A stretch of 63,629 nucleotides of DNA, counting the filler, from Stramenopiles sp. TOSAG23-3 (Eukaryota), in assembly GCA_900128585.1 (NCBI GenBank). It is 10 parts of 10 records of this genome, joined end to end, with 100 filler letters (N's around TTAATTAATTAA, not from the genome) between each part and the next. Parts side by side here need not be neighbours in the genome. Positions count along the whole stretch, not along the records: positions 15,345 to 22,911 come from LT643131.1; 9 more parts are not named here. One strand, written 5' to 3'. This document shows, piece by piece, positions 1-63,629 of the stretch. Each line of letters opens with the position of its first letter. Positions within the stretch are counted from its first letter, which is position 1. The translations under genes and the position numbers were made by a program. The notes beneath the pieces were generated by a model. That model was not told the origin of the DNA. It did no database searches and was given only the letters and a program-made list of their open reading frames with translations.

Positions 1-68
<68 letters not shown>
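1..68. repeat. (TCTT)n microsatellite at contig end
   Basis: Pure tetranucleotide repeat. Confidence 0.95.
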
Positions 69-2142
69 GCATTCCAAAACCTTTGCACCCAAACGACAGC
101 ACGGAGTCACTGAAAAGTCGAATGGAAATGATAGGGCGGTGAAATAGCTTCTTCTCGTCTTGGTGTACCCCCAAACAACTGTTTTTCTTCATGTAAAAGT
201 TCAGAACAGATTGGTTAACGAAGCCCTTAGGAACAAGTTCTAAATCGTTCTCAATGTGCTTTCTTAACTGTTCTGCCAACGGAACATTTGCTATTGGGTC
301 GACATCGTTGAAAAGACGAGATACTGTCTTGTTGTGCCCGTAAGCATATCGGTAACCAAGGAAGAGTTTTAGCCGCTTTCGACTATCATTCTTGTCTATG
401 GTCATTTTACCTTTGATTGTTGGTTTAGCAGTTTCATTCTCCGTGGGTTTGCCGGTCAATAAATTGATTACCGGCTGGAGCGTTTCGTGTGCGGATTGAA
501 TGGTAATCTCGGCATCATTTTCAAAAGACAACAGTTGGGCTTCGTTAAAGTAGTTGATGACTTGAGTAATTCCAACGTACGTGCCGTTCATATACCGATA
601 TTTACGAAGGCAGTAACCGTCCATTGCCTCGTCTTCAAACACGACCGGCGTCCCACTCAAGGGCAAACGGGAAACGCTTCGCCGAAAGAATCGGCCGGCA
701 TAGAATGCATCTTTAACGTGTTGGGGGAGCAAACTCTCCCTGACAAAACACGACGCTTTCATCGAGAAGAACTCCAGCACATATTCCGGCGGAAGGCACC
801 GCACGTCGAGAAGTGTATCACAAGTGATCGTCGTACTGTTCACGGCTGGGGATAAATAGTATAGCTCGCCTTTGTTGCAAAACTGACACAAGTACTCGTC
901 CGTATCCACGCAAAATGATTCAGGAAGAATATAACACGAGCAGTAAACATGAGTGCCTCGATTACATTTGTCACACAGCAGCATCATACCTGCATCGTAA
1001 AGACTGAGGCAAATTTCGCACCTCAAAGTGGAAAGGTTTTCTTTTTCTTCGTAATGAAGATCTTGGGCTTTGGATGGTGCCGTTTTCTCCGTTGTAAACC
1101 CTATAGCTTCCAGACGTTTTTCGTGCGACAGCTTAACCAGCTCACAGCCTTCGACCAAAGCTTGGTTAAACTGTTTCCGAACTAGCCCCTTCATTTTGAT
1201 GAAATTTACTTCATCATCCTTCTGTGGGTCATGCTCTCCCCATTTCTGTAAGCCCTCTCCGCCTCTTCTGGCAGTCCCAAAATTGTGAGCCCCAAGATAA
1301 TATAGCAGCAAGGCCGAAGGGTCTCTTACCAGTACTTCACGATAGTACCAATCGTAAACAGCGTCATTCGTTGCATCAAGGTTTTCTATGGTTTCTAGAG
1401 ATAAAACAATGCAGGGCCAAATTGGGTCCACTTTAGCGGTATTCGATTTATGCCAAACGAGGCTTCCTACGGGAAAGTCTTCGTTTGGTATGGTCTCTAC
1501 AGCAAGGGCCATTTGAACCGGTGTTTTTTGCTTAACGATTCCCCGCCCGCGCCGCTTCTTCTTCGCTTTCTTCAAAGTTGGCGGAGGCTTTCGCTTTGCG
1601 TTGAACGTTTTCGTCGATACAGGAAAGTGATTGGCTCCTAACTTGTTGATTTGGACTCTCAGTTGTCTCAAATCGACCCCAGCATGAACGTAATCGTCGT
1701 CTGGGTAAAACAAATTGTGTAAACACGTCTGTGGGTCGAATTTGGCGACTTTTGCGTCGTGATACTGACGTTTGTAGAGTTCCTCGGACGTCGCGCCAGT
1801 TTCTTCTTGTCTTGTATACAGTCGACTTCCGTGCCACAGCACTCGTATTGTGGTTCCCACCAAGTTATCGGTAACGTAGTCATCGGCACCAAGGTCAAAC
1901 GTCATGCCCTTGTGAGTTTTTTCAATACGCGTCGATTTGACATTGTTCTCATACATCGGCCCCGTATAATCTCCCAAGTACTGAACGTCGTAGTTCTTCC
2001 CTTCGTCGTCGCAAGACCCTATCACTGACGCTGGGTAAATGTCTCTACGCCACTTCACAAACACTTTCTCCCAATTTGTTTGTATTCTTATGTGGCAAAA
2101 TACAATCCAAGCGTGGGGGCGGTTGTGCTCGTAAGAATTGAA
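1..2142 (-). CDS. Partial multidomain protein: tandem Tudor-like, PWWP, PHD finger and ALKBH5-like 2OG-Fe(II) dioxygenase (3'-truncated; 5' end unresolved)
   Basis: Manual translation shows an open frame from 2142 to the window start. It has no stop, so the ORF track misses it. Tudor-like: KVFVKWRRDIYPASVIG and LVGTTIRVLWHG..YHDAKVAKFDP. PWWP: FPVGSLVWHK..DPIWPCIV..LLYYLGAHNF. C4HC3 PHD: CEIC..LLCDKCNRGTHVYC..YLCQFC (~1020-877). ALKBH5-like: RLKLFLGYRYAYG..VPKGFVNQSVLNFY..LGVHQD..FHRPIISIRLFSDSVLSFGCK. The in-frame TAG at 2143-2145 sits in an acceptor-like CCCCCCTATCTATAG. Confidence 0.85.
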
Positions 2143-2531
2143 CTATAGATAGGGGGGTGATATATTCGTATATACATGGTGTTCTAAATAAATGTTTCTT
2201 TTCGTTTCTTGACGATGGTATTTTTTTGGGTTAAAGTCTATTAGCTAATAATTTTTACTCCTTTTCCTCCTCCTCTCGCCGGTGGTGGTGGTGGGGGGTG
2301 CTGGTGCTGGTGGATGTGGTTGTGTTGTCCTCTGTCCTCTGTTCTTGTTTTGTTCGCTGTAATAATAATAATACCAATTTTAGATATTATTATACGATGC
2401 TAATTTATATTGGTGGAAATCGAGTTCAATACGTACTTGCTCATCATTATTATTGTTTTACAATTGATTTGCATTCAATCGTGTCGAAATGCGATGCAAT
2501 CTAATATAAGGTAAATATGGATATTTTGCCC

Positions 2532-4046
2532 CTAATTTATTGTCAATACGTTTTTTTTGTAAGTGTAAGCCTTACCGGGCTTTCCGTGCCTCCTGTCGTT
2601 TTCCCACATCCCGTCGTACACATCACCATCGGCGTACGTCATTTTCCCTTGGCCGTGCCTCTTATGTTTTTCCCATTCACCATCGTACACATCACCATTG
2701 GCGTACCTCATTGTCCCTTGGCCGTGCTTCCTGTCGTTTTCCCATTTGCCTTTGTACACACGACGACCATCGGACCAAGGCCGGCGACGACCATCGGGCC
2801 AAGACCAGTCTTGGTACGTCATTTTCCCTTGGCCGTGCCTCTGACCATTTTCCCATTCGCCTTCGTACACATGACCATCTTTCCAAGTACATTTCCCTTT
2901 GCCGTGCGACTTATCATTTTCCCATTCGCCTTCGTACACATGACCATCTTTAAAAGTACATTTCCCTTTGCCGTGCGACTTATCATTTTCCCATTCGCCT
3001 TCGTACACATCACCATTGGCGTACGTCATTTTCCCTTGGTGGTAGTCTCCATTCTTCCATTCGCCTTCGTACACACAACCATTGGGGTGCGTCATTTTCC
3101 CTTGGTGGTAGTCTCCATTCTTCCATTCGCCTTCGTACTCAAACTCAACCTTTCCATTTTCATTAGTCCATATTAATGTCAATTTTCCTGGTCCGTGTTT
3201 TTTGCCCTGCATGATCTGACCTTCGTAAGTCCCCTGTTCGGCCCAGTACAGAGTTCCACCAACCACAATGTCGGTCAAGGCATCTTCAGTAAATTCCACA
3301 TCATTTTTGCATACATTCTTTTTCGTGTATCCGGTCCATACTTCACCGTTCTTGAACGTGCCGTTTGCGATCACTGTCCCATCGGCGGAAGTCAAAGTCC
3401 CTTGGCCGTGGAACTTGTTGTTTTCCCACCCACCGTCGTACACATCACCGTTAGGCAAAGTCTTTTTCGTGTGCCCGGTCCACAGTTCACCGTTCTCGAA
3501 CGTGCCGTCTGCGACCTTTTTGTACTTTTTCTTCTTCTTCGTGAGACACGAGAACAGTTTCTTTATTCCCGCAACCTTCACTTCCTCGAACAATGTGCCT
3601 TTGCCATGGTATTTGCCCTCTTTCAATTCACCACGGTAGAATCCGGAGTCGGTCGATTTCAAGAACATTTCAAAATAGCCGGACCACGGTTCGTTATTCT
3701 TCCATTCGCCATCTCCGATTAGGCGCGCTCCAGGGGGCAACTTTATTGCACCATTCTCGCTGCTCTTCGTTTCATCAGAGGAAATCGAATCACTGCTCTT
3801 CGTTTCAACGCTTAATACTTCTTCTTTTTCTTCTCCATTTTTTTCCCACACAACTTCCGTACTGTGTGCACCCTCATTAGGGTTGGCTCCATCGGAACTC
3901 GAATCGCTGCTCTTCGTTTCTTCTTTTTCTTCTCCATACCGGCGGGCCCCATCCCATCTATTCGCCTTCGTACGCCCGGATCGGTAGGTACTGCCACCGG
4001 TGGCCTTCCCTGGTGGAGTGTGGCCTGGATTTGTTTGAACTTCCAT
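2532..4046 (-). CDS. MORN-repeat protein
   Basis: Many YEGEWENxxxHGxGKMTYxDG repeats with near-identical 69-bp units. Likely start MEVQTNPG at 4046. Confidence 0.9.
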   Translation of the reverse strand: MEVQTNPGHTPPGKATGGSTYRSGRTKANRWDGARRYGEEKEETKSSDSSSDGANPNEGAHSTEVVWEKNGEEKEEVLSVETKSSDSISSDETKSSENGAIKLPPGARLIGDGEWKNNEPWSGYFEMFLKSTDSGFYRGELKEGKYHGKGTLFEEVKVAGIKKLFSCLTKKKKKYKKVADGTFENGELWTGHTKKTLPNGDVYDGGWENNKFHGQGTLTSADGTVIANGTFKNGEVWTGYTKKNVCKNDVEFTEDALTDIVVGGTLYWAEQGTYEGQIMQGKKHGPGKLTLIWTNENGKVEFEYEGEWKNGDYHQGKMTHPNGCVYEGEWKNGDYHQGKMTYANGDVYEGEWENDKSHGKGKCTFKDGHVYEGEWENDKSHGKGKCTWKDGHVYEGEWENGQRHGQGKMTYQDWSWPDGRRRPWSDGRRVYKGKWENDRKHGQGTMRYANGDVYDGEWEKHKRHGQGKMTYADGDVYDGMWENDRRHGKPGKAYTYKKNVLTIN

Positions 4047-4133
4047 ACGGTACGTTTTTACGTTTTTTGTTGTGAATTCGCCCTTGCCGCAAAAAAAAGT
4101 TTTACGGGGAAGATTATGAAAAATAAGATTATG

Positions 4134-4236
4134 TAAAAGTGTGTTCTCAATATACTTGGAAAAGCAATTATGAAATAAGGGTATATAAAAGTGTGTTCTC
4201 AATATACTTGGAAAAGCAATTATGAATAAGGGTATA
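4134..4236. repeat. 52-bp direct tandem duplication upstream of the MORN gene
   Basis: TAAAAGTGTGTTCTCAATATACTTGGAAAAGCAATTATGA(A)ATAAGGGTATA occurs twice in tandem. Confidence 0.9.
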
Positions 4237-4757
4237 TATATGAATATTGCTTTGGATTCTTTTATTATTTTTTATTTTGAGAGGAGCCGACGACCGACGA
4301 CAATCTGGATTATATAAAAAAAAATGAAGAAAAAGAAAAAAGAAAAAAAAAGAAGAGAAAAAGAAAAAGAAAAAGAAAAAGAAGAAGAAAGAAGAAGAAG
4401 AAGAAGAGAAGAAGAAGAAGAAGAAGAGAGGGAAAAAAAAGAAGAGAAGAAGAAAAGAAGAAGATAAATTATTATTACATTATATAAAATAATATGAATG
4501 AGATCATCGGTATTTACACAGTTACCGTATGCATGTTGTATTTTAAATTATGAAATACAACTAGTCATAATAATAGAATGTATATACAAAAGATAAAAAT
4601 GTAATTTAAATAATGAGAACTTACATAGTCACCCTTTGCGTTTGTTTTACTTTTGTTTTGTGAAGGAACCTTTAAATCGAAACATTCGCCTTCCCTTTCG
4701 ATTGTCATCAGAACGGACGGTGTTTGGGTGGACGGTAGTGCACTTGAGGCTTGCAGC

Positions 4758-5774
4758 ATGTCCTCTTCCAAGCCATTCTATGCGGACTGGTTGGAACGTT
4801 ATGAAGGCCTGGTGAAGAAGCACCCGAACGACGTGCGGGTGGCCGTGGAGTCCCTTTCGATGTTGACATTCTTCATTCCCGGACGCTTCGGGGACGTGGA
4901 ACTTATTAGCGAAGCTTCGTACGTCGTGCTGAACCTGTTGGAGCTTTACCACGGCCGGATCCTTGACGCGTCGCGGGCGTTGACGGCTGGGCCGTTGTGG
5001 CATTGGCGCTCGTTCCTGACCGTGATGCAAGAGACAGGAGTGGTCTTAGAAATGATGTCGCTGTCCCGGGGGGGCGAAAAGGGGCGATGGAAATTCATTT
5101 TTACAATAGAGAGCATAAAAGCGCTCGTTCGCCTCCATTTGGTCCTTTCCGGCGAAGCGAGCGTGGGGGGCGCCCGTGTCCTAGCGGACGGGGGACGCTT
5201 TTCCACGCCTTTGCGCCGCCCCGATGGGTCCCAGAGTCCAGGGGATTCGCCCTCGCGCCGGCAGAACCGGGACGTGGTAGACGCCCACGTGCGACAGTGG
5301 CGACGAGACCGTTACAATACGTCGTTGGAAGGGTTGAAGCGTGAGTCCACGCTGAGCCAGGGAAAGTACAGGCTTTTGTTGGGGGAATCCCTCCACGTGT
5401 TTCGTCCCGTCGCGTACGTGGCCCTTCGCCGAAAGCTGGGGGCTTCGAGTTGGATCCCGTGGCTGGTGTCGGGGATCATTGATATTTTTAGCCTCCGCTA
5501 CTCGAACGATGGCGTTCAAAAGTGCAAAAAAATGGACCTAAAAGTGGGAACGTCTGACGTTAACACGTCCCCAAGGGCGGAATTTCAACGGAGGCAAATG
5601 TTGCTCCTGATGTACTTTATGCGAGAGCCCTTTTACTCCATGCTGACGGGAAGGGTCGCCAAGTCCGTGCTTGGCACCTTTGCCAAGATCCCCCTGGTGG
5701 GCTTCTTCTTTGAATACTTTCTGGAAATGTTAGAATACATGAAACGGTACTACTTTTTCTGGAGCGGGTCGTAG
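4758..5774 (+). CDS. PEX16: Peroxisomal biogenesis factor 16
   Basis: Pex16 blocks LTFFIPGRFGDVELISEASYVVLNLLELYH, GESLHVFRPVAY and EFQRRQMLLLMYFMREPFY. Likely ATG at 4758. Confidence 0.85.
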   Translation: MSSSKPFYADWLERYEGLVKKHPNDVRVAVESLSMLTFFIPGRFGDVELISEASYVVLNLLELYHGRILDASRALTAGPLWHWRSFLTVMQETGVVLEMMSLSRGGEKGRWKFIFTIESIKALVRLHLVLSGEASVGGARVLADGGRFSTPLRRPDGSQSPGDSPSRRQNRDVVDAHVRQWRRDRYNTSLEGLKRESTLSQGKYRLLLGESLHVFRPVAYVALRRKLGASSWIPWLVSGIIDIFSLRYSNDGVQKCKKMDLKVGTSDVNTSPRAEFQRRQMLLLMYFMREPFYSMLTGRVAKSVLGTFAKIPLVGFFFEYFLEMLEYMKRYYFFWSGS

Positions 5775-5967
5775 TAGAGAGGACGGAGGCCGCGGTAGAC
5801 TATTGGTTGTCGTGTAATAAACAGGACATGTTAGAGAGAATGTGTGCTTGACTCAAAAATATGCTGCCGAGGCGTTGTTGAAAAATGAATATGATATCAT
5901 ATTATATGTGTCATATTATTTTGTTAGATTTTGAGAATGTCAAATCAAAATGATTCATTATTAAAGT

Positions 5968-6029
5968 GAGAGTCTTAAAGCATACTACACTCTATAAAAC
6001 ATATTACATCAGTATGCTTTAAGACTCTC
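5968..6029. repeat. Perfect 19-bp inverted repeat (24-nt loop) in a convergent intergenic region
   Basis: GAGAGTCTTAAAGCATACT (5968-5986) and AGTATGCTTTAAGACTCTC (6011-6029). Related arms occur at ~11660 and ~58057. Confidence 0.9.
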
Positions 6030-6070
6030 TCTGTAATACCAGTCATTGATTCTTCGAAATCTGATACTTA

Positions 6071-6096
6071 AAATAACAGCCAATTTTCTTGTTTTT
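6071..6096. repeat. Dispersed 25-bp motif AAATAACAGCCAATTTTCTTGTTTT (reference copy)
   Basis: 15 copies or near-copies on 6 contigs; see findings. Confidence 0.9.
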
Positions 6097-6120
6097 AGTC
6101 TTAAGAGTCCTCGTCATCCT

Positions 6121-7272
6121 TTAGTCGTCTTCTTTATTTACAATGCTGTACATTCCAGCGTAACAGCCGTTCCCGGGGCTGGACTTGAGCAGGTCAATTA
6201 CCAGCACGACGCCAGAGTCTTGATGAAAAAACATGTCCCCTTGTCGGTCAATTCCCTGGGGGCTCGAGAGAGAATCGACGAAATCGGGGGTGTCGGAGGA
6301 ATCGTGCGGTAGTGCCCCCATGCCAAGGTTCGTATAGAACACCCCTAAAATCTTCCCAGCGTCTCCCTGCCTCCGCCGTTCTTTCCAAGCCCTCGCCAGC
6401 GCCTTGCCGTGCCGACGGACAACGGACTCGTCCTTGCTAGACGCGCCAGGCTCGAGCGCAACTACCTCTAGCTCTGAAACGTTGTACGTTACCCCGGGAT
6501 CTCCGTGAACGAAGCCGCAGATAGGCGGGTAAACGGCCCTAATTTGCGCCTCCTTGCTCGTAAGAAGGTGCCCCCCGCACGCTCGCTCTCGAAATTCGCT
6601 TGCCGCCTTGCTGTTTAGAAGGGAGCCCCAAACGCTAGGCGCCGTAAAAGCAAACCTGTCCATCCTAGTCACGCACTGCTCGTTTTTGTCCACGGGCCGT
6701 CCCGGTGCCCCTGATATGGCGTCTGGCCCATCCCCTACCAACTGTACGCCAACAGGAATCTTCCCAACAAACTGACCGACCAACGCCTGGACCCTGCCCA
6801 GCACGGTCGGGCTCTGGGACAAGCACGACGATGGGCGGTACGGGGGTTTCACGAACGCTATTCCCCCCAGCAAAACTATCGTCCCATCCTCCTCCAGGCT
6901 GGGGCTTAACAGGGCACCTCTGAACTCTTTCATTAACGATTGCTTCCTGCGTTCCATTCCAGCGCTTTCCCCTGCAGATTCCTTCCCCTGGCCAGCCCCA
7001 ACGCCCCCCCCCACCCTAAAGGCCCGAAGCGCTAGTGCCTCCTGCTCCGTGGGGTCCACGACAGTGGCACCCAAAATAAATCGCTCGAAAACAACCGAAA
7101 TCTGTGCAAAAGGGGTCAACGCCAACAGCGCCATATAACCCTTGTAGTGATCCACTGCCAAAACTGTCCCGCGACGGCGTTGGTGCGCCCGGTCCGCTGC
7201 CCGAGTGTTCAAAACCACAAAGTCGCCCCGTCGCACGGCAAGGAAACCGCCCTTCCGCGGAGGATCGCTCAT
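6121..7272 (-). CDS. Gemin6-like (Sm fold plus AD domain) fused to a degenerate MPN/JAB-like domain
   Basis: GTVLAVD Sm-fold strand. RKQSLMKEF..VKPPYRPSSCLSQSPTVLGRVQALV resembles the Gemin6 C-terminus. C-terminal ICGFVHG..ILGVFYTNLGMG..VVLVIDLLKS..GMYSI follows the MPN strand order without the JAMM histidines. Confidence 0.65.
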   Translation of the reverse strand: MSDPPRKGGFLAVRRGDFVVLNTRAADRAHQRRRGTVLAVDHYKGYMALLALTPFAQISVVFERFILGATVVDPTEQEALALRAFRVGGGVGAGQGKESAGESAGMERRKQSLMKEFRGALLSPSLEEDGTIVLLGGIAFVKPPYRPSSCLSQSPTVLGRVQALVGQFVGKIPVGVQLVGDGPDAISGAPGRPVDKNEQCVTRMDRFAFTAPSVWGSLLNSKAASEFRERACGGHLLTSKEAQIRAVYPPICGFVHGDPGVTYNVSELEVVALEPGASSKDESVVRRHGKALARAWKERRRQGDAGKILGVFYTNLGMGALPHDSSDTPDFVDSLSSPQGIDRQGDMFFHQDSGVVLVIDLLKSSPGNGCYAGMYSIVNKEDD

Positions 7273-7573
7273 GGTTAATTCACCGGCAAGTCTATGTATC
7301 AACGGCGCGTCTACCTACCCCTTTCCAAAAGGCGCTTGATTGAAATGAAAAGCCCTATTTGATTTGCTGAGAAGAAGGGTGGGTGGAAAAGAATGTCGTC
7401 CACGTTCGATATGTTTATTTTGAAAGAAAAAAATGGGATAATATTACCATTTCTTTTTCTCAAAAAGAAGTAATGTATATTAAAATATATTTAAGAAGAA
7501 GATTATTAATTTTACGAATGAAATTTTAATTAATAAAGGAAGGAATAGAAGAAGAAGACAAAGAAGAAAGAAG

Positions 7574-7673
7574 NNNNNNNNNNNNNNNNNNNNNNNNNNN
7601 NNNNNNNNNNNNNNNNNTTAATTAATTAANNNNNNNNNNNNNNNNNNNNNNNNNNNNNNNNNNNNNNNNNNNN
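7574..7673. other. Artificial contig linker
   Basis: N44-TTAATTAATTAA-N44. Confidence 0.98.
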
Positions 7674-8453
7674 CTCGTGCCTTCCGGAAAGTACGCCGGG
7701 ATCCCTCGAAGGGACAGTATTTTCATAACAAGCAAGCTGTGGTGTACAAACATGTCCCCGGAGCACGCAAATGACGCGCTGATGCTTACTTTACAACTCC
7801 TGCAGCTGTCTTATCTGGACTTGTGGCTAATCCATTGGCCCGTTCCACTAGAGCACGTCGGGCTAGCCGGACCATCGTTGGAAGGCGTGGCATTTCCACA
7901 GGACAGAATCACGGGGGCCGTAAAGTTTGCAGCAGGCTACAGCATTTGTGACACCTGGCACGCAATGGAAGCCTCCCAGGAAAGAGGCCTGACGAGACGC
8001 CTTGGTGTCTCTAATTTTCCCAAAGCAATGTTGCATAACATCATCAACTGCCACCACAACGTTCGCCCGTTGGTCAACCAAATCGAAGCCCACCCTTATC
8101 TGCCTCAGAACGAAATGATAAAGTTTGCAAACTTGGTCAATGTCTCCGTGCAAGCGTACTCGCCGCTCGGTGGACTGCTCCAGTCCGGAGAAAGAGGCCT
8201 GTTCGTTGACCCGATAATACGAGCCGTGGCAGCCGCAAACAAAAAAACAGAAGCCGAAGTTCTTCTCCGATGGAGCATCCAGCGAGGCATTCCAGTGGTG
8301 TCTACCTCGAGAAAAAAGAGTAGAATAGAGCAATTCTTGGGCGTCAAAGACGGGTTTCAACTGTCCAGAGAGGATATGGAGAAAATAAATTCTATACGAA
8401 CGCGGGCCAGATTTATGGCCCCTGAACCGTTTGCATTTTTGTTCGGCGAATGA
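7674..8453 (+). CDS. Aldo-keto reductase (5'-truncated by contig edge)
   Basis: IFITSKLW, YLDLWLIHWP, LGVSNF, VNQIEAHPYL, AYSPLG, LLRWSIQRG. Confidence 0.95.
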   Translation, partial: LVPSGKYAGIPRRDSIFITSKLWCTNMSPEHANDALMLTLQLLQLSYLDLWLIHWPVPLEHVGLAGPSLEGVAFPQDRITGAVKFAAGYSICDTWHAMEASQERGLTRRLGVSNFPKAMLHNIINCHHNVRPLVNQIEAHPYLPQNEMIKFANLVNVSVQAYSPLGGLLQSGERGLFVDPIIRAVAAANKKTEAEVLLRWSIQRGIPVVSTSRKKSRIEQFLGVKDGFQLSREDMEKINSIRTRARFMAPEPFAFLFGE

Positions 8454-8744
8454 ATAGTGAAAGCAAGGTGGAGGGATGAAAAGAAGAAGAAAATGACGGT
8501 GGTTTGGAAGACATCTACAATCGAAACAAAAAATACTGCCCTCCTCATAATATTCTACCAAATCTACGCCAAGGTGGACAAAGAGATAGTGGATTGAAAG
8601 AAGGCCAAAGAGAGGGAGGAATGGCGCCGTCGCCGAGATAAAGCCATGGCTACCGGCGACGATGGGGCAACCGGTAAGAAGAAGAAAGAGCCCAAAGAAG
8701 AAAAGGGCACGGTAAAATTTAAGACTGCAGCACATCTCATGTAA
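8450..8744 (+). pseudogene. Possible degraded coding fragment
   Basis: Reads ..KEEENDGGLEDIYNRN../..FYQIYAKVDKEIVD*KKAKEREEWRRRRDKAMATG..KFKTAAHLM* with TGAs at 8477 and 8595 and one frameshift. Confidence 0.35.
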
Positions 8745-9277
8745 ATTTTTTAGATATTTATAACATCAGGGGTAGATTATTATATGACCGGTACGTACCA
8801 ATAATGAGAAAGTGCTAGCGTGACACAGCCAGGTTTATTATTTTTTTCTTACTATATAAATCCGTAGTACAGTTCTTGACCGCACTTCCTAGATGGCACT
8901 AGACTACGCCTAGGAAGTGTGTATAGCAAAAAATGCCCCCAAAAAAGTTAGTCGGTGCTCTGTGCCTGAACATTTGCGCCTAGTGAAAAAGTACAGGCAA
9001 TAGCAGAGCACCACTTCACCGATTTTCGGATCTAATTAGGAAGGACACATCATTACGGTATCATCCACATTGAAGAACGAAAACACCGATTTGCCCGACC
9101 GAGATTTTTTTTCGAGATCTTGTAGCTTATATACTTTAGATTGACTAAAATAAATATAAATAATACACTTTGACTTTTAGAATATTCACCATCACAGTTT
9201 CATTTTGCGAATTCTGAACAAACTTTGGTCGGATACAGTTTATCTACAGAAAAGCCAATAATGCAGCGCAGTAAGAT

Positions 9278-10936
9278 ATGTCATCAAAAAAAGTTCCACG
9301 CCAATCAGAAAAAACCCGCGTTTGTATCGTGGGTGCTGGTTCGGTGGGTGTATACGCAGCACGTGAGGCACTGAAACAAGGATGGGAACCGACAGTCTAC
9401 GAAACAGCGCCCATGGTGGGAGGTGTGTGGCGCTCAGGACACCATTGGGACTCACTAACAACAAACTCGTCCTCAAAAATGATGGAAGTCGGAGACTTTC
9501 CCTTTCCTTTTCAAACTTCTAGCGAATTTCCCACAAGAGTGGAAATATGCAAATACGTAGAAGCCTATGCTGCTTCCTTTACGTTGACCAAGTACATTGT
9601 CTTTGGCACTACGGTGAAATCTATTGAGCCTGTACACAAAGAAGACCCTATGACCAAATGGGTCGTAAGAACGACAGCAGAAAGATCACCAATACAATTT
9701 TTTGACGTAGTGTTTTGTGCAACTGGCCAGTACAACGTCCCTTCTCTTCCAGCGTGCCTGGTTGCATATACTGCAGCAGCGGCGGCTGGTCGCAAGCGCA
9801 CAAGATCCTCTGCACAGGTTTTGCACAGCTCACAGTTTCGTTCAGGAGACATTCATGCTCGTGGAAAAAACGTCTTAGTGTTAGGATTGGGTAACAGCGC
9901 TTTAGATATTGCACTGGAAGCTATTGAATCGAATGCCAAGCGTGTTATCGTGGCTTGCCGTCAAGGTAGCTTAATGTTGCCGATTCGTGCAGATGATGGC
10001 TCGCCCATGGACAAAGCTATTGTAACACGTTTGTTTGAATATATGCAGCCAAAGCAACTAAGGGCGTATCGGACTATGAAAGAGGCATTTGAAGTGACAA
10101 AAGTTTTCGAAAGCCATGGAATGCCAAAAATACTGGACCAAGGCATAAACCCTTTACATTTACGTGTGAGCAACTTGAAAGAAAAAGAGAAATGGATTAA
10201 ATATGTTAAAAATGGACAAGTCATGTTTCATTCTTCAGGGGACATTCTTTCGTTGGAAAATAACAAAGTTCTTTTCGAAGATGGAAGTTGTTTGAACGAG
10301 ATTGATGTTATCGTTGCGTGCACTGGTTATAAAACTGGAGGTCATGATACTTTTAAATACCTGCCCAAAGTTATCTTAGATGGCTGTTGTATTTCTTACA
10401 AGGTGCCCATCAGTAGCAATGACAATGTTGACAAAGAAAGGGAGCGCCCAGTGACCACCTTGTGCTTGCACCGTCGCACAATGCATCCTATATACCCCAC
10501 ATTATGTTTTCTAGCACAAGTACAAACGTTTGGAAACGAAGCAGTGGTCGGTGGATTTCAGGCAAGATGGGCAGTCTGCATGTTATCACAATGTTCGCGT
10601 GTGACAAAGCCGTTGACGTTTAAGGGAATTCAAGATGATGTTGTTGCTCGGAAAACATTTTTGTTCAAAAACACTCCGCTGTTTCCTGGTTTTGTTGGGT
10701 ACGTTAAATTTATGGATACTTTAGCCGCTGATATTGGTGCGTTGCCACCACCATTAGTGAAAGTAGGAACTTGGTTAGATAATCCCAAGTTGGCATGGGC
10801 ACTATTGACAGGACCATTGGTGCAAGCTCAATACAGTTTATGCTCGGACGACAAAGCGGAAGTGAAGATGGCACGGAACATAATACATCTTGTTTTGGAA
10901 AGATTTCAAAGTGGCCGTCGTCGTAGTAAGCTGTGA
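9278..10936 (+). CDS. Flavin-containing monooxygenase with PTS1 (-SKL)
   Basis: VGAGSVG FAD motif, GGVW, CATGQY, HSSQF FMO signature, LGLGNSA NADPH motif, ACTGY; C-terminus RRRSKL. Confidence 0.93.
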   Translation: MSSKKVPRQSEKTRVCIVGAGSVGVYAAREALKQGWEPTVYETAPMVGGVWRSGHHWDSLTTNSSSKMMEVGDFPFPFQTSSEFPTRVEICKYVEAYAASFTLTKYIVFGTTVKSIEPVHKEDPMTKWVVRTTAERSPIQFFDVVFCATGQYNVPSLPACLVAYTAAAAAGRKRTRSSAQVLHSSQFRSGDIHARGKNVLVLGLGNSALDIALEAIESNAKRVIVACRQGSLMLPIRADDGSPMDKAIVTRLFEYMQPKQLRAYRTMKEAFEVTKVFESHGMPKILDQGINPLHLRVSNLKEKEKWIKYVKNGQVMFHSSGDILSLENNKVLFEDGSCLNEIDVIVACTGYKTGGHDTFKYLPKVILDGCCISYKVPISSNDNVDKERERPVTTLCLHRRTMHPIYPTLCFLAQVQTFGNEAVVGGFQARWAVCMLSQCSRVTKPLTFKGIQDDVVARKTFLFKNTPLFPGFVGYVKFMDTLAADIGALPPPLVKVGTWLDNPKLAWALLTGPLVQAQYSLCSDDKAEVKMARNIIHLVLERFQSGRRRSKL

Positions 10937-11002
10937 AAAATTGCAAGGGTATCAAATAATTCGTTAAAAACAAAAAACTGGCTGTTATTTATTATAGACT
11001 AA

Positions 11003-11551
11003 GTAATCGAACGAAACTGTGCGTACTTCCTGGCATTACTGTGCGAAGCCATGGAATTCCACGACGCAATCGCTCGTGAGGGTGGCATTGATGTAATTAT
11101 TCAGTTGGCGTCTTTGGAGGACATTGAGTGCCAAGAATATGCAGCATTTAGTCTAGCCCACTTGGCCAGCAACAGAGACTACCAAGTATACATTACGAAA
11201 GCTGGCGGGCTGAAGCCGCTGGTCGCGATGATGTCTGTCCACGCAGAACCGCGTCATTACGCTGGTCTGGCTCTCTTGAAATTGGCAGACAATTTTGAGA
11301 ACCATATCTCTATTGCAGAGGAAGGCGGTATTCAGGCCTTGCTCAGGTTGGCCAGGGCACGGTCGACGGACGAAGAACTTCAATACAAGGCTGCGCTTAC
11401 TGTGGGTCACCTTGCGTCGAACGCTGTGCGACTCTTGCCTCAAGCTGGTACAAGTGCCGGTGGCGGTGGAAGTCCTGGCAAAATTTCCAGGAAGAAAACT
11501 GGAGACCGAACGAAAGAGTACTTGGAGAAAGCTTTGGCAAAAACTCGTTAG
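11003..11551 (+). CDS. Armadillo-repeat (Vac8-like) C-terminal fragment, apparently 5'-truncated
   Basis: ARM repeats IAREGGIDVII..YAAFSLAHLA and IAEEGGIQALL..KAALTVGHLA. ARM-like sequence (VIERNCAYFLALLCEA) continues upstream of the ATG at 11051 to an in-frame TAA at 11000. Confidence 0.7.
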   Translation, partial: VIERNCAYFLALLCEAMEFHDAIAREGGIDVIIQLASLEDIECQEYAAFSLAHLASNRDYQVYITKAGGLKPLVAMMSVHAEPRHYAGLALLKLADNFENHISIAEEGGIQALLRLARARSTDEELQYKAALTVGHLASNAVRLLPQAGTSAGGGGSPGKISRKKTGDRTKEYLEKALAKTR

Positions 11552-11717
11552 TTGCGTTTTTACGGCTCGGTGTTGCTGACTAGACAGAGAATAAAAATAT
11601 ATGAATTTGTAACATTAGGGATTCTTCATAAATAAATATATAAATTATTGTATTTAAATAGAGTCTTAAAACATACCTATGTAATTTATTTATTTTTTAA
11701 ATAAAAACAAACATGTA

Positions 11718-11966
11718 CATGTAAACCTCGAATGTTTCTTCAATTCAGAGTTCAGTTCGCAGTACATTAATTTTAATTTACTTAAATCTGGAAGCATTGC
11801 TAATCCATCTACCGATTCAGGTCATGAATGGAGCGATTAGTAAAATCAAAAGAGCAAAGATAAGTTCGCAGTATATGAAGGAATGTAAACCTCGAATGTC
11901 TAAATCTATAGTTCAGTTCGCAGTACATTAATTTTAATTACTTAAATAACAGCCAATTTTCTTGTT
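11718..11966. repeat. Dispersed non-coding repeat element, copy A (internal ~65-bp duplication, ends in the 25-bp motif)
   Basis: Shares ~155 bp with 35761-35960 on another contig (GATTAGTAAAA..AGCAAAGATAAGTTCGCAGT..AAACCTCGAATGTCTAAAT..GTTCAGTTCGCAGTACATTAATTTTAATTACTTAAA). Confidence 0.85.
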
Positions 11967-12265
11967 ATATAAAATGCATATGTTATTATATATAATTTGT
12001 TTTTTTTATAAAATGCGTAGAAAAAAACAAATTATATAAGACTCTCATTAATATTCGTACAAAGTACGTTTTAAATTTTATGAAATGCAACTGAAAATGA
12101 GAGCGGCGGACAAGGTGTAAAAACCTCTCTAGATTTTGAGAATTAAGCATCAGAATTTTTAGAATTAAGCTTAAGAATTCTTATTGTTTTGTTCACATAA
12201 AATAAAAAGTTTACTGAGGAGTAATCTTAAAGAGTTATCATCATATCCTATGTTTTTAATTTAAA

Positions 12266-12724
12266 TTACCTGGACAGAAAATATGAACACAACAATAGAG
12301 GAATCGCGGTAACAACTGCTTTGGGGCTCCACATGACTCCGGAGCTCGGGGTTTTCGGGTCAGGACAATTGTCATTTTTCGCCCTGGACGTTTTGCTGCC
12401 AGACTTTCCAGGGTGAGACAGATCTGACGTGACAGGAGCGGCCCCGTCCGTCCACTGGCAGCACTCGTCGCCAAGTTCCAGTCCGTTGCTTAAGCCGTCT
12501 CCATCTGCATCCCCCTGGCATAGTTCTGTTGTCCAAGTGTGCGAGGCTGCTGCAAAAGCCTTCCCAAAGTCATTCCGTGCGCCACCGCCAGTAGTAGATA
12601 CATGTCCCATGGCAGAGCTGCCATCAATTGTCTTGTCCCCGTTTGGAATCTTCTGTCTGTACGTAGACCTACTATCGACAGCGACAAAGAGGAGGAAGAG
12701 CAAAAACACTCCGCGCGGCGCCAT
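12266..12724 (-). CDS. Temptin-like secreted, possibly GPI-anchored protein
   Basis: Signal peptide; YRQKIPNG..GH..GGGARNDFGKAF..WTTELCQGDADGDGLSNGLELGDECCQW; hydrophobic tail. Confidence 0.85.
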   Translation of the reverse strand: MAPRGVFLLFLLFVAVDSRSTYRQKIPNGDKTIDGSSAMGHVSTTGGGARNDFGKAFAAASHTWTTELCQGDADGDGLSNGLELGDECCQWTDGAAPVTSDLSHPGKSGSKTSRAKNDNCPDPKTPSSGVMWSPKAVVTAIPLLLCSYFLSR

Positions 12725-12980
12725 TTAATTTACTGTTCTTCTTTGTATCGATTTAACGCTGTGTCGGTAAATAAGCTACGTGATGTAGTTAATTGTGGTT
12801 CTTTGCTCAAAGGATAATGAGGAAGATAGAGGACAAGGTAAGTGTAGCGAAAATGTTGGTTTATTTTGAGATAACCAAGTTAGTCGAGTGGTATATGCAA
12901 GTGAGGCAACAACTTGTAGCGCAGTTTGTAGTCGTCAACTTAACACAGCAGGTACTACGTTGGGTACGTACCTAGAAGTC

Positions 12981-13171
12981 GAAGAGAAGAAGAACAAGAA
13001 CAAGAAGAGGAAGAGGAAGAGGAAGAGGAAGAGGAAGAGGAAGAAGAAGAGGAAGAGGAAGAGGAAGAGGAAGAGGAAGAGGAAGAGGAAGAGGAAGAAG
13101 AAGAGGAAGAAGAGGAAGAGGAAGAAGAAGAAGAAGAAGAAGAAGAAGAAGAGGAAGAGGAAGAGGAAGAG
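12981..13171. repeat. (GAAGAG)n/(GAA)n microsatellite
   Basis: Purine repeat between divergent genes. Confidence 0.95.
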
Positions 13172-13310
13172 GCCATTAATTGATAAAATATTTTCCATTT
13201 CACACTCACGGCTCTTTTAAAACGTTGTCATCGGATGGAAAGAAAAAAGAAGGAGTACAAAGATTATAATTTCGTTTAACGTTTAACCGTTCTGTTCTCC
13301 CAGAACCACT

Positions 13311-14972
13311 ATGATTTCATTAGCTACAGCAACCCTTGCCGTTCTTGGCATCGTAGTGGTTGGTGCTGAGCCTGAAACGCCTAATGTGGTGGTGTTTTTT
13401 GTCGACGATCTCGGGTATGGAGACTTAGGTTTTACGGGGCACCCAACAACTAAAACACCCAACCTTGACTCCCTGGCAAAGAATGGAAAAATACTGTCTA
13501 ATTTTTATTCAGGATTCCCCGTCTGCACTGCCAGTCGGGCGGCACTGATGACAGGCCGGCAACCTCCGCGTATTGGGGTGCCAGGCGTCTTTGGCCCGAC
13601 TGTCAACGTAGGCCTTCCCCTTAACGAGACAACGCTTGCCCAACAATTCAAAAAGAAAGGCTACAGCACTGCTGTCATGGGGAAGTGGCACCTTGGGCAG
13701 CGGGAAATGTTCTTGCCGGGAAGCCGAGGCTTTGATTCATGGTTGGGCATTCCTTACAGTGATGACATGGGCGGGGGGAGGGCTACCCCGTGTGCCAACG
13801 TTCAACGTCCGGTGCATCGCGTGGATGGGCTGAGACGCCACGATGGATGGTACGATGATTACTGCCAGGATGGCTGGTGCCACATTAGCGATGGAAAAGG
13901 CAATGACCCGGCTGCCACGTACCTCCCTCTTGTTCATCAGTCTCACGACCCGGGTGGAGCGTTGAACACGACTGTATTGGAGCAACCGTTGGATTTTAGC
14001 AAGATCGGGGGGAAGTACAACCAGTTTGCAACAGAATTCATATCATCAAACAAGGACGGCCCATTCTTTCTTTACATGCCGTTCAGCCATGTCCATACCA
14101 CAAACGAATTGCAGCCCGAAATGCAGTACTGCGGGTGCAATTTCAAGAACAAAACGAGCAGAGGGGCATTCGGGGACGCTCTGGCAGAAATTGATTGGAT
14201 CGTAGGAAACGTGATGGACCGGATCAAATCATATGGCTTGGAAGAAAACACGCTTGTACTTTTCACTGGGGATAACGGTCCATGGATGGTAAGGGGTTCG
14301 AGCGCTGGCTCGACGGGTCTCTTTTATGGTCGTTCGTCTGGGTACTGGAACGTGGGGAAAGGTTCGACATGGGAGGGTGGGATTCACGAGGCTGCGTTTG
14401 CGTACTGGAAAGGAAGAATTGCGTCCGGCACAACAAGCGATGAGACTGTCAGTGCAATGGACATTTTTCCTACTCTAAGTAGTTTGATCGGGGTGGAATT
14501 ACCAGAAGGGGTGACAATGGATGGAAAGGATCAAAGCGACGTTCTCTTTGACAAAAATGGGGGGAAAAGCAAGCACGAATTCTTGTTCTTCTATGGACTT
14601 CATGGGTGCCAATCTTGGAAAGGTCCTCCCGCCGTCAGATACGGGCCGTACAAAGCTCACTTTTCGACTACCCCTGGGCTGTCAGGTTGCGAAGGCTGCA
14701 CCAAGAAATGCTACTGTGAAGACCCCAGCGATCTGGAGGCCTGCAAGCCTCTCCTATTCAACGTGTTGGAAGATCCTAGCGAAGCGTACCCTCTTGATAT
14801 TCCGTCCGTATCCAGGGAGATTGTACTTGGGCTTCGGCAAGAGCTTAAATTGTTCCATTATGGGAAACTGACACCCCCGCCGGACAGACCTGGGGAGGGA
14901 CCAGGGACGTATGGAATTTGTTGTGACCGCTCAAAGCAATGCGACTGCAGTGGACCGTTGCCTGAACAGTAA
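13311..14972 (+). CDS. Arylsulfatase (S1 formylglycine-type), secreted/lysosomal
   Basis: Signal peptide; PNVVVFFVDDLGYGD, CTASRAALMTGR, GKWHLG, FTGDNG, GKGSTWEGG. Confidence 0.95.
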   Translation: MISLATATLAVLGIVVVGAEPETPNVVVFFVDDLGYGDLGFTGHPTTKTPNLDSLAKNGKILSNFYSGFPVCTASRAALMTGRQPPRIGVPGVFGPTVNVGLPLNETTLAQQFKKKGYSTAVMGKWHLGQREMFLPGSRGFDSWLGIPYSDDMGGGRATPCANVQRPVHRVDGLRRHDGWYDDYCQDGWCHISDGKGNDPAATYLPLVHQSHDPGGALNTTVLEQPLDFSKIGGKYNQFATEFISSNKDGPFFLYMPFSHVHTTNELQPEMQYCGCNFKNKTSRGAFGDALAEIDWIVGNVMDRIKSYGLEENTLVLFTGDNGPWMVRGSSAGSTGLFYGRSSGYWNVGKGSTWEGGIHEAAFAYWKGRIASGTTSDETVSAMDIFPTLSSLIGVELPEGVTMDGKDQSDVLFDKNGGKSKHEFLFFYGLHGCQSWKGPPAVRYGPYKAHFSTTPGLSGCEGCTKKCYCEDPSDLEACKPLLFNVLEDPSEAYPLDIPSVSREIVLGLRQELKLFHYGKLTPPPDRPGEGPGTYGICCDRSKQCDCSGPLPEQ

Positions 14973-15018
14973 AGTGTTTTGGTATGAGGAAATGAACACA
15001 TATTTAATTTTCCTCTAG

Positions 15019-15087
15019 AAATAACAGCCAATTTTTTGTTTTTAGATTAAAGGAAAGAAATTAAAACAAGAAAATTGGCTGTTATTT
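15019..15087. repeat. Inverted pair of the 25-bp dispersed motif
   Basis: AAATAACAGCCAATTTTTTGTTTTT, 19-nt spacer, AAAACAAGAAAATTGGCTGTTATTT. Confidence 0.9.
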
Positions 15088-15244
15088 TTTTAAGTAATTC
15101 AAATTTAGCTTCCTCATATTACCGCGAAAATGAATCTACTCAGCATTTGTCCATTAGAGGTTTACATAAGGAAAGAAATTAAACTATATAAAGTTTATTT
15201 TTTAAAAGTTCTTTAGTTCTGAAATACATCTTACGTAAGATATT

Positions 15245-15344
15245 NNNNNNNNNNNNNNNNNNNNNNNNNNNNNNNNNNNNNNNNNNNNTTAATTAATTAA
15301 NNNNNNNNNNNNNNNNNNNNNNNNNNNNNNNNNNNNNNNNNNNN
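15245..15344. other. Artificial contig linker
   Basis: N44-TTAATTAATTAA-N44. Confidence 0.98.
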
Positions 15345-15345
15345 T

Positions 15346-15945
15346 GGTATCTTGGCATTCAGATTCCAAGCATGCTGGGTAATTCGTTATTTTGAAGCAT
15401 GGGTGCCGAATAACTTCTTGGGCGTCGCATCATCGTATGCACACTCTCACCAATTATGTAGCGTCTTGCCGAATAATTGCTTTTTCGCTCACGGTAGCAT
15501 TGGTGACGATACCCGTCTATGGGACACCTGGACTTTCATGCTTACAGAGAACTTTGGCACTAAGTCAGAGGCGCCTCAGAAATGCGTCCTGGATCCATGC
15601 AACAAACGTTTTGAAGAGGTAATGCTACGGCTGATGGTTGGTATCACAGCGGTTCTTCCTGTACTCTCTACCATTATCTTCCATTTCTGCTATCACAGAA
15701 TCAACAAAAATCGTGGACGTCGTGTATGTTATGGAAGTACCATAGCTTCTTTTGTGGTGTCGTTCGGGCTGGCATTTATCATCTTTTGGCAATACAGATT
15801 CAAAAATGCATGGCCCAGAGTCGGTAATACTTTTATCTTTTTCTTGTTGGTCATGTTTGCAGTGACGGCATGCAATGTCGCGGTGCTGTGGTACTATTAT
15901 ATTTCAAGGAGATCTGAGCCCGAACGGCTCACAGAAATATTTTAA
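15346..15945 (+). CDS. Multi-pass membrane protein, C-terminal part (5'-truncated)
   Basis: Open from the contig edge; three hydrophobic segments. Confidence 0.6.
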   Translation, partial: GILAFRFQACWVIRYFEAWVPNNFLGVASSYAHSHQLCSVLPNNCFFAHGSIGDDTRLWDTWTFMLTENFGTKSEAPQKCVLDPCNKRFEEVMLRLMVGITAVLPVLSTIIFHFCYHRINKNRGRRVCYGSTIASFVVSFGLAFIIFWQYRFKNAWPRVGNTFIFFLLVMFAVTACNVAVLWYYYISRRSEPERLTEIF

Positions 15946-16064
15946 AGTCCATTTGGACTTATACTTACAAAAATACTATTTTTGTCTTCTATATAATTAA
16001 TTTTTACTACACGGCCCAAGTAAAAATTGATAGGAAATGAGGAAAAAAGTCCAACTGGCAGTAA

Positions 16065-16388
16065 CACAAACTAAAACTAGACTTTGGTGTTGGCTACATT
16101 AATGCAATGGCATATGTCACTGCCGGTTTTTTGCCGAAGACAGATTTCCTGACTGCTATCGATAAAGTTACTATTGTTGGTTTTGTAAGTCAATTTCTAA
16201 TTGCATTTTCAAATTCGTTCCTATACTTATGGAAACAATATTACCCTGGTCACAAAGAAACCATTCGGTTGGTTAATATAGGTTTTGCTGTCCTTTCCGT
16301 TGTACTCATGGTGTGGGCCAGTCTTATTTACCTTCTTCCAAATTGTTTGAAAGCGAGAAGGATAAAAAATGCGGCAGCGAAAACTTAA
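16065..16388 (+). pseudogene. Pentameric ligand-gated ion channel TM-domain fragment (M2-M3 loop to M4)
   Basis: LPKTDFLTAIDK matches the pLGIC M2-M3 loop pattern and is followed by two TM helices. No ligand-binding domain upstream; in-frame TAA at 16062. Confidence 0.5.
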
Positions 16389-17363
16389 AAAGGAAAATGT
16401 GGACGGTTATTGTTTTAATTCTATATCATCATTACAGGTTCGCATCGACTCTTCAGAAACTTCTGACGATTCAATTTTAGTCAACAAAAAAACAAAAAAG
16501 AAAAAACAGTAAGTGCAGTGCACGTTAACGCGTGCCAAAACGAGCACACGTGGCACAATATACCAGGCCTTAGCAGGCATAAAAAAAATATTAGTGCATT
16601 AATTTTTAATAATTATAATAATAATTAATTTGATTAAAATAATAAATATATGTTTACTGATTGTTTTTTCATTGTATTGTTATGGAGGAGATTTAAAATT
16701 TTCTTTAAATTTACTGAATATTAGATGTGATAGTATATATACACAACCAACACACACACACCTTCGACTAATTGGCAAGACGTATAGAAGAATAGTTAGA
16801 ATTCGTGTAGACATTTAACAACGTGTGCATTCGTTGAAAGTATACATATCTATCTGACCTTAGAAATATTGCTGCCGTATAGAATTACCATTTATCCGTG
16901 TTGGGAAACTATATACTGTGTGTGGGTATCCGCGGTTAACTCTCGATCATTTTAACGTAGTTGATAGCTTTTTTTCAGACGTGTAAAAACATATCCAACG
17001 CGTGTAGAGAAAGATAGACGCGGCAGGGGATTGTTCGAAATAGTAACAACTCTTATTGTCAGGTGTGATTGGTACGGTTGGGTGTTGGCCCGTGGTTGTA
17101 GCTTTCTGGTTGTGTATCGTTGACGGTGTGGAAGATTTTCTAGAAAGGGTATAAACGTGGTGATTATATCGGAGGTTCTCAACGGGTTAGACAGCCAACA
17201 GCAAACTTCAAGCCTGGTAAGAAAGGCTATAACAGTGAATAGAAAGCTTTCTAACGTGCTTATTTTATTGCTTCAGCTGTCGCTGTTTACTTGGGTTGGA
17301 TTTGCTCGTTCAACGTGTTGAAATCTTAGAAAAGTTTCATATCAAACACCAAAAGAGTCTGAG

Positions 17364-18422
17364 ATGACACTCACTTTGTCAAAGGAAAAACAGACATGCA
17401 AGCTGCTGTGTTTGCTTATACTTGACATATTTCATCTTCTGCTACTTATCTGGAGTATTACTTTGCGATATAACCATTCGATGATAGCGCCTCTAGTATG
17501 GGCCAACATATTATATTGTATTGCTCGTGGTTATTATAATCAGAGATGCTATAAAAGATACTTTGATAGTATATTCAAAAAAAAACGTGATAGGCTTACA
17601 TTTGATAAGGACTCAACGAGGGACAATCTATCGAATTTTGCGGAACGTGTTCAAAGCGTGATTGAGTCACCTATATTTGTAGGGATAGAAGTGACTTGCT
17701 TTATATGGGTTGGAGAGACAAAAAGTGACGGACATGGTGGTCAAGTACATTCGAGCAAAAAAGTAAAGTCATTTACACATATGTATGATTTTTCAGATGC
17801 ATTCTCAACTGTAGATAAAACTCCATTTACCGGAAGCGATGTATTGCAATTAAAAGCACCAAAACGAATCCTATTCACTGGCAAGATAAAGATTGATGTT
17901 GAAAATGCTGTAAATGTAAAAGAGTGGCTCCACGCCTGGAAGCACCATTTAGTTGCTGCAAACCGTCATCGCGGTGAATCTACATCTGTGACTATACATT
18001 TGCACCCAAAGGTGCCTTTTTTTTCCAAAACCAGTCGCCAAAACAATTTTATTCGGCATGGATGGATGAAAATGGAAAATACTTTTAACCTTCAGTGTTT
18101 TTTTGCGGAAAGATTCATTTCGTTTTGCATGATGTGCAGCTCTTGTGCATTTTTTTCTTTTTGTAGCGGTGTGTCTAATTGTGCTATGGATTATGCAAAA
18201 TGCATATCGCTGATTCCTGATTTTATAAATTTTGCTCCTAAAAGTCCAGAAGGCGAAGCTCTCATTCATCCACCGCTGGATAATTTTGGGAACTATATAA
18301 AATCAAATGAAGTAATAAAAACAGAATATTCTTGGTTACAAGATGCAAATGTTGTAATTGATGGTAGTGAGCTCAACGACATCTCTGACGACATTCACAA
18401 ACGCGATATATGTTGCCTGTAG
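17364..18422 (+). CDS. Membrane protein, possibly TMEM151-like
   Basis: Two N-terminal TM helices; ESPIFVGIEVTCF..VKSFTHMYDF..VDKT weakly resembles TMEM151; ends in CCL. Confidence 0.5.
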   Translation: MTLTLSKEKQTCKLLCLLILDIFHLLLLIWSITLRYNHSMIAPLVWANILYCIARGYYNQRCYKRYFDSIFKKKRDRLTFDKDSTRDNLSNFAERVQSVIESPIFVGIEVTCFIWVGETKSDGHGGQVHSSKKVKSFTHMYDFSDAFSTVDKTPFTGSDVLQLKAPKRILFTGKIKIDVENAVNVKEWLHAWKHHLVAANRHRGESTSVTIHLHPKVPFFSKTSRQNNFIRHGWMKMENTFNLQCFFAERFISFCMMCSSCAFFSFCSGVSNCAMDYAKCISLIPDFINFAPKSPEGEALIHPPLDNFGNYIKSNEVIKTEYSWLQDANVVIDGSELNDISDDIHKRDICCL

Positions 18423-18534
18423 GAAGGTGGTTGCCTGAAGGTTAAATATATTATTTTATATTTATCAATACCTACAATAATTATAACTTTAATTATTAAG
18501 ATAACTCGAAGAGAGTAGATCCAATTATAAAATC

Positions 18535-19470
18535 TTAAAATGAATTGTATAAGATGTATGATACGATATATACTATATTACATGATATTGCGTGTTTGTT
18601 ACTGCCATTAAATAAATCGTCCTCTAAGTCCACGAATGCTGTAGGGTCGGATTCGCATAGTTTGTCCAAGATATAGCTCAATTCTGGGTAAAAAATTATT
18701 TGATCGGTAACACCGCCACCTTCCCTTTCACGAAGCCTAGAGCCACGGAATTCTCTTGCGTCATCGATCAAGACAACCTGCACACCGTTTGACTTCCTGT
18801 GTACGTCAAAAATGAAATCGAGTTCACGCAATATTGGAGAATCTTCTTTTCCCCGAGCCGTATCAAGGTATGAATAGTGCCCGTCCAAAAAATACAAAAT
18901 ATTTCTTCCTTTCATGGATTTAAAGTCATCGAAATATCGTAATACATCGCCAGAATTACCATATAATGCAACAATTTTTTTGGCATTTATATTGCCATTA
19001 TCAATTTCGTTTTGGAACCTTTGTTTGGCTTCTTCGTAAAACTTCTTGCTCAATTCTATAGTGTAAACGCGCTCGCAAGCACCTGAATTGGCTAGAAAAA
19101 GGGTTGTATCGCCCTTGTATGTCCCAGTTTCAATGCAATCATCGATCCTGTGCTGAATAGCAGCTGAAAGGACCCGCGATTTTTTAATGTTCCTCATACG
19201 CTCTGTAGAAACTTTAAGTTCGTAGCCACTGAAACTTGGAACATGCTTCTTGCAATGATTTACCCGGCATTGGTAACTAGATCCACACCGTCTGCTTTGA
19301 TCTATCATCAACTCTCGATTCATTTTTCGTAGAATGTTTTGGCGGGGCAAACCTGACAATCGCCGATGGTCATATTTTTGGTAATTGACGTGCAAGAACC
19401 GTTGCCAAGCATAGTCTATTGAGTCATCTGTGTAGAACTTCAGTTGTTTGAAATCGTATCTAACATGTTT
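18535..19470 (-). pseudogene. Bacterial-like class I SAM-dependent methyltransferase, probably disrupted
   Basis: IETGTYKGDTT, VYTIELS, GNSGDVL, YFLDGHYS, DSPILREL, VLIDDAREF. Apparent +1 slips near 19470 (A run) and 18610; upstream TAA at 19529. Confidence 0.6.
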
Positions 19471-19528
19471 TTAAGAGAGACCGTAACTTTGTTAGCGTCT
19501 GGTTAAAGTCTGCTGATGAAATTGAAAC

Positions 19529-20099
19529 TTACTGGTAATATTGAGTCTCTGTCATTCTATTTAGATATGTCACATTTATTGAAAATAGCAAATCGTTGCG
19601 AAGGTCTAACGGGGTAAGAAACATGGCGTTTTCAGCGTTGATGTCTGCATTGTTGGAAACGAGATGTTTTATAATGTTTGCGTGGCCATGCTCGGCGGCT
19701 ATATGAAGCGGTTTGGTTTCGTTTTCGTCTAGATTTATGTTTGCATGCATTCCGTCCTCTGCCAAAGCTGTTTTGAACATTTTGAGGTTTCCGTGGGTGG
19801 CAGCGAAGACGATACGTTGGTAGGCATTTTGTCGCGAGGAACGGGTTCGTTCGGGGGAGCGTGTGTTGGTTTGTTTCTTTTTTACATGTTCGATGTTTTG
19901 GAGTGCGATGCGTTCTGCGTAAACGTCCCCGACTTGCTTTGCGATATCTAAATCTTTTTGATGGTATGTCAACGCTTCATGGTAGTTTCCAAGCTTTTGA
20001 TGGGCTTCACCAATGTTGCAGTATGCTCTTCCCTCACCACCTTTATCACCCAATTGCAATGCAATATCTAAATGTTTTTTTTTGATGGTATGTCAGGGT
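19529..20099 (-). pseudogene. TPR plus ankyrin repeat fragment
   Basis: TPR EGRAYCNIGEAHQKLGNYHEALTYHQKDLDIA; ankyrin KPLHIAAEHGHANIIKHLV..TPLDL. The upstream TPR (LTYHQK/HLDIA) is broken by an A9 run at 20075-20083. Confidence 0.7.
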
Positions 20100-20459
20100 T
20101 TTCCCTTCCAAATATCTTCACACAGGATAGTCTCCAACATATGATTAATTCCTATCACGGTATGATGTCTCCCGCTATATAAATGTGTAGTGTGACACTT
20201 ACCCTACAAAACAACTCACACACCACCACCCTACACCATGACGACGACGAACGACGAACGACGACGGGACAACCAAACCACTCTTCCTCCACGCCCCCGT
20301 CCCGTTTTGGACCAAACCCCTACCTATTTTGATGGATTTTCTTTGACAATCTTCGCTTCCTGCCGTTTCACCGCAAACCCACCGCAACAGCACACAACCC
20401 ACCGCCGCAAACCCACCGCAACGGCACACAACCCACCACCACAACCCACCGCAACCAAC

Positions 20460-22565
20460 ATGAGCAACTCTAAGTTTGAAACAATGGAGTTGGGCTTGGA
20501 GTCGGCCGACAACGTCATGGTAGGTGGCGCACCGAAACAAATTAAAAGCCGTTTGAGGCCAAGTCTTGTGAAAAAACAATTGATGATAGTCAAAGAGAAA
20601 AACCCAAGACTGTTCTGGTGCGGCAACTTTTGCGTGTCCGCAATCAGTTTGGCGTTGTATATCCTGGATGTATATACGGATGTGGTGCTGTGTATCGCCA
20701 TTTACCACTACAACCATCACGGGTGGTTTTCCATCATGGTGACTTGTATCGCATTGCCGTATGTGGTGGCGGTCGCGGGGATTATGCGGTATTGTTATAT
20801 ACGCAGAGCACACCCGTTATGGAATTTTATGTTATGGAATTTCCCCTTTTTTGTACTTGTTGTACCATGTTTGGATGTCCTAATGCCGTTCTACCGTACT
20901 GGGTGCGTGAAAAAAAAGTACCAGGTCACCTTCATGGCCCAATACGAGGCCTTGCGTACCTTGAGCGCAACGTTGTTGGAATCCTTTCCACAGACCATTG
21001 TTCAAGTGTATATTTTCTTGTATTGCGATGGGAACGAAGACCAGTGTTTAGGGATTACGCAGGAAGCAGGAACAGCCTTGACACAATCGTTGATAATCAG
21101 TGTTCTGTCCATTGCGTATCGGGTGGCGCAGGTAGTCTTTGAGATGCGAAAGGAGAAGTTGGGGCTATGCCTGTATTTGAAATCGTTGATGGATATGGGC
21201 GGAGGGTTTCCGTTGCGGGCGATTATTAACAACCAAGTGGGAACCGAACTAGACATCGGGATAAAGTTGATACCAGCACAAGTCCAGTCGTTGGCCTCGG
21301 CGTTGAAGCACAACACTTCCATTGTCAAGCTAAATTTGAACGAGTGTGACATAGACGATGAAGGCTGCGAGCATTTGGCGCCCGCCCTGGCCAAGATGAC
21401 CGATTTGGAACTGCTTGGCTTAGACAGGAACCAAATCACGGACCAAGGCTGCGAGCATTTGTTGCCCGCCCTGGCCAAGATGACCGCATTGGAAACGCTT
21501 TACTTAAACGACAACAAAATCACGGACAAAGGTTGCGAGCATTTGTCGCCCGCCCTGGCCAAGATGACCGCATTGAAAAAGCTTTGCTTATGGGGCAACA
21601 AAATCACGGACCAAGGTTGCGAGCATTTGGCGCCCGCCCTGGCCAAGATGACCGCATTGGTAACGCTTGACTTAGACAGGAACCAAATCACGGACCAAGG
21701 CTGCGAGCATTTGTTGCCCGCCCTGGCCAAGATGACCGCATTGAAAGGGCTTAACTTAGGCAGCAACCAAATCACAGACAAAGGCTGCGAGCATTTGGCG
21801 CCCGCCCTGGCCAAGATGACCGCATTGTCTAGGCTTAAATTGAACGACAACCAAATCACAGACAAAGGCTGCGAGCATTTGGCGCCCGCCCTGGCCAAGA
21901 TGACGAACTTGGAAAAGTTATATATCCATGGAAACAATATTACTGAGGTTGGCGTGGAAAAACTAAAACCGTTTGCCTCGCAAATTGCCGCATCTCTTGG
22001 AGCGGACTTAAAGAGCACAAAATGGGACTTGGGCGGCAAAAACTTAACCGACAAAGATATGACATGGTTGTCGCCCGCACTGGCCAAGATGACAAACTTG
22101 GAAAAGTTATATATCCATGGAAACAATATTACTGAGGTTGGCGTGGAAAAACTAACACCGTTTGCCTCGCAAATTGCCGCATCTCTTGGGGCAGACTTAA
22201 AGAGCACAGAATGGAACTTGAGCGGCAAACACTTAACCGACCAGGATATGTTAATCGTCACGGAACTGTTAAAGAAGAATACCGCGTTGAAAGAGCTTTA
22301 CTTAAACCACAACCAAATCACGGACAAAGGTTGCGAGCATTTGGCGCCCGCCCTGCCCAAGATGACCGCATTGAAAAGGTTTAGCTTATGGAACAACCAA
22401 ATCACGGACAAAGGTTGCGAGCATTTGTCGCCCGCCCTGCCCAAGATGACCGCATTGGAAAGGTTTAGCTTATGGAACAACCAAATCACGGACCAAGGCA
22501 AAACGCAAATGCGAGAGGCGTGGAAAAATGCTGGAAAAAAATATTCAAATAATTTATTCTTGTAA
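20460..22565 (+). CDS. XK-related membrane domain fused to RNI-like leucine-rich repeats
   Basis: XK-family motifs LYILDVYTDV..GWFSIM and LLESFPQTIVQVYI..SLIISVLSI; 28-aa LRRs LxxLxLxxNQITDxGCEHLxPALAKMT. Likely ATG at 20460. Confidence 0.85.
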   Translation: MSNSKFETMELGLESADNVMVGGAPKQIKSRLRPSLVKKQLMIVKEKNPRLFWCGNFCVSAISLALYILDVYTDVVLCIAIYHYNHHGWFSIMVTCIALPYVVAVAGIMRYCYIRRAHPLWNFMLWNFPFFVLVVPCLDVLMPFYRTGCVKKKYQVTFMAQYEALRTLSATLLESFPQTIVQVYIFLYCDGNEDQCLGITQEAGTALTQSLIISVLSIAYRVAQVVFEMRKEKLGLCLYLKSLMDMGGGFPLRAIINNQVGTELDIGIKLIPAQVQSLASALKHNTSIVKLNLNECDIDDEGCEHLAPALAKMTDLELLGLDRNQITDQGCEHLLPALAKMTALETLYLNDNKITDKGCEHLSPALAKMTALKKLCLWGNKITDQGCEHLAPALAKMTALVTLDLDRNQITDQGCEHLLPALAKMTALKGLNLGSNQITDKGCEHLAPALAKMTALSRLKLNDNQITDKGCEHLAPALAKMTNLEKLYIHGNNITEVGVEKLKPFASQIAASLGADLKSTKWDLGGKNLTDKDMTWLSPALAKMTNLEKLYIHGNNITEVGVEKLTPFASQIAASLGADLKSTEWNLSGKHLTDQDMLIVTELLKKNTALKELYLNHNQITDKGCEHLAPALPKMTALKRFSLWNNQITDKGCEHLSPALPKMTALERFSLWNNQITDQGKTQMREAWKNAGKKYSNNLFL
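21361..22500 (+). repeat. 84-bp near-identical LRR coding tandem array with a duplicated 174-bp module
   Basis: Framework AACCAAATCACGGACxAAGGxTGCGAGCATTTGxxGCCCGCCCTGGCCAAGATGACCGCATTG is repeated with a variable 21-nt window. Confidence 0.95.
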
Positions 22566-22911
22566 CCCCAACAACCATATCGTCTTTCCACCAAAATGGC
22601 CGTGAGCATCAGAACGGTGGCTGTTCCTTTATTGAACATCGTTGAAAGTTGTGAGTTAAAACGTTTTTTCTTTCTTTTTTCCGTGCATTACATATGTGAT
22701 CTATAACGGGGTGGAATTGTCGTATTTAAACAAAAAACATCACTTTTCCCTTGCTTTGCCAACTTTGAACGCCCTTTGGAAAGTGTGCTTTTTAACACAA
22801 AATGCTTCTATCTTTCTTAACATGTTGTGCCCTTTTTGTTGCTATTGAGGAAGTAAATTTTAAAACAATTTTCAATGCTGTGTTTATCTAATAACACTTG
22901 GATAAATTGTA

Positions 22912-23011
22912 NNNNNNNNNNNNNNNNNNNNNNNNNNNNNNNNNNNNNNNNNNNNTTAATTAATTAANNNNNNNNNNNNNNNNNNNNNNNNNNNNNNNNN
23001 NNNNNNNNNNN
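22912..23011. other. Artificial contig linker
   Basis: N44-TTAATTAATTAA-N44. Confidence 0.98.
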
Positions 23012-24670
23012 CAAAAATGTAGAATTCTGTGGGGTCAAGAGGCCATCCTGCTTGCTCTCTTGGTCGTCTTTACTGGCGCAGTGTCGGCAGTTATATATTT
23101 TCAATATACTCGCAACTTTGCTGACCAAAAGTGGATGTTTCTATGTATACTGGCCATTTCGGCCGTGCTCCTTGCGTCGTACTTTGTCCGCACGTTTAAA
23201 GCCGCCTGTTTAAAACACGAACTACTAGCCCGAGAACAGAAAAGATTGGGGGTTAGACGAAAGCAAAGGGGGGTTCTTTTTTCGCTAGAATTTCGCTCGT
23301 GGCGTCGGGGCGTCCGCGCGATATTTAGCGTAAACGGCAAGTACTATATGCTCAATATGCGCGTCTCAGAAATCTTCGGGCAAAGTGTACAGTTGCTGAA
23401 CCTGACGACAATTTATTTGTGCTGGTTGCCGCTGGAATTTTCGTCTTTGTTGTGCGCCGTGCAAGCGTTGGAACTCTTGCTTAATCTATGGCTCGCAAAC
23501 CATACCGACTCGCAACTGGTCCGAGACAGGCAACTTCTGGTCCACATTGTGGCTGACTTCGTTTATGTTGTGCTCCCCCCGTCCATAATCTATATCGGGT
23601 TTCGGATTCCAATCAAAGTAAGCGCTTTGGTCCAAATAATTGTCTTCCCGTCGCTATCTCTGCTGTCCAAAGCCAACGCTATTTGGAACGATCTGTTTTT
23701 GATGAAAGAGAGAAGCATGTCTGTGAACACTGTGTGCCCAGGCCAGGCAAGAGGGCATAGACGTCGCGTTAGTATTTTAGGCATGATTGAAGACAAGGAT
23801 GTTACCAGAACCCAGCTTGAACATTTTCCAAGGTGGCTGCGGAATGTCTTTTCAGCTATAAACGGAACATTCCTGTTGATTTTCATGTTTTTGCCAGTGC
23901 TGCAATTGGCAACGAGGCCGGCGGACGAGGCATGTGCCAACCGTTATTCCTCGGAAGTGTGGAAAGGGTGCAGGGTGCCCGTTCCATTTTGCCAAAATAT
24001 ATTTGTCCCACGCTGCGACTGCGCCGTGTTAACGATATGTAATTACTCCCAACCGTCCCTTCCTGATTCATTAACAGGGATGAAATCGCTCATTGTGTTA
24101 ACAGTGGCCAAAGGTAACCTAACAAAGTTGCCAACCAGGATGGGTCAGCAACATCCTTCTGTAGTATCCTTGTTTGTGTACGGGACCAAGCTTGCAGAAT
24201 TACCCGATAGCATAGGTGATATGAAAGAACTCTTCGACTTGTATATCCCCAACAACGAGCTTACGACTCTTCCAGAGAGCGTCGCAAAACTTCCGAACTT
24301 GGCCAACTTGATAGTTTTCAACAACGAGCTGACTAGCGTCCCTGATTATGCTGGAGCCTTCGATCGTTTACTGCAATTGGATGTTTCGAACAATCGGTTA
24401 AACATACTTCCTGGCAACATGTTATTTCTGGAGTGGCTTCATGCGTGGAACAACACAATGGAATCGTTCCCAGACGGGCTGATCTCCTTAACTAAAGTAG
24501 ACGTGCGCCACAACCGGATCAATGCCCTTCCAAGCGAAAACTGGGAACAGATAGAGTATTTTTACGCTGCTGGAAACCCCCTCTGCCCTTATAAGTTTCC
24601 AAGCGGCGTGCAAGGACGTTGTCAAGCACAATGTTCCCCGGACTGTCCATCGCATCGGATCAGAAATCAG
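23012..24670 (+). CDS. Multi-pass membrane protein with C-terminal LRRs and Cys-rich caps (truncated at both ends)
   Basis: Several TM helices, then GCRVPVPFC..RCDCA cap, LxxLPxxI-type LRRs and GNPLC cap. The frame runs into the 35-N gap at 24671-24705. Confidence 0.85.
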
Positions 24671-24869
24671 NNNNNNNNNNNNNNNNNNNNNNNNNNNNNN
24701 NNNNNAGAAAAATTGGCTGTTATTTTTTATAGTAATTAAAATTAAAGAAAAAAAGAGGTGTAGTATACATATTCGATAAAATCTAAATGCATATTATTCT
24801 TGGGAACACTTTAGAACACTTATATATCATAAATTGATTTAAATGAAATATCTGGGATGATTAAGTCTC

Positions 24870-26525
24870 TTAAAACATCCCGACCGCGCTCAAAAATCTG
24901 TGCCCTAAATTGTGCTCAGAGGGCTCCTCCAGTGCAGGGCTGGCGTCTTGCGTTGCGGTGGTGCCGCTCTTTTTCTTGCGCCTCCTCTTTCGCCGTTTCC
25001 TCTTCTTCTTTGCCTTTAAAATGCTTGGCAACTTTATGTTTAATTTTCTTATTCTTTCCGGCAAATGTTTTTCCACGTCCTTAAAATCGCGCCATTCTTC
25101 CCGCCCCTTGGCCTTTAATAATTCCAGCTTTGACTTCATCTTTTTCCGTCCCCGTTTTGTCATTTTTTTCCGAGAATCGGCCTCGTGCGATTTTATGCGT
25201 TCAAGCGCTCCTTGGATCGCACGCAAGCGGTCTTCACGATCGTTGTACTGTTCCACATCCTCGTAGCGGATCCCAACAAACGAGCAATCCGCAAAATCAA
25301 GGATCACTCGCTGGTGTCCTAACCGACACTCCAGCGCGGCGTTTGCAAACGGTTCGTTGGTCTCCAGCCACGTGCAAGCGTCAGTCCCACTGCATCCTGG
25401 CTCTGCGTGCACCGACCCGTCAGCGGGAAGCATGGTGGACCGAAGCAGCTGACGGGCGGGCAACAGGGCGTTCTTCAGCGCTCGCTTTGCATTTTCTTCT
25501 CGGCGCCGTTCTTTAAATGCCACGTGCCTGCCCACCGTCCCCGGTTTCCTAGGGTCCATGAGCCGGCCTTCCAAAACGCGACAGTTGGATAGAATTTCCT
25601 GTGCGTGGTAGGGCAACGAATTCCATAACGAAGAAAATTGTCCGAGCCAGATCCCCTTGCTCCTCAGGTTGTAGCACCTCATTCGTTCGCTTTCAAACCG
25701 AAGGCGGCCCTTCAAAAATTCAATTCTCCAGTTTTTGAACACATCCAGACCGTCGCTCTCGCTGTTTGTCTGGAGCAATACGTTTGGGTCGTGGCTCGAC
25801 AGCAATCGCCACGGCCCCTCCTTGTCATTGTGGTACACGTAGTCAAACGCTTGCTTGCACACCGAAGAGAACTTCACCGCTCCTTCTTCATGCCTTAGAA
25901 ATTCACCAAACACCTTGTTCAGCACTGGGGACGGAACGCGAGAGAAGAAGTTGCACGGTGTGACGTCGTCCATGTGTATCACCGTTGGCAGCAAAGCATG
26001 CCTCCGCCTCATTCCAAGGAGCCATATAATTGCTTCCCGCATGCTCTTGAACTTAATGCCGGATCTTAGTATTGACAAGAGTCGATTTTTCTCGGCGCCA
26101 AGAAACCGAATCTGCCGATCCACTTCCGTCCCGCCCCTGCGCTCTTCTTCCATGGTCTCCAACCGCTTCTTCCGAACTCTGTGTGCCATTTCCTCCATCT
26201 TGCACTCCGGGTCTTGCCTCAAGCTTGCCTTCACCGTTGCATTGTTCAAGTCCGTCTCTCTCTCGCAGTATCCCTGTTGTATTTGTTTCGCAGGTTTGCC
26301 GCAGAACAAACAGAACCTGCGAAGTTGAAACGACACGACGGCCTTCCGTACCGTTTGCAATGGGTCGTTGTGACTGGCGTTGTCTTGCCCTTTAAAACGC
26401 GCGCAGGACGAGACCATGTGGTATAACATTACGTCTCGATCCCTCTCTCGAACATCGGCGCTGAGATTGACCAGCCGGAGAGACTTTTTCGGGAACCTGG
26501 GGTACTGTCCCACCAGGCCTTGCAT
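24870..26525 (-). CDS. Hypothetical protein with an F-box-like motif and a basic C-terminus
   Basis: 551-aa ORF; FSRVPSPVLNKVFGEFL..FSSVCKQA is F-box-like. Confidence 0.65.
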   Translation of the reverse strand: MQGLVGQYPRFPKKSLRLVNLSADVRERDRDVMLYHMVSSCARFKGQDNASHNDPLQTVRKAVVSFQLRRFCLFCGKPAKQIQQGYCERETDLNNATVKASLRQDPECKMEEMAHRVRKKRLETMEEERRGGTEVDRQIRFLGAEKNRLLSILRSGIKFKSMREAIIWLLGMRRRHALLPTVIHMDDVTPCNFFSRVPSPVLNKVFGEFLRHEEGAVKFSSVCKQAFDYVYHNDKEGPWRLLSSHDPNVLLQTNSESDGLDVFKNWRIEFLKGRLRFESERMRCYNLRSKGIWLGQFSSLWNSLPYHAQEILSNCRVLEGRLMDPRKPGTVGRHVAFKERRREENAKRALKNALLPARQLLRSTMLPADGSVHAEPGCSGTDACTWLETNEPFANAALECRLGHQRVILDFADCSFVGIRYEDVEQYNDREDRLRAIQGALERIKSHEADSRKKMTKRGRKKMKSKLELLKAKGREEWRDFKDVEKHLPERIRKLNIKLPSILKAKKKRKRRKRRRKKKSGTTATQDASPALEEPSEHNLGHRFLSAVGMF

Positions 26526-27227
26526 TTGTGGCGAGATCGATCGATTCGGTTAACTTCTCCCTTCCTTTCTCATTGAAAAACTAAACTCTCTCTTTTCCCC
26601 GAAGTGATAAGCACGTTCGTTCGTTCGTTCGTTCTCTGTTATAAAATTTAAACAACTCTTTCATATATATGATGAAGAGAATATATTTTATTTATTATGT
26701 TACATCATCATATTTTGTTATAACCAAGAAGTATATAAGTAAATAAAAAATATGAGAAAAAAAAGAGAAGTAGAAGAAAAAAATGAAACTTACTCTCTAC
26801 ACTATAAACCCCCGCGAAGGAAGCGAAGCGAACGAAGCGAAGCGAAGAAGAAGAAACGGAACTATTTTATATATTTATAATAATGAGAAGATAGGAGGAA
26901 GAAGGATGAAGAAATAATCTTTAATTAAAGGTTTTTCTGCTGTTTCCCTCCTCTCTTTTTTATTTTTATGAACTATTCTTCTTTGTTCTTTAAGTTAAAA
27001 GTTAAAATTGATAAAAAAAAAGGAAGGATATAAACAAACCCGTACCTTAAATAATATTTTATGGATTTCGTTTCGTCTTCTTCTTCTTCTATATCTTCAA
27101 CTTCGACAAATTCAATTATTGAATTCTTCTATCTTTTTCAACACACACAAGGAAGGTTTTGTTTAATTAAAAATTATATTAATAAATCTTTTGAAAGAGC
27201 TCCACCTGGTTATCTAAAGAGAACAGT

Positions 27228-28556
27228 ATGTTTCAAAGAATGCAGGGATACGGATTAACTCTAACGGCCGTGTTTTTACGAGTTCTGTTTTTGTGGTCTG
27301 CTGTGGTCCCAGCGTCCGGGTTGCCTTTTTTGACGAGGCTGGAGGAAAACGGGACGCTCCATGATGGCAAACGCGTTTTTGTCCCAAGGGGGGCAAATTA
27401 CATTCGGCTGAACGCCTCACAAGGAGGGTCGGGGCCATATGACCCTACAAATCCGGTGTACCATTCAACTTTTTCCCCAATTTACTTTAATGCAACAGAA
27501 GCGCGCAGTTTGCTTTCCCGGCTACGAGGGAATGGGTACAACATCGTTCGCGTCTTCGTCGACGTTGGGGCCCCGAACCGGAACGATGGCGTAGTGAAAG
27601 GAAACTATTTGTCCCCTAAGTACATGGAAAATGTTGCAGTGTTTGTTGACATAGCAGCATCACTGCAAATATACACAGTGCCAACGTTGTTCATGTTCCC
27701 GTTGTATACAACACGGTATGGATGCAATGCTACTGCAACGGAATCGAAGTCCTTTCAGTTTCCTAACGACGTTGTGTTTGTCAAGGGATGCGTGAAGGCA
27801 AAGGAAGACTACGCCCGGGACTTTGTGCAAGACCTTAAAAATAGGCTCGGGGGCGACCTGAGCTCGCTTGCGTTTGTCTCGATTCAGAACGAGCTGAATA
27901 TTAATCTTGGAGTGAACCCCTTTGCCCAGGGTTTTTCGCACATTGTGGAAGCTGCCGATGGTGTGCTGTACAATATGTCCCGGGCAAACGAACGGCAAAC
28001 CATGTTTGAAAATTGTACTAGGTATTGGGCATCGAGCGTGCGGGCCGCTATCAAGGCAGTCAGTCCCCAAACGCTCGTTGGCGTGGGTATGTTTACGTAC
28101 AGTGCCGTCGGACGGGCCTTTGCATCGTCAAAAGCTCTGCCTCCTTGCACCCCGTCCGCTGAAGATTGCCGGGTCCCCCCCCGGCCTAGTGTTCTCGAAA
28201 GGTGCGTTGACATATTGGATGTCCATGTGTACCAGGCGCCAGGCTGGGGCAGCCTCAAGGCAGACCTCGACAGCTCGGATTGGGAAAGTTTGGCGTTGAA
28301 TTCGGCGGCAATTGTTATGGGGGAGTTTGGAGCATGGCGGAAAAATCCATCCGTGTTTTCGAATGAAACCACAGCTGCAAAGGCCATGGTTCACCAACAA
28401 GTTCAGTCTTGCAAATTTTCGTTCCAGGGGTGGTTGTTTTGGACTGCCGATACATGGGAACAGCCTCGCCTTTGGAACTTTAAGAGTGCCCCAAAGATAG
28501 AACTTGACTTGGCCCCAACGTTTAGGCCAAACCCATGCCAGGCAGGAGGCAAATGA
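27228..28556 (+). CDS. Secreted glycoside hydrolase, GH5-like (clan GH-A)
   Basis: Signal peptide; RGANY, GYNIVRVF, IQNE acid/base, DVHVY, VMGEFG nucleophile, GWLFW. Confidence 0.85.
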   Translation: MFQRMQGYGLTLTAVFLRVLFLWSAVVPASGLPFLTRLEENGTLHDGKRVFVPRGANYIRLNASQGGSGPYDPTNPVYHSTFSPIYFNATEARSLLSRLRGNGYNIVRVFVDVGAPNRNDGVVKGNYLSPKYMENVAVFVDIAASLQIYTVPTLFMFPLYTTRYGCNATATESKSFQFPNDVVFVKGCVKAKEDYARDFVQDLKNRLGGDLSSLAFVSIQNELNINLGVNPFAQGFSHIVEAADGVLYNMSRANERQTMFENCTRYWASSVRAAIKAVSPQTLVGVGMFTYSAVGRAFASSKALPPCTPSAEDCRVPPRPSVLERCVDILDVHVYQAPGWGSLKADLDSSDWESLALNSAAIVMGEFGAWRKNPSVFSNETTAAKAMVHQQVQSCKFSFQGWLFWTADTWEQPRLWNFKSAPKIELDLAPTFRPNPCQAGGK

Positions 28557-28676
28557 TAATTTTTGAAGGCCAGTTGTGTAATAACACATAAAGAAATTCG
28601 TATAATGTCTTTAATTTTTAAAAATTGTAAAAGTTATTTATCAATTATAAACTTTTTAATTCCATAATATTAAACT

Positions 28677-30087
28677 TCACTCGTCAAGCTCCCACACATC
28701 GTTTTCTTCCTTGAGCATCGCATACGCTGAGGGCTGTGGTGTCGTTTCTGCTACGGCAGGCGACGAGGGTGGCTTCGCAGGCAGCGCCGGTGGCGTCGGT
28801 GGGGTCTCCTCCAGGTCTGCCTGGGCCGCTGTGCCACGATCACCGCTACCTTCACCGCCACCCTGCTGCGGTTCTGCTGCCTTCTTTGCGGGGGGTGGAG
28901 GCACTTCATCGTCGCTGTCGACGCTGCTCCCTTCGCTCTCGGCGATGGCGACGCGTACGAATGCCTTCGCGGGGTTGCCTGTCTCCTCCGTTCCTGCCAC
29001 CTTTGCCACGCCTAAATCTTCTGCGCTGGCGATCGACACGTTCGTTTTTAGACCATCCTCCCCAAACCGTTCCACCATGCTCTTCACTTCTTTTTGTATT
29101 CGATCGTACTCTTTGCCGTTGTCCCCTGTGCCCGTGCGTTGTCCCTCTTCGGTGTCCGTAACCCCAGCCGCAAGTGCCCGGGCGCGCTCACTGTTGTCAA
29201 AGTACCATGTCGTAATTGCGAACCGCTCCTTGTGGGTCGCCAAGACCTCGTGGGGCACACGAAAATCCGACCAGAATATGACCGCGCGCCCAGGACAAGG
29301 CTCTATCTCTGCTTTGATTGTCTCCCCGTCCCTGTCAAAAATGCGAAGCTCCCCACCATCCCCCTTCTTCCACCCACTATTTAAGTACATCAGCGTCGTC
29401 AACCGTCGCCCGTTGCAGTCGTCCCCTGCGCCAAACTTGCAGTGGTTGTCCGTGTGCTTGATGTACCTCGCGCCATTTCCAGGGTAGCACGTGACCATCG
29501 CCTTCGAACGATTCAGCACCCCTTCCAGCCCAGCCAAGTGCTGGCCGAGCTCGGAGACAAACGTGTCTATTTTCTGAAGGTAGTTTGGGAGCGACAAATC
29601 TGTCCCGTTCTCCCAGTACGGTTCCGAACCGTCGAACCACTCGACAACGTCGCCCCGGACTTTCGTGTGGGTATACGTCAAACTGGACCCGGACTTTCCG
29701 CCAGCCAGCACGCCCAGGCGCAGCTTGCCGTTCTCGTACACTTTTCTTACGTCCTTCTTCAGCATGTCTACGTGCGGCAAGGGGATGAACCAATCGATCA
29801 CGAGGTGGTCGTTTTTCATCAACAGGTTGCCAAACTCTTCCAAACACTCGTCCATGATGAACCACCACTCCTCTTTCCCCAGCAACGTGTATTTCAAACG
29901 AAGGGTATCCACGGCGTCCGGGAACTTCTTGTTGCATGCATGCAGCTGCGAACGAAGCTTTGCATACGCCGCGTTAACACCCCCCCCCGGTCCCAACATC
30001 CACCGGCAAGCTTGCTTCGCTCGCCGGCGGCGGCACCTTTGATTTCCCCTTCTTCTTCTGTTTCTTCCGTTTTTTCTTGGACGGCAT
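28677..30087 (-). CDS. EGLN/PHD-like prolyl 4-hydroxylase (N-terminus shifted at a G9 run)
   Basis: RSKAMVTCYPGNGARYIKHTDN, GRRLTTLMYLN, GGELRIF, FWSDFRVPHEV, RFAITTWYFD. Likely N-terminus MPSKKKRKK lies in another frame and joins at 29980-29988; an alternative in-frame ATG is at 29999. Confidence 0.9.
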
Positions 30088-30576
30088 TGCCTCTCTCCAC
30101 AACAACAACCGCGGGCAATCTCCTTGGTATAAGCAAGAAACGGTATACGCAACACCACCAACGCCTCTGTTCAATTACAAAGAAGAAGAAAAATACTACT
30201 CGTGAAAAGGGCGAATAGAAGAAACGGGGTTTCGGCTGCATTTTTAACAACATTATTAGAAACATAAACACACACTAATTGTTTTTTTGTGTACAACGAA
30301 CGAACGAAGGAACGAACGAACGAAGAACGCGTATTTAATTTATTATATTTCTTCTTCTTCTTCCCATTCTTCTTCTTCTTCTTTCTTCTCTTCTTAATAA
30401 AAATATTTTTTTAGATATTTATTATAGAAGAAGAAGGAAGAAGACGACGCGGCAGACGAGGAGACGACGACGACAGACAGACAGACGAGACTAATAATAA
30501 TAATGCGTTTATATTGCGGATGCAATATACAAGTTTATTACGTCGGGTGACGAGATTTCTTCGAACAGAGACCTAT

Positions 30577-30676
30577 NNNNNNNNNNNNNNNNNNNNNNNN
30601 NNNNNNNNNNNNNNNNNNNNTTAATTAATTAANNNNNNNNNNNNNNNNNNNNNNNNNNNNNNNNNNNNNNNNNNNN
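30577..30676. other. Artificial contig linker
   Basis: N44-TTAATTAATTAA-N44. Confidence 0.98.
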
Positions 30677-30735
<59 letters not shown>

Positions 30736-30736
30736 T
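30677..30736. repeat. (CTTT)n microsatellite at contig end
   Basis: Pure repeat. Confidence 0.95.
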
Positions 30737-31321
30737 CAGAAGAAGGAGACGACTGCAAGGAGAGAGAGAAAAAAAAAGAAGAGGAGGAGGGGGAGATAGG
30801 GAGGAAGAAGGATCATATTATTATTATTAGATCAACAAAGAAGAAGTAATGCAACGGTAGGTAGTGTATTATAGTATTAATATTGATAATAAAAAGAGAA
30901 ATGGAAGAAAGAAGAAGGAAGGAGAGGAAGAAGAAGAAAACACAATAAAAAAATAATAAATTATTATATAATATTTGTTGTATTAGAAGAAGACGAATCA
31001 TAATATGTAATGTATTTATTACATAAGAAGAAGAATTCATTAACCTGGTTGTTTACATAGACAATTACAAAACAAACGAATCCAAGATGGTTTTAAATTT
31101 TGTACTACGGTTTTGCCAAAAGCGTAAAGTTTCTATCAGTTTATCACTTCTATGCCTCTGAGGACTGTCTACGCAACGAAATCAAAGTAAGAAGTTTAAT
31201 CGTGTGCCTTACCTTACACGGACTGTCGGCAAAAGGGAAAGAGGCGAAATTCAGCAGTTGGAGTCCCAGAGGTTGGGGGTCAAAAGGCTTTTGGAGAATA
31301 ATTACACGGAATAAAACAGTT

Positions 31322-32509
31322 ATGGTACGCCATGGTTGCGGAAGGAAAGGGGGTAGGGGCATTTTTTCTCGGCGATTGAAATCGTTGCTGTGCCTCGCCC
31401 TGTGTGTAAATATGTTTGTGTTGGTCTATTCAACCCCGGTTTCAAAGCCGCCAGATAATACACTGGAAAACGGCGACTCTGGCTTGGACAGTTCCGTGCC
31501 CCACCGAATGGGACGGGCACCAACGGACCCGGAGCTGAAAGCGGAGTTGAAGGAAATTGACGAGGTGGTTTCTGATGCCAGCACGGCAGACGAAATTCTA
31601 CAAAACACAAATGAAGTAGCCGAAACTATAGCAAAGGCAAAAGGCGCAAACAAGTGGTTGGCCGTTTTGAAACTTTCTAACTTTTTAGGAAAGTTTACGG
31701 GGTTCTTTGGAACACTCTTAGCCCCTGGTGCTGCCTGTGCCAAAGAGTGGACAGCATCGAAAGCGGAAGGGGGTACATTTTCCGAGAAGCTAATAGATTG
31801 CATCGTAGGAGCTTGCAAAGAAACCGACGAACTGGTCATCGGCGTTGCTGCTGGCGCAACAGGTGCCAAAGTCGGGGGGTTAACTGGTGGAGCGGTGGGG
31901 GCAGCGTTGGGCGGTGTCGGAGCCGCGCCTGGTGCACTGATAGGATCGATTATTGGGGGGGTCGGGGCGGGCTATGCGGCCTCAGAAGCATACGACAACA
32001 CAACAGCGGATAGGAAGTACGATGAGGAAGTATGCGAGCAGAATGCACGGGAAAGCGCAGAGAAGCACATGAAGAAGTTGGCGACCATACTCAGGAAGGA
32101 TCTCATAAAAAATGTAGTGATGAAAATGAAAGCTGGCGCAACCCCTTGGGGCACGGAGGACCCGTCGTTGGTAGGGGAGCGCCGGTGCAAAAAAACGGTC
32201 TCGTTTGTGTCCACGTGTGATAACAATGGGGAGTGCCAAGATGATCCAGAGGCACCAGAAAGATGCGAAGGTGAGTTTGGCTGTATGTGCGACACCGATG
32301 GGGTGAATTCTTGCATTTGTGTCCCTATATCGCACCTGTCTCAAAACGAGGCAGAGGTGGATAAAGCAATAGAGAGCGAAGGCGAAGTGGAGAAGGGACC
32401 AGGGAGAGGCCCACCACGAGGAAGAGGACCCCCCGGGCGCGGCCCACCAGGGAGCTCCCCCTCACCCGAGGATTCCCCCACGACGACCACGCCGCAGAGA
32501 CTCCGATAA
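31322..32509 (+). CDS. Secreted or signal-anchored protein with a glycine-zipper hairpin and Cys-rich domain
   Basis: Hydrophobic N-terminal segment; GVAAGATGAKVGGLTGGAVGAALGGVGAAPGALIGSIIGGVGAG; Cys-rich module; GPPGRG tail. Confidence 0.75.
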   Translation: MVRHGCGRKGGRGIFSRRLKSLLCLALCVNMFVLVYSTPVSKPPDNTLENGDSGLDSSVPHRMGRAPTDPELKAELKEIDEVVSDASTADEILQNTNEVAETIAKAKGANKWLAVLKLSNFLGKFTGFFGTLLAPGAACAKEWTASKAEGGTFSEKLIDCIVGACKETDELVIGVAAGATGAKVGGLTGGAVGAALGGVGAAPGALIGSIIGGVGAGYAASEAYDNTTADRKYDEEVCEQNARESAEKHMKKLATILRKDLIKNVVMKMKAGATPWGTEDPSLVGERRCKKTVSFVSTCDNNGECQDDPEAPERCEGEFGCMCDTDGVNSCICVPISHLSQNEAEVDKAIESEGEVEKGPGRGPPRGRGPPGRGPPGSSPSPEDSPTTTTPQRLR

Positions 32510-33325
32510 CCCTCCCTATAAAAATCGGAAGAAAAACTGTAATGTTTAGGGGTATATTCCATAATCAAATTCCTCATCCGGTGTCCCATTCATAGATGAC
32601 TCATTAAAATTATTTTGAAATAACACAGCAAATTTTCTTGTTTTTATTTATTTGATTAATCAAAATCTCAGGAGCAGAGATAACTTCGCATCGTTTATGA
32701 AGAAGATAGTCGGGGTCGTCTAAATTTTAATCACTTTTTAAATTAATATAACTAACAGCCAATTTTTTGTTTTTTTTTTATACTTTTTTATTTTTAAATA
32801 ATAATCACAATTGGAATCTTGACTCAGACGAGAACTTGGGGGGGAGGATCTGCAATAGGAGGAGAACTGACACCTTCTTTTTTCTTTAATTTTAATTATT
32901 TTATTATTCTATAATAAAATAACAGCCAATTTTTCTGATTAATAAATAATAATAATATACAACAATCATATTATAACACCACCACCACCACCCCGCCCAC
33001 TTCCAACAACAACAACGACACAAAGAAAAAGAAGAAGAAGAAAAAGAAGAAGAAGAAAAAGAAGAGAAAATAAAATGTTGTTTTATTTTTTTATAATATT
33101 TTTTTCTTCTTTTCTTCTTCTTCTTCTTCTTCATTCAAATATTATTATAATTATTATTATAAAATCTTAGTATAACTATACTGTGAGTGGACGTCACACT
33201 ACTATTATATATAAACATAAGAATTTTTAGTGTATACCGAGTTAGGTTTCACATTTACAGAAGTTTTACTAAGAGGGAATAGAAATTTACATTGTAGCAT
33301 TTAAATCGTAGCAACCTGCTAGAAA

Positions 33326-35287
33326 ATGGCGTTTAAATTGAATCCCGTGGCAACCTTGGTCCTTTTGTTGTTGTCGTCCCGGGCCGTAGACGCGTGCACA
33401 TCGAACAACGGTGGAGGATGGGCAACGTCCGTGCTGACGTCTTCGATTGATTTTAAAGTTTATCACAAAGTCGTAGGAAATGTCCTTCACATGCGGCTCG
33501 ACGCTGAACATGTTGCTCAGCGGTGGCTTGGCTTTGGGTTTGCCGAGCAAACCTCTGGCCACATGAAAGGTAGCGACATGGTCACTGCAAGCATTGACAG
33601 CGACGGAAATACCGTGGTCGAGGACCGATATGCAACTTTTGCACCGTCGAAGTACCCGGGAACAAACTCCGGAAAATACGATGGATTAACCGCGAAAGTA
33701 GACACTCGCCAGGACTACACGGTAGTTTGCGGGAAAATTGAAAGCGGGCGAATGGAAATTTACGTCACGAGGGCGTTGGACACTGGCGACAAGCAGGACC
33801 GGGTGGTTGGGCAAGGACCGCGCCGAATCGTATGGAGCTACGGCACGGGCTCGGCGGTAGGGTACCATGGGGCCAACCGGGGCGCGGCGACAGTCACGTT
33901 TGTCGCCGGTGGCACTCAGCGATCGATGCCAAGCACCGATGGGAGCTGGGTGCGTAAGTTTTCAAACTACACGATTCCTGCGCAAACGACAACGTACGCA
34001 TGCCAGTCCTTCTCGTTTCCTACCGACAAAGATAGGCACGTTGTTGCGATAAAACCGGTAATCAACGAAGGCACGAAAGGGTACCCTCACCATGCGATTC
34101 TGCACGTTTGCCAAAACAATAGTTACTGGGATGACCATGTAACACCGAACATTTGCTCTCACAACGAAGGGTCATCAGCCGGGTCCAGCCCGCTGGGGCT
34201 ACCTTCGTCACAATGTTCCAGCTTGATGTGGTCTTGGGCCGTCGGGCTGGGGGACTTTATTTTACCCAGCAATGCTGGCTTTCTGATTGGAAACGGGACC
34301 TCAAAACTGTCGCACGTGATTCTTGAAATCCACTACGATAACCCACAACAGACTGCCAACGCAATCGACTCTACCGGGTTCGAGGCGTTTTATGTGGACA
34401 CACCGAGACAGCACAACGCCGCGGGAATGACGCTAGGCGATCCGACAGCTTCGTTTTCGAGTTCAACCACAGGTTCTCTGCCGTATGAGGTTGGGGCTCT
34501 ACCAATTGCAACCGAAAGCGTGCACCGCCAGGCGACGTGCCCATCTCAGTGCACCACCGATTTGTCCCAGGAAATCACCGTTTTCAGCGGCTTACTGCAC
34601 ATGCACCATTTCGGGGAGAAAATCTACACCGACCTGTACAACTCCTCTGGAAACTTTGTGAAAACAACAAACCGTATTGATTTCTGGGACAACGGGTTTC
34701 AACAAATGCGGGACGATGATGCACTTTCGTACACAATAAAACCGGGCGATTCGCTTCAAACCCACTGCTGGTTTAATACGAAAGGGATCGGTAGTGGAAG
34801 CGCCATCCCTTTCGGGCCTGCAACAGGTGACGAAATGTGCATGGATTTTATCTTCTACTACCCTGCCCAATATCGCGGGGATGACGACAACGGGATCCCG
34901 CAATTGTTCGCTTTCTGTGGCGGAAGAATTGACAGCAATAGCTTGGTTACTGTATGCGGGGGTATGGGTCAGACTAGCAAGAGTCCGTTCCTCACATCAT
35001 CAGAGCAATTGAGCCGAGACAATAGCTCATACACCGACCCGCTGGGGTTTGGCCAAGCAACACCTGCGTCACCGAGCCCGGCGGGGTCGTCGCCGAGCCC
35101 GGCGGGGTCGTCGCCAAGCCCGGCGGGGTCGTCGCCGAGCCCGGCGGGGTCGTCGCCAAGCCCGAATGAATCAGGTCGCGACGTAATGGCGAAGACAAGT
35201 GCAGCCAGACCGCACGAGCCATCCATCTATGCATTCGCGCTTTACGCAGCATGCATGTCATATTTGTACATTTACACGCATTATTAG
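33326..35287 (+). CDS. DOMON plus copper type II ascorbate-dependent monooxygenase (MOXD1/DBH-like)
   Basis: Signal peptide; DOMON WLGFGF..MKGSDMV; Cu ligands PHHAILH, LEIHYDNP, LHMHH, DEMC; Ser/Pro stalk and hydrophobic tail. Confidence 0.93.
   Translation: MAFKLNPVATLVLLLLSSRAVDACTSNNGGGWATSVLTSSIDFKVYHKVVGNVLHMRLDAEHVAQRWLGFGFAEQTSGHMKGSDMVTASIDSDGNTVVEDRYATFAPSKYPGTNSGKYDGLTAKVDTRQDYTVVCGKIESGRMEIYVTRALDTGDKQDRVVGQGPRRIVWSYGTGSAVGYHGANRGAATVTFVAGGTQRSMPSTDGSWVRKFSNYTIPAQTTTYACQSFSFPTDKDRHVVAIKPVINEGTKGYPHHAILHVCQNNSYWDDHVTPNICSHNEGSSAGSSPLGLPSSQCSSLMWSWAVGLGDFILPSNAGFLIGNGTSKLSHVILEIHYDNPQQTANAIDSTGFEAFYVDTPRQHNAAGMTLGDPTASFSSSTTGSLPYEVGALPIATESVHRQATCPSQCTTDLSQEITVFSGLLHMHHFGEKIYTDLYNSSGNFVKTTNRIDFWDNGFQQMRDDDALSYTIKPGDSLQTHCWFNTKGIGSGSAIPFGPATGDEMCMDFIFYYPAQYRGDDDNGIPQLFAFCGGRIDSNSLVTVCGGMGQTSKSPFLTSSEQLSRDNSSYTDPLGFGQATPASPSPAGSSPSPAGSSPSPAGSSPSPAGSSPSPNESGRDVMAKTSAARPHEPSIYAFALYAACMSYLYIYTHY
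35068..35164 (+). repeat. 21-bp coding tandem repeat (SPSPAGS)x4-5
   Basis: TCGCCGAGCCCGGCGGGGTCG units. Confidence 0.95.
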
Positions 35288-35760
35288 AGTACCAAATAGG
35301 CGTGCAGGTGTGTGCGAGGTAATTTACTGCGCGAGTGCATCTTTTGAAAAAGAACTAAAGTAAGTGTTTACGTCATGTGATATGATAATTCAGTCATCTG
35401 AATTTAATTTACTCACAATGTGGTCAGTAGTCATAGTTCTGGAATTGAATCTCCAAGTTTGGTCCAAGTTTTAGAGACACCGGCAGGTGATTCACTCGTT
35501 TAGGCTAATCGGAGTTGAGCCGTTTCAGCCAGTCGTAATGTATTGATTCACGACACCACCTGAGGGCGATAATGTGCTTTTGTAGTTGGGTCCCTCTTGG
35601 CCTTTGTACCCATTGTTGTGTGCCATTTTCGTTTAAGTATGATGTAATAAAAAACAGTGTTTTTGTGTATTTTTAAGATTCTTATAACAATATTTTAACT
35701 TAGTGTGGAATAATTAAAAACCGAGACACTGGAGGAAGAAGTTGATTATTGGGTCTTTTG

Positions 35761-36027
35761 AAAGCAAATGCTGATTCATCTATCGGTTCAGATTATGAAT
35801 GGAGTACACAGGGGAATAATAGTCAACACTAAGTGACAAGGGTATATCGATTAGTAAAACCAAAATAGCAAAGATAAGTTCGCAGTCCATGAAGGAATGC
35901 AAACCTCGAATGTCTAAATTTAGAGTTCAGTTCGCAGTACATTAATTTTAATTACTTAAAAATAAACAAGAAAATTGTCTGTTATTACTTTAAATAACAA
36001 CACAGCCAATTTTAATTTTCTTGTTTT
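35761..36027. repeat. Dispersed non-coding repeat element, copy B, ending in an inverted pair of the 25-bp motif
   Basis: Aligns to 11791-11945 with an extra ~43-nt insert. Confidence 0.85.
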
Positions 36028-36052
36028 AATTAAAAACCGAATAGTACTCTTT

Positions 36053-37348
36053 TCAACAAAAGTACCCGTTTCTGTTCGTCTTCCCTTTTGGATTTGCTGC
36101 CAGCTTTCTTTTGTCATCCGCTCGGAGCTTCCAGTCCCCCCCCGCTCGCAATTTTACCCTTGAGTCCCAATCGGACACGGGGTCCTTCCCCAGAATGCTA
36201 TCAATTTGTTCCATCCACCCGTAGATTATGCCCAACTGTTCTTGCTCCAGAGGTGGTTTGCTTTCCACGTAATCCATCATCTCCTTGTCCTCTCCGGTGT
36301 TTTCTAATTTATCAAGGTGCTCCTCCCATTTCCCATGTATCGTTTCTAACAAATCCGGCTTTCGCTCTTTCACGTAATTGTACCTCCACTGAAAGTACAT
36401 GTGGTACATCAGGTTCGGGTTGCTTTTGCATTTTGCCGCGGTTTCCTCCACCCGGCCCGGGAAAAACAAAACCTCGTGGAAGGTCTCCCACTCCTTCGTA
36501 TTCTTTTCTGTTGCGGCATGCATGGTTTCAAACGTTCCCGTATGGTGGATTTTTTCATACAAAATGTCGACGGGGTAGGACTGCTGGGTGGACGACCCGA
36601 CGGGCTGCATGTGAAGGTCCGTTTCTGCGCCGCTGGTAATCAGGTAAAACATTGCAAGAAAGTCGTCGTTCCACATTGCTTGCAATATAGGATATCTCCC
36701 GAACCCCTCCGTTGCCTGGTCGATATCGTTCGTCCGGGCCCCGGCGTCTATCAATCTTATTATGGCACTCGTCCGGTTGTCTTCTAGGTTATGGGGTTGG
36801 TCGTCCCCCCCCCGAACGTTCCGGTACCGGCACGCAAAGTTCAGGGCCGAGACGGGGTACCCGTAACTCCCTATCGCGACCTGGTTGATATAGGCCGTGT
36901 CGCCATCTGCGCATGCTATCAAGGACGCAACTATCTTTCCTTTTGCATTGATCGCCGCAAGCATCAAAGGGGTGTATCCCAAGTGCGATGCCTTTTTTAC
37001 AACGTGCTTCTTGTGCATGAGCATGTTCTTTACAGTGGTATGGGAGTCCTCCTCGTGGCAGCAGGCGTACAGGAACGCAGTCCAGCCCATATCGTCGTCT
37101 TGGTCAATGTCTGCGCCAAATTTACCCAACAGGCTCTTCACAACATTTGGCTTGTTCGCAACGACGGCCGCAATAAGGGGGGTGTACGTGCACCCCGACT
37201 CTGGGGCCGCTGGGTTGTCCGTGTAAATGTAATTGGCTTTCGCCCCTTGCCCGATCAAACGTTCTACCTTTGCACAGTCACCTTCGTCTATTGCGGCCTT
37301 CAGACTGTTCTGCAGCTCAACAGCCTCTTTCGAAAAATCTCCTCCCAT
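36053..37348 (-). CDS. Ankyrin-repeat protein (possible N-myristoylation MGGDFS)
   Basis: TPLIAAV, GWTAFLYAC and GYTPLMLAA ankyrin motifs. Likely ATG at 37348. Confidence 0.88.
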   Translation of the reverse strand: MGGDFSKEAVELQNSLKAAIDEGDCAKVERLIGQGAKANYIYTDNPAAPESGCTYTPLIAAVVANKPNVVKSLLGKFGADIDQDDDMGWTAFLYACCHEEDSHTTVKNMLMHKKHVVKKASHLGYTPLMLAAINAKGKIVASLIACADGDTAYINQVAIGSYGYPVSALNFACRYRNVRGGDDQPHNLEDNRTSAIIRLIDAGARTNDIDQATEGFGRYPILQAMWNDDFLAMFYLITSGAETDLHMQPVGSSTQQSYPVDILYEKIHHTGTFETMHAATEKNTKEWETFHEVLFFPGRVEETAAKCKSNPNLMYHMYFQWRYNYVKERKPDLLETIHGKWEEHLDKLENTGEDKEMMDYVESKPPLEQEQLGIIYGWMEQIDSILGKDPVSDWDSRVKLRAGGDWKLRADDKRKLAANPKGKTNRNGYFC

Positions 37349-37820
37349 GATCCGAGTGCAATAGCGGTCCAGTGAGAGCAGACTCGGCACCGTGAGTGAA
37401 GCGGGCAGTGTATTCCTTCTCCACACGAAAAGAAAGTCGTAGAGAGGCCAAGCTTGATGATTGTACAACGGAACGATTAGTATGACGTTTTGGCAATAAT
37501 CATTAAAAAAAAAAAAAAAAAGTAGTTATCTTCTCATCAGAAAAAAATCATCTCATCCTCCTCCACCACCACCGACGACGAACAAATCCCTATTGTTTAT
37601 TGTATATTCTATTAATAGACTATTGAATAATACAGATAAAATAAAGAATATAACTGTATACTATTAAATTATATTTTAAATTAGACGACTACTATGAAGT
37701 ATTAATTAATACGTACGTACTTACGTGTAGGCCGTTATTTATTTATATACCAGTGTATATAATAATACATGTATTTAACATTGTGAAATAAAAACAACTA
37801 TGCCCCCCCTTCTTATAATC

Positions 37821-38039
37821 CTTTCTTTCTTTTCTTTTCTTTCTTTTTTATTTATAGATTTTTCTTTCTTTCTTTTCTTTCTTTCTTTTCTTTTCTTTTC
37901 TTTTCTTTCTTTTCTTTCTTTCTTTCTTTCTTTCGACTCTTTCTTTCTTTCTTTTCTTTTCTTTCTTTCTTTTCTTTCGACTCTTTCTTTTCTTTCTTTT
38001 CTTTCTTTCTTTTCTTTCGACTCTTTCTTTCTTTCTTTT
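37821..38039. repeat. Degenerate (CTTT)n satellite with recurring TTTCGACTC interruptions
   Basis: Three TTTCGACTCTTT units. The same unit appears in reverse (AAGAGTCGAAAG) at ~62287. Confidence 0.9.
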
Positions 38040-38207
38040 AAATTGATAGGATTAGTATAGTAATAGTATTCATATACTAATATGATGTGATGGCTTCTTG
38101 TTAACTTGTTAACCAAGAAAGAAGAAAGAAGAAGAAAAAACTGAAGAAGAAGAAAGATAAAATATTAAAAAAATATAAAAAAATAATAAAATTTAATAAA
38201 AAATCAC

Positions 38208-38307
38208 NNNNNNNNNNNNNNNNNNNNNNNNNNNNNNNNNNNNNNNNNNNNTTAATTAATTAANNNNNNNNNNNNNNNNNNNNNNNNNNNNNNNNNNNNN
38301 NNNNNNN
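38208..38307. other. Artificial contig linker
   Basis: N44-TTAATTAATTAA-N44. Confidence 0.98.
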
Positions 38308-38386
38308 AAAATAGAATAAATTCTGAAACTGTTGTTACGACTACCGGTTTTGTATTGTTAATTAAATTATAACCTATGAAAGTTTG
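38308..38386. repeat. 79-bp exact inverted copy of 40822-40900
   Basis: Base-by-base reverse-complement identity. Confidence 0.95.
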
Positions 38387-39304
38387 AACTTAAGCCACCT
38401 GATCGGTACGCCCTTACTTCGGGGTTACATGCACGGTTTCTTCATGGATGCAAGGCTGTACGTACGCGTGAAAGCCGTCGCGGCCCCCGAAAAGTACGAC
38501 GAATGGCGCAAGCAGCAAATTAAGAAGAAGATCGAAGCCAAGCAGAGCCAGCGTATCAACATCCGCTCGTCGTTGCCGTCCGTGAACAAGGAGCTTGCTC
38601 TAAAACACTTGTCCAACGACAAAGAGGCGGACGGTGGGGACGATCGCTTTAAAGACATGTTCTCTAACCCCGACTTTCAAATTGACGAAGAGTCTGAAGA
38701 GTTTAAGTTGGCATTCCCAAGTGGCATTACGACAAAAGAGAAAGAGCTACGAAAGAAGGTGGGGTTGGGGAAAGCCGGGAGCGCCCCAGCCTATGATTCT
38801 GACAGCAACCACAGCGACGGGGATGGACACGATCCATTCGGCATGTCAAAGGATGATGACGAGGAGATATTTAGCAATGCCAGGTTCAAGAAAATGGTCC
38901 AACATCATCAAGAGGAGAACGGCAAGGAGGCTGAAAGTACCAAGGTGGTGGCGGAGACAAAAAAGCAGACGAAAAAGCTGACTTTCAACCATGTACATAA
39001 CGCAGAACTAGTGCCGGGATCAGAGAAAACCATAAAACGAAAGCGAGAGTTAGAGAAGAAGCGCCTGACGACATCTTTTACGAACAGGCTGGACGAAGAG
39101 AAGCTTATGTTGCAGAAGATGAAGGAAAAGCGGGAAAATAACAAAAAAGATGGTGGAATTTACAGCATCACATACAAAGCTGGCAGCGAGCGAGCAGACC
39201 AGCGCGATAGAAAAAAAGGGGGAAGCAGTCGTGGGCACAACACCTTCAGCGCTGGAAAAAGTGGTGGTGGAAAAAAGAGGAGAAAGAAAAAAGGAGATTG
39301 GTGA
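38378..39304 (+). CDS. NOL10: Nucleolar protein 10 / Enp2, C-terminal part (5'-truncated)
   Basis: LSHLIGTPLLRGYMHGFFMDARLY; NUC153-like DDRFKDMFSNPDFQIDEESEEFK. Confidence 0.9.
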   Translation, partial: ESLNLSHLIGTPLLRGYMHGFFMDARLYVRVKAVAAPEKYDEWRKQQIKKKIEAKQSQRINIRSSLPSVNKELALKHLSNDKEADGGDDRFKDMFSNPDFQIDEESEEFKLAFPSGITTKEKELRKKVGLGKAGSAPAYDSDSNHSDGDGHDPFGMSKDDDEEIFSNARFKKMVQHHQEENGKEAESTKVVAETKKQTKKLTFNHVHNAELVPGSEKTIKRKRELEKKRLTTSFTNRLDEEKLMLQKMKEKRENNKKDGGIYSITYKAGSERADQRDRKKGGSSRGHNTFSAGKSGGGKKRRKKKGDW

Positions 39305-41261
39305 CGAAATTTTTTACTTGCAAATGGGGTTGAAACGAAGCCAGCAGACCTAAAACATTTTTAATTAGCGCTTAATGTGTACGCACAAGGTTCTCCTCGA
39401 AATAATGTATTTTGTTTTTTTTACGTCAATTCCTTGTGGTTCAAAACAATTATTGAAAATTACTTCTACACTATAAACTGAATAAGAATAAGGTTTTTTT
39501 TCTTTCTCAACATCAAAGTAACCTTGAGTTGGTTTACCAATCAAATTGACACATTTACTTAATAATTTTTAGATAAACTGAAGAATATTAGTTTATTCTT
39601 CTTCTTTTCGTTTCTATCAGTATGGGAGGGGGTAAACTTTGAGTTCGCACACTGTAATCTACTGACGGCACGTTCTTTTAAGCACTAGACTACCCGGCAT
39701 ACCACCTGCTGCAGCGAAAGCAGCAAATTCACCAACCTAGAGATTCTATATACAAAGTCTGCGCGTTCGCTCCTAGCCTTTTAACTGCACAGTAACCTAC
39801 GCGTCTCTTGAAGTCAACCTGTTGAAAAAAAGGGAAGTTCGCAGCTGCGAATGTGAGTTTTATTAGCAAATACCATACACAGTCCAGGCACCGATCAACG
39901 ACATACACAAAACCCAAGTGGTCATTATCGGTTCCTCATCGTTGTTAAAAAGACCCGGGTCCTCACAATTTAAGACTAAAAAAAAATCCAAGCGCTGCCA
40001 TGTACGCACGAATGTCTTGCCAATCGTCTACGTCACCAGAGTCGCTAGCGCTATGAACAGAACCAAACAAGTTGAACACCACGACTAGGCACAACGTAAG
40101 CTTCACAAGGTATTTGCGGTTGCACACCATGTTTCTACACCAGAAACTTCACGACACCACGAGTAAGCTTCTTGCACGGAGGCTATATTCTGAACGTGCA
40201 ATTGTAATGTGTTCAAAGCGTACGTGTAAAACTGTTGATCGTTACTTCGAACACAGCCCCCTTTCTCCCCGCAAAAATGCTCGGTTCCAGTTCGGGTAGT
40301 TTTACTCACACTACCAATAATAATAATTTGTCCCTCCTTCATTTATCTTCTTGTTATTATACTATGCACCTGTGGTGCGGTAATTAAGTTATACTAAAAA
40401 TTGGCAGAGCAATGTACAGAATATATAATAACGTTCCACCACTTCTTCCTCTTCTTTTCTTCTTCAATTGTTTGATTGCTTGCTATCTGCTATCTCGATC
40501 GTAGAGCGGTAAGTATACCAAAAGCTATTTCACCCTATTTCCTTCTTGATTTGACCAATCAAAGCAAAGGAAAATACAAATTGTCAGCCTTGGCCCTTCG
40601 CCCTTGTGTACTTCGATTTTTTAAAATTTTAGTCTGAATAGTAAAGCTATAATCTTTTATAATAGTACTACACAGTACTGCTTCATTTTTCTTGGTTTTT
40701 ATTCTTCTACTTGATACGAGGAGCTTTAGAATACAATGAATATGTGCTATATTTACCTATTATACTCGTATTATATAGGATAAATAAGAAGACATAAATA
40801 TTGACTATATCTATATATGAACAAACTTTCATAGGTTATAATTTAATTAACAATACAAAACCGGTAGTCGTAACAACAGTTTCAGAATTTATTCTATTTT
40901 TCTTTTCATTTTCTACTTTTAGTTGCTATTCTTATGTAATAACTAGAGATAATTGTCATTAATTTCATACTTTTTTGTATAACGAATAAGCGAAATAAAA
41001 AATGAAGGAAAGGAGAAAGCATTGTACTAATAAGGTACAAAAGGAAATATTTAATAGCATTTTATTAGTGGTCACCAAAAAAAAAGGGGGGCCCATCGGT
41101 TTATCGACCAATCGGTGTGTTTGGAATCATGGAAGTTAAAGAGATGATCTTAAACGATTTGATCTGACATTTCAATTAATATTCGCAATGAAAATAAGTA
41201 AAATCAACAATATCGTGTTATTGTTTGAATCGAAAGTTTACATTTTGTTCCAAGGTTTTCA

Positions 41262-44028
41262 ATGTTCCAAGATAAATCCCCAACGCCCCCGGGTTCAAAG
41301 AAATCCCCCGTGGCGAGCACATCGCCACGGAGCGGGAAAAATCTCAAAGACCGCGCTGAGAGCATGGACGAGTTCGATGAACTAGAAGACGCTAACCTTG
41401 AAAAGGTCGAACTGCTCTTTCGTTTATCCCCCGTGGGCCAATTGATTTACGACAAAAAGTTACCGGAAATCATGATTATTGATGGCGCTCTTCCACTCAT
41501 GGATCGCTTGCTCAATAACATAATGGAAATTTACAAGCTATGTGAAAGCAAGGGGGAAAGTCTAGGCCCATCTCTTTCTAGTTTTATTCGATTTTTAAAT
41601 GTGGCCGAAAAGGAAATGTCGTCAAAGATAACCAGCATGACATCGTTGACACAACTGAACCTTATGCGGGAGCAGCTATTAGACACAGACAACAAGAACA
41701 TACTGAACGACGTGCTGCTGCGTCTCTTGGGGAAGAAGAGCAAAAAGTTTTCGTTTTGTGGGAAGTCGGACGATGTCATTCTCACGGAAATTCAAAATGT
41801 GCTGCAGGGGGTTTTTGAAAACAAAACATTTTCGTACCTCTCGGTCGTACCCACGGAGGAGTTTGCACCCAAAGAAGGCGACTGGATTGATGTGGACGCG
41901 GAAGCATTGGAGTTTCGGTCGACCCCCCCCCTGATTCCTGCCTTTTACCAGGAGAGGCCGAAACTTCTGAAACCGCTTTGCACTGGCCTGACGGGGAGCA
42001 AATCCGTTCACGCGATTGTTGATGACAATCGCAAACGGCCGGCGCTGCTCAACGCAGGGCTCGGGAAAACAACGCTGGCGATAGCAGCGATCAATAACAA
42101 GGCCGTGAAACAAAAATTTTCCAAAATGGTGTGGGTCAATGTGACGGCAGGGATGACGAAAATCGATTTGTACAGAGCGATAGCGGAGCAAGTTTTTTCG
42201 GTCTCTTTTCGCTCCTGGGTTCCCGAGTCGCAAGTGATCAGGTTCTTCAAAAACAAGGTTGTATCCGACCAAGTGAAGGAAAAAATTCTAGTCGTCTTGG
42301 ACGGAGTAACCACGGTGGACCTTGTTTGCGACCTCGTTCACAACGTGTTTGGGTCTGGAAAGTCTTTGAAATTGTTAATGACTGTGAACAGCAACAACAT
42401 TTCTAATTTCTCCCGCGCAGTGCAGTTTTCGAACATGCAGTCTCACTACGTGTCCCGAATGAGTGACGAGGAAGCTATATTTTGGCTTTCGCTGTGGAGC
42501 GAAGAAAACGCTAAGACGCTGAAGACTAACACTAGCGTTCAAAAATTGATCAAGTTATGTGGAAATCTTCCTGCTGCAATCAATGCCATGGGATTCGTGT
42601 ACACAGAAAAGGAGAAAGCTGGGTACGACTCGTGGGAAAGCATACACAACGCCTTGAACGAGGTAAACCCCCTTGCTGCATCCGGGTTCAACGATAACGA
42701 CGATGAAGATGAAAGTGAAACGGAGAACCTGCTCCCCCCCATTGAATGTTCGCAAAGCCTACATCATAATGATGAAAAGCTTACACGGTGACATCCGCAA
42801 GAAGCTTTATACTTTCGGTATTTTTCCCGTTGGCATGAGAATTTCGGTATCTGTCCTTCAAATACTTTGGGGCAAAGAAGAGGAAGATGTCATTAACATT
42901 GTTCATTCGCTAGAAGAAACGTGTTTGTTAAAAATTAGCCAAGAAACTCCTACAATAGTTGAGCTCGACCGGGTGGTACATCTGTTCGTGAAGAATGTGT
43001 TTCAAAGGGAACAGAGGAGGGGAGGCATAGGCCTCAACGGACCCTCCGCAATGACAGCCCTAATGATGGCGTCGCTTCAGTACATTGAAAATAGCAATTG
43101 CTCAATAATAAGTACTCTGGTCGAATCGTGCTTGCTCACGTTTAAATGGAATTTGGACATGGGCGGCACCAAAAAGGACTTGATGGCCAGGTTCAAATTA
43201 AAACTAGAAGAAGCCAAAGCGGAGTTTTTTACGTCCAAATATGGATCTCGCAAAATGTCAATTTTAAACGTAGTCGTTGCGGCAGGTTACTTTCCAGGTA
43301 TTAAACTGTTGACTGATTTAGGATTTGACATGCAAGAAAACAACGGCGAGGGCATTTCCAATTTAGAAATAGCTGGGTTAAACGGTCTATACGAAACGGT
43401 AAAAGTGTTTGCAGACAATGGGATGTTTTCCCTTACAAATACTGGTAGCAACGGCAGGACTGTGCTCTTGAATGCCTCTTCTAGAGGTTTCAACGAGTGC
43501 GTGAAGTGCCTCATATTCGCCGGCGGAAAAATCGAAGATCAAACTGCCAGTGGGGAATCTTGCACGTTTTTGGCATCATTTGGGGGCCACCATAAAACTG
43601 TAAAGTCTTTGATTCAGCGGGGGGCTGATTTCAACAAGGCGCAAAATGAAGGGCAAACGCCGCTGAGTGTTGCATCTTCTTTGGGGTTTGTAAAGGTGGT
43701 GGGGACGCTACTGGAAGTCAATTGCGATGGGGAAAAAAAGATGTCTGATGGTAAAACCGCATTATGGCTTGCAGCCAAAGGCAATCATTACAAGGTGTGT
43801 GAAATGTTAATAAAGAGTGGCGTTACAGTCAACCAAAGCGCAAAAGATGGAAGTACACCTCTGTGGATTGCCGCAAGTTGTGGAAACAAAGAAATTGTCC
43901 AGCTCCTGAGCGACTCTGGCGCCGATATTCAACCGCAAAATGAGGATGGTACGAGTGCTATGTTTGCGGCAGAGGCCGAAGGGCACGAGGATACTGCGGA
44001 ACTTTTGAAATCGCTTGGCGCGAACTAA
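41262..44028 (+). CDS. NLR-like STAND protein: helical N-terminus, NB-ARC, winged helix and ankyrin repeats (frameshift at C7, 42734-42740)
   Basis: Walker A GLGKTTLA, Walker B ILVVLDGV, GxP LCGNLPAAI. The second frame carries the winged helix (KLYTFGIFP..VLQILW) and ~7 ankyrins. Removing one C gives a single 921-aa ORF. Confidence 0.85.
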
Positions 44029-44226
44029 AATCCTAAAAGAAAAGTCAAAATGAAGTTTTAAGAATCTACAAGTATCATTTTATTTAGTTTTAAATTTGAA
44101 GCCAAGAAGATTTAAATTTAAATTTTACTTTATAAAATAACAGCCAAATTTATAAAATATTTTTGTGGTTTTTTAAAATTGAGGGGTGCCTAAACTTTTA
44201 CTGAATCAGATTTTTAAACCTTTTTT

Positions 44227-45834
44227 TCACTCTGGTCCTTGGGCCGCTTTCTCTGCCTCTTTCTGCTGCTTCTTCACAGCCTCCTCTTGTGCTTTCTGAA
44301 CCAAAGTTTGGCAAGCGTTTTGTACTTGGGGATGCAGACTCTGAATCACATCTGCTGGCAAATGCTGAAACGTGGCAACAAACGAGGCCAATGCACTTAC
44401 TTCATCCAGCCGCGAGGTGTATTTATCTTCCCCATCTTCAATTTCTTGTTGGTCCCACACGTCTGGGTTCGCCGCTGCCTCTTTTTGCATCTCTTCCAGC
44501 ATCTTCATGTAATCTTCATCGTCTTGGGTTGTTGCGTCCGCCATGTCGTCGGCATCGTTGTCCTCTTCATCGTCATCTTCAGCGTCGTCTCCATCGCTTT
44601 CATCAGAATCGCTTTCTTCGGAGCTGCTGCTCTCTTCAGAACTATCGTCTGAATCGCCTTCTTCCTCCTTCTGCCTGACAAGGTTGTGCAACATTTCCAC
44701 AGTCTTTGTCAAGACCTGGGCGTAACCCTGCTTGATCAAATCTGGCAATTCCGCCGGGTTTAATTGAATTATGCTCAGCAGCCCTAGAATACAGATTTTC
44801 TTCTGTCGTGTCGATTCATGATTCTGTAGCTGGGCCATCAGCAAGGTAAACACAAACTGCAAGGCATCCTGGGAGACTAAAAATTGCAAGGTCGCGGAGG
44901 CATTATAAATAAAGGAACTTTCTATAATTTCAAGCATGGCCAGGGACACCGCCCCTTCCATAGGTTGCCGCATCCTATTCAAAGTTCCTTGAAGAATCAT
45001 GGGGACAACGTGGTCAATCTTGCCGTGGCAATTGTGCAGCATCGTCAGGTACATCCTTGACGCGCCAACAACGTCACTAGCGTGGGCTTGGTTGTTTTCA
45101 AAGATCTTTTGCACCATTCGGAGAACCATTTCCGTATACGGCATGGCGGCCCCTTCAACGTTTGCCCCCCCTGTGCAAAACGTGTTGTTGTCTTGGTTGA
45201 TGTAATTGTCGACTGGACTAATCATATCCTGGATAAAGTCCCACGCGAACTTGTCGAAACATAGGTACATTTGAGGAAAGATGGCCCACAGTTCTTGGGA
45301 AAAAGGTTCGGGACCACCCCACGTCAAATAGCTAACCGTGTCCAGTACATTTTCTAGGTACTCCATGCCCTGCCCTTGTGGGTTGATTATTGCCGCCACG
45401 ATTGGCAATACGTACTGCTCCATGGTTCTGAACAGCTCCGGTTTATCGTCAGGAAGCGAGCTCAAAAGGACGTTTATGCTTTCGATGCAGTTACTAGCGG
45501 CCATGGCGGCTTCGTCGTCATCCTGGGACATGCCTTGGCTTGCATAACGCTGAAATGCGCCACACAGGTTACTAACAATGTCCACCGCGTAAGGCTCAAT
45601 GTCATCCGCCAAAGCGCTGATAATAGTGGACAGAGCATCGATAACTTCGTCAACACCAATTTCGTTCATCATGGCGAAGTAAGCCTGTAATATCTGGGGC
45701 AACACGCTCTTCACCACTTGTATAACAGGGTGGTCAGGTGCCCCTTCTTCCGCGTCCTCCGTAACATCTTCAGCATCGCGAATAAGGTATTGCAATGCCG
45801 TCGCCGCGGTAATTTGTACCGGGAAATCAGGATC
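44227..45834 (-). CDS. Importin-7/8 family, C-terminal half (5'-truncated)
   Basis: DPDFPVQITAATAL, MMNEIGVDEVIDAL, IEPYAVDIV, DEAAMAA, PVDNYI, KKICILGL, acidic loop. Confidence 0.88.
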   Translation of the reverse strand, partial: DPDFPVQITAATALQYLIRDAEDVTEDAEEGAPDHPVIQVVKSVLPQILQAYFAMMNEIGVDEVIDALSTIISALADDIEPYAVDIVSNLCGAFQRYASQGMSQDDDEAAMAASNCIESINVLLSSLPDDKPELFRTMEQYVLPIVAAIINPQGQGMEYLENVLDTVSYLTWGGPEPFSQELWAIFPQMYLCFDKFAWDFIQDMISPVDNYINQDNNTFCTGGANVEGAAMPYTEMVLRMVQKIFENNQAHASDVVGASRMYLTMLHNCHGKIDHVVPMILQGTLNRMRQPMEGAVSLAMLEIIESSFIYNASATLQFLVSQDALQFVFTLLMAQLQNHESTRQKKICILGLLSIIQLNPAELPDLIKQGYAQVLTKTVEMLHNLVRQKEEEGDSDDSSEESSSSEESDSDESDGDDAEDDDEEDNDADDMADATTQDDEDYMKMLEEMQKEAAANPDVWDQQEIEDGEDKYTSRLDEVSALASFVATFQHLPADVIQSLHPQVQNACQTLVQKAQEEAVKKQQKEAEKAAQGPE

Positions 45835-45934
45835 NNNNNNNNNNNNNNNNNNNNNNNNNNNNNNNNNNNNNNNNNNNNTTAATTAATTAANNNNNNNNNN
45901 NNNNNNNNNNNNNNNNNNNNNNNNNNNNNNNNNN
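45835..45934. other. Artificial contig linker
   Basis: N44-TTAATTAATTAA-N44. Confidence 0.98.
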
Positions 45935-46216
45935 TCTTCTTCTTCAATTTCAAAAAAATAATAATCAACGATTCATTTTGTTTGAACGTTTCTTCTTTTG
46001 TTCACTTCAAGTGAAAGAATCGTATGAAAGCACTTAATCTACGCCTGCAGTCATTCAGATTCCTTACTAGAAAAAAATTTTGTTTTGTATTTAGAAAAAA
46101 CACCCGAAACTCTGATTGACTTAGTCAAACGACAAAGGGGGGAAAGGAAGAAAAACATTGACTTGTGTTTTTTGTTTTTGTTAGTGGGTTTGTAAATGGT
46201 GGGTGTATAGCTGACG

Positions 46217-49054
46217 ATGTCTCAAAATTCTAGGCGTGAAGAAAATGCCTCCAACCAGGGAAGATTCCTTCCTTACACTGCACATAATGCGGATAATAGT
46301 GAAGACGAATGGGAGCCACCTTCTGAAAGTACCGAAGCGCAAATCGACCAAAACAGTCGCGTCCAAGGGGAAGCTTTACCTGGTGAAAACAAGGGCACTG
46401 TTCCAAGTGAGGAAGCCAACCCTGCTGGGGCGGAAGTGCCAAGTTCTGCCGGGGAAGATGACGAAGTGGATGAACTCTACAACCCAGAAGAGGATTACGA
46501 CTCGGAAGATTCGGCGGAAGATTTGTACGACTCCTCGGATAGCAGCGACGAAGAAGGATCGGGGCTGCAGGGGCAAGCGAGCGAAGTCACCCCAGGAGAC
46601 GACGGCGAAGCCGCCCGGGACGCACCGGGCGAGGCCGGTAGTGCGACGCAGCCCCCTAAGGTTGGGGATTCAAGCCAAAATGTGGAATTAGAAGAAAATT
46701 CCGGCTCAGGAAACTCTAGCTCGGCGGCGACCATTGCAATGCGCACGCGTAACCGACAGCCTTTGCCAGATATTGAACTTGACGAGTTTGATAAGTACCT
46801 GCCAGAAAACGAAGAGCCCTTTGATTTTGGTATTTCAAACGAGGACGAAGAGTATAATCGTTTCCTGGCCTTCTTCCAAGACGAAGACTTTCAAGACTTC
46901 GAACTTTTCCCAGAAAGCGAAGAAGACGATGACGAGTATTCCCCAACGGAGGAAGTGGGCAACGCAGAATCCGACGAGGAAGAGGAAGACGATTCCCCAA
47001 AAGTCTCCCACGAAGAATGGGTTGAATTGGTGAACAATGTACGGGAAGTGTTCCAAGGCAGCATGGCCGGCTTGCAAACAATTTTGCCAAAAAATCGTGC
47101 GAACCGAGCGGAAGAACGCTTGAAAGAAAGGCAGCACGGGCGGGGAAAAGAGTACGATCTGAAACAAAAGACCATGCTGCAAATGCGGCAACATTTGCAC
47201 ATTTTGGTGGAGACGCTGCTAGCATGCTGTTGTGGTGACCCTGAGGCAAAAAGCACCGATGCAAAGCATGTACAGTTAAAGGCCCGCAAGAGAACCATAG
47301 CCATGATCAAAAGTTTGAACAAAATGTATCGGGCGTCCCTGCAAGAGCAGGTGCCTATGTTTTCGTCCCGATTAGCCGGAGGAAACCACCGTTTTACAAG
47401 AAGTTCATTCGTTAGAAACTCTCCGAACTTGCCAGGGGGGGCTGCCGGAAGCTCTACTGACACTGCAGGAAGCCGGCCAGCACAGAGCACGGCCGCTGAC
47501 AATGAGACCCGTGCGTCGAAAGCAAGCATCTCATGCATCGCTGGATTGCACATGCTGCCGACACTACTAGCAATTTGTGATAAAATGCATGGGTCAACAG
47601 CGGCTGCTCCAAGCGCAACGATTATAGACGGGGGCAGCAATGACGGGGATGGGGACGAGACAGACGATGACGATGAAGATATTATGGCTTCCATGCCGCC
47701 TACCGCAATGAAGGAGTTGCTCGTTTGGGTTAAATCGTTTGCACCGTTTAAGACTTACGCATCACCAGTGTACGACCCGAACAATAAGGTGAACTTGAAG
47801 GCCCGCTCTGCAACCGGTACCAACCCCGACGATCCCCCACTGAAGACGGCGCCCGAGTGCATCGTCATGAAGCGCAGCTTCACCAGCGCAGAGGACGAGA
47901 TTTTGTTGCTAGCATTGAAACAGTGCGGTAGGGGTGATTTCAAGAAAATTCAATCTCAGTTTTTGCAAGGTTTTACCCCCAGCGCCATTGAAAAACGGTT
48001 CAAGCAACTTGTAGATAGAAATAGACCTTTGCCCAGAAACCCTGTCAGAAAATGGCACGATGACAACAAGAAGCATTTAAATCCCTGGACAGAGGCGGAA
48101 GAGAAGGATATGAAAAGTATTTTTCTCCAGTATAAACGGGCGCTCACGACCGGAAAGAAAAAGGCGAGTAAACTTCAAGAATTTGTTGATCGGTTTCAAA
48201 AGAAGCACCCTTCCAGGTCGTATCGGGCGATTCTGAACAAATATCACCGAATAAAGGATGAGATAATAGTTCCATCGGGAGCCCAAACCTATGGTAGTAG
48301 AAACGAACCACGGGCTGCCGTCGCAGGAGGAAGCCAAAAGGCCACCAACCAGTCCAATAGCGGAGCTGCAGTAAATTTGGAAAACCAGAGCGAAGGCACC
48401 CAGAGTTTTGGCGCGTCTAACTCGCATTTGCCAAATGGTAAAGGAATGATGCCGGACGCCCCCACTGCTTCTGGAAATTCAAACTTCAGTGGCCTTTTCA
48501 ACAATATTGCAAGAAGTAGCAGCTCTGGGTCTGGAGGTTTGTCCATTGGTTCCCCTAGTATACAGTCTCGTCCATCCCATTTGAGCGGGACATTCCGCCT
48601 TAGATCAAACGAAGATAGTATGCCTTTTGCTTTGGCTTTTAGTAGTTCACAATCGTTGCTTCACCATGAAGATTCGATGGAGTTTATCGGTGGAAACCGC
48701 CCACTGCCAAACGAAAACAGTTTGCAACCAATCGAATCTAGGACTTTTAGCTCGACTCAAGATTATACTGTTGGAGGCGAAAACTCATTGCTCGTGAGCC
48801 TTGCAAATGGAAGCATGGATGGTTTTGGACAGCACGACCCACCTGTGCGGAGCTTTGACATCGCTACGCTGCCGAAAGATCGCGATGACGCTCGAGTGTA
48901 CGATACAGAGTATTTGGGCGACGACGATGACGAAGAAGATGTTGAGGACAGCCGTTTAAGTAATAGTAGGGATCACAAGCGGGCAGCACCGTCGTCGAAA
49001 AGGTCCTCTCAAGCGGCGACATCTACAAAAAAAGCCAAAATCGGACACCATTAA
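46217..49054 (+). CDS. GON-4-like Myb/SANT-domain nuclear protein
   Basis: IAMRTRNRQPLPDIELDEF..DEEYNRFL is a GON4L-type block; SANT repeats FTSAEDEILLLALKQCG and PWTEAEE. Confidence 0.75.
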   Translation: MSQNSRREENASNQGRFLPYTAHNADNSEDEWEPPSESTEAQIDQNSRVQGEALPGENKGTVPSEEANPAGAEVPSSAGEDDEVDELYNPEEDYDSEDSAEDLYDSSDSSDEEGSGLQGQASEVTPGDDGEAARDAPGEAGSATQPPKVGDSSQNVELEENSGSGNSSSAATIAMRTRNRQPLPDIELDEFDKYLPENEEPFDFGISNEDEEYNRFLAFFQDEDFQDFELFPESEEDDDEYSPTEEVGNAESDEEEEDDSPKVSHEEWVELVNNVREVFQGSMAGLQTILPKNRANRAEERLKERQHGRGKEYDLKQKTMLQMRQHLHILVETLLACCCGDPEAKSTDAKHVQLKARKRTIAMIKSLNKMYRASLQEQVPMFSSRLAGGNHRFTRSSFVRNSPNLPGGAAGSSTDTAGSRPAQSTAADNETRASKASISCIAGLHMLPTLLAICDKMHGSTAAAPSATIIDGGSNDGDGDETDDDDEDIMASMPPTAMKELLVWVKSFAPFKTYASPVYDPNNKVNLKARSATGTNPDDPPLKTAPECIVMKRSFTSAEDEILLLALKQCGRGDFKKIQSQFLQGFTPSAIEKRFKQLVDRNRPLPRNPVRKWHDDNKKHLNPWTEAEEKDMKSIFLQYKRALTTGKKKASKLQEFVDRFQKKHPSRSYRAILNKYHRIKDEIIVPSGAQTYGSRNEPRAAVAGGSQKATNQSNSGAAVNLENQSEGTQSFGASNSHLPNGKGMMPDAPTASGNSNFSGLFNNIARSSSSGSGGLSIGSPSIQSRPSHLSGTFRLRSNEDSMPFALAFSSSQSLLHHEDSMEFIGGNRPLPNENSLQPIESRTFSSTQDYTVGGENSLLVSLANGSMDGFGQHDPPVRSFDIATLPKDRDDARVYDTEYLGDDDDEEDVEDSRLSNSRDHKRAAPSSKRSSQAATSTKKAKIGHH

Positions 49055-49607
49055 AAAGTACTGAGACGAATGAAACAAAACAACATTTTATAATAATATA
49101 CCAAAAGGGACTTTAGAGGTGTGTAAAATGGACGTGAAATGTATATTTTCCTAATATATTTGAGTCTCATTTATTTGCTACCAGTATAATAACGTAGAGG
49201 ATTTGAGGAAGGAATTTCAGGAATTTATTTGTATTATTAGATATCAAGTGTAATATCGGTATTATAAAGATAAAAGCTAAATTTTCTTATATATATTCGT
49301 TAGGAAAAAAATTAGAAAAAGAAAGTGTACCTATTATTTAGTAATAATAGTAGTATAGATAGTCTGAAATAATTTGACGGACCAAATACATCTCATGGTA
49401 ATAATGTGACAAAATTAGAGATACGATCATCATCGCAATCTCAATCATCACCACCTCATTCATAATACTTTATATCACGAGTTTGCAATATAAGTTGTGT
49501 TTAGAAATTTCTCTTCCCCACAAACAAAGGTTCTGTTCAAGTGTATTTTTCCAAAACAATATAATATAGAGAACGATTTTCTGTTGTGCTGCAGGGAGTT
49601 GAAAACC

Positions 49608-52600
49608 ATGGCCGGGCGACCAAGAAAAACGTCTGCGGACGAGGTGGAGCTTATGCAAAGTAATCGGGGAAGAAAGCTTAGAGGGGAGGATTACATAATG
49701 TCACGTTTGTCTCAAATGACATCCAAACGGGCAAATCAGTTTCAACGAAAGCACAGTGTACAGAAAAGGAAAATGTTAGGAAAGCGACTGGAAGAACATG
49801 GAGTGGACATAGACAAAGAAATAAAGGAAACATTGGCCAATGTGAAAAACAAGTTTCAAACACACCAAAAAAAGGAAATTAATCCAACGATTCCATGTTC
49901 CCATTGGCCGAACAAAACAAATATTGAAGCGTTTAGAAAAAACGACCCGTTGTGGTTGTGGAAGTCCAAACAGAACCCCATTATTAAGAAAATGAAACAA
50001 ATGCAGAAAGAAACAAAAACATCGGTCAACAACTCCTTCTTCAACCTAGAGATCGAATGTCATAGAAAAAGGAAGCCGGTAGCTAGGCATAGACAATCGC
50101 TATGCGACCTGAGGAAAACGTTTTCGTTTGAAAACTCTACAAAAAAAACTCCTGCCCTTAGGCAAAAGAACCGTGGTATGCGGAAAAGCCAAAGCCAAGG
50201 TGAAATGTCGTTGCAGAACCATCGACGCCCTGCAACAGTAGGCAACCATGACAGCTATGAAATTGAAAGCATCTCAAGAAACTTCAAAAATTTGTTTTCT
50301 GGCTCAGCGTACAGAGATAAAGAGCGCTGTCCATACCTGAGCAAATCCATGTTACTGGCACGACGCAGTATGGAAAAACAATCGCAAAATAGGGAAGAAA
50401 AGAACAACAATACAAAGAAGGCACGGCGCAAATTTCAAAAGTCCATTTCACCGACTCCAATAATGTACAATCCCTTTGAAAAAGATCACGCATTTGTTTC
50501 CATTGTTGGAAGAGATGATAGCAATGAAAAATCGAGCGTGAGTACTGCAGCCTTATCTCATGTTTCCATTAAATCATCTTACGACACTCGATCAGAAGCG
50601 GGGGGGGCTGACAATAAACAATATATGAAAGGGTTGGGTGCGCCACCAATAGCAAGTAACGCGAACCGGGCAAACCGCAGAGGCTCCGTGCAAGTTGTCC
50701 CCGACAATGGAAACGACGTTTTTGCTTTAGACGGAGTAGCGAATTTTATAGAAAGCCAAAATACTGGTCTCTTGAAAGAGAGGAAAAAGACTGGAACAGG
50801 TCTTTACGTACGAAGGTTAAGATGGTACGATGCAAAAAATGGCCGAGCGTATTACACGCAGCCCATGATACACGTGCTTTCTAACGCAAAAAGCCACACT
50901 CTTTCACTGCGGGGCCGTGGGCTTATGCCAGAAGCGGCTAACGCCTTGGGAGAGATGATTTCAAGGAATGAACATATTGAGGTGCTGGATTGCTCATTTA
51001 ATCACTCTATGGAAGACACTGGGGCCTCCTATATTTTGAACGCGTTGCAGTACAACAAAACCCTATCTGTTCTCAATCTGAGTGCATGCCAAGTAGGCCT
51101 CCAGAGTATAGAGGCACTTGTTAATTCTATGGAACGGAATTATTCTCTGAAATCCCTCATTCTTAATTCCAATGAAATTGACGATTACTGCATTGAACTG
51201 TTGGAGCCTGTTATGGTAGATATTTCGAAAACAATAACTAATTTGGACTTGTCAAAGAATAAATTGTCGCAAGCAGGTGCGCGGTCACTAGGTCGCATTA
51301 TTCACGCCTCTGTTTTCAATTTGAAAAAGTTGGATATAAAATGGAACATGATACAAGAAAATGGCGGAGTTCACATTGCCAATGGAATTATGAAGATGAT
51401 AAGGAGTGCTTCTGCGCCAGTGAAGGGCATATCAATACCAAACAGGGCCGCCCTTAGGGAGCTCGACGTAAGTTTCACCGGAATTGATGATCGTGCAGGA
51501 ATCCTGTTCGGGAAAATCGTAGAAGATCCCGCGACACCGTTATGCAAGCTTTCATGTTCCCACAACCACAAACTCGGTATCAAAACGGCTGTTGCACTAG
51601 CGAAAGGGCTTCGGGGAAATTGTAAGCTTCGCAAGCTTGACGTAGGCCATTGCTCCTTGACAATGGAAGGGATATTGCACATCATATCTAGCTTGCAATA
51701 CAATTTTGCTTTGAATGTCTTGCATCTAGAAAACAACAACGTAAAACCCCATTTACAGTACGTTTACGAGGGCATTGCAGTTATTCTCCCCAGGCAAAAG
51801 TCTGTGCGGTGCAAAAAGTATGGTTTCGGTGATTGCACCGACGTTGTTGTAAGTTTCCCGCACAACAATGCAGTATTTTCAAAGGGATTTTTAAGAGGAG
51901 AAGAGGAAGCCAGCGACTCTGGAGAAACTGGCAGTACCGTAGCACAAACCTACAGGGACATTTTGGAGATCAACACCGTGCAAGATGCGCCGCCAAAATT
52001 TGATGCTACAGCTCTCGCTCTGCTATGGAACATTAAGCACAGCGTGTTTCACGACCGCCTTTCAATCGCACCGTCAAAAAGCAAACTTGACACATTAGAG
52101 ACTTACCAGAACCTTTTTGATAGTGACTGGGGTGAGCTGGTGAAACGAAAGGGTCTGGGAGACATCTTGATGATTAACACACCAGAAAACGCTATCGCAT
52201 TGTGAGTGACTTATACTTGTATTACGGGGCCATGGACGGCAACAGGAGCGGAGAAAGGTTCACGATCGATGAAAATGGTTGGGAGACTTTTGCTGCAAAT
52301 TGTGGGATTATCCGCGGAGGGAAAAACTACCAGAAGGTACGGGAAAAAATACTTGGATTATTTGCACTTGCAAACGAAGAGTACGGCAATGAAGACGAAT
52401 CCAGCGAAGAGAACAATCTGAACCCTGACGGATCACTGCTGCGGTTTGAATTCTTAGAAGCGCTGCTGAGAACCGCACTGTTGAAGTTTGTCGTTTTGGA
52501 GAAAAAAACAAAAGACTTAAGTGATTCGGTAGACATGCTATTTGACGTGCACATTCTCCCAAACCTTCCAAAAGAATGCCAAGTCGATGCAAACACGTTT

Positions 52601-53194
52601 CGGTCGGATCTGATATATTCTGCTTCTGTCGATGCTGTCCTGACCAGCTGGAAGGCGGTGCTGCAGCAGTATTTCGATAGGCACAAAAAAGTCGGGGGGA
52701 GCAAGCAGAAGAACTGCAATGCACAACCCACAGGAATGTCTTTGAATCAGTGGATACGATTTCTAATTCACTTTGAGGTTCTTGATGAATCCGACAAGGA
52801 CCAATATTTAAAGGCAGTCGTACAATTTAAAAAGAGCATTCCTGTCGGTTACCCGGGGCATTCAATGGACGGCAAACGCATAGTGTTTGTGTCGTTTTTG
52901 GAAGCCCTGTGCCGCGTGGCAGCCTCTATTCAATTTTGGGGAAGTAAAGAGCAGGTAGCACCGCCGGACTACATACGACATTGCCGCAACATTCGCCGTC
53001 CAGGCTCCGACCAAAGGCTACAGTATTACCAATATGCGTTGAAGTCGGTCAAGGGTGGTTTGGTCACAACGCCTGATTTGGTACACAAGTTGCAGTGCAT
53101 GTTTCGATGTTTTCAAGACATTGAAAGCAAAACACCCTATGAAGAAGAAAGCGAAGAAGACTATCACTTCTTGAACCAGGTCCAAATTGGATAA
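49608..53194 (+). CDS. Large RNI-like LRR protein with a C-terminal EF-hand-like region (two frames meeting at ~52175-52245)
   Basis: LRRs LSVLNLSACQVG, LDLSKNKL, LDIKWNMI; second frame LLRFEFLEALLR..FVSFLEALCRVA. Likely ATG at 49608. Confidence 0.75.
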
Positions 53195-53459
53195 TCCCTG
53201 AGTCCAGACACAAGAATATGGTGTAAGTATCCATATGTATTTTCTATATTAATTCAGGTATTTAATCTCTACTACCACAGTAGTTTAAGATAGTCACAGC
53301 AGAAAGAAATAGGGTTTTTTATTATTTCTTCGTAAAATATAAATTATAAGATAGTGTTATAATAGACTTGGTGTTGTTATATAATCCCCTGCTGATACTA
53401 GTCCAGGGACCAAAAATTAACGAAAACGAAAACGAAATATATGAAAATAAGGAAATAAT

Positions 53460-53559
53460 NNNNNNNNNNNNNNNNNNNNNNNNNNNNNNNNNNNNNNNNN
53501 NNNTTAATTAATTAANNNNNNNNNNNNNNNNNNNNNNNNNNNNNNNNNNNNNNNNNNNN
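53460..53559. other. Artificial contig linker
   Basis: N44-TTAATTAATTAA-N44. Confidence 0.98.
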
Positions 53560-53595
53560 CCCCCCCCCCCCCGCCCCCTTTACACGTACCAATCC

Positions 53596-56385
53596 ATGCA
53601 GCCCTCGGCGAACGTTCCTACCTCTGGTCCTGTAGACAATTTGGAGAATGTACGGGAGGACGAGTTAGCGAGCAAAAGCTACGTTCTTCCCCGTAAAGAT
53701 AAAGGGAAACAACACTTGGCGATCGACCCGTCCGACGTTTTGCTGGACCACAACCAACGGTCGATAAACTTTGCTGAGAAAGTAGTGATGAGCAGCGCCG
53801 CCACCGCCGACGACCCTCTCCAGCACGCACCCCCCTCGTCGCCGAACGACGCGTACGTTGACTGGGTGACCCTCCCCCTTTCCACCCAGAGGCAAGGGGA
53901 GGCCCGAAAAAGCGGGCGGAAAGCCAAGCGGGCGAAGAAGCGCAAGTCCACGAAATCGACCAGAGGAAAGCCCGGGAATGATGCCGCCGGGATAGACCCA
54001 GAAAAGTACCGAGAAATCTTGGCCGCCCAGCGGCCAAGGAAGGAACTTCCCCAGGCGGCCCCGGGCTCGCGGGTGGAGCGGGCCTGCGTGCTGGACTTGA
54101 AGGACGGCCAGTCGGTCTTGGTCGAACCCCCGAGTGCGCTGGCGAAGCGGGAAGCGCAGAAGGCGCTCAAGTTGCAAATGCAAGAAGAGAAACTGCTGGA
54201 AACCCAAAAGCGAAGGCAGAAAGAGCGGCTGGAGCTGGAGAAGAAACTAGAAGCGGAGCAGCGGCAGCAGTTCCTGCGACGGCTGCGGGACATGGAGGAC
54301 GCGAAGACGGGGAGGGCCCACACGCTCCTGCTCTTGAAAGAGACCGCGGTCGTCGACAGGTTGAACAAACTCTCCAAGGAGAAGGAATTAGACATAGACA
54401 ACCACATTCAAAAGCGACGCAAAAAGATGGAGGTGGTGCAGTCCCGCCGGCTGAAAACACTGAGCGATAAAGCAAAGCACATGGAGGTGCAGATGGCCAC
54501 GCGCTGGAAAAACATGCCGCGGCCCGGGGCCAACGGCGCCAAGCCGGCGCAGAAGCCCAGATCCTCCCAGCGCCCCGCCGCGAATGCCAAGCGCGCGGTC
54601 CTGAGCAGCAAAAATCGCTGGGCCCATACAAAAAGAGTCGCGGAAAAGTGGGACCAAATGTTGCAGAAAAAGTCGTTGCAGCTGGAACGCACGAAAGAGA
54701 AGCGGCTTCAGTCCCAGCTGAACAAGAACATCGACGCCAACGACAAACTCAAGAGATCGTTGAAGACCGTTGGGCAGGCGATCGGGGGGCAATCCGAAAC
54801 CGGCACCGAAGGGCCGACCCCGGCCAAGACGGCGGCAGAGAGCGCGGCACTGCGGGCAGCAAAGAAATCCAACAAGTTGCTGGAACAACGGGCGAAGCGA
54901 GAGGTCACAAAGTGCATGGTGCTGAAGAAGAGGCTGGAGGAGAGGAAGCGTGCGGCGCAGCTCAACGCGCAGCGAGAGGCGCAGAAGGCCCAGCGGGAGG
55001 CGGGGCGAAAGAAAGCAAAAGCAGTCTTAAACGTTATGGGGGCGGCACGAAAGCCCAGTGGTGCACCAGGCGCCGCCAGGGCGGGGAGGGCAACGACGGC
55101 TCCAAGGAAGAAGAGAGCGGCCCACGGCGCTGCGCCGAGCAAGAGCACCGTCCCGAAACCACGAAAGCACGACAGCGGGACCGGGTCGAGCCGGTGGGAA
55201 CGAACGAAAAAGGAGGCCAGGGCACGCATGGAATCGGACATGGAAATAGAAAGGGTGCGAAGGGAGCGGGATCTGCTCAAGGCAAAGCTAGTGGCCGAAA
55301 CGAACGAGCGGCAAACGCTGGAGAACAAATTGAAGGAGGACGCCCTCGTGGAAAAACGAATTCAAATGGCGAAGGAAAGCAAGGAGCGCATGGAGGCCAA
55401 ACTGAAAGTGGCCGAATCGCTGAAGAAAAAATTGTACGACCAAGAGCAAGAGGTACTTCGCGCAAAGCGCGTGGTGGCGAAGAGCAAGGCTAAGCGCGCC
55501 CGGGCCGCGGTCACAGCGGCCAAGGCCCGCGCCGCCAAAGCGCTCGACGGCGGGACGAAGTCGGGCCTGAAACTCGCCAGGCCGCCCAAAGCGAGGCTGC
55601 AGACCATGCCGCAGTGGGCGACGGGGGCGAACGCCTTTGAAGAGTCAAGCTCCGGGTCGGGCTCGGGGCCACCGCCTGGAGAGAATTCGGCAGCGGCCGG
55701 TGCAATGCCGGGCCTGAAAAATGCTACGGAAACGGAACCGCCTTCGAAAAGTAGCGGTGCGTCCCTCGAAGTGTCGAACGTGTCGTCCCTGGACTCTGAT
55801 TTCGACCAGCTGGGGGGGTGGGACGAGCTGCAAGATTTGCTGTCAAACTACTACCCCGGAAAGCAGACCGTTGCTGCGCAATCGTCGACGGAAAACCTCA
55901 ACGGGCCGCGCCGTAGGCCGTTGCACAAAACAAGCTCTGCGAAGCGGAACAGAACACCAGTTTCCAAGTCGAAGCTGCACGTGTTTGTCCAAGAAACGTA
56001 TGCCCCAACGCCAGAGATCTTTCGAACCGGAACCCCCGGCAGCAGCGAAGGGCTTGAGAACATTTCGTTTATTGACAAAGCGAAAGAATTCATGCCCCCG
56101 GAGACTACGATCACCCTTGAAGGCAATGGCAACGATGGGGAAATCGCCCCTACTGAAAATTGGTCGGACAATGAAGTCCTCGACGGGGGCAAAGGCATCC
56201 ATGTCCCTCGAATGGCTGCGTGGGTAGATGAAAACACTTCGCCTGTTTCTCCTGGTGTTGTTGCCCATTCGGTTGATGCAGGCGATACGAAACATCGTAT
56301 CGACTTCAACGCCAGTACTTGTGATTTACCAAAAACCGTAGAGGAAAGAACAGAAATTGAAGATTGTGTTGTCATTGAATCGTAA
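53596..56385 (+). CDS. Lys/Arg/Glu-rich coiled-coil protein of unknown function
   Basis: 929-aa GC-rich ORF with no recognisable catalytic motif. Confidence 0.75.
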   Translation: MQPSANVPTSGPVDNLENVREDELASKSYVLPRKDKGKQHLAIDPSDVLLDHNQRSINFAEKVVMSSAATADDPLQHAPPSSPNDAYVDWVTLPLSTQRQGEARKSGRKAKRAKKRKSTKSTRGKPGNDAAGIDPEKYREILAAQRPRKELPQAAPGSRVERACVLDLKDGQSVLVEPPSALAKREAQKALKLQMQEEKLLETQKRRQKERLELEKKLEAEQRQQFLRRLRDMEDAKTGRAHTLLLLKETAVVDRLNKLSKEKELDIDNHIQKRRKKMEVVQSRRLKTLSDKAKHMEVQMATRWKNMPRPGANGAKPAQKPRSSQRPAANAKRAVLSSKNRWAHTKRVAEKWDQMLQKKSLQLERTKEKRLQSQLNKNIDANDKLKRSLKTVGQAIGGQSETGTEGPTPAKTAAESAALRAAKKSNKLLEQRAKREVTKCMVLKKRLEERKRAAQLNAQREAQKAQREAGRKKAKAVLNVMGAARKPSGAPGAARAGRATTAPRKKRAAHGAAPSKSTVPKPRKHDSGTGSSRWERTKKEARARMESDMEIERVRRERDLLKAKLVAETNERQTLENKLKEDALVEKRIQMAKESKERMEAKLKVAESLKKKLYDQEQEVLRAKRVVAKSKAKRARAAVTAAKARAAKALDGGTKSGLKLARPPKARLQTMPQWATGANAFEESSSGSGSGPPPGENSAAAGAMPGLKNATETEPPSKSSGASLEVSNVSSLDSDFDQLGGWDELQDLLSNYYPGKQTVAAQSSTENLNGPRRRPLHKTSSAKRNRTPVSKSKLHVFVQETYAPTPEIFRTGTPGSSEGLENISFIDKAKEFMPPETTITLEGNGNDGEIAPTENWSDNEVLDGGKGIHVPRMAAWVDENTSPVSPGVVAHSVDAGDTKHRIDFNASTCDLPKTVEERTEIEDCVVIES

Positions 56386-56956
56386 AGTAAATTTTGTCTT
56401 AAAATTTCTACCAACACATTTTCTTTTCATTCCTAAATATTTTTTAACTTGATTGATATTTATTATTTTGATAATTATTTATTTTTTATTAATAAAAGAG
56501 GAGGGTGGTGTGGCGTGTCATCCTAATTCATCACATGTGTCCTTTTGATGTATACACTATACAATAGTTCTATACTTCTTATCCCATAATGATCCCTATG
56601 TATATTATAAAATAATTACAACATTTCGATGATGACAGATGACAACAACATGAAACATGATGATGAAGAAGAATGAATGTGACGACAGCAACAACAGCAG
56701 CAGAAGAAGAAGATATTATAATATTAATCACCACAAAAAAAAAATATATAAAATAATAATTATACTACCACCACCGAGGTTGGTGGTAGGTGGTTCGTTG
56801 TCTTTCTTTCTTGATGCAACATATATATCATAGATATGGCCGCGTTGTATTTATTGACAAAAAGATAGTGGTGAAAGGAACAGAGTGAGAAAGCATGATA
56901 CAATACCCACCAGGAAATATTTGAAAAATATTCAATTGAACAAACCGTTAGCTTGA

Positions 56957-57886
<930 letters not shown>

Positions 57887-58056
57887 AAAGTGCAAGATGC
57901 TGAATGTACGGTATTGTTGGAAAGTTTTGTACTTTGATTACTCTGAAAAACACCTCACTACAAATCGAAAATGTCACATGTTTTATGCACGAGTAAGTGT
58001 ATTAAAAAAAAAAATATTTTTATATAGTAAGAATGTAAAAAAAACTTACTTGATAT

Positions 58057-58308
58057 AGTATGTTTTAAGACTCTCAAATGTATATTATTAATTACTATAT
58101 AAAATAACAGCCAATTTTTCTTGTTAATATTATTATTATTATTATGATAAAACGTTTATAATAATCATAATAAAAACAAGAAAATTGGCTGTTATTTTTA
58201 TAGTCTAAGTAATTATTAAATTTAGCGTCCTCATACCCTAATCCTAACTTGGTTCTGTAGTTTTGTTTCATTGTTGGTTGTCAATCAACAGCCAATTTTC
58301 TTGTTTTT
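58057..58308. repeat. Cluster of dispersed motifs between convergent DIM1 and HID1
   Basis: AGTATGTTTTAAGACTCTC (58057-58075); 25-bp motif at 58102 (+), 58172 (-) and 58287 (+). Confidence 0.88.
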
Positions 58309-58409
58309 ATTATTAAACGTTTTTCATGGTAGCATTAGTTGCTTTGACTTTGTAGTTGGGGGGGTATGTTTGCAAATCCTCCTCTATCGCCTCCATTAAT
58401 CCCTAATTC

Positions 58410-60566
58410 TTAGTACTGGTTAATCAAAAACAAACTTATTTTTGTCCCATCGAAGAGAGGGGCGTGCTGGTTTCTGAGAAATATCACACCCCACAAGTAC
58501 GTGGTAAACCACGCATTGGTGTGTTTGTTAGGTTGGTACCGGCGTACCACTATTGCATGTGGAATTGGCAGCAACCCGACCATGGTCGTATTTTTCAAGA
58601 AATCGATTATCCGATTTTCATCCACGGCCATTGCCGAGCTTTTGCACAACGATTCAACCTGAGGCACCAAATGATAAACCAATTTCGAAATAGTTCCCAT
58701 CGGCAACCTTGACTTCCACGACTTTATCCACTCCCCGGTTGGTATGAAGGCAGCCGTCGCCGCCGCCGCATCCGTGGGCGAAGACGAAGGAACACTTGCC
58801 GGCTTAGGGGTCCAATCCTTCATCGAAATATCCGTTACCCTAGCAAACATAGACTTCCTCCGAATGATTGCGTAGATAAGTTGGCAATTTCCATCGTATT
58901 GGTACTGGATAATGTTGTTCAAAATGTCTACCAAGAAGAACAAATACTGGTGGTTGGCCTTTTCGGCCAACAAATACCTTGGTGTTGAAAACACTTCAAA
59001 AAGGTTCAATAGCTTTATGCAGGCCGGCAAACTGATTGTTTTCAAGTACGGCGATACATTAGAAATAATCGTCAGAAAGCAATTGTACAGGGACTCCAGC
59101 CGCCGGTGACTATTGACTATCATTTTATGAAACACAAGGATCATCAGGTCTGCTACAGACCCGGACACGGTGGGCATTTCAATGAGTGGTAGGTGCTCGT
59201 CGTAACGCGCGTTCAGCGCAACACCGAACGAGCGGTCCCCGCTGAGCAGGAGGAGGATAAACGTGCACATATGGACCATGCCGATCGTGGAAGGCAGCGC
59301 TCGGCTGGACCAAATAAAGTACAAGCATGGCAAGACTATCTCTTTGACGTCGCGTTTCTCCGAACAGTATTTCAAGAATGCCTTGTTTCCGTCGGCGATT
59401 TTCCAAAAGAGAACGAGCAGTTCTTGGTGGAATTCGATTTGCTTCATGGAGTTTGGCAAGTAGGTGCTCAAAGCCTCGTGGTGGTTGTTGAGCAACCGGG
59501 AGAACCCACCGAAGAGGAAAGCAAAGTCTGCCTCGGAAGTAAGCGAACACAGCAAATTTCGAAACACATTTGGGACTGGTTCGGGTGCACCCTGCCTCGA
59601 TGGCCGGGCAGGTTCTCCCGGGTTGGTGCCCTTTTTATCGTCCACTACGGGGTGGTTTGCCGTCCCCTCCAGCGAGTCCTGCGGTGGGGGCGGAGACCCA
59701 AAATCAAGCAGGGCCAGGAGCACGTGCAACGACGTGCTGGCCAACTCTTCCCTTGGGTCCTCCATCACGTTGCCCATGTACGGTATCCCCATGCCAATAG
59801 GATCGTAGCCGATTGAGCCGTTTAGCAACGAATAAAACAGCGCTTTCGCGTCCGAGCCTTCCGCCCTCGTGGCTTCGCACAGCCATGCGTCTTGGAACAG
59901 GTCTAATTTTTCAGGGGACGCGTACAAAACTTGTGATGAACAAGCCAGGAACAACTTCAGGACTTCCACGCGGTTGCGATCTATTCGTGCATTTCCGTCT
60001 ATCTCTCCTTTGTTATCCCCCACACCAGGAAACCAGAAAACTCTGCCGGGTTTCGATTCACCTGGTGTAGGCCGAGAAACGTCATCTTCCGCCGAATCGG
60101 TGCTATATTCTGTAAAATTCTTGACAAACGCCAGCTTGAACATAACGTTTATTAACCGGGCCCCAAGGGGGTTTTCCTCGAGAGTGCCGTCCTCGCTCTT
60201 CGTCTCATTGTCGCCCAGTGCCCAAAACGCATCGAGCGTGTCCGAAAATCCAGACTCGAACGAAAACGGAACGAGCCGGGTTAATATTCGTACGCAAGTC
60301 AACGCTACTTCGTGGTGGTCAGGGTTTTCAACAAAATTTTCGGCCTCGCCCACACACTTCTCCACCAGGGCAAAGTAGTGCCCTCGCCGTTCCTTTATCA
60401 ACTTTCGAACTTGAACAGGTGAAAGTGCAGCGAACACGACTTCAGTGGTCGTTACATTCAGAAGGATCCCATTCAAAAGCACGTCTCGAGTCTCCGTCTC
60501 CCCTACGTCACAGGAAAGAAATTGGTGAATCCTCGAGTTAAGCTCGCCGCTAGAAGCTGCTCCCAT
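58410..60566 (-). CDS. HID1: HID1/Ecm30 (dymeclin family) protein
   Basis: MGA N-terminus, YDPIGMGIPY, FHQELLVLFWK, LLLSGDRSFGVALN, NIIQYQYDGN, TTMVGLLPIPH, YLWGVIF. Confidence 0.93.
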   Translation of the reverse strand: MGAASSGELNSRIHQFLSCDVGETETRDVLLNGILLNVTTTEVVFAALSPVQVRKLIKERRGHYFALVEKCVGEAENFVENPDHHEVALTCVRILTRLVPFSFESGFSDTLDAFWALGDNETKSEDGTLEENPLGARLINVMFKLAFVKNFTEYSTDSAEDDVSRPTPGESKPGRVFWFPGVGDNKGEIDGNARIDRNRVEVLKLFLACSSQVLYASPEKLDLFQDAWLCEATRAEGSDAKALFYSLLNGSIGYDPIGMGIPYMGNVMEDPREELASTSLHVLLALLDFGSPPPPQDSLEGTANHPVVDDKKGTNPGEPARPSRQGAPEPVPNVFRNLLCSLTSEADFAFLFGGFSRLLNNHHEALSTYLPNSMKQIEFHQELLVLFWKIADGNKAFLKYCSEKRDVKEIVLPCLYFIWSSRALPSTIGMVHMCTFILLLLSGDRSFGVALNARYDEHLPLIEMPTVSGSVADLMILVFHKMIVNSHRRLESLYNCFLTIISNVSPYLKTISLPACIKLLNLFEVFSTPRYLLAEKANHQYLFFLVDILNNIIQYQYDGNCQLIYAIIRRKSMFARVTDISMKDWTPKPASVPSSSPTDAAAATAAFIPTGEWIKSWKSRLPMGTISKLVYHLVPQVESLCKSSAMAVDENRIIDFLKNTTMVGLLPIPHAIVVRRYQPNKHTNAWFTTYLWGVIFLRNQHAPLFDGTKISLFLINQY

Positions 60567-61081
60567 GGTGGTGGTGCGACGTACTACGGTATGTGAGAAA
60601 AGGGTATTAAACCAAATTATCTATGGGGGGGCACGAAGAACGACTTGTGCTGCATTCAATCGCATCACAGTGCAGCACGGTCGTTATTAGAGATGTATTT
60701 CACGTGCATAACTCAGATGCGTTTTATATACGTTAATCAAGATGTGTTTTTGAATCATCGTGTGTAACAATAATCCAATAAAAAAGTACACCAACGACGA
60801 CCACCAAAAAAAAAATAGAAGAAGAAGGAGGAGGAGGAGGAGGAGGAGAAGAGAGAGAAGACAGAAAAGAAGAAGAAGAAGAAGAAGAAAGAAGGAAGAA
60901 GAAAAGATATTGTTACATTATGTTATGATGATGATGATGAAGGATGAAGGTACAATACGTCATATTTATATAGTTGTTACAAATTAATAAAATAATTTTT
61001 TTTCTTCTTCTTCTTCAATCATAAAATTAAAAAAAAAAGATAAAAAAATATTAATACTGATGGTAATAATAAAATAACTTT

Positions 61082-61181
61082 NNNNNNNNNNNNNNNNNNN
61101 NNNNNNNNNNNNNNNNNNNNNNNNNTTAATTAATTAANNNNNNNNNNNNNNNNNNNNNNNNNNNNNNNNNNNNNNNNNNNN
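61082..61181. other. Artificial contig linker
   Basis: N44-TTAATTAATTAA-N44. Confidence 0.98.
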
Positions 61182-61702
61182 TCGTTCTCTTTCTGCCACC
61201 TAGAGATGTCCGCCGAGGCGCGCGTCGCCTCCTTCTTCGTGTGCCAGTCTTCGACCATCTCCTTGGCGTCCTTGTCCGCTTGGGAGAAGGCACTCTCACC
61301 ACACATCATCTTGCTCCCCGCGCACGTGGTCGGTTCTTCCATTGAATTTTCTGGGTGCATGGAGAACGCGTGGATGGGGGCGCCCAGTGGGCCGCACTTG
61401 TAGCAGAAGCACCCGTCGGCCCCGTCGCTGGCACTACCGCCGCAGCAACCGCACTGGCAGACGCCTTTGTCCCCGCATCCTTTTGCGCGCTCGCAGTTCC
61501 GGTGGCACTCCTCTAAAGATGGGTGGTGGGTGACTTCCACACCCGCCGCCATGGCAGCCCGGTGGTTGGCAAACAACTTCATCTGGGCAGTGTTCTTGTC
61601 CCACAACCTAATCCCCGCACTTGCGCGAATGCTCGACGCGTGCGACACGGCAAGGAGAAGCGCGAGCGACCCTACCAGTCCAACTACTAACCTATTTACC
61701 AT
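61182..61702 (-). CDS. Secreted Cys-rich protein (3'-truncated)
   Basis: Signal peptide MVNRLVVGLVGSLALLLAVSHA; dense Cys cluster. Confidence 0.7.
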
Positions 61703-62277
61703 CGTATGATTGCACAACGTAGACTGTTGATGTCTTTATATGTATAATGCACCGTTCCAATAATATTTCCGAAACGTCTTGTTTTGATCCTTTCTCTTTC
61801 GTCCCTGTTTGCCGTCCTTTTCTCACATGGAACGCGCGTCTTCCTGTCCCAAATCAGCGAAGTCTTAACGCTTGGAACAAGTAAATGTAAAAAAGTGAAA
61901 GTCCAGCGTATAAAATCGTGTCATATGTAATAAGGAAAGCAAAATACATGAATATAATATTATAATTGATATATAAATACATAAACCTTAATACTAAAAT
62001 CACAAAAACTTCGCTTTCTCTTCGGTTCGATCTTGATGATCAATTGCTATGGTATGGTCCTGTTACTCTATTTCAATACAATTAAGAGTATAAATAATCC
62101 TATACAATATATTTATTAAGTATAAAAAAGATAATATAAGTATATGTATTAGAGATCATACATTTCCTATTGTATTATTATTAGGATAACCCCTTCTTGG
62201 CACACCGGGATGGGATGCCCCCCCCACTTTCTTAAAAAGGAGCATCAGGAATGGAATCACCTCTTCTTCAAAATATG

Positions 62278-62295
62278 AAAGAAAGAAAGAGTCGA

Positions 62296-62355
<60 letters not shown>
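62278..62355. repeat. (AAAG)n microsatellite at contig end
   Basis: Pure repeat preceded by GAGTCG. Confidence 0.95.
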
Positions 62356-62455
62356 NNNNNNNNNNNNNNNNNNNNNNNNNNNNNNNNNNNNNNNNNNNNT
62401 TAATTAATTAANNNNNNNNNNNNNNNNNNNNNNNNNNNNNNNNNNNNNNNNNNNN
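62356..62455. other. Artificial contig linker
   Basis: N44-TTAATTAATTAA-N44. Confidence 0.98.
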
Positions 62456-62950
62456 ATCTCTCTTTAAAATATAAATGTTTCAATTCGTTTTTGTTTCGTT
62501 TCGTTTATTTTCTTTCTTGAAATCAGTAAACCTGTCTCTCTCTCTGTTTAATTTTGATTAACTCGTTTCCTGTTTTCTTTTTCCTTTTTTCATAAATAAA
62601 AATTTAAAAATTTAATAAAATTATGTATTTTATTTAAATAATAAAAAAAAACAAAACAAAAAAATTGTTGTTTTTAAATAATTTATTATTATTAAATTTA
62701 AAAAAAAAAAGAGAAGAAATAGTATACTTATTATATACTTACACAGTGTATTAGAATACTATATTTATTCCTATATAATAATCTCAGTTATAATTATCAA
62801 TTTTATATTAATACAACTATTAAGTACGATTATAATTCAAATTAAATAGGTAAAACAAAAGAAGAAAAAAGAAAAGTAACTAGACTAACGACGATCGCTC
62901 TCCTTTTCTGCGAGTGAGTTGTCCAATAAGACACACTTTCCTTTTTATAC

Positions 62951-63629
62951 TTAGTATTTCTTTCCGAACTGGTAGGACGCTTTTCGCGCGGCCTTCTTCA
63001 CGACAGCCTCAGCTTTCTTTTTTAATTCCGAGCGATTAAGAACGAGGGCACCGTCGTTCCCCCATAAAGCAATATTGTTCTCGGCCATGTTCAGCGCAAC
63101 TGTTCGTTCTTTGTGTTTTTTTACCAATCTCTCATGGATCAGTTTGTGGCTTCTGTCTTTCAAGGTGACGATGTGGCCAAATGTAAGCGTCTGCTTTAAT
63201 ATTCTTTCGACGTGTTCCGGATCAAACACGCGCAAAAATTCGTCCTCATCTAGGCCATCGTCATTATTCGAGTTAAATCGTTCATAAATTAAATCAAACT
63301 GCGACGTTGTCCACGTTATTCCATACTGTTTCAACCCGTCCCATAACTCCTCCTTTGTGATAGATTGACTGTCGTCAATATCCAGCTTTTTAAAAAATTG
63401 TTTTGGAGAAATTTTCTTCTCGTTCAAAACCGACTTCATGTTGGCGACTAGATCCAACACTGCCGCCTTCATTATTCGGTGTTCCAACTCGTCCCCAAGG
63501 CCGTCTTCCTGCCTTTTTACGCGCACGTTAATCCCAGAGGGAAGCTCAGCGTCCATTATATTGAACGAAACTTTCATGTCTTGCAGAAACGCGGCATCAT
63601 TGTCCGATTGATCCATTTCATGGGACGGT
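62951..63629 (-). CDS. EF-hand pair protein, C-terminal part (frame open to window end)
   Basis: DIDDSQSITKEEL and NSNNDDGLDEDEF EF-hand loops. Confidence 0.85.
   Translation of the reverse strand, partial: PSHEMDQSDNDAAFLQDMKVSFNIMDAELPSGINVRVKRQEDGLGDELEHRIMKAAVLDLVANMKSVLNEKKISPKQFFKKLDIDDSQSITKEELWDGLKQYGITWTTSQFDLIYERFNSNNDDGLDEDEFLRVFDPEHVERILKQTLTFGHIVTLKDRSHKLIHERLVKKHKERTVALNMAENNIALWGNDGALVLNRSELKKKAEAVVKKAARKASYQFGKKY

Follow-up and report, generated by a model that had tools for sequence, protein, structure and literature searches.

The gene at positions 20460-22565 joins a membrane domain, matching the first half of the XK-related (XKR) fold, to an array of leucine-rich repeats (LRRs) with a homogenised DNA framework and hypervariable binding-face codons. 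We interpret its product, P0001, as a putative intracellular, diversifying LRR sensor that would control a half-XKR membrane effector, an explanation to which, taken whole, we give about an even chance. The architecture of the protein, its homology and fold, the selection pattern of its repeats and their recurrence in relatives are reported here. The individual parts (XK-related domain, RI-type LRR, diversifying repeats) are already known; their combination looks like a new type of fast-evolving intracellular sensor coupled to a membrane effector. The gene lies on the plus strand of a 63,629-nucleotide stretch joined from ten records of Stramenopiles sp. TOSAG23-3 (GCA_900128585.1), hereafter the window, whose numbering is used throughout.

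Gene architecture and the half-XK domain

P0001 (701 aa) is encoded by a single, complete and intronless open reading frame (20460-22565, stop codon included), supported by end-to-end homology with P0002, P0004 and P0154 that includes a conserved C-terminal cap. N-terminal homology with P0004 and P0154 (MSNSKFE / MADSKFE) backs the start at 20460. A C/A-rich tandem repeat of 34 bp in 2.6 copies, found by TRF at 20369-20455, abuts the start codon upstream, in the 5′ leader or promoter region.

The N-terminal tail (aa 1-48; 20460-20603) is basic, with 9 K+R in 48 residues, and predicted to be cytosolic; pLDDT stays below 50 for residues 1-26. It is followed by the membrane domain (aa 49-232; 20604-21155), for which the AF2 model gives helices TM1 (49-83), TM2 (87-114), a partly inserted element (119-145), TM3 (153-189) and TM4 (199-232). 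The linker and LRR N-cap (aa 233-295; 21156-21344) contain an amphipathic juxtamembrane helix (aa 236-246) and the conserved motif MGxGxPLRAI, with G247 and G249 kept in at least 90% of 47 aligned sequences.

Pfam assigns residues 59-224 to the XK-related family PF09815 with E 7.6e-10 and a score of 38.7 bits (cut-off 24.8), but the match takes in only the first half of the profile, positions 2-175 of 337. Among 66 relatives scanned, 26 match the same profile at E<=1e-4, 23 of them at or above the cut-off, and in all 26 the match stops at or before position 201. The pairing of XK-related and LRR domains proposed in the initial annotation thus stands, with the XK part cut down to its first half. 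With a profile built from four family members, the best PDB sequence was XKR9 (7p14, E 0.0061), and the alignment pairs D70/D74 and E170/E174/P177/Q178 with matching XKR9 residues (D..D, E...E..PQ).

The AF2 model of the half-XK domain, computed from the 47-sequence alignment, has a pLDDT of 83. In a VIA search among 48,161 chains, XKR chains ranked 1, 2 and 4; in the second-look alignment XKR9, XKR8 and XKR4 chains took ranks 1-5, the next chain having a Z of 9.4. Z-scores were 13.0 for both XKR9 entries (7p16, rmsd 3.4 over 159 aligned residues, and 7p14), a level of about 13 that helical bundles can reach through arrangement alone, 11.9 and 10.0 for XKR8 (7dce and 8xej) and 11.5 for XKR4 (9boj). 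Foldseek also placed XKR9 on top (E 0.14, probability 1.00), with zero matches of the model at E<=0.001. The XKR assignment draws on rank, probability, VIA Z-scores and sequence profiles together. The two best ESM Atlas clusters are XK-related as well, with scores up to 0.80 that serve as leads only.

D70, D74, R166, E170, E174, P177 and Q182 are conserved in at least 90% of the 47 sequences, and D139 and Q178 are invariant. The XKR9 paper regards acidic residues clustered on TM1 and TM3 in the N-terminal domain as a hallmark of the family (PMC8298096); such buried residues are present here (D70 and D74; E170 and E174), and the R/E/E..PQ motif on TM3 is kept (R166, E170, E174, P177, Q178). In Xkr8, as described in PMC8500837, scrambling requires D26, D30, K134, E137 and E141 on helices alpha1 and alpha4, and R183. 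Profiles and the predicted model together show the membrane domain to be a homologue of the N-terminal repeat, the first of two, in XK-related lipid scramblases.

XKR proteins, in the description given in PMC8298096, are built from a pair of structurally related repeats, with four TM helices and a partly inserted helix in each. The P0001 model departs from this plan: four TM helices and one inserted helix pair lead directly into the LRRs. With half of the XKR fold missing, scrambling competence is an extrapolation. We found no second half-XK gene within the window.

Repeat array and its diversification

The C-terminal region matches Pfam LRR_6 (E 6.7e-36) and ribonuclease inhibitor (1dfj, E 3.1e-42). 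Its units are of the RI type, in a 28-aa register with LxxLxLxxN/C followed by a helix. A first array of seven 84-bp units (21345-21932) shares a homogenised framework; it is followed by two copies of a 189-bp module (21933-22310), a second array of two 84-bp units that are 97% identical (22311-22478) and the C-terminal LRR cap (NQITDQGKTQMREAWKNAGKKYSNNLFL; 22479-22562), which is kept in relatives. Each module encodes 63 aa, not the 58 aa first reported, and is made of one irregular 35-aa unit (NNITEVGVEKL.PFASQIAASLGADLKST.W.L.G) and one 28-aa unit. It also occurs in the environmental fragment P0185.

TRF resolved an 84-bp period in 6.5 copies at 21361-21904 (86% matches), a 252-bp period in 2.2 copies (88%), the 189-bp module in 2.0 copies, the duplication being placed at 21879-22250 (93%), and again 84 bp in 2.3 copies at 22309-22498 (97%). 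The longest exact repeat in the array measures 73 nt and starts at 21419 and 21671, confirming the reuse of sub-blocks noted earlier. The module copies differ by 4 synonymous and 9 nonsynonymous codons, the last two 84-bp units by 0 synonymous and 2 nonsynonymous ones (A/S at unit codon 12, K/E at unit codon 22). Elsewhere in the window the sole other LRR match lies at 50931-51743, at 24-25% identity.

Over the seven core units, framework DNA is 96.5% identical, and identity falls to 51% at the five x positions of LxxLxLxxN. Which codon is used, TTG, CTG, CTT or TTA for leucine and GCC or GCA for alanine, depends on the position within the unit and is the same in every unit. This position-specific choice rules out codon bias as the source of the identical framework codons and indicates shared descent. 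The repeat DNA has been homogenised by recent tandem duplication and/or unequal recombination.

The hypervariable codons of each unit are 22, 23, 25, 27 and 28, along with 2, 6 and 12. The first five are exactly the x positions of LxxLxLxxN, designated a priori, and the xxLxLxx strings and codon series listed in the initial annotation were all found in place. Within these five contact codons 14 of 15 nucleotide columns vary among the seven core units, against 9 of 69 elsewhere (Fisher p 3.4e-9). Mean pairwise difference at codon positions 1, 2 and 3 reaches 0.60, 0.58 and 0.29 in contact codons and 0.05, 0.00 and 0.06 in the framework.

In the same seven units, contact codons have a dN of 1.02 and a dS of 0.14 (ratio 7.2) and the framework a dN of 0.021 and a dS of 0.088 (ratio 0.24), values obtained between repeats inside the window gene only, which differ from a between-allele dN/dS and whose underlying assumptions are violated by recombination among units. 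Depending on the estimate, contact-codon dN is about 7-12 times dS. Over all nine units the ratio is 2.5 for contact codons and 0.32 for the framework, and across four independent sister-unit pairs contact pN is 0.472 against a pooled pS of 0.119 (Fisher p 8.6e-6). A conserved framework with hypervariable β-strand codons, as had been proposed, is thus borne out by both column counts and dN/dS. From these codon comparisons, the five solvent-exposed β-strand residues of each unit appear to have been driven apart by diversifying selection.

Two other origins of this pattern were weighed. Variable codons might be made by a DGR-like mutagenic retrohoming from an adenine-rich template, and the concentration of changes at codon positions 1 and 2, with position 3 often fixed, would fit. 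However, neither the four flanking contig ORFs of at least 150 aa nor the 26 other window ORFs scanned gave a reverse transcriptase match, and no template copy of the unit exists elsewhere in the window, outside the array. Many changes cannot be derived from template adenines alone (for example TGG/CAT/GAC at unit codon 27, AGG/GGA at 28, TCT at 22), synonymous rates are alike inside and outside the variable codons (0.14 vs 0.09), and every unit is different, so that a single template cannot account for the array. We therefore reject this mechanism as having a negligible chance, in keeping with the earlier preference for positive selection. The array could also be an assembly artefact, units of several loci or alleles having been collapsed or misordered by a short-read assembler. 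The gene does sit on a 7.6-kb contig of a fragmentary short-read assembly, repeats of high internal conservation are, as PMC12222747 puts it, often misbuilt from Illumina data, and the array is spanned by 0 contigs of any run. On the other hand, all 31 pieces from run X1 are at least 99% identical to the window, and their depth is 145-289 on unit-specific pieces and 215-217 on the unique flanks, giving no sign of a unit present in several copies, although X1 may be the source sample and its support is then not independent. Read pairs or longer k-mers can bridge the 73-nt repeat; in reading frame, caps and the order of modules the gene agrees with relatives, and a wrong order would still leave the hypervariable pattern. 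An artefact is hence very unlikely: depth shows no sign of an assembly collapse, which had been raised as a possible objection, and the order and number of units are as given by one short-read assembly.

Relatives and environmental variants

The half-XK module belongs to a family of at least 365 clusters at 50% identity. All 18 members with a given source are environmental or from EukProt, which makes the family part of the unexplored ocean proteome. C-terminal partners of the module are LRR, ankyrin or decapeptide repeats, and EF-hand, ankyrin and ubiquitin domains also occur among the 66 relatives scanned. We found no paper on the half-XK and LRR architecture in the literature.

Relatives about 50-60% identical in the membrane domain keep the LRR framework at the protein level, and six of them show amino-acid differences of 0.40-0.93 at contact positions against 0.03-0.16 at others. 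Before the array P0009 and P0156 are identical over 211 residues; inside it, 12 of the 15 contact residues differ and 0 of the 69 in the framework. Unit number also changes: P0155 has an exact 56-aa gap relative to P0009, and P0016 and P0160 carry unequal numbers of units on the CRHLAPALAEMKGL framework. In P0069 three units have identical contact residues, indicating recent duplication without divergence.

Contigs of run X4 differ from the window by K357Q, C376H, W378Y, H553R and G554N; one lacks an 84-bp unit and others join units in another order. Variation among relatives and environmental sequences, looked for as a check on the first reading, therefore falls on the same positions and extends to unit number, though neither the X4 variants nor those in the protein collections need be alleles: they may stem from paralogues or from different species, which the X4 contigs do not distinguish from alleles. 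Cover of the gene is incomplete in runs X3, X4 and X8, and runs X6-X20 gave small word shares only; we base no conclusion on the former and no habitat claim on the latter. A metagenome scan with alignment A1 produced 156 pattern matches, of which 0 were confirmed, and one with the framework DNA pattern produced 0.

The repeat cassette is found outside the half-XK family too. Three environmental proteins, P0167, P0168 and P0175, carry the CxHLAPAxAKMT cassette and the C-terminal cap behind an F-box-like N-terminus, with borderline F-box matches (20.3, 20.6 and 20.8 bits against a cut-off of 20.5). The cap is likewise present on P0002, P0016, P0174, P0179 and P0193. Through these proteins, F-box/LRR substrate adaptors are among the closest known systems. 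They have cassette and cap in common with P0001 but no membrane domain, and P0001 has no F-box.

Putative function and comparison with known systems

The initial annotation pictured a sensor for prey, pathogen or self recognition, and one form that this could take is a surface receptor. In such a protein the LRRs would face outward and detect prey, mates or pathogens, and the XK-like part would act as anchor and transducer. LRR ectodomains are indeed widespread among receptors, and the LRR region of P0001 contains four N-x-S/T sequons. Yet the protein has no signal peptide and its N-terminus is basic; the half-XK domain has an even number of TM passes, and K+R number 9, 2, 3 and 3 in the loops predicted to face inward and 0 in both outer ones. 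Its RI-type LRRs are best matched by cytosolic RI, NOD2, NLRPs and RanGAP, they hold one free Cys per unit (11 in 411 aa), and the cassette recurs behind F-box-like domains, with EF-hand and ankyrin domains in relatives. The XKR9 paper describes the termini of XKR proteins, including the C-terminus, as intracellular (PMC8298096). The LRR array is accordingly predicted, from sequence and model, to be cytosolic without exposure at the cell surface. Together with the intracellular XKR C-terminus this points to an intracellular sensor, and a surface receptor for prey or self becomes highly improbable.

An ordinary regulatory or scaffold LRR is another proposal: one conserved partner, much as XK binds its partners, with recent expansion and per-unit specialisation in place of an arms race. 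Strand positions vary between units in all LRR proteins, the framework protein is conserved among the relatives mentioned above, and P0069 looks like plain duplication. Such a scaffold is nevertheless unlikely given the excess of contact dN over dS, the near-identical pair P0009/P0156 with its swapped contacts, the changes in unit number and the environmental variants that fall on the contact codons too. It is somewhat less unlikely that the membrane domain, instead of being a scramblase, is an anchor, a channel-like module or a dock for a lipid-transfer protein, the LRRs bringing cargo to the membrane. P0001 has only one of two XKR repeats, and according to the XKR9 paper it is still elusive what many members of the family do (PMC8298096). 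Against this, the charged and polar intramembrane residues listed above are conserved beyond what an anchor would need, and several of them align with the hallmark acidic cluster.

Returning to an intracellular sensor with a half-XKR effector, the following mechanism can be envisaged. Through its LRR face the protein would recognise a cytosolic ligand that itself varies, the most plausible candidates being a protein of a pathogen or virus or some different non-self cue. Such contact would alter the state or oligomerisation of the half-XK domain, which probably must pair with a second copy so that an eight-helix XKR unit is rebuilt. As a result, lipids would be scrambled or the membrane would change in some other way, examples being the exposure of phosphatidylserine or the death of the cell.

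A broader and more doubtful proposal is that marine protists possess an undescribed class of innate immune or cell-fate receptors devoid of an NTPase. In these, a half-XKR would be switched on, perhaps through ligand-driven pairing, by a hypervariable cytosolic LRR, ankyrin or decapeptide sensor that binds a viral or parasite protein, leading to phosphatidylserine exposure or death of the infected cell. Because the LRR cassette is common to the F-box-like proteins, one recognition module could serve at least two outputs, scrambling and ubiquitin-dependent degradation, and the half-domain could be a living example of the single-repeat form from which animal XKR scramblases arose. Independently of this broader proposal, a single-repeat XK domain joined to a diversifying sensor array in marine protists would mean that the XKR fold can occur as a half-unit, which bears on the origin of the two-repeat fold and on the age of activation by dimerisation, a mechanism proposed for Xkr4. 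It would also exemplify a sensor-plus-executioner design without an NTPase switch, and provide a candidate, open to testing, for the means by which uncultured eukaryotes of the sea sense viruses and other threats inside the cell.

The signature of fungal HNWD NLRs had been invoked for this gene, and its repeat pattern does hold. HNWD genes (het-e, het-d, het-r) are described in PMC12222747 as having units more than 80% identical in DNA, with few hypervariable binding-face positions under positive selection, and units that are gained, lost and shuffled. P0001 shares the high internal conservation (86% and 97% in TRF, above the mark of about 80%) and the few hypervariable binding-face positions with dN > dS. 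Its repeats are LRRs, in contrast to the WD40, ANK or TPR of HNWD-type genes, its putative effector is a membrane-integral half-XK, and the sequence variants reported here may not be allelic. NACHT/NB-ARC or other NTPase families had no match in P0001 or the 66 relatives scanned, so the gene is not an NLR. The logic would be alike, a variable repeat sensor with a putative executioner domain, but P0001 lacks the NTPase switch.

Shuffling of unit-sized blocks and diversifying selection on LRRs are also described for protist and algal arrays (PMC3341825, PMC6564038). There, the unit is an exon shuffled through introns and the partner a GTPase or a kinase, whereas the P0001 array is one intronless reading frame whose partner is a half-XK domain.

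With XKR8, XKR9 and XKR4, P0001 has in common the sequence family, the fold of the N-terminal repeat and the acidic cluster on TM1 and TM3. XK-related scramblases are executioners of animal apoptosis, released through caspase cleavage or phosphorylation. Control via a cytosolic C-terminal extension would be alike, if only putatively here. The XKR family comes from animals, has two repeats and ends in a short caspase- or kinase-controlled tail; the half-XK family comes from marine protists, has the first four-TM repeat only and ends in a long LRR, ankyrin or decapeptide array.

LRRC8 volume-regulated anion channels likewise have a four-TM domain followed by a cytosolic C-terminal LRR horseshoe, which regulates the membrane part. 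Their membrane fold is pannexin-like and unrelated to XKR, and their LRRs are not known to be hypervariable. Aligned to the half-XK model, LRRC8A:C gave a VIA Z of 7.7.

The half-XK membrane domain

The product of the gene, P0001, begins with a half-XKR membrane domain carrying the buried charged residues of the family. Pfam recognises XK-related at residues 59-224 with 38.7 bits (cut-off 24.8), covering only profile positions 2-175 of 337. For a profile built from four members of the family, the best PDB sequence is rat XKR9 (E 0.0061), and the profile search aligns the family motifs LDxYTD and E..LES.PQ.ILQ.Y onto the corresponding XKR9 residues. AlphaFold2, given an alignment of 47 relatives, yielded a model (pLDDT 83, pTM 0.75) with helices at 49-83, 87-114, 119-126 plus 129-145, 153-189 and 199-232, then an amphipathic helix at 236-246.

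Foldseek placed XKR9 on top (E 0.14, probability 1.00), with XKR4 and XKR8 at probability 0.94-0.99; no match to the membrane-domain model reached E 0.001 or better. Among 48,161 chains compared with VIA-align, XKR9 took rank 1 (Z 13.0, rmsd 3.4, 159 aligned), XKR4 rank 2 (Z 11.5) and XKR8 rank 4 (Z 10.0); in the second-look structure alignment the top five chains were all XKR proteins, the next chain having Z 9.4. In XKR9, a unit of four TM helices plus a partly inserted helix occurs twice, as two related repeats (PMC8298096); the window protein has it once. The initial annotation, which had named an XK-related domain, was right about the family, by Pfam score and first rank of the XKR fold; the match itself stops halfway through the profile.

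D139 and Q178 are invariant across 47 sequences, in which D70, D74, P129, Y162, R166, E170, E174, P177, Q182, S210, G247 and G249 are at least 90% conserved. For the XKR family, acidic residues clustered on TM1 and TM3 in the N-terminal domain are described as characteristic (PMC8298096), and scrambling by Xkr8 requires D26, D30, K134, E137, E141 and R183 (PMC8500837). D70/D74 and E170/E174 are putatively equivalent to the Xkr8 residues, judging by the XKR9 alignment and their i, i+4 spacing.

Loops 1-48, 115-118, 146-152 and 233-262 contain 9, 2, 3 and 3 K+R, respectively, and loops 84-86 and 190-198 contain 0 and 0. Taken with the four TM passes and the intracellular C-terminus of XKR proteins (PMC8298096), these counts lead to the prediction that the LRRs are cytosolic. 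This predicted location agrees with the closest sequence hits of the LRR part, which are ribonuclease inhibitor, NOD2 and NLRPs, with the single cysteine in each LRR unit and with the cytosolic partner domains of relatives.

Diversifying change on the strand face of the array

Behind the membrane domain lies an RI-type LRR array, predicted to be cytosolic, whose strand face shows diversifying change. Tandem Repeats Finder detects 6.5 copies of an 84-bp unit at 21361-21904 (86% matches) and a super-period of 252 bp, then two copies of a 189-bp module at 21879-22250 (93% matches) and 2.3 further copies of the 84-bp unit at 22309-22498 (97% matches). Nine 28-codon units can be set in register as N-x-I-T-D-x-G-C-E-H-L-x-P-A-L-A-K-M-T-A-L-x-x-L-x-L-x-x. 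Codons 8-11, 13-15, 17, 18 and 21 are identical in 9/9 units, third positions included, and codons 22, 23, 25, 27 and 28 (the contact codons) hold 4, 5, 7, 5 and 5 different residues, respectively. These five coincide exactly with the x positions in the canonical strand motif LxxLxLxxN, and choosing them as a site class was therefore not post hoc. The strings and codon series quoted in the initial annotation were all found in the gene, as was the reuse of sub-blocks: the longest exact repeat of the array, 73 nt, has copies starting at 21419 and 21671. The duplicated module it described is real, at a length of 63 aa instead of the claimed 58 aa.

We estimated dN/dS by the Nei-Gojobori method, with a core set that omits unit 1 (cap-like) and unit 7 (where the array meets the 189-bp module). 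Across the seven core units, 14/15 nucleotide columns of the contact codons are variable vs 9/69 elsewhere (p 3.4e-9). Contact codons show dN 1.02 and dS 0.14 (ratio 7.2) in the core units and dN 1.04 and dS 0.41 (ratio 2.5) in all nine, the framework dN 0.021 and dS 0.088 (ratio 0.24) and dN 0.070 and dS 0.218 (ratio 0.32), respectively; these values compare repeats of one gene, not alleles, and recombination between units breaks the model of the estimate. In four independent sister pairs, supplied by the 252-bp duplication and by the final two units, contact-codon pN is 0.472 vs a pooled pS of 0.119 (Fisher p 8.6e-6). The homogenised framework and hypervariable strand codons proposed from the sequence are borne out. 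Amino-acid change accumulates on the strand face while the units stay alike by descent or recombination.

Codon bias as the cause of the identical framework codons is out, the choice of Leu and Ala codons being position-specific and constant across units: Leu is TTG at unit positions 11 and 21, CTG at 15, CTT at 24 and TTA at 26, and Ala is GCC at 14 and 16 and GCA at 20. Units that agree in this way either share recent descent or are homogenised by recombination. An origin of the variable codons in a diversity-generating retroelement, which the initial annotation had weighed and disfavoured, is excluded: no reverse transcriptase was found in the four flanking ORFs of at least 150 aa on the gene's contig or in 26 other window ORFs scanned, the window holds no template copy of the unit outside the array, and many changes are underivable from template adenines (TGG, CAT and GAC at codon 27; AGG and GGA at codon 28).

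As for a collapse of the array in assembly, the public sequencing run X1, possibly the source sample, has 31/31 aligned contig pieces at least 99% identical to the window, and its depth is 145-289 over unit-specific pieces vs 215-217 in the flanks, so that no unit looks collapsed. No contig of any run spans the array, and Illumina assemblies of fungal repeats of this kind are described as omitting or inventing units (PMC12222747); the order and number of units are therefore provisional. The hypervariable pattern is independent of both.

Relatives and a shared cassette

The same logic, built on other kinds of repeat, is seen throughout a large family. Searching 1.84 billion cluster representatives with a profile gave 365 proteins at E<=0.001, of which 144 reached E<=1e-10 and 34 reached E<=1e-30; all 18 relatives with a listed source are environmental or from EukProt. 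Our Pfam scan took 66 of 150 listed relatives, the longer ones being chosen, and counted families at E<=1e-4: XK-related in 26 of the 66, never past profile position 201 of 337, LRR_6 in 22, the decapeptide repeat PF25296 in 18, ankyrin in 5, EF-hand in 4, ubiquitin in 1 and no Pfam family in 14. The precomputed Pfam accession PF27087.1 appears on nearly all LRR-bearing relatives listed. In a maximum-likelihood tree of 73 membrane domains, of which 31, whose C-terminal family was either unscanned or unrecognised, carry no label, the decapeptide group is one clade (support 99/97) and LRR and ankyrin forms are intermixed in another (95/90). The window protein clusters with the relatives P0002, P0003, P0004 and P0010 in a quick tree.

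Adjacent 28-aa units are at least 70% identical in 8/153 proteins examined. Six relatives show amino-acid differences of 0.40-0.93 at the five contact positions vs 0.03-0.16 at the other 23, P0003 being omitted as its array is the same as in P0002. Recurring hypervariability is clearest in the pair P0009 and P0156: the 211 residues preceding the array are identical, and over three units 12/15 contact positions differ vs 0/69 others. Exactly two units are missing from P0155 relative to P0009, and P0016 and P0160 differ in unit number on one framework. P0009 and P0155 also form a mosaic, near-identical in the C-terminal third (which includes the LRR framework and cap), far more diverged in the membrane part and ~57% identical overall, a pattern that suggests recombination between paralogues.

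The window framework CEHLAPALAKMT and its cap occur in the short environmental fragments P0174, P0173, P0193 and P0179 with contact residues and unit numbers other than the window's, and P0185 bears a variant of the 63-aa module. Contigs of the seawater run X4 differ from the window by K357Q, C376H and W378Y with zero synonymous changes, while in the second module 6 of their changes are synonymous and 5 nonsynonymous, H553R and G554N among the latter. One contig passes directly from 22374 to 22459, a skip of exactly 84 bp, and in others the units are joined in a different order; the X4 variants may be alleles, paralogues or sister species.

Six environmental proteins (P0165-P0168, P0175, P0177) carry the window-type LRR cassette and cap behind a short N-terminus, which scored 20.3, 20.6 and 20.8 bits for the Pfam F-box (cut-off 20.5) in the three proteins scanned. 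In the six, this borderline F-box domain replaces the half-XK domain, and contact residues and unit number vary among them. The variable LRR module is hence used with at least two different partner domains.

Possible function and genomic setting

We propose that the array binds a variable cytosolic ligand and that binding would change the half-domain's state or its pairing, leading to lipid scrambling or another membrane event. Two precedents prompt the idea of pairing: XKR proteins contain two repeats, and Xkr4 has been proposed to depend on dimerisation plus a ligand (PMC12334663). Fungal NLRs already offer examples of hypervariable repeats with high internal conservation, with one LRR case in a sea-urchin NLR (PMC12222747), and unit shuffling under diversifying selection is described for brown-alga ROCO genes (PMC3341825) and Tetrahymena (PMC6564038). 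Full-text literature searches found no description of the half-XK plus LRR architecture. New are the single-repeat XK domain, its fusion to hypervariable arrays without an NTPase, and the LRR cassette common to the half-XK gene and F-box-like proteins.

The gene (20460-22565, +) is an intronless ORF of 701 aa. A C/A-rich 34-bp tandem repeat (20369-20455; 2.6 copies, 90% matches) ends five bases upstream of the start codon, and in-frame reading through it would push the ORF back to 20238; the start at 20460 is backed by relatives, which have alike N-terminal beginnings and start at the equivalent position. Transcription of the gene, or of a close copy, is weakly hinted at by the polyA run X8, whose contigs match 20491-20697 (with one difference) and 22314-22488. 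Another X8 contig (1270 nt, depth 56.6) matches only the 102 bases 22600-22701, just 3' of the stop codon, and then continues into sequence unlike the window's; a spliced or overlapping transcript could explain this, as could a shared 3' element.

The window is a chain of separate contigs, so genes on different pieces are not genomic neighbours, and the real context of the gene, which lies on piece 15345-22911, is that piece alone. Besides the gene, the piece holds a TPR/ankyrin fragment, an ORF weakly resembling a methyltransferase and two ORFs assigned to no family. Spacers of 44 N, TTAATTAATTAA and 44 N recur about every 7.6 kb (7574-7673, 15245-15344, 22912-23011, 30577-30676, 38208-38307, 45835-45934, 53460-53559, 61082-61181 and 62356-62455), and the pieces, mostly of ~7.5 kb, are ordered by descending length. 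Top word matches of the window to public runs are 0.91, 0.89 and 0.36, in three small runs of one organism, with small shares in marine metagenomes and metatranscriptomes.

The remaining pieces are plainly eukaryotic in gene content (Pex16, Hid1/dymeclin, NOL10, NB-ARC with ankyrin). Two overlapping ORFs at 41262-44028 (+) jointly encode NB-ARC (E 1.7e-17) and ankyrin repeats (E 3e-36); they represent one NLR-like gene, ankyrin repeats being its sensor, that is interrupted by a frameshift or short intron. On the contig next in the chain, a 559-aa ORF at 23060-24739 (+), broken by an internal N gap at 24671-24705, combines a hydrophobic N-terminal half with LRRs of the ordinary, non-RI kind (LRR_8, LRR_14). 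This makes it a further membrane-plus-LRR protein, though of a type different from the studied gene. A 902-aa ORF at 49497-52205 (+) has RI-type LRRs (LRR_6, E 1.7e-12) without the half-XK domain, and its identity to the studied array is only 24-25%.
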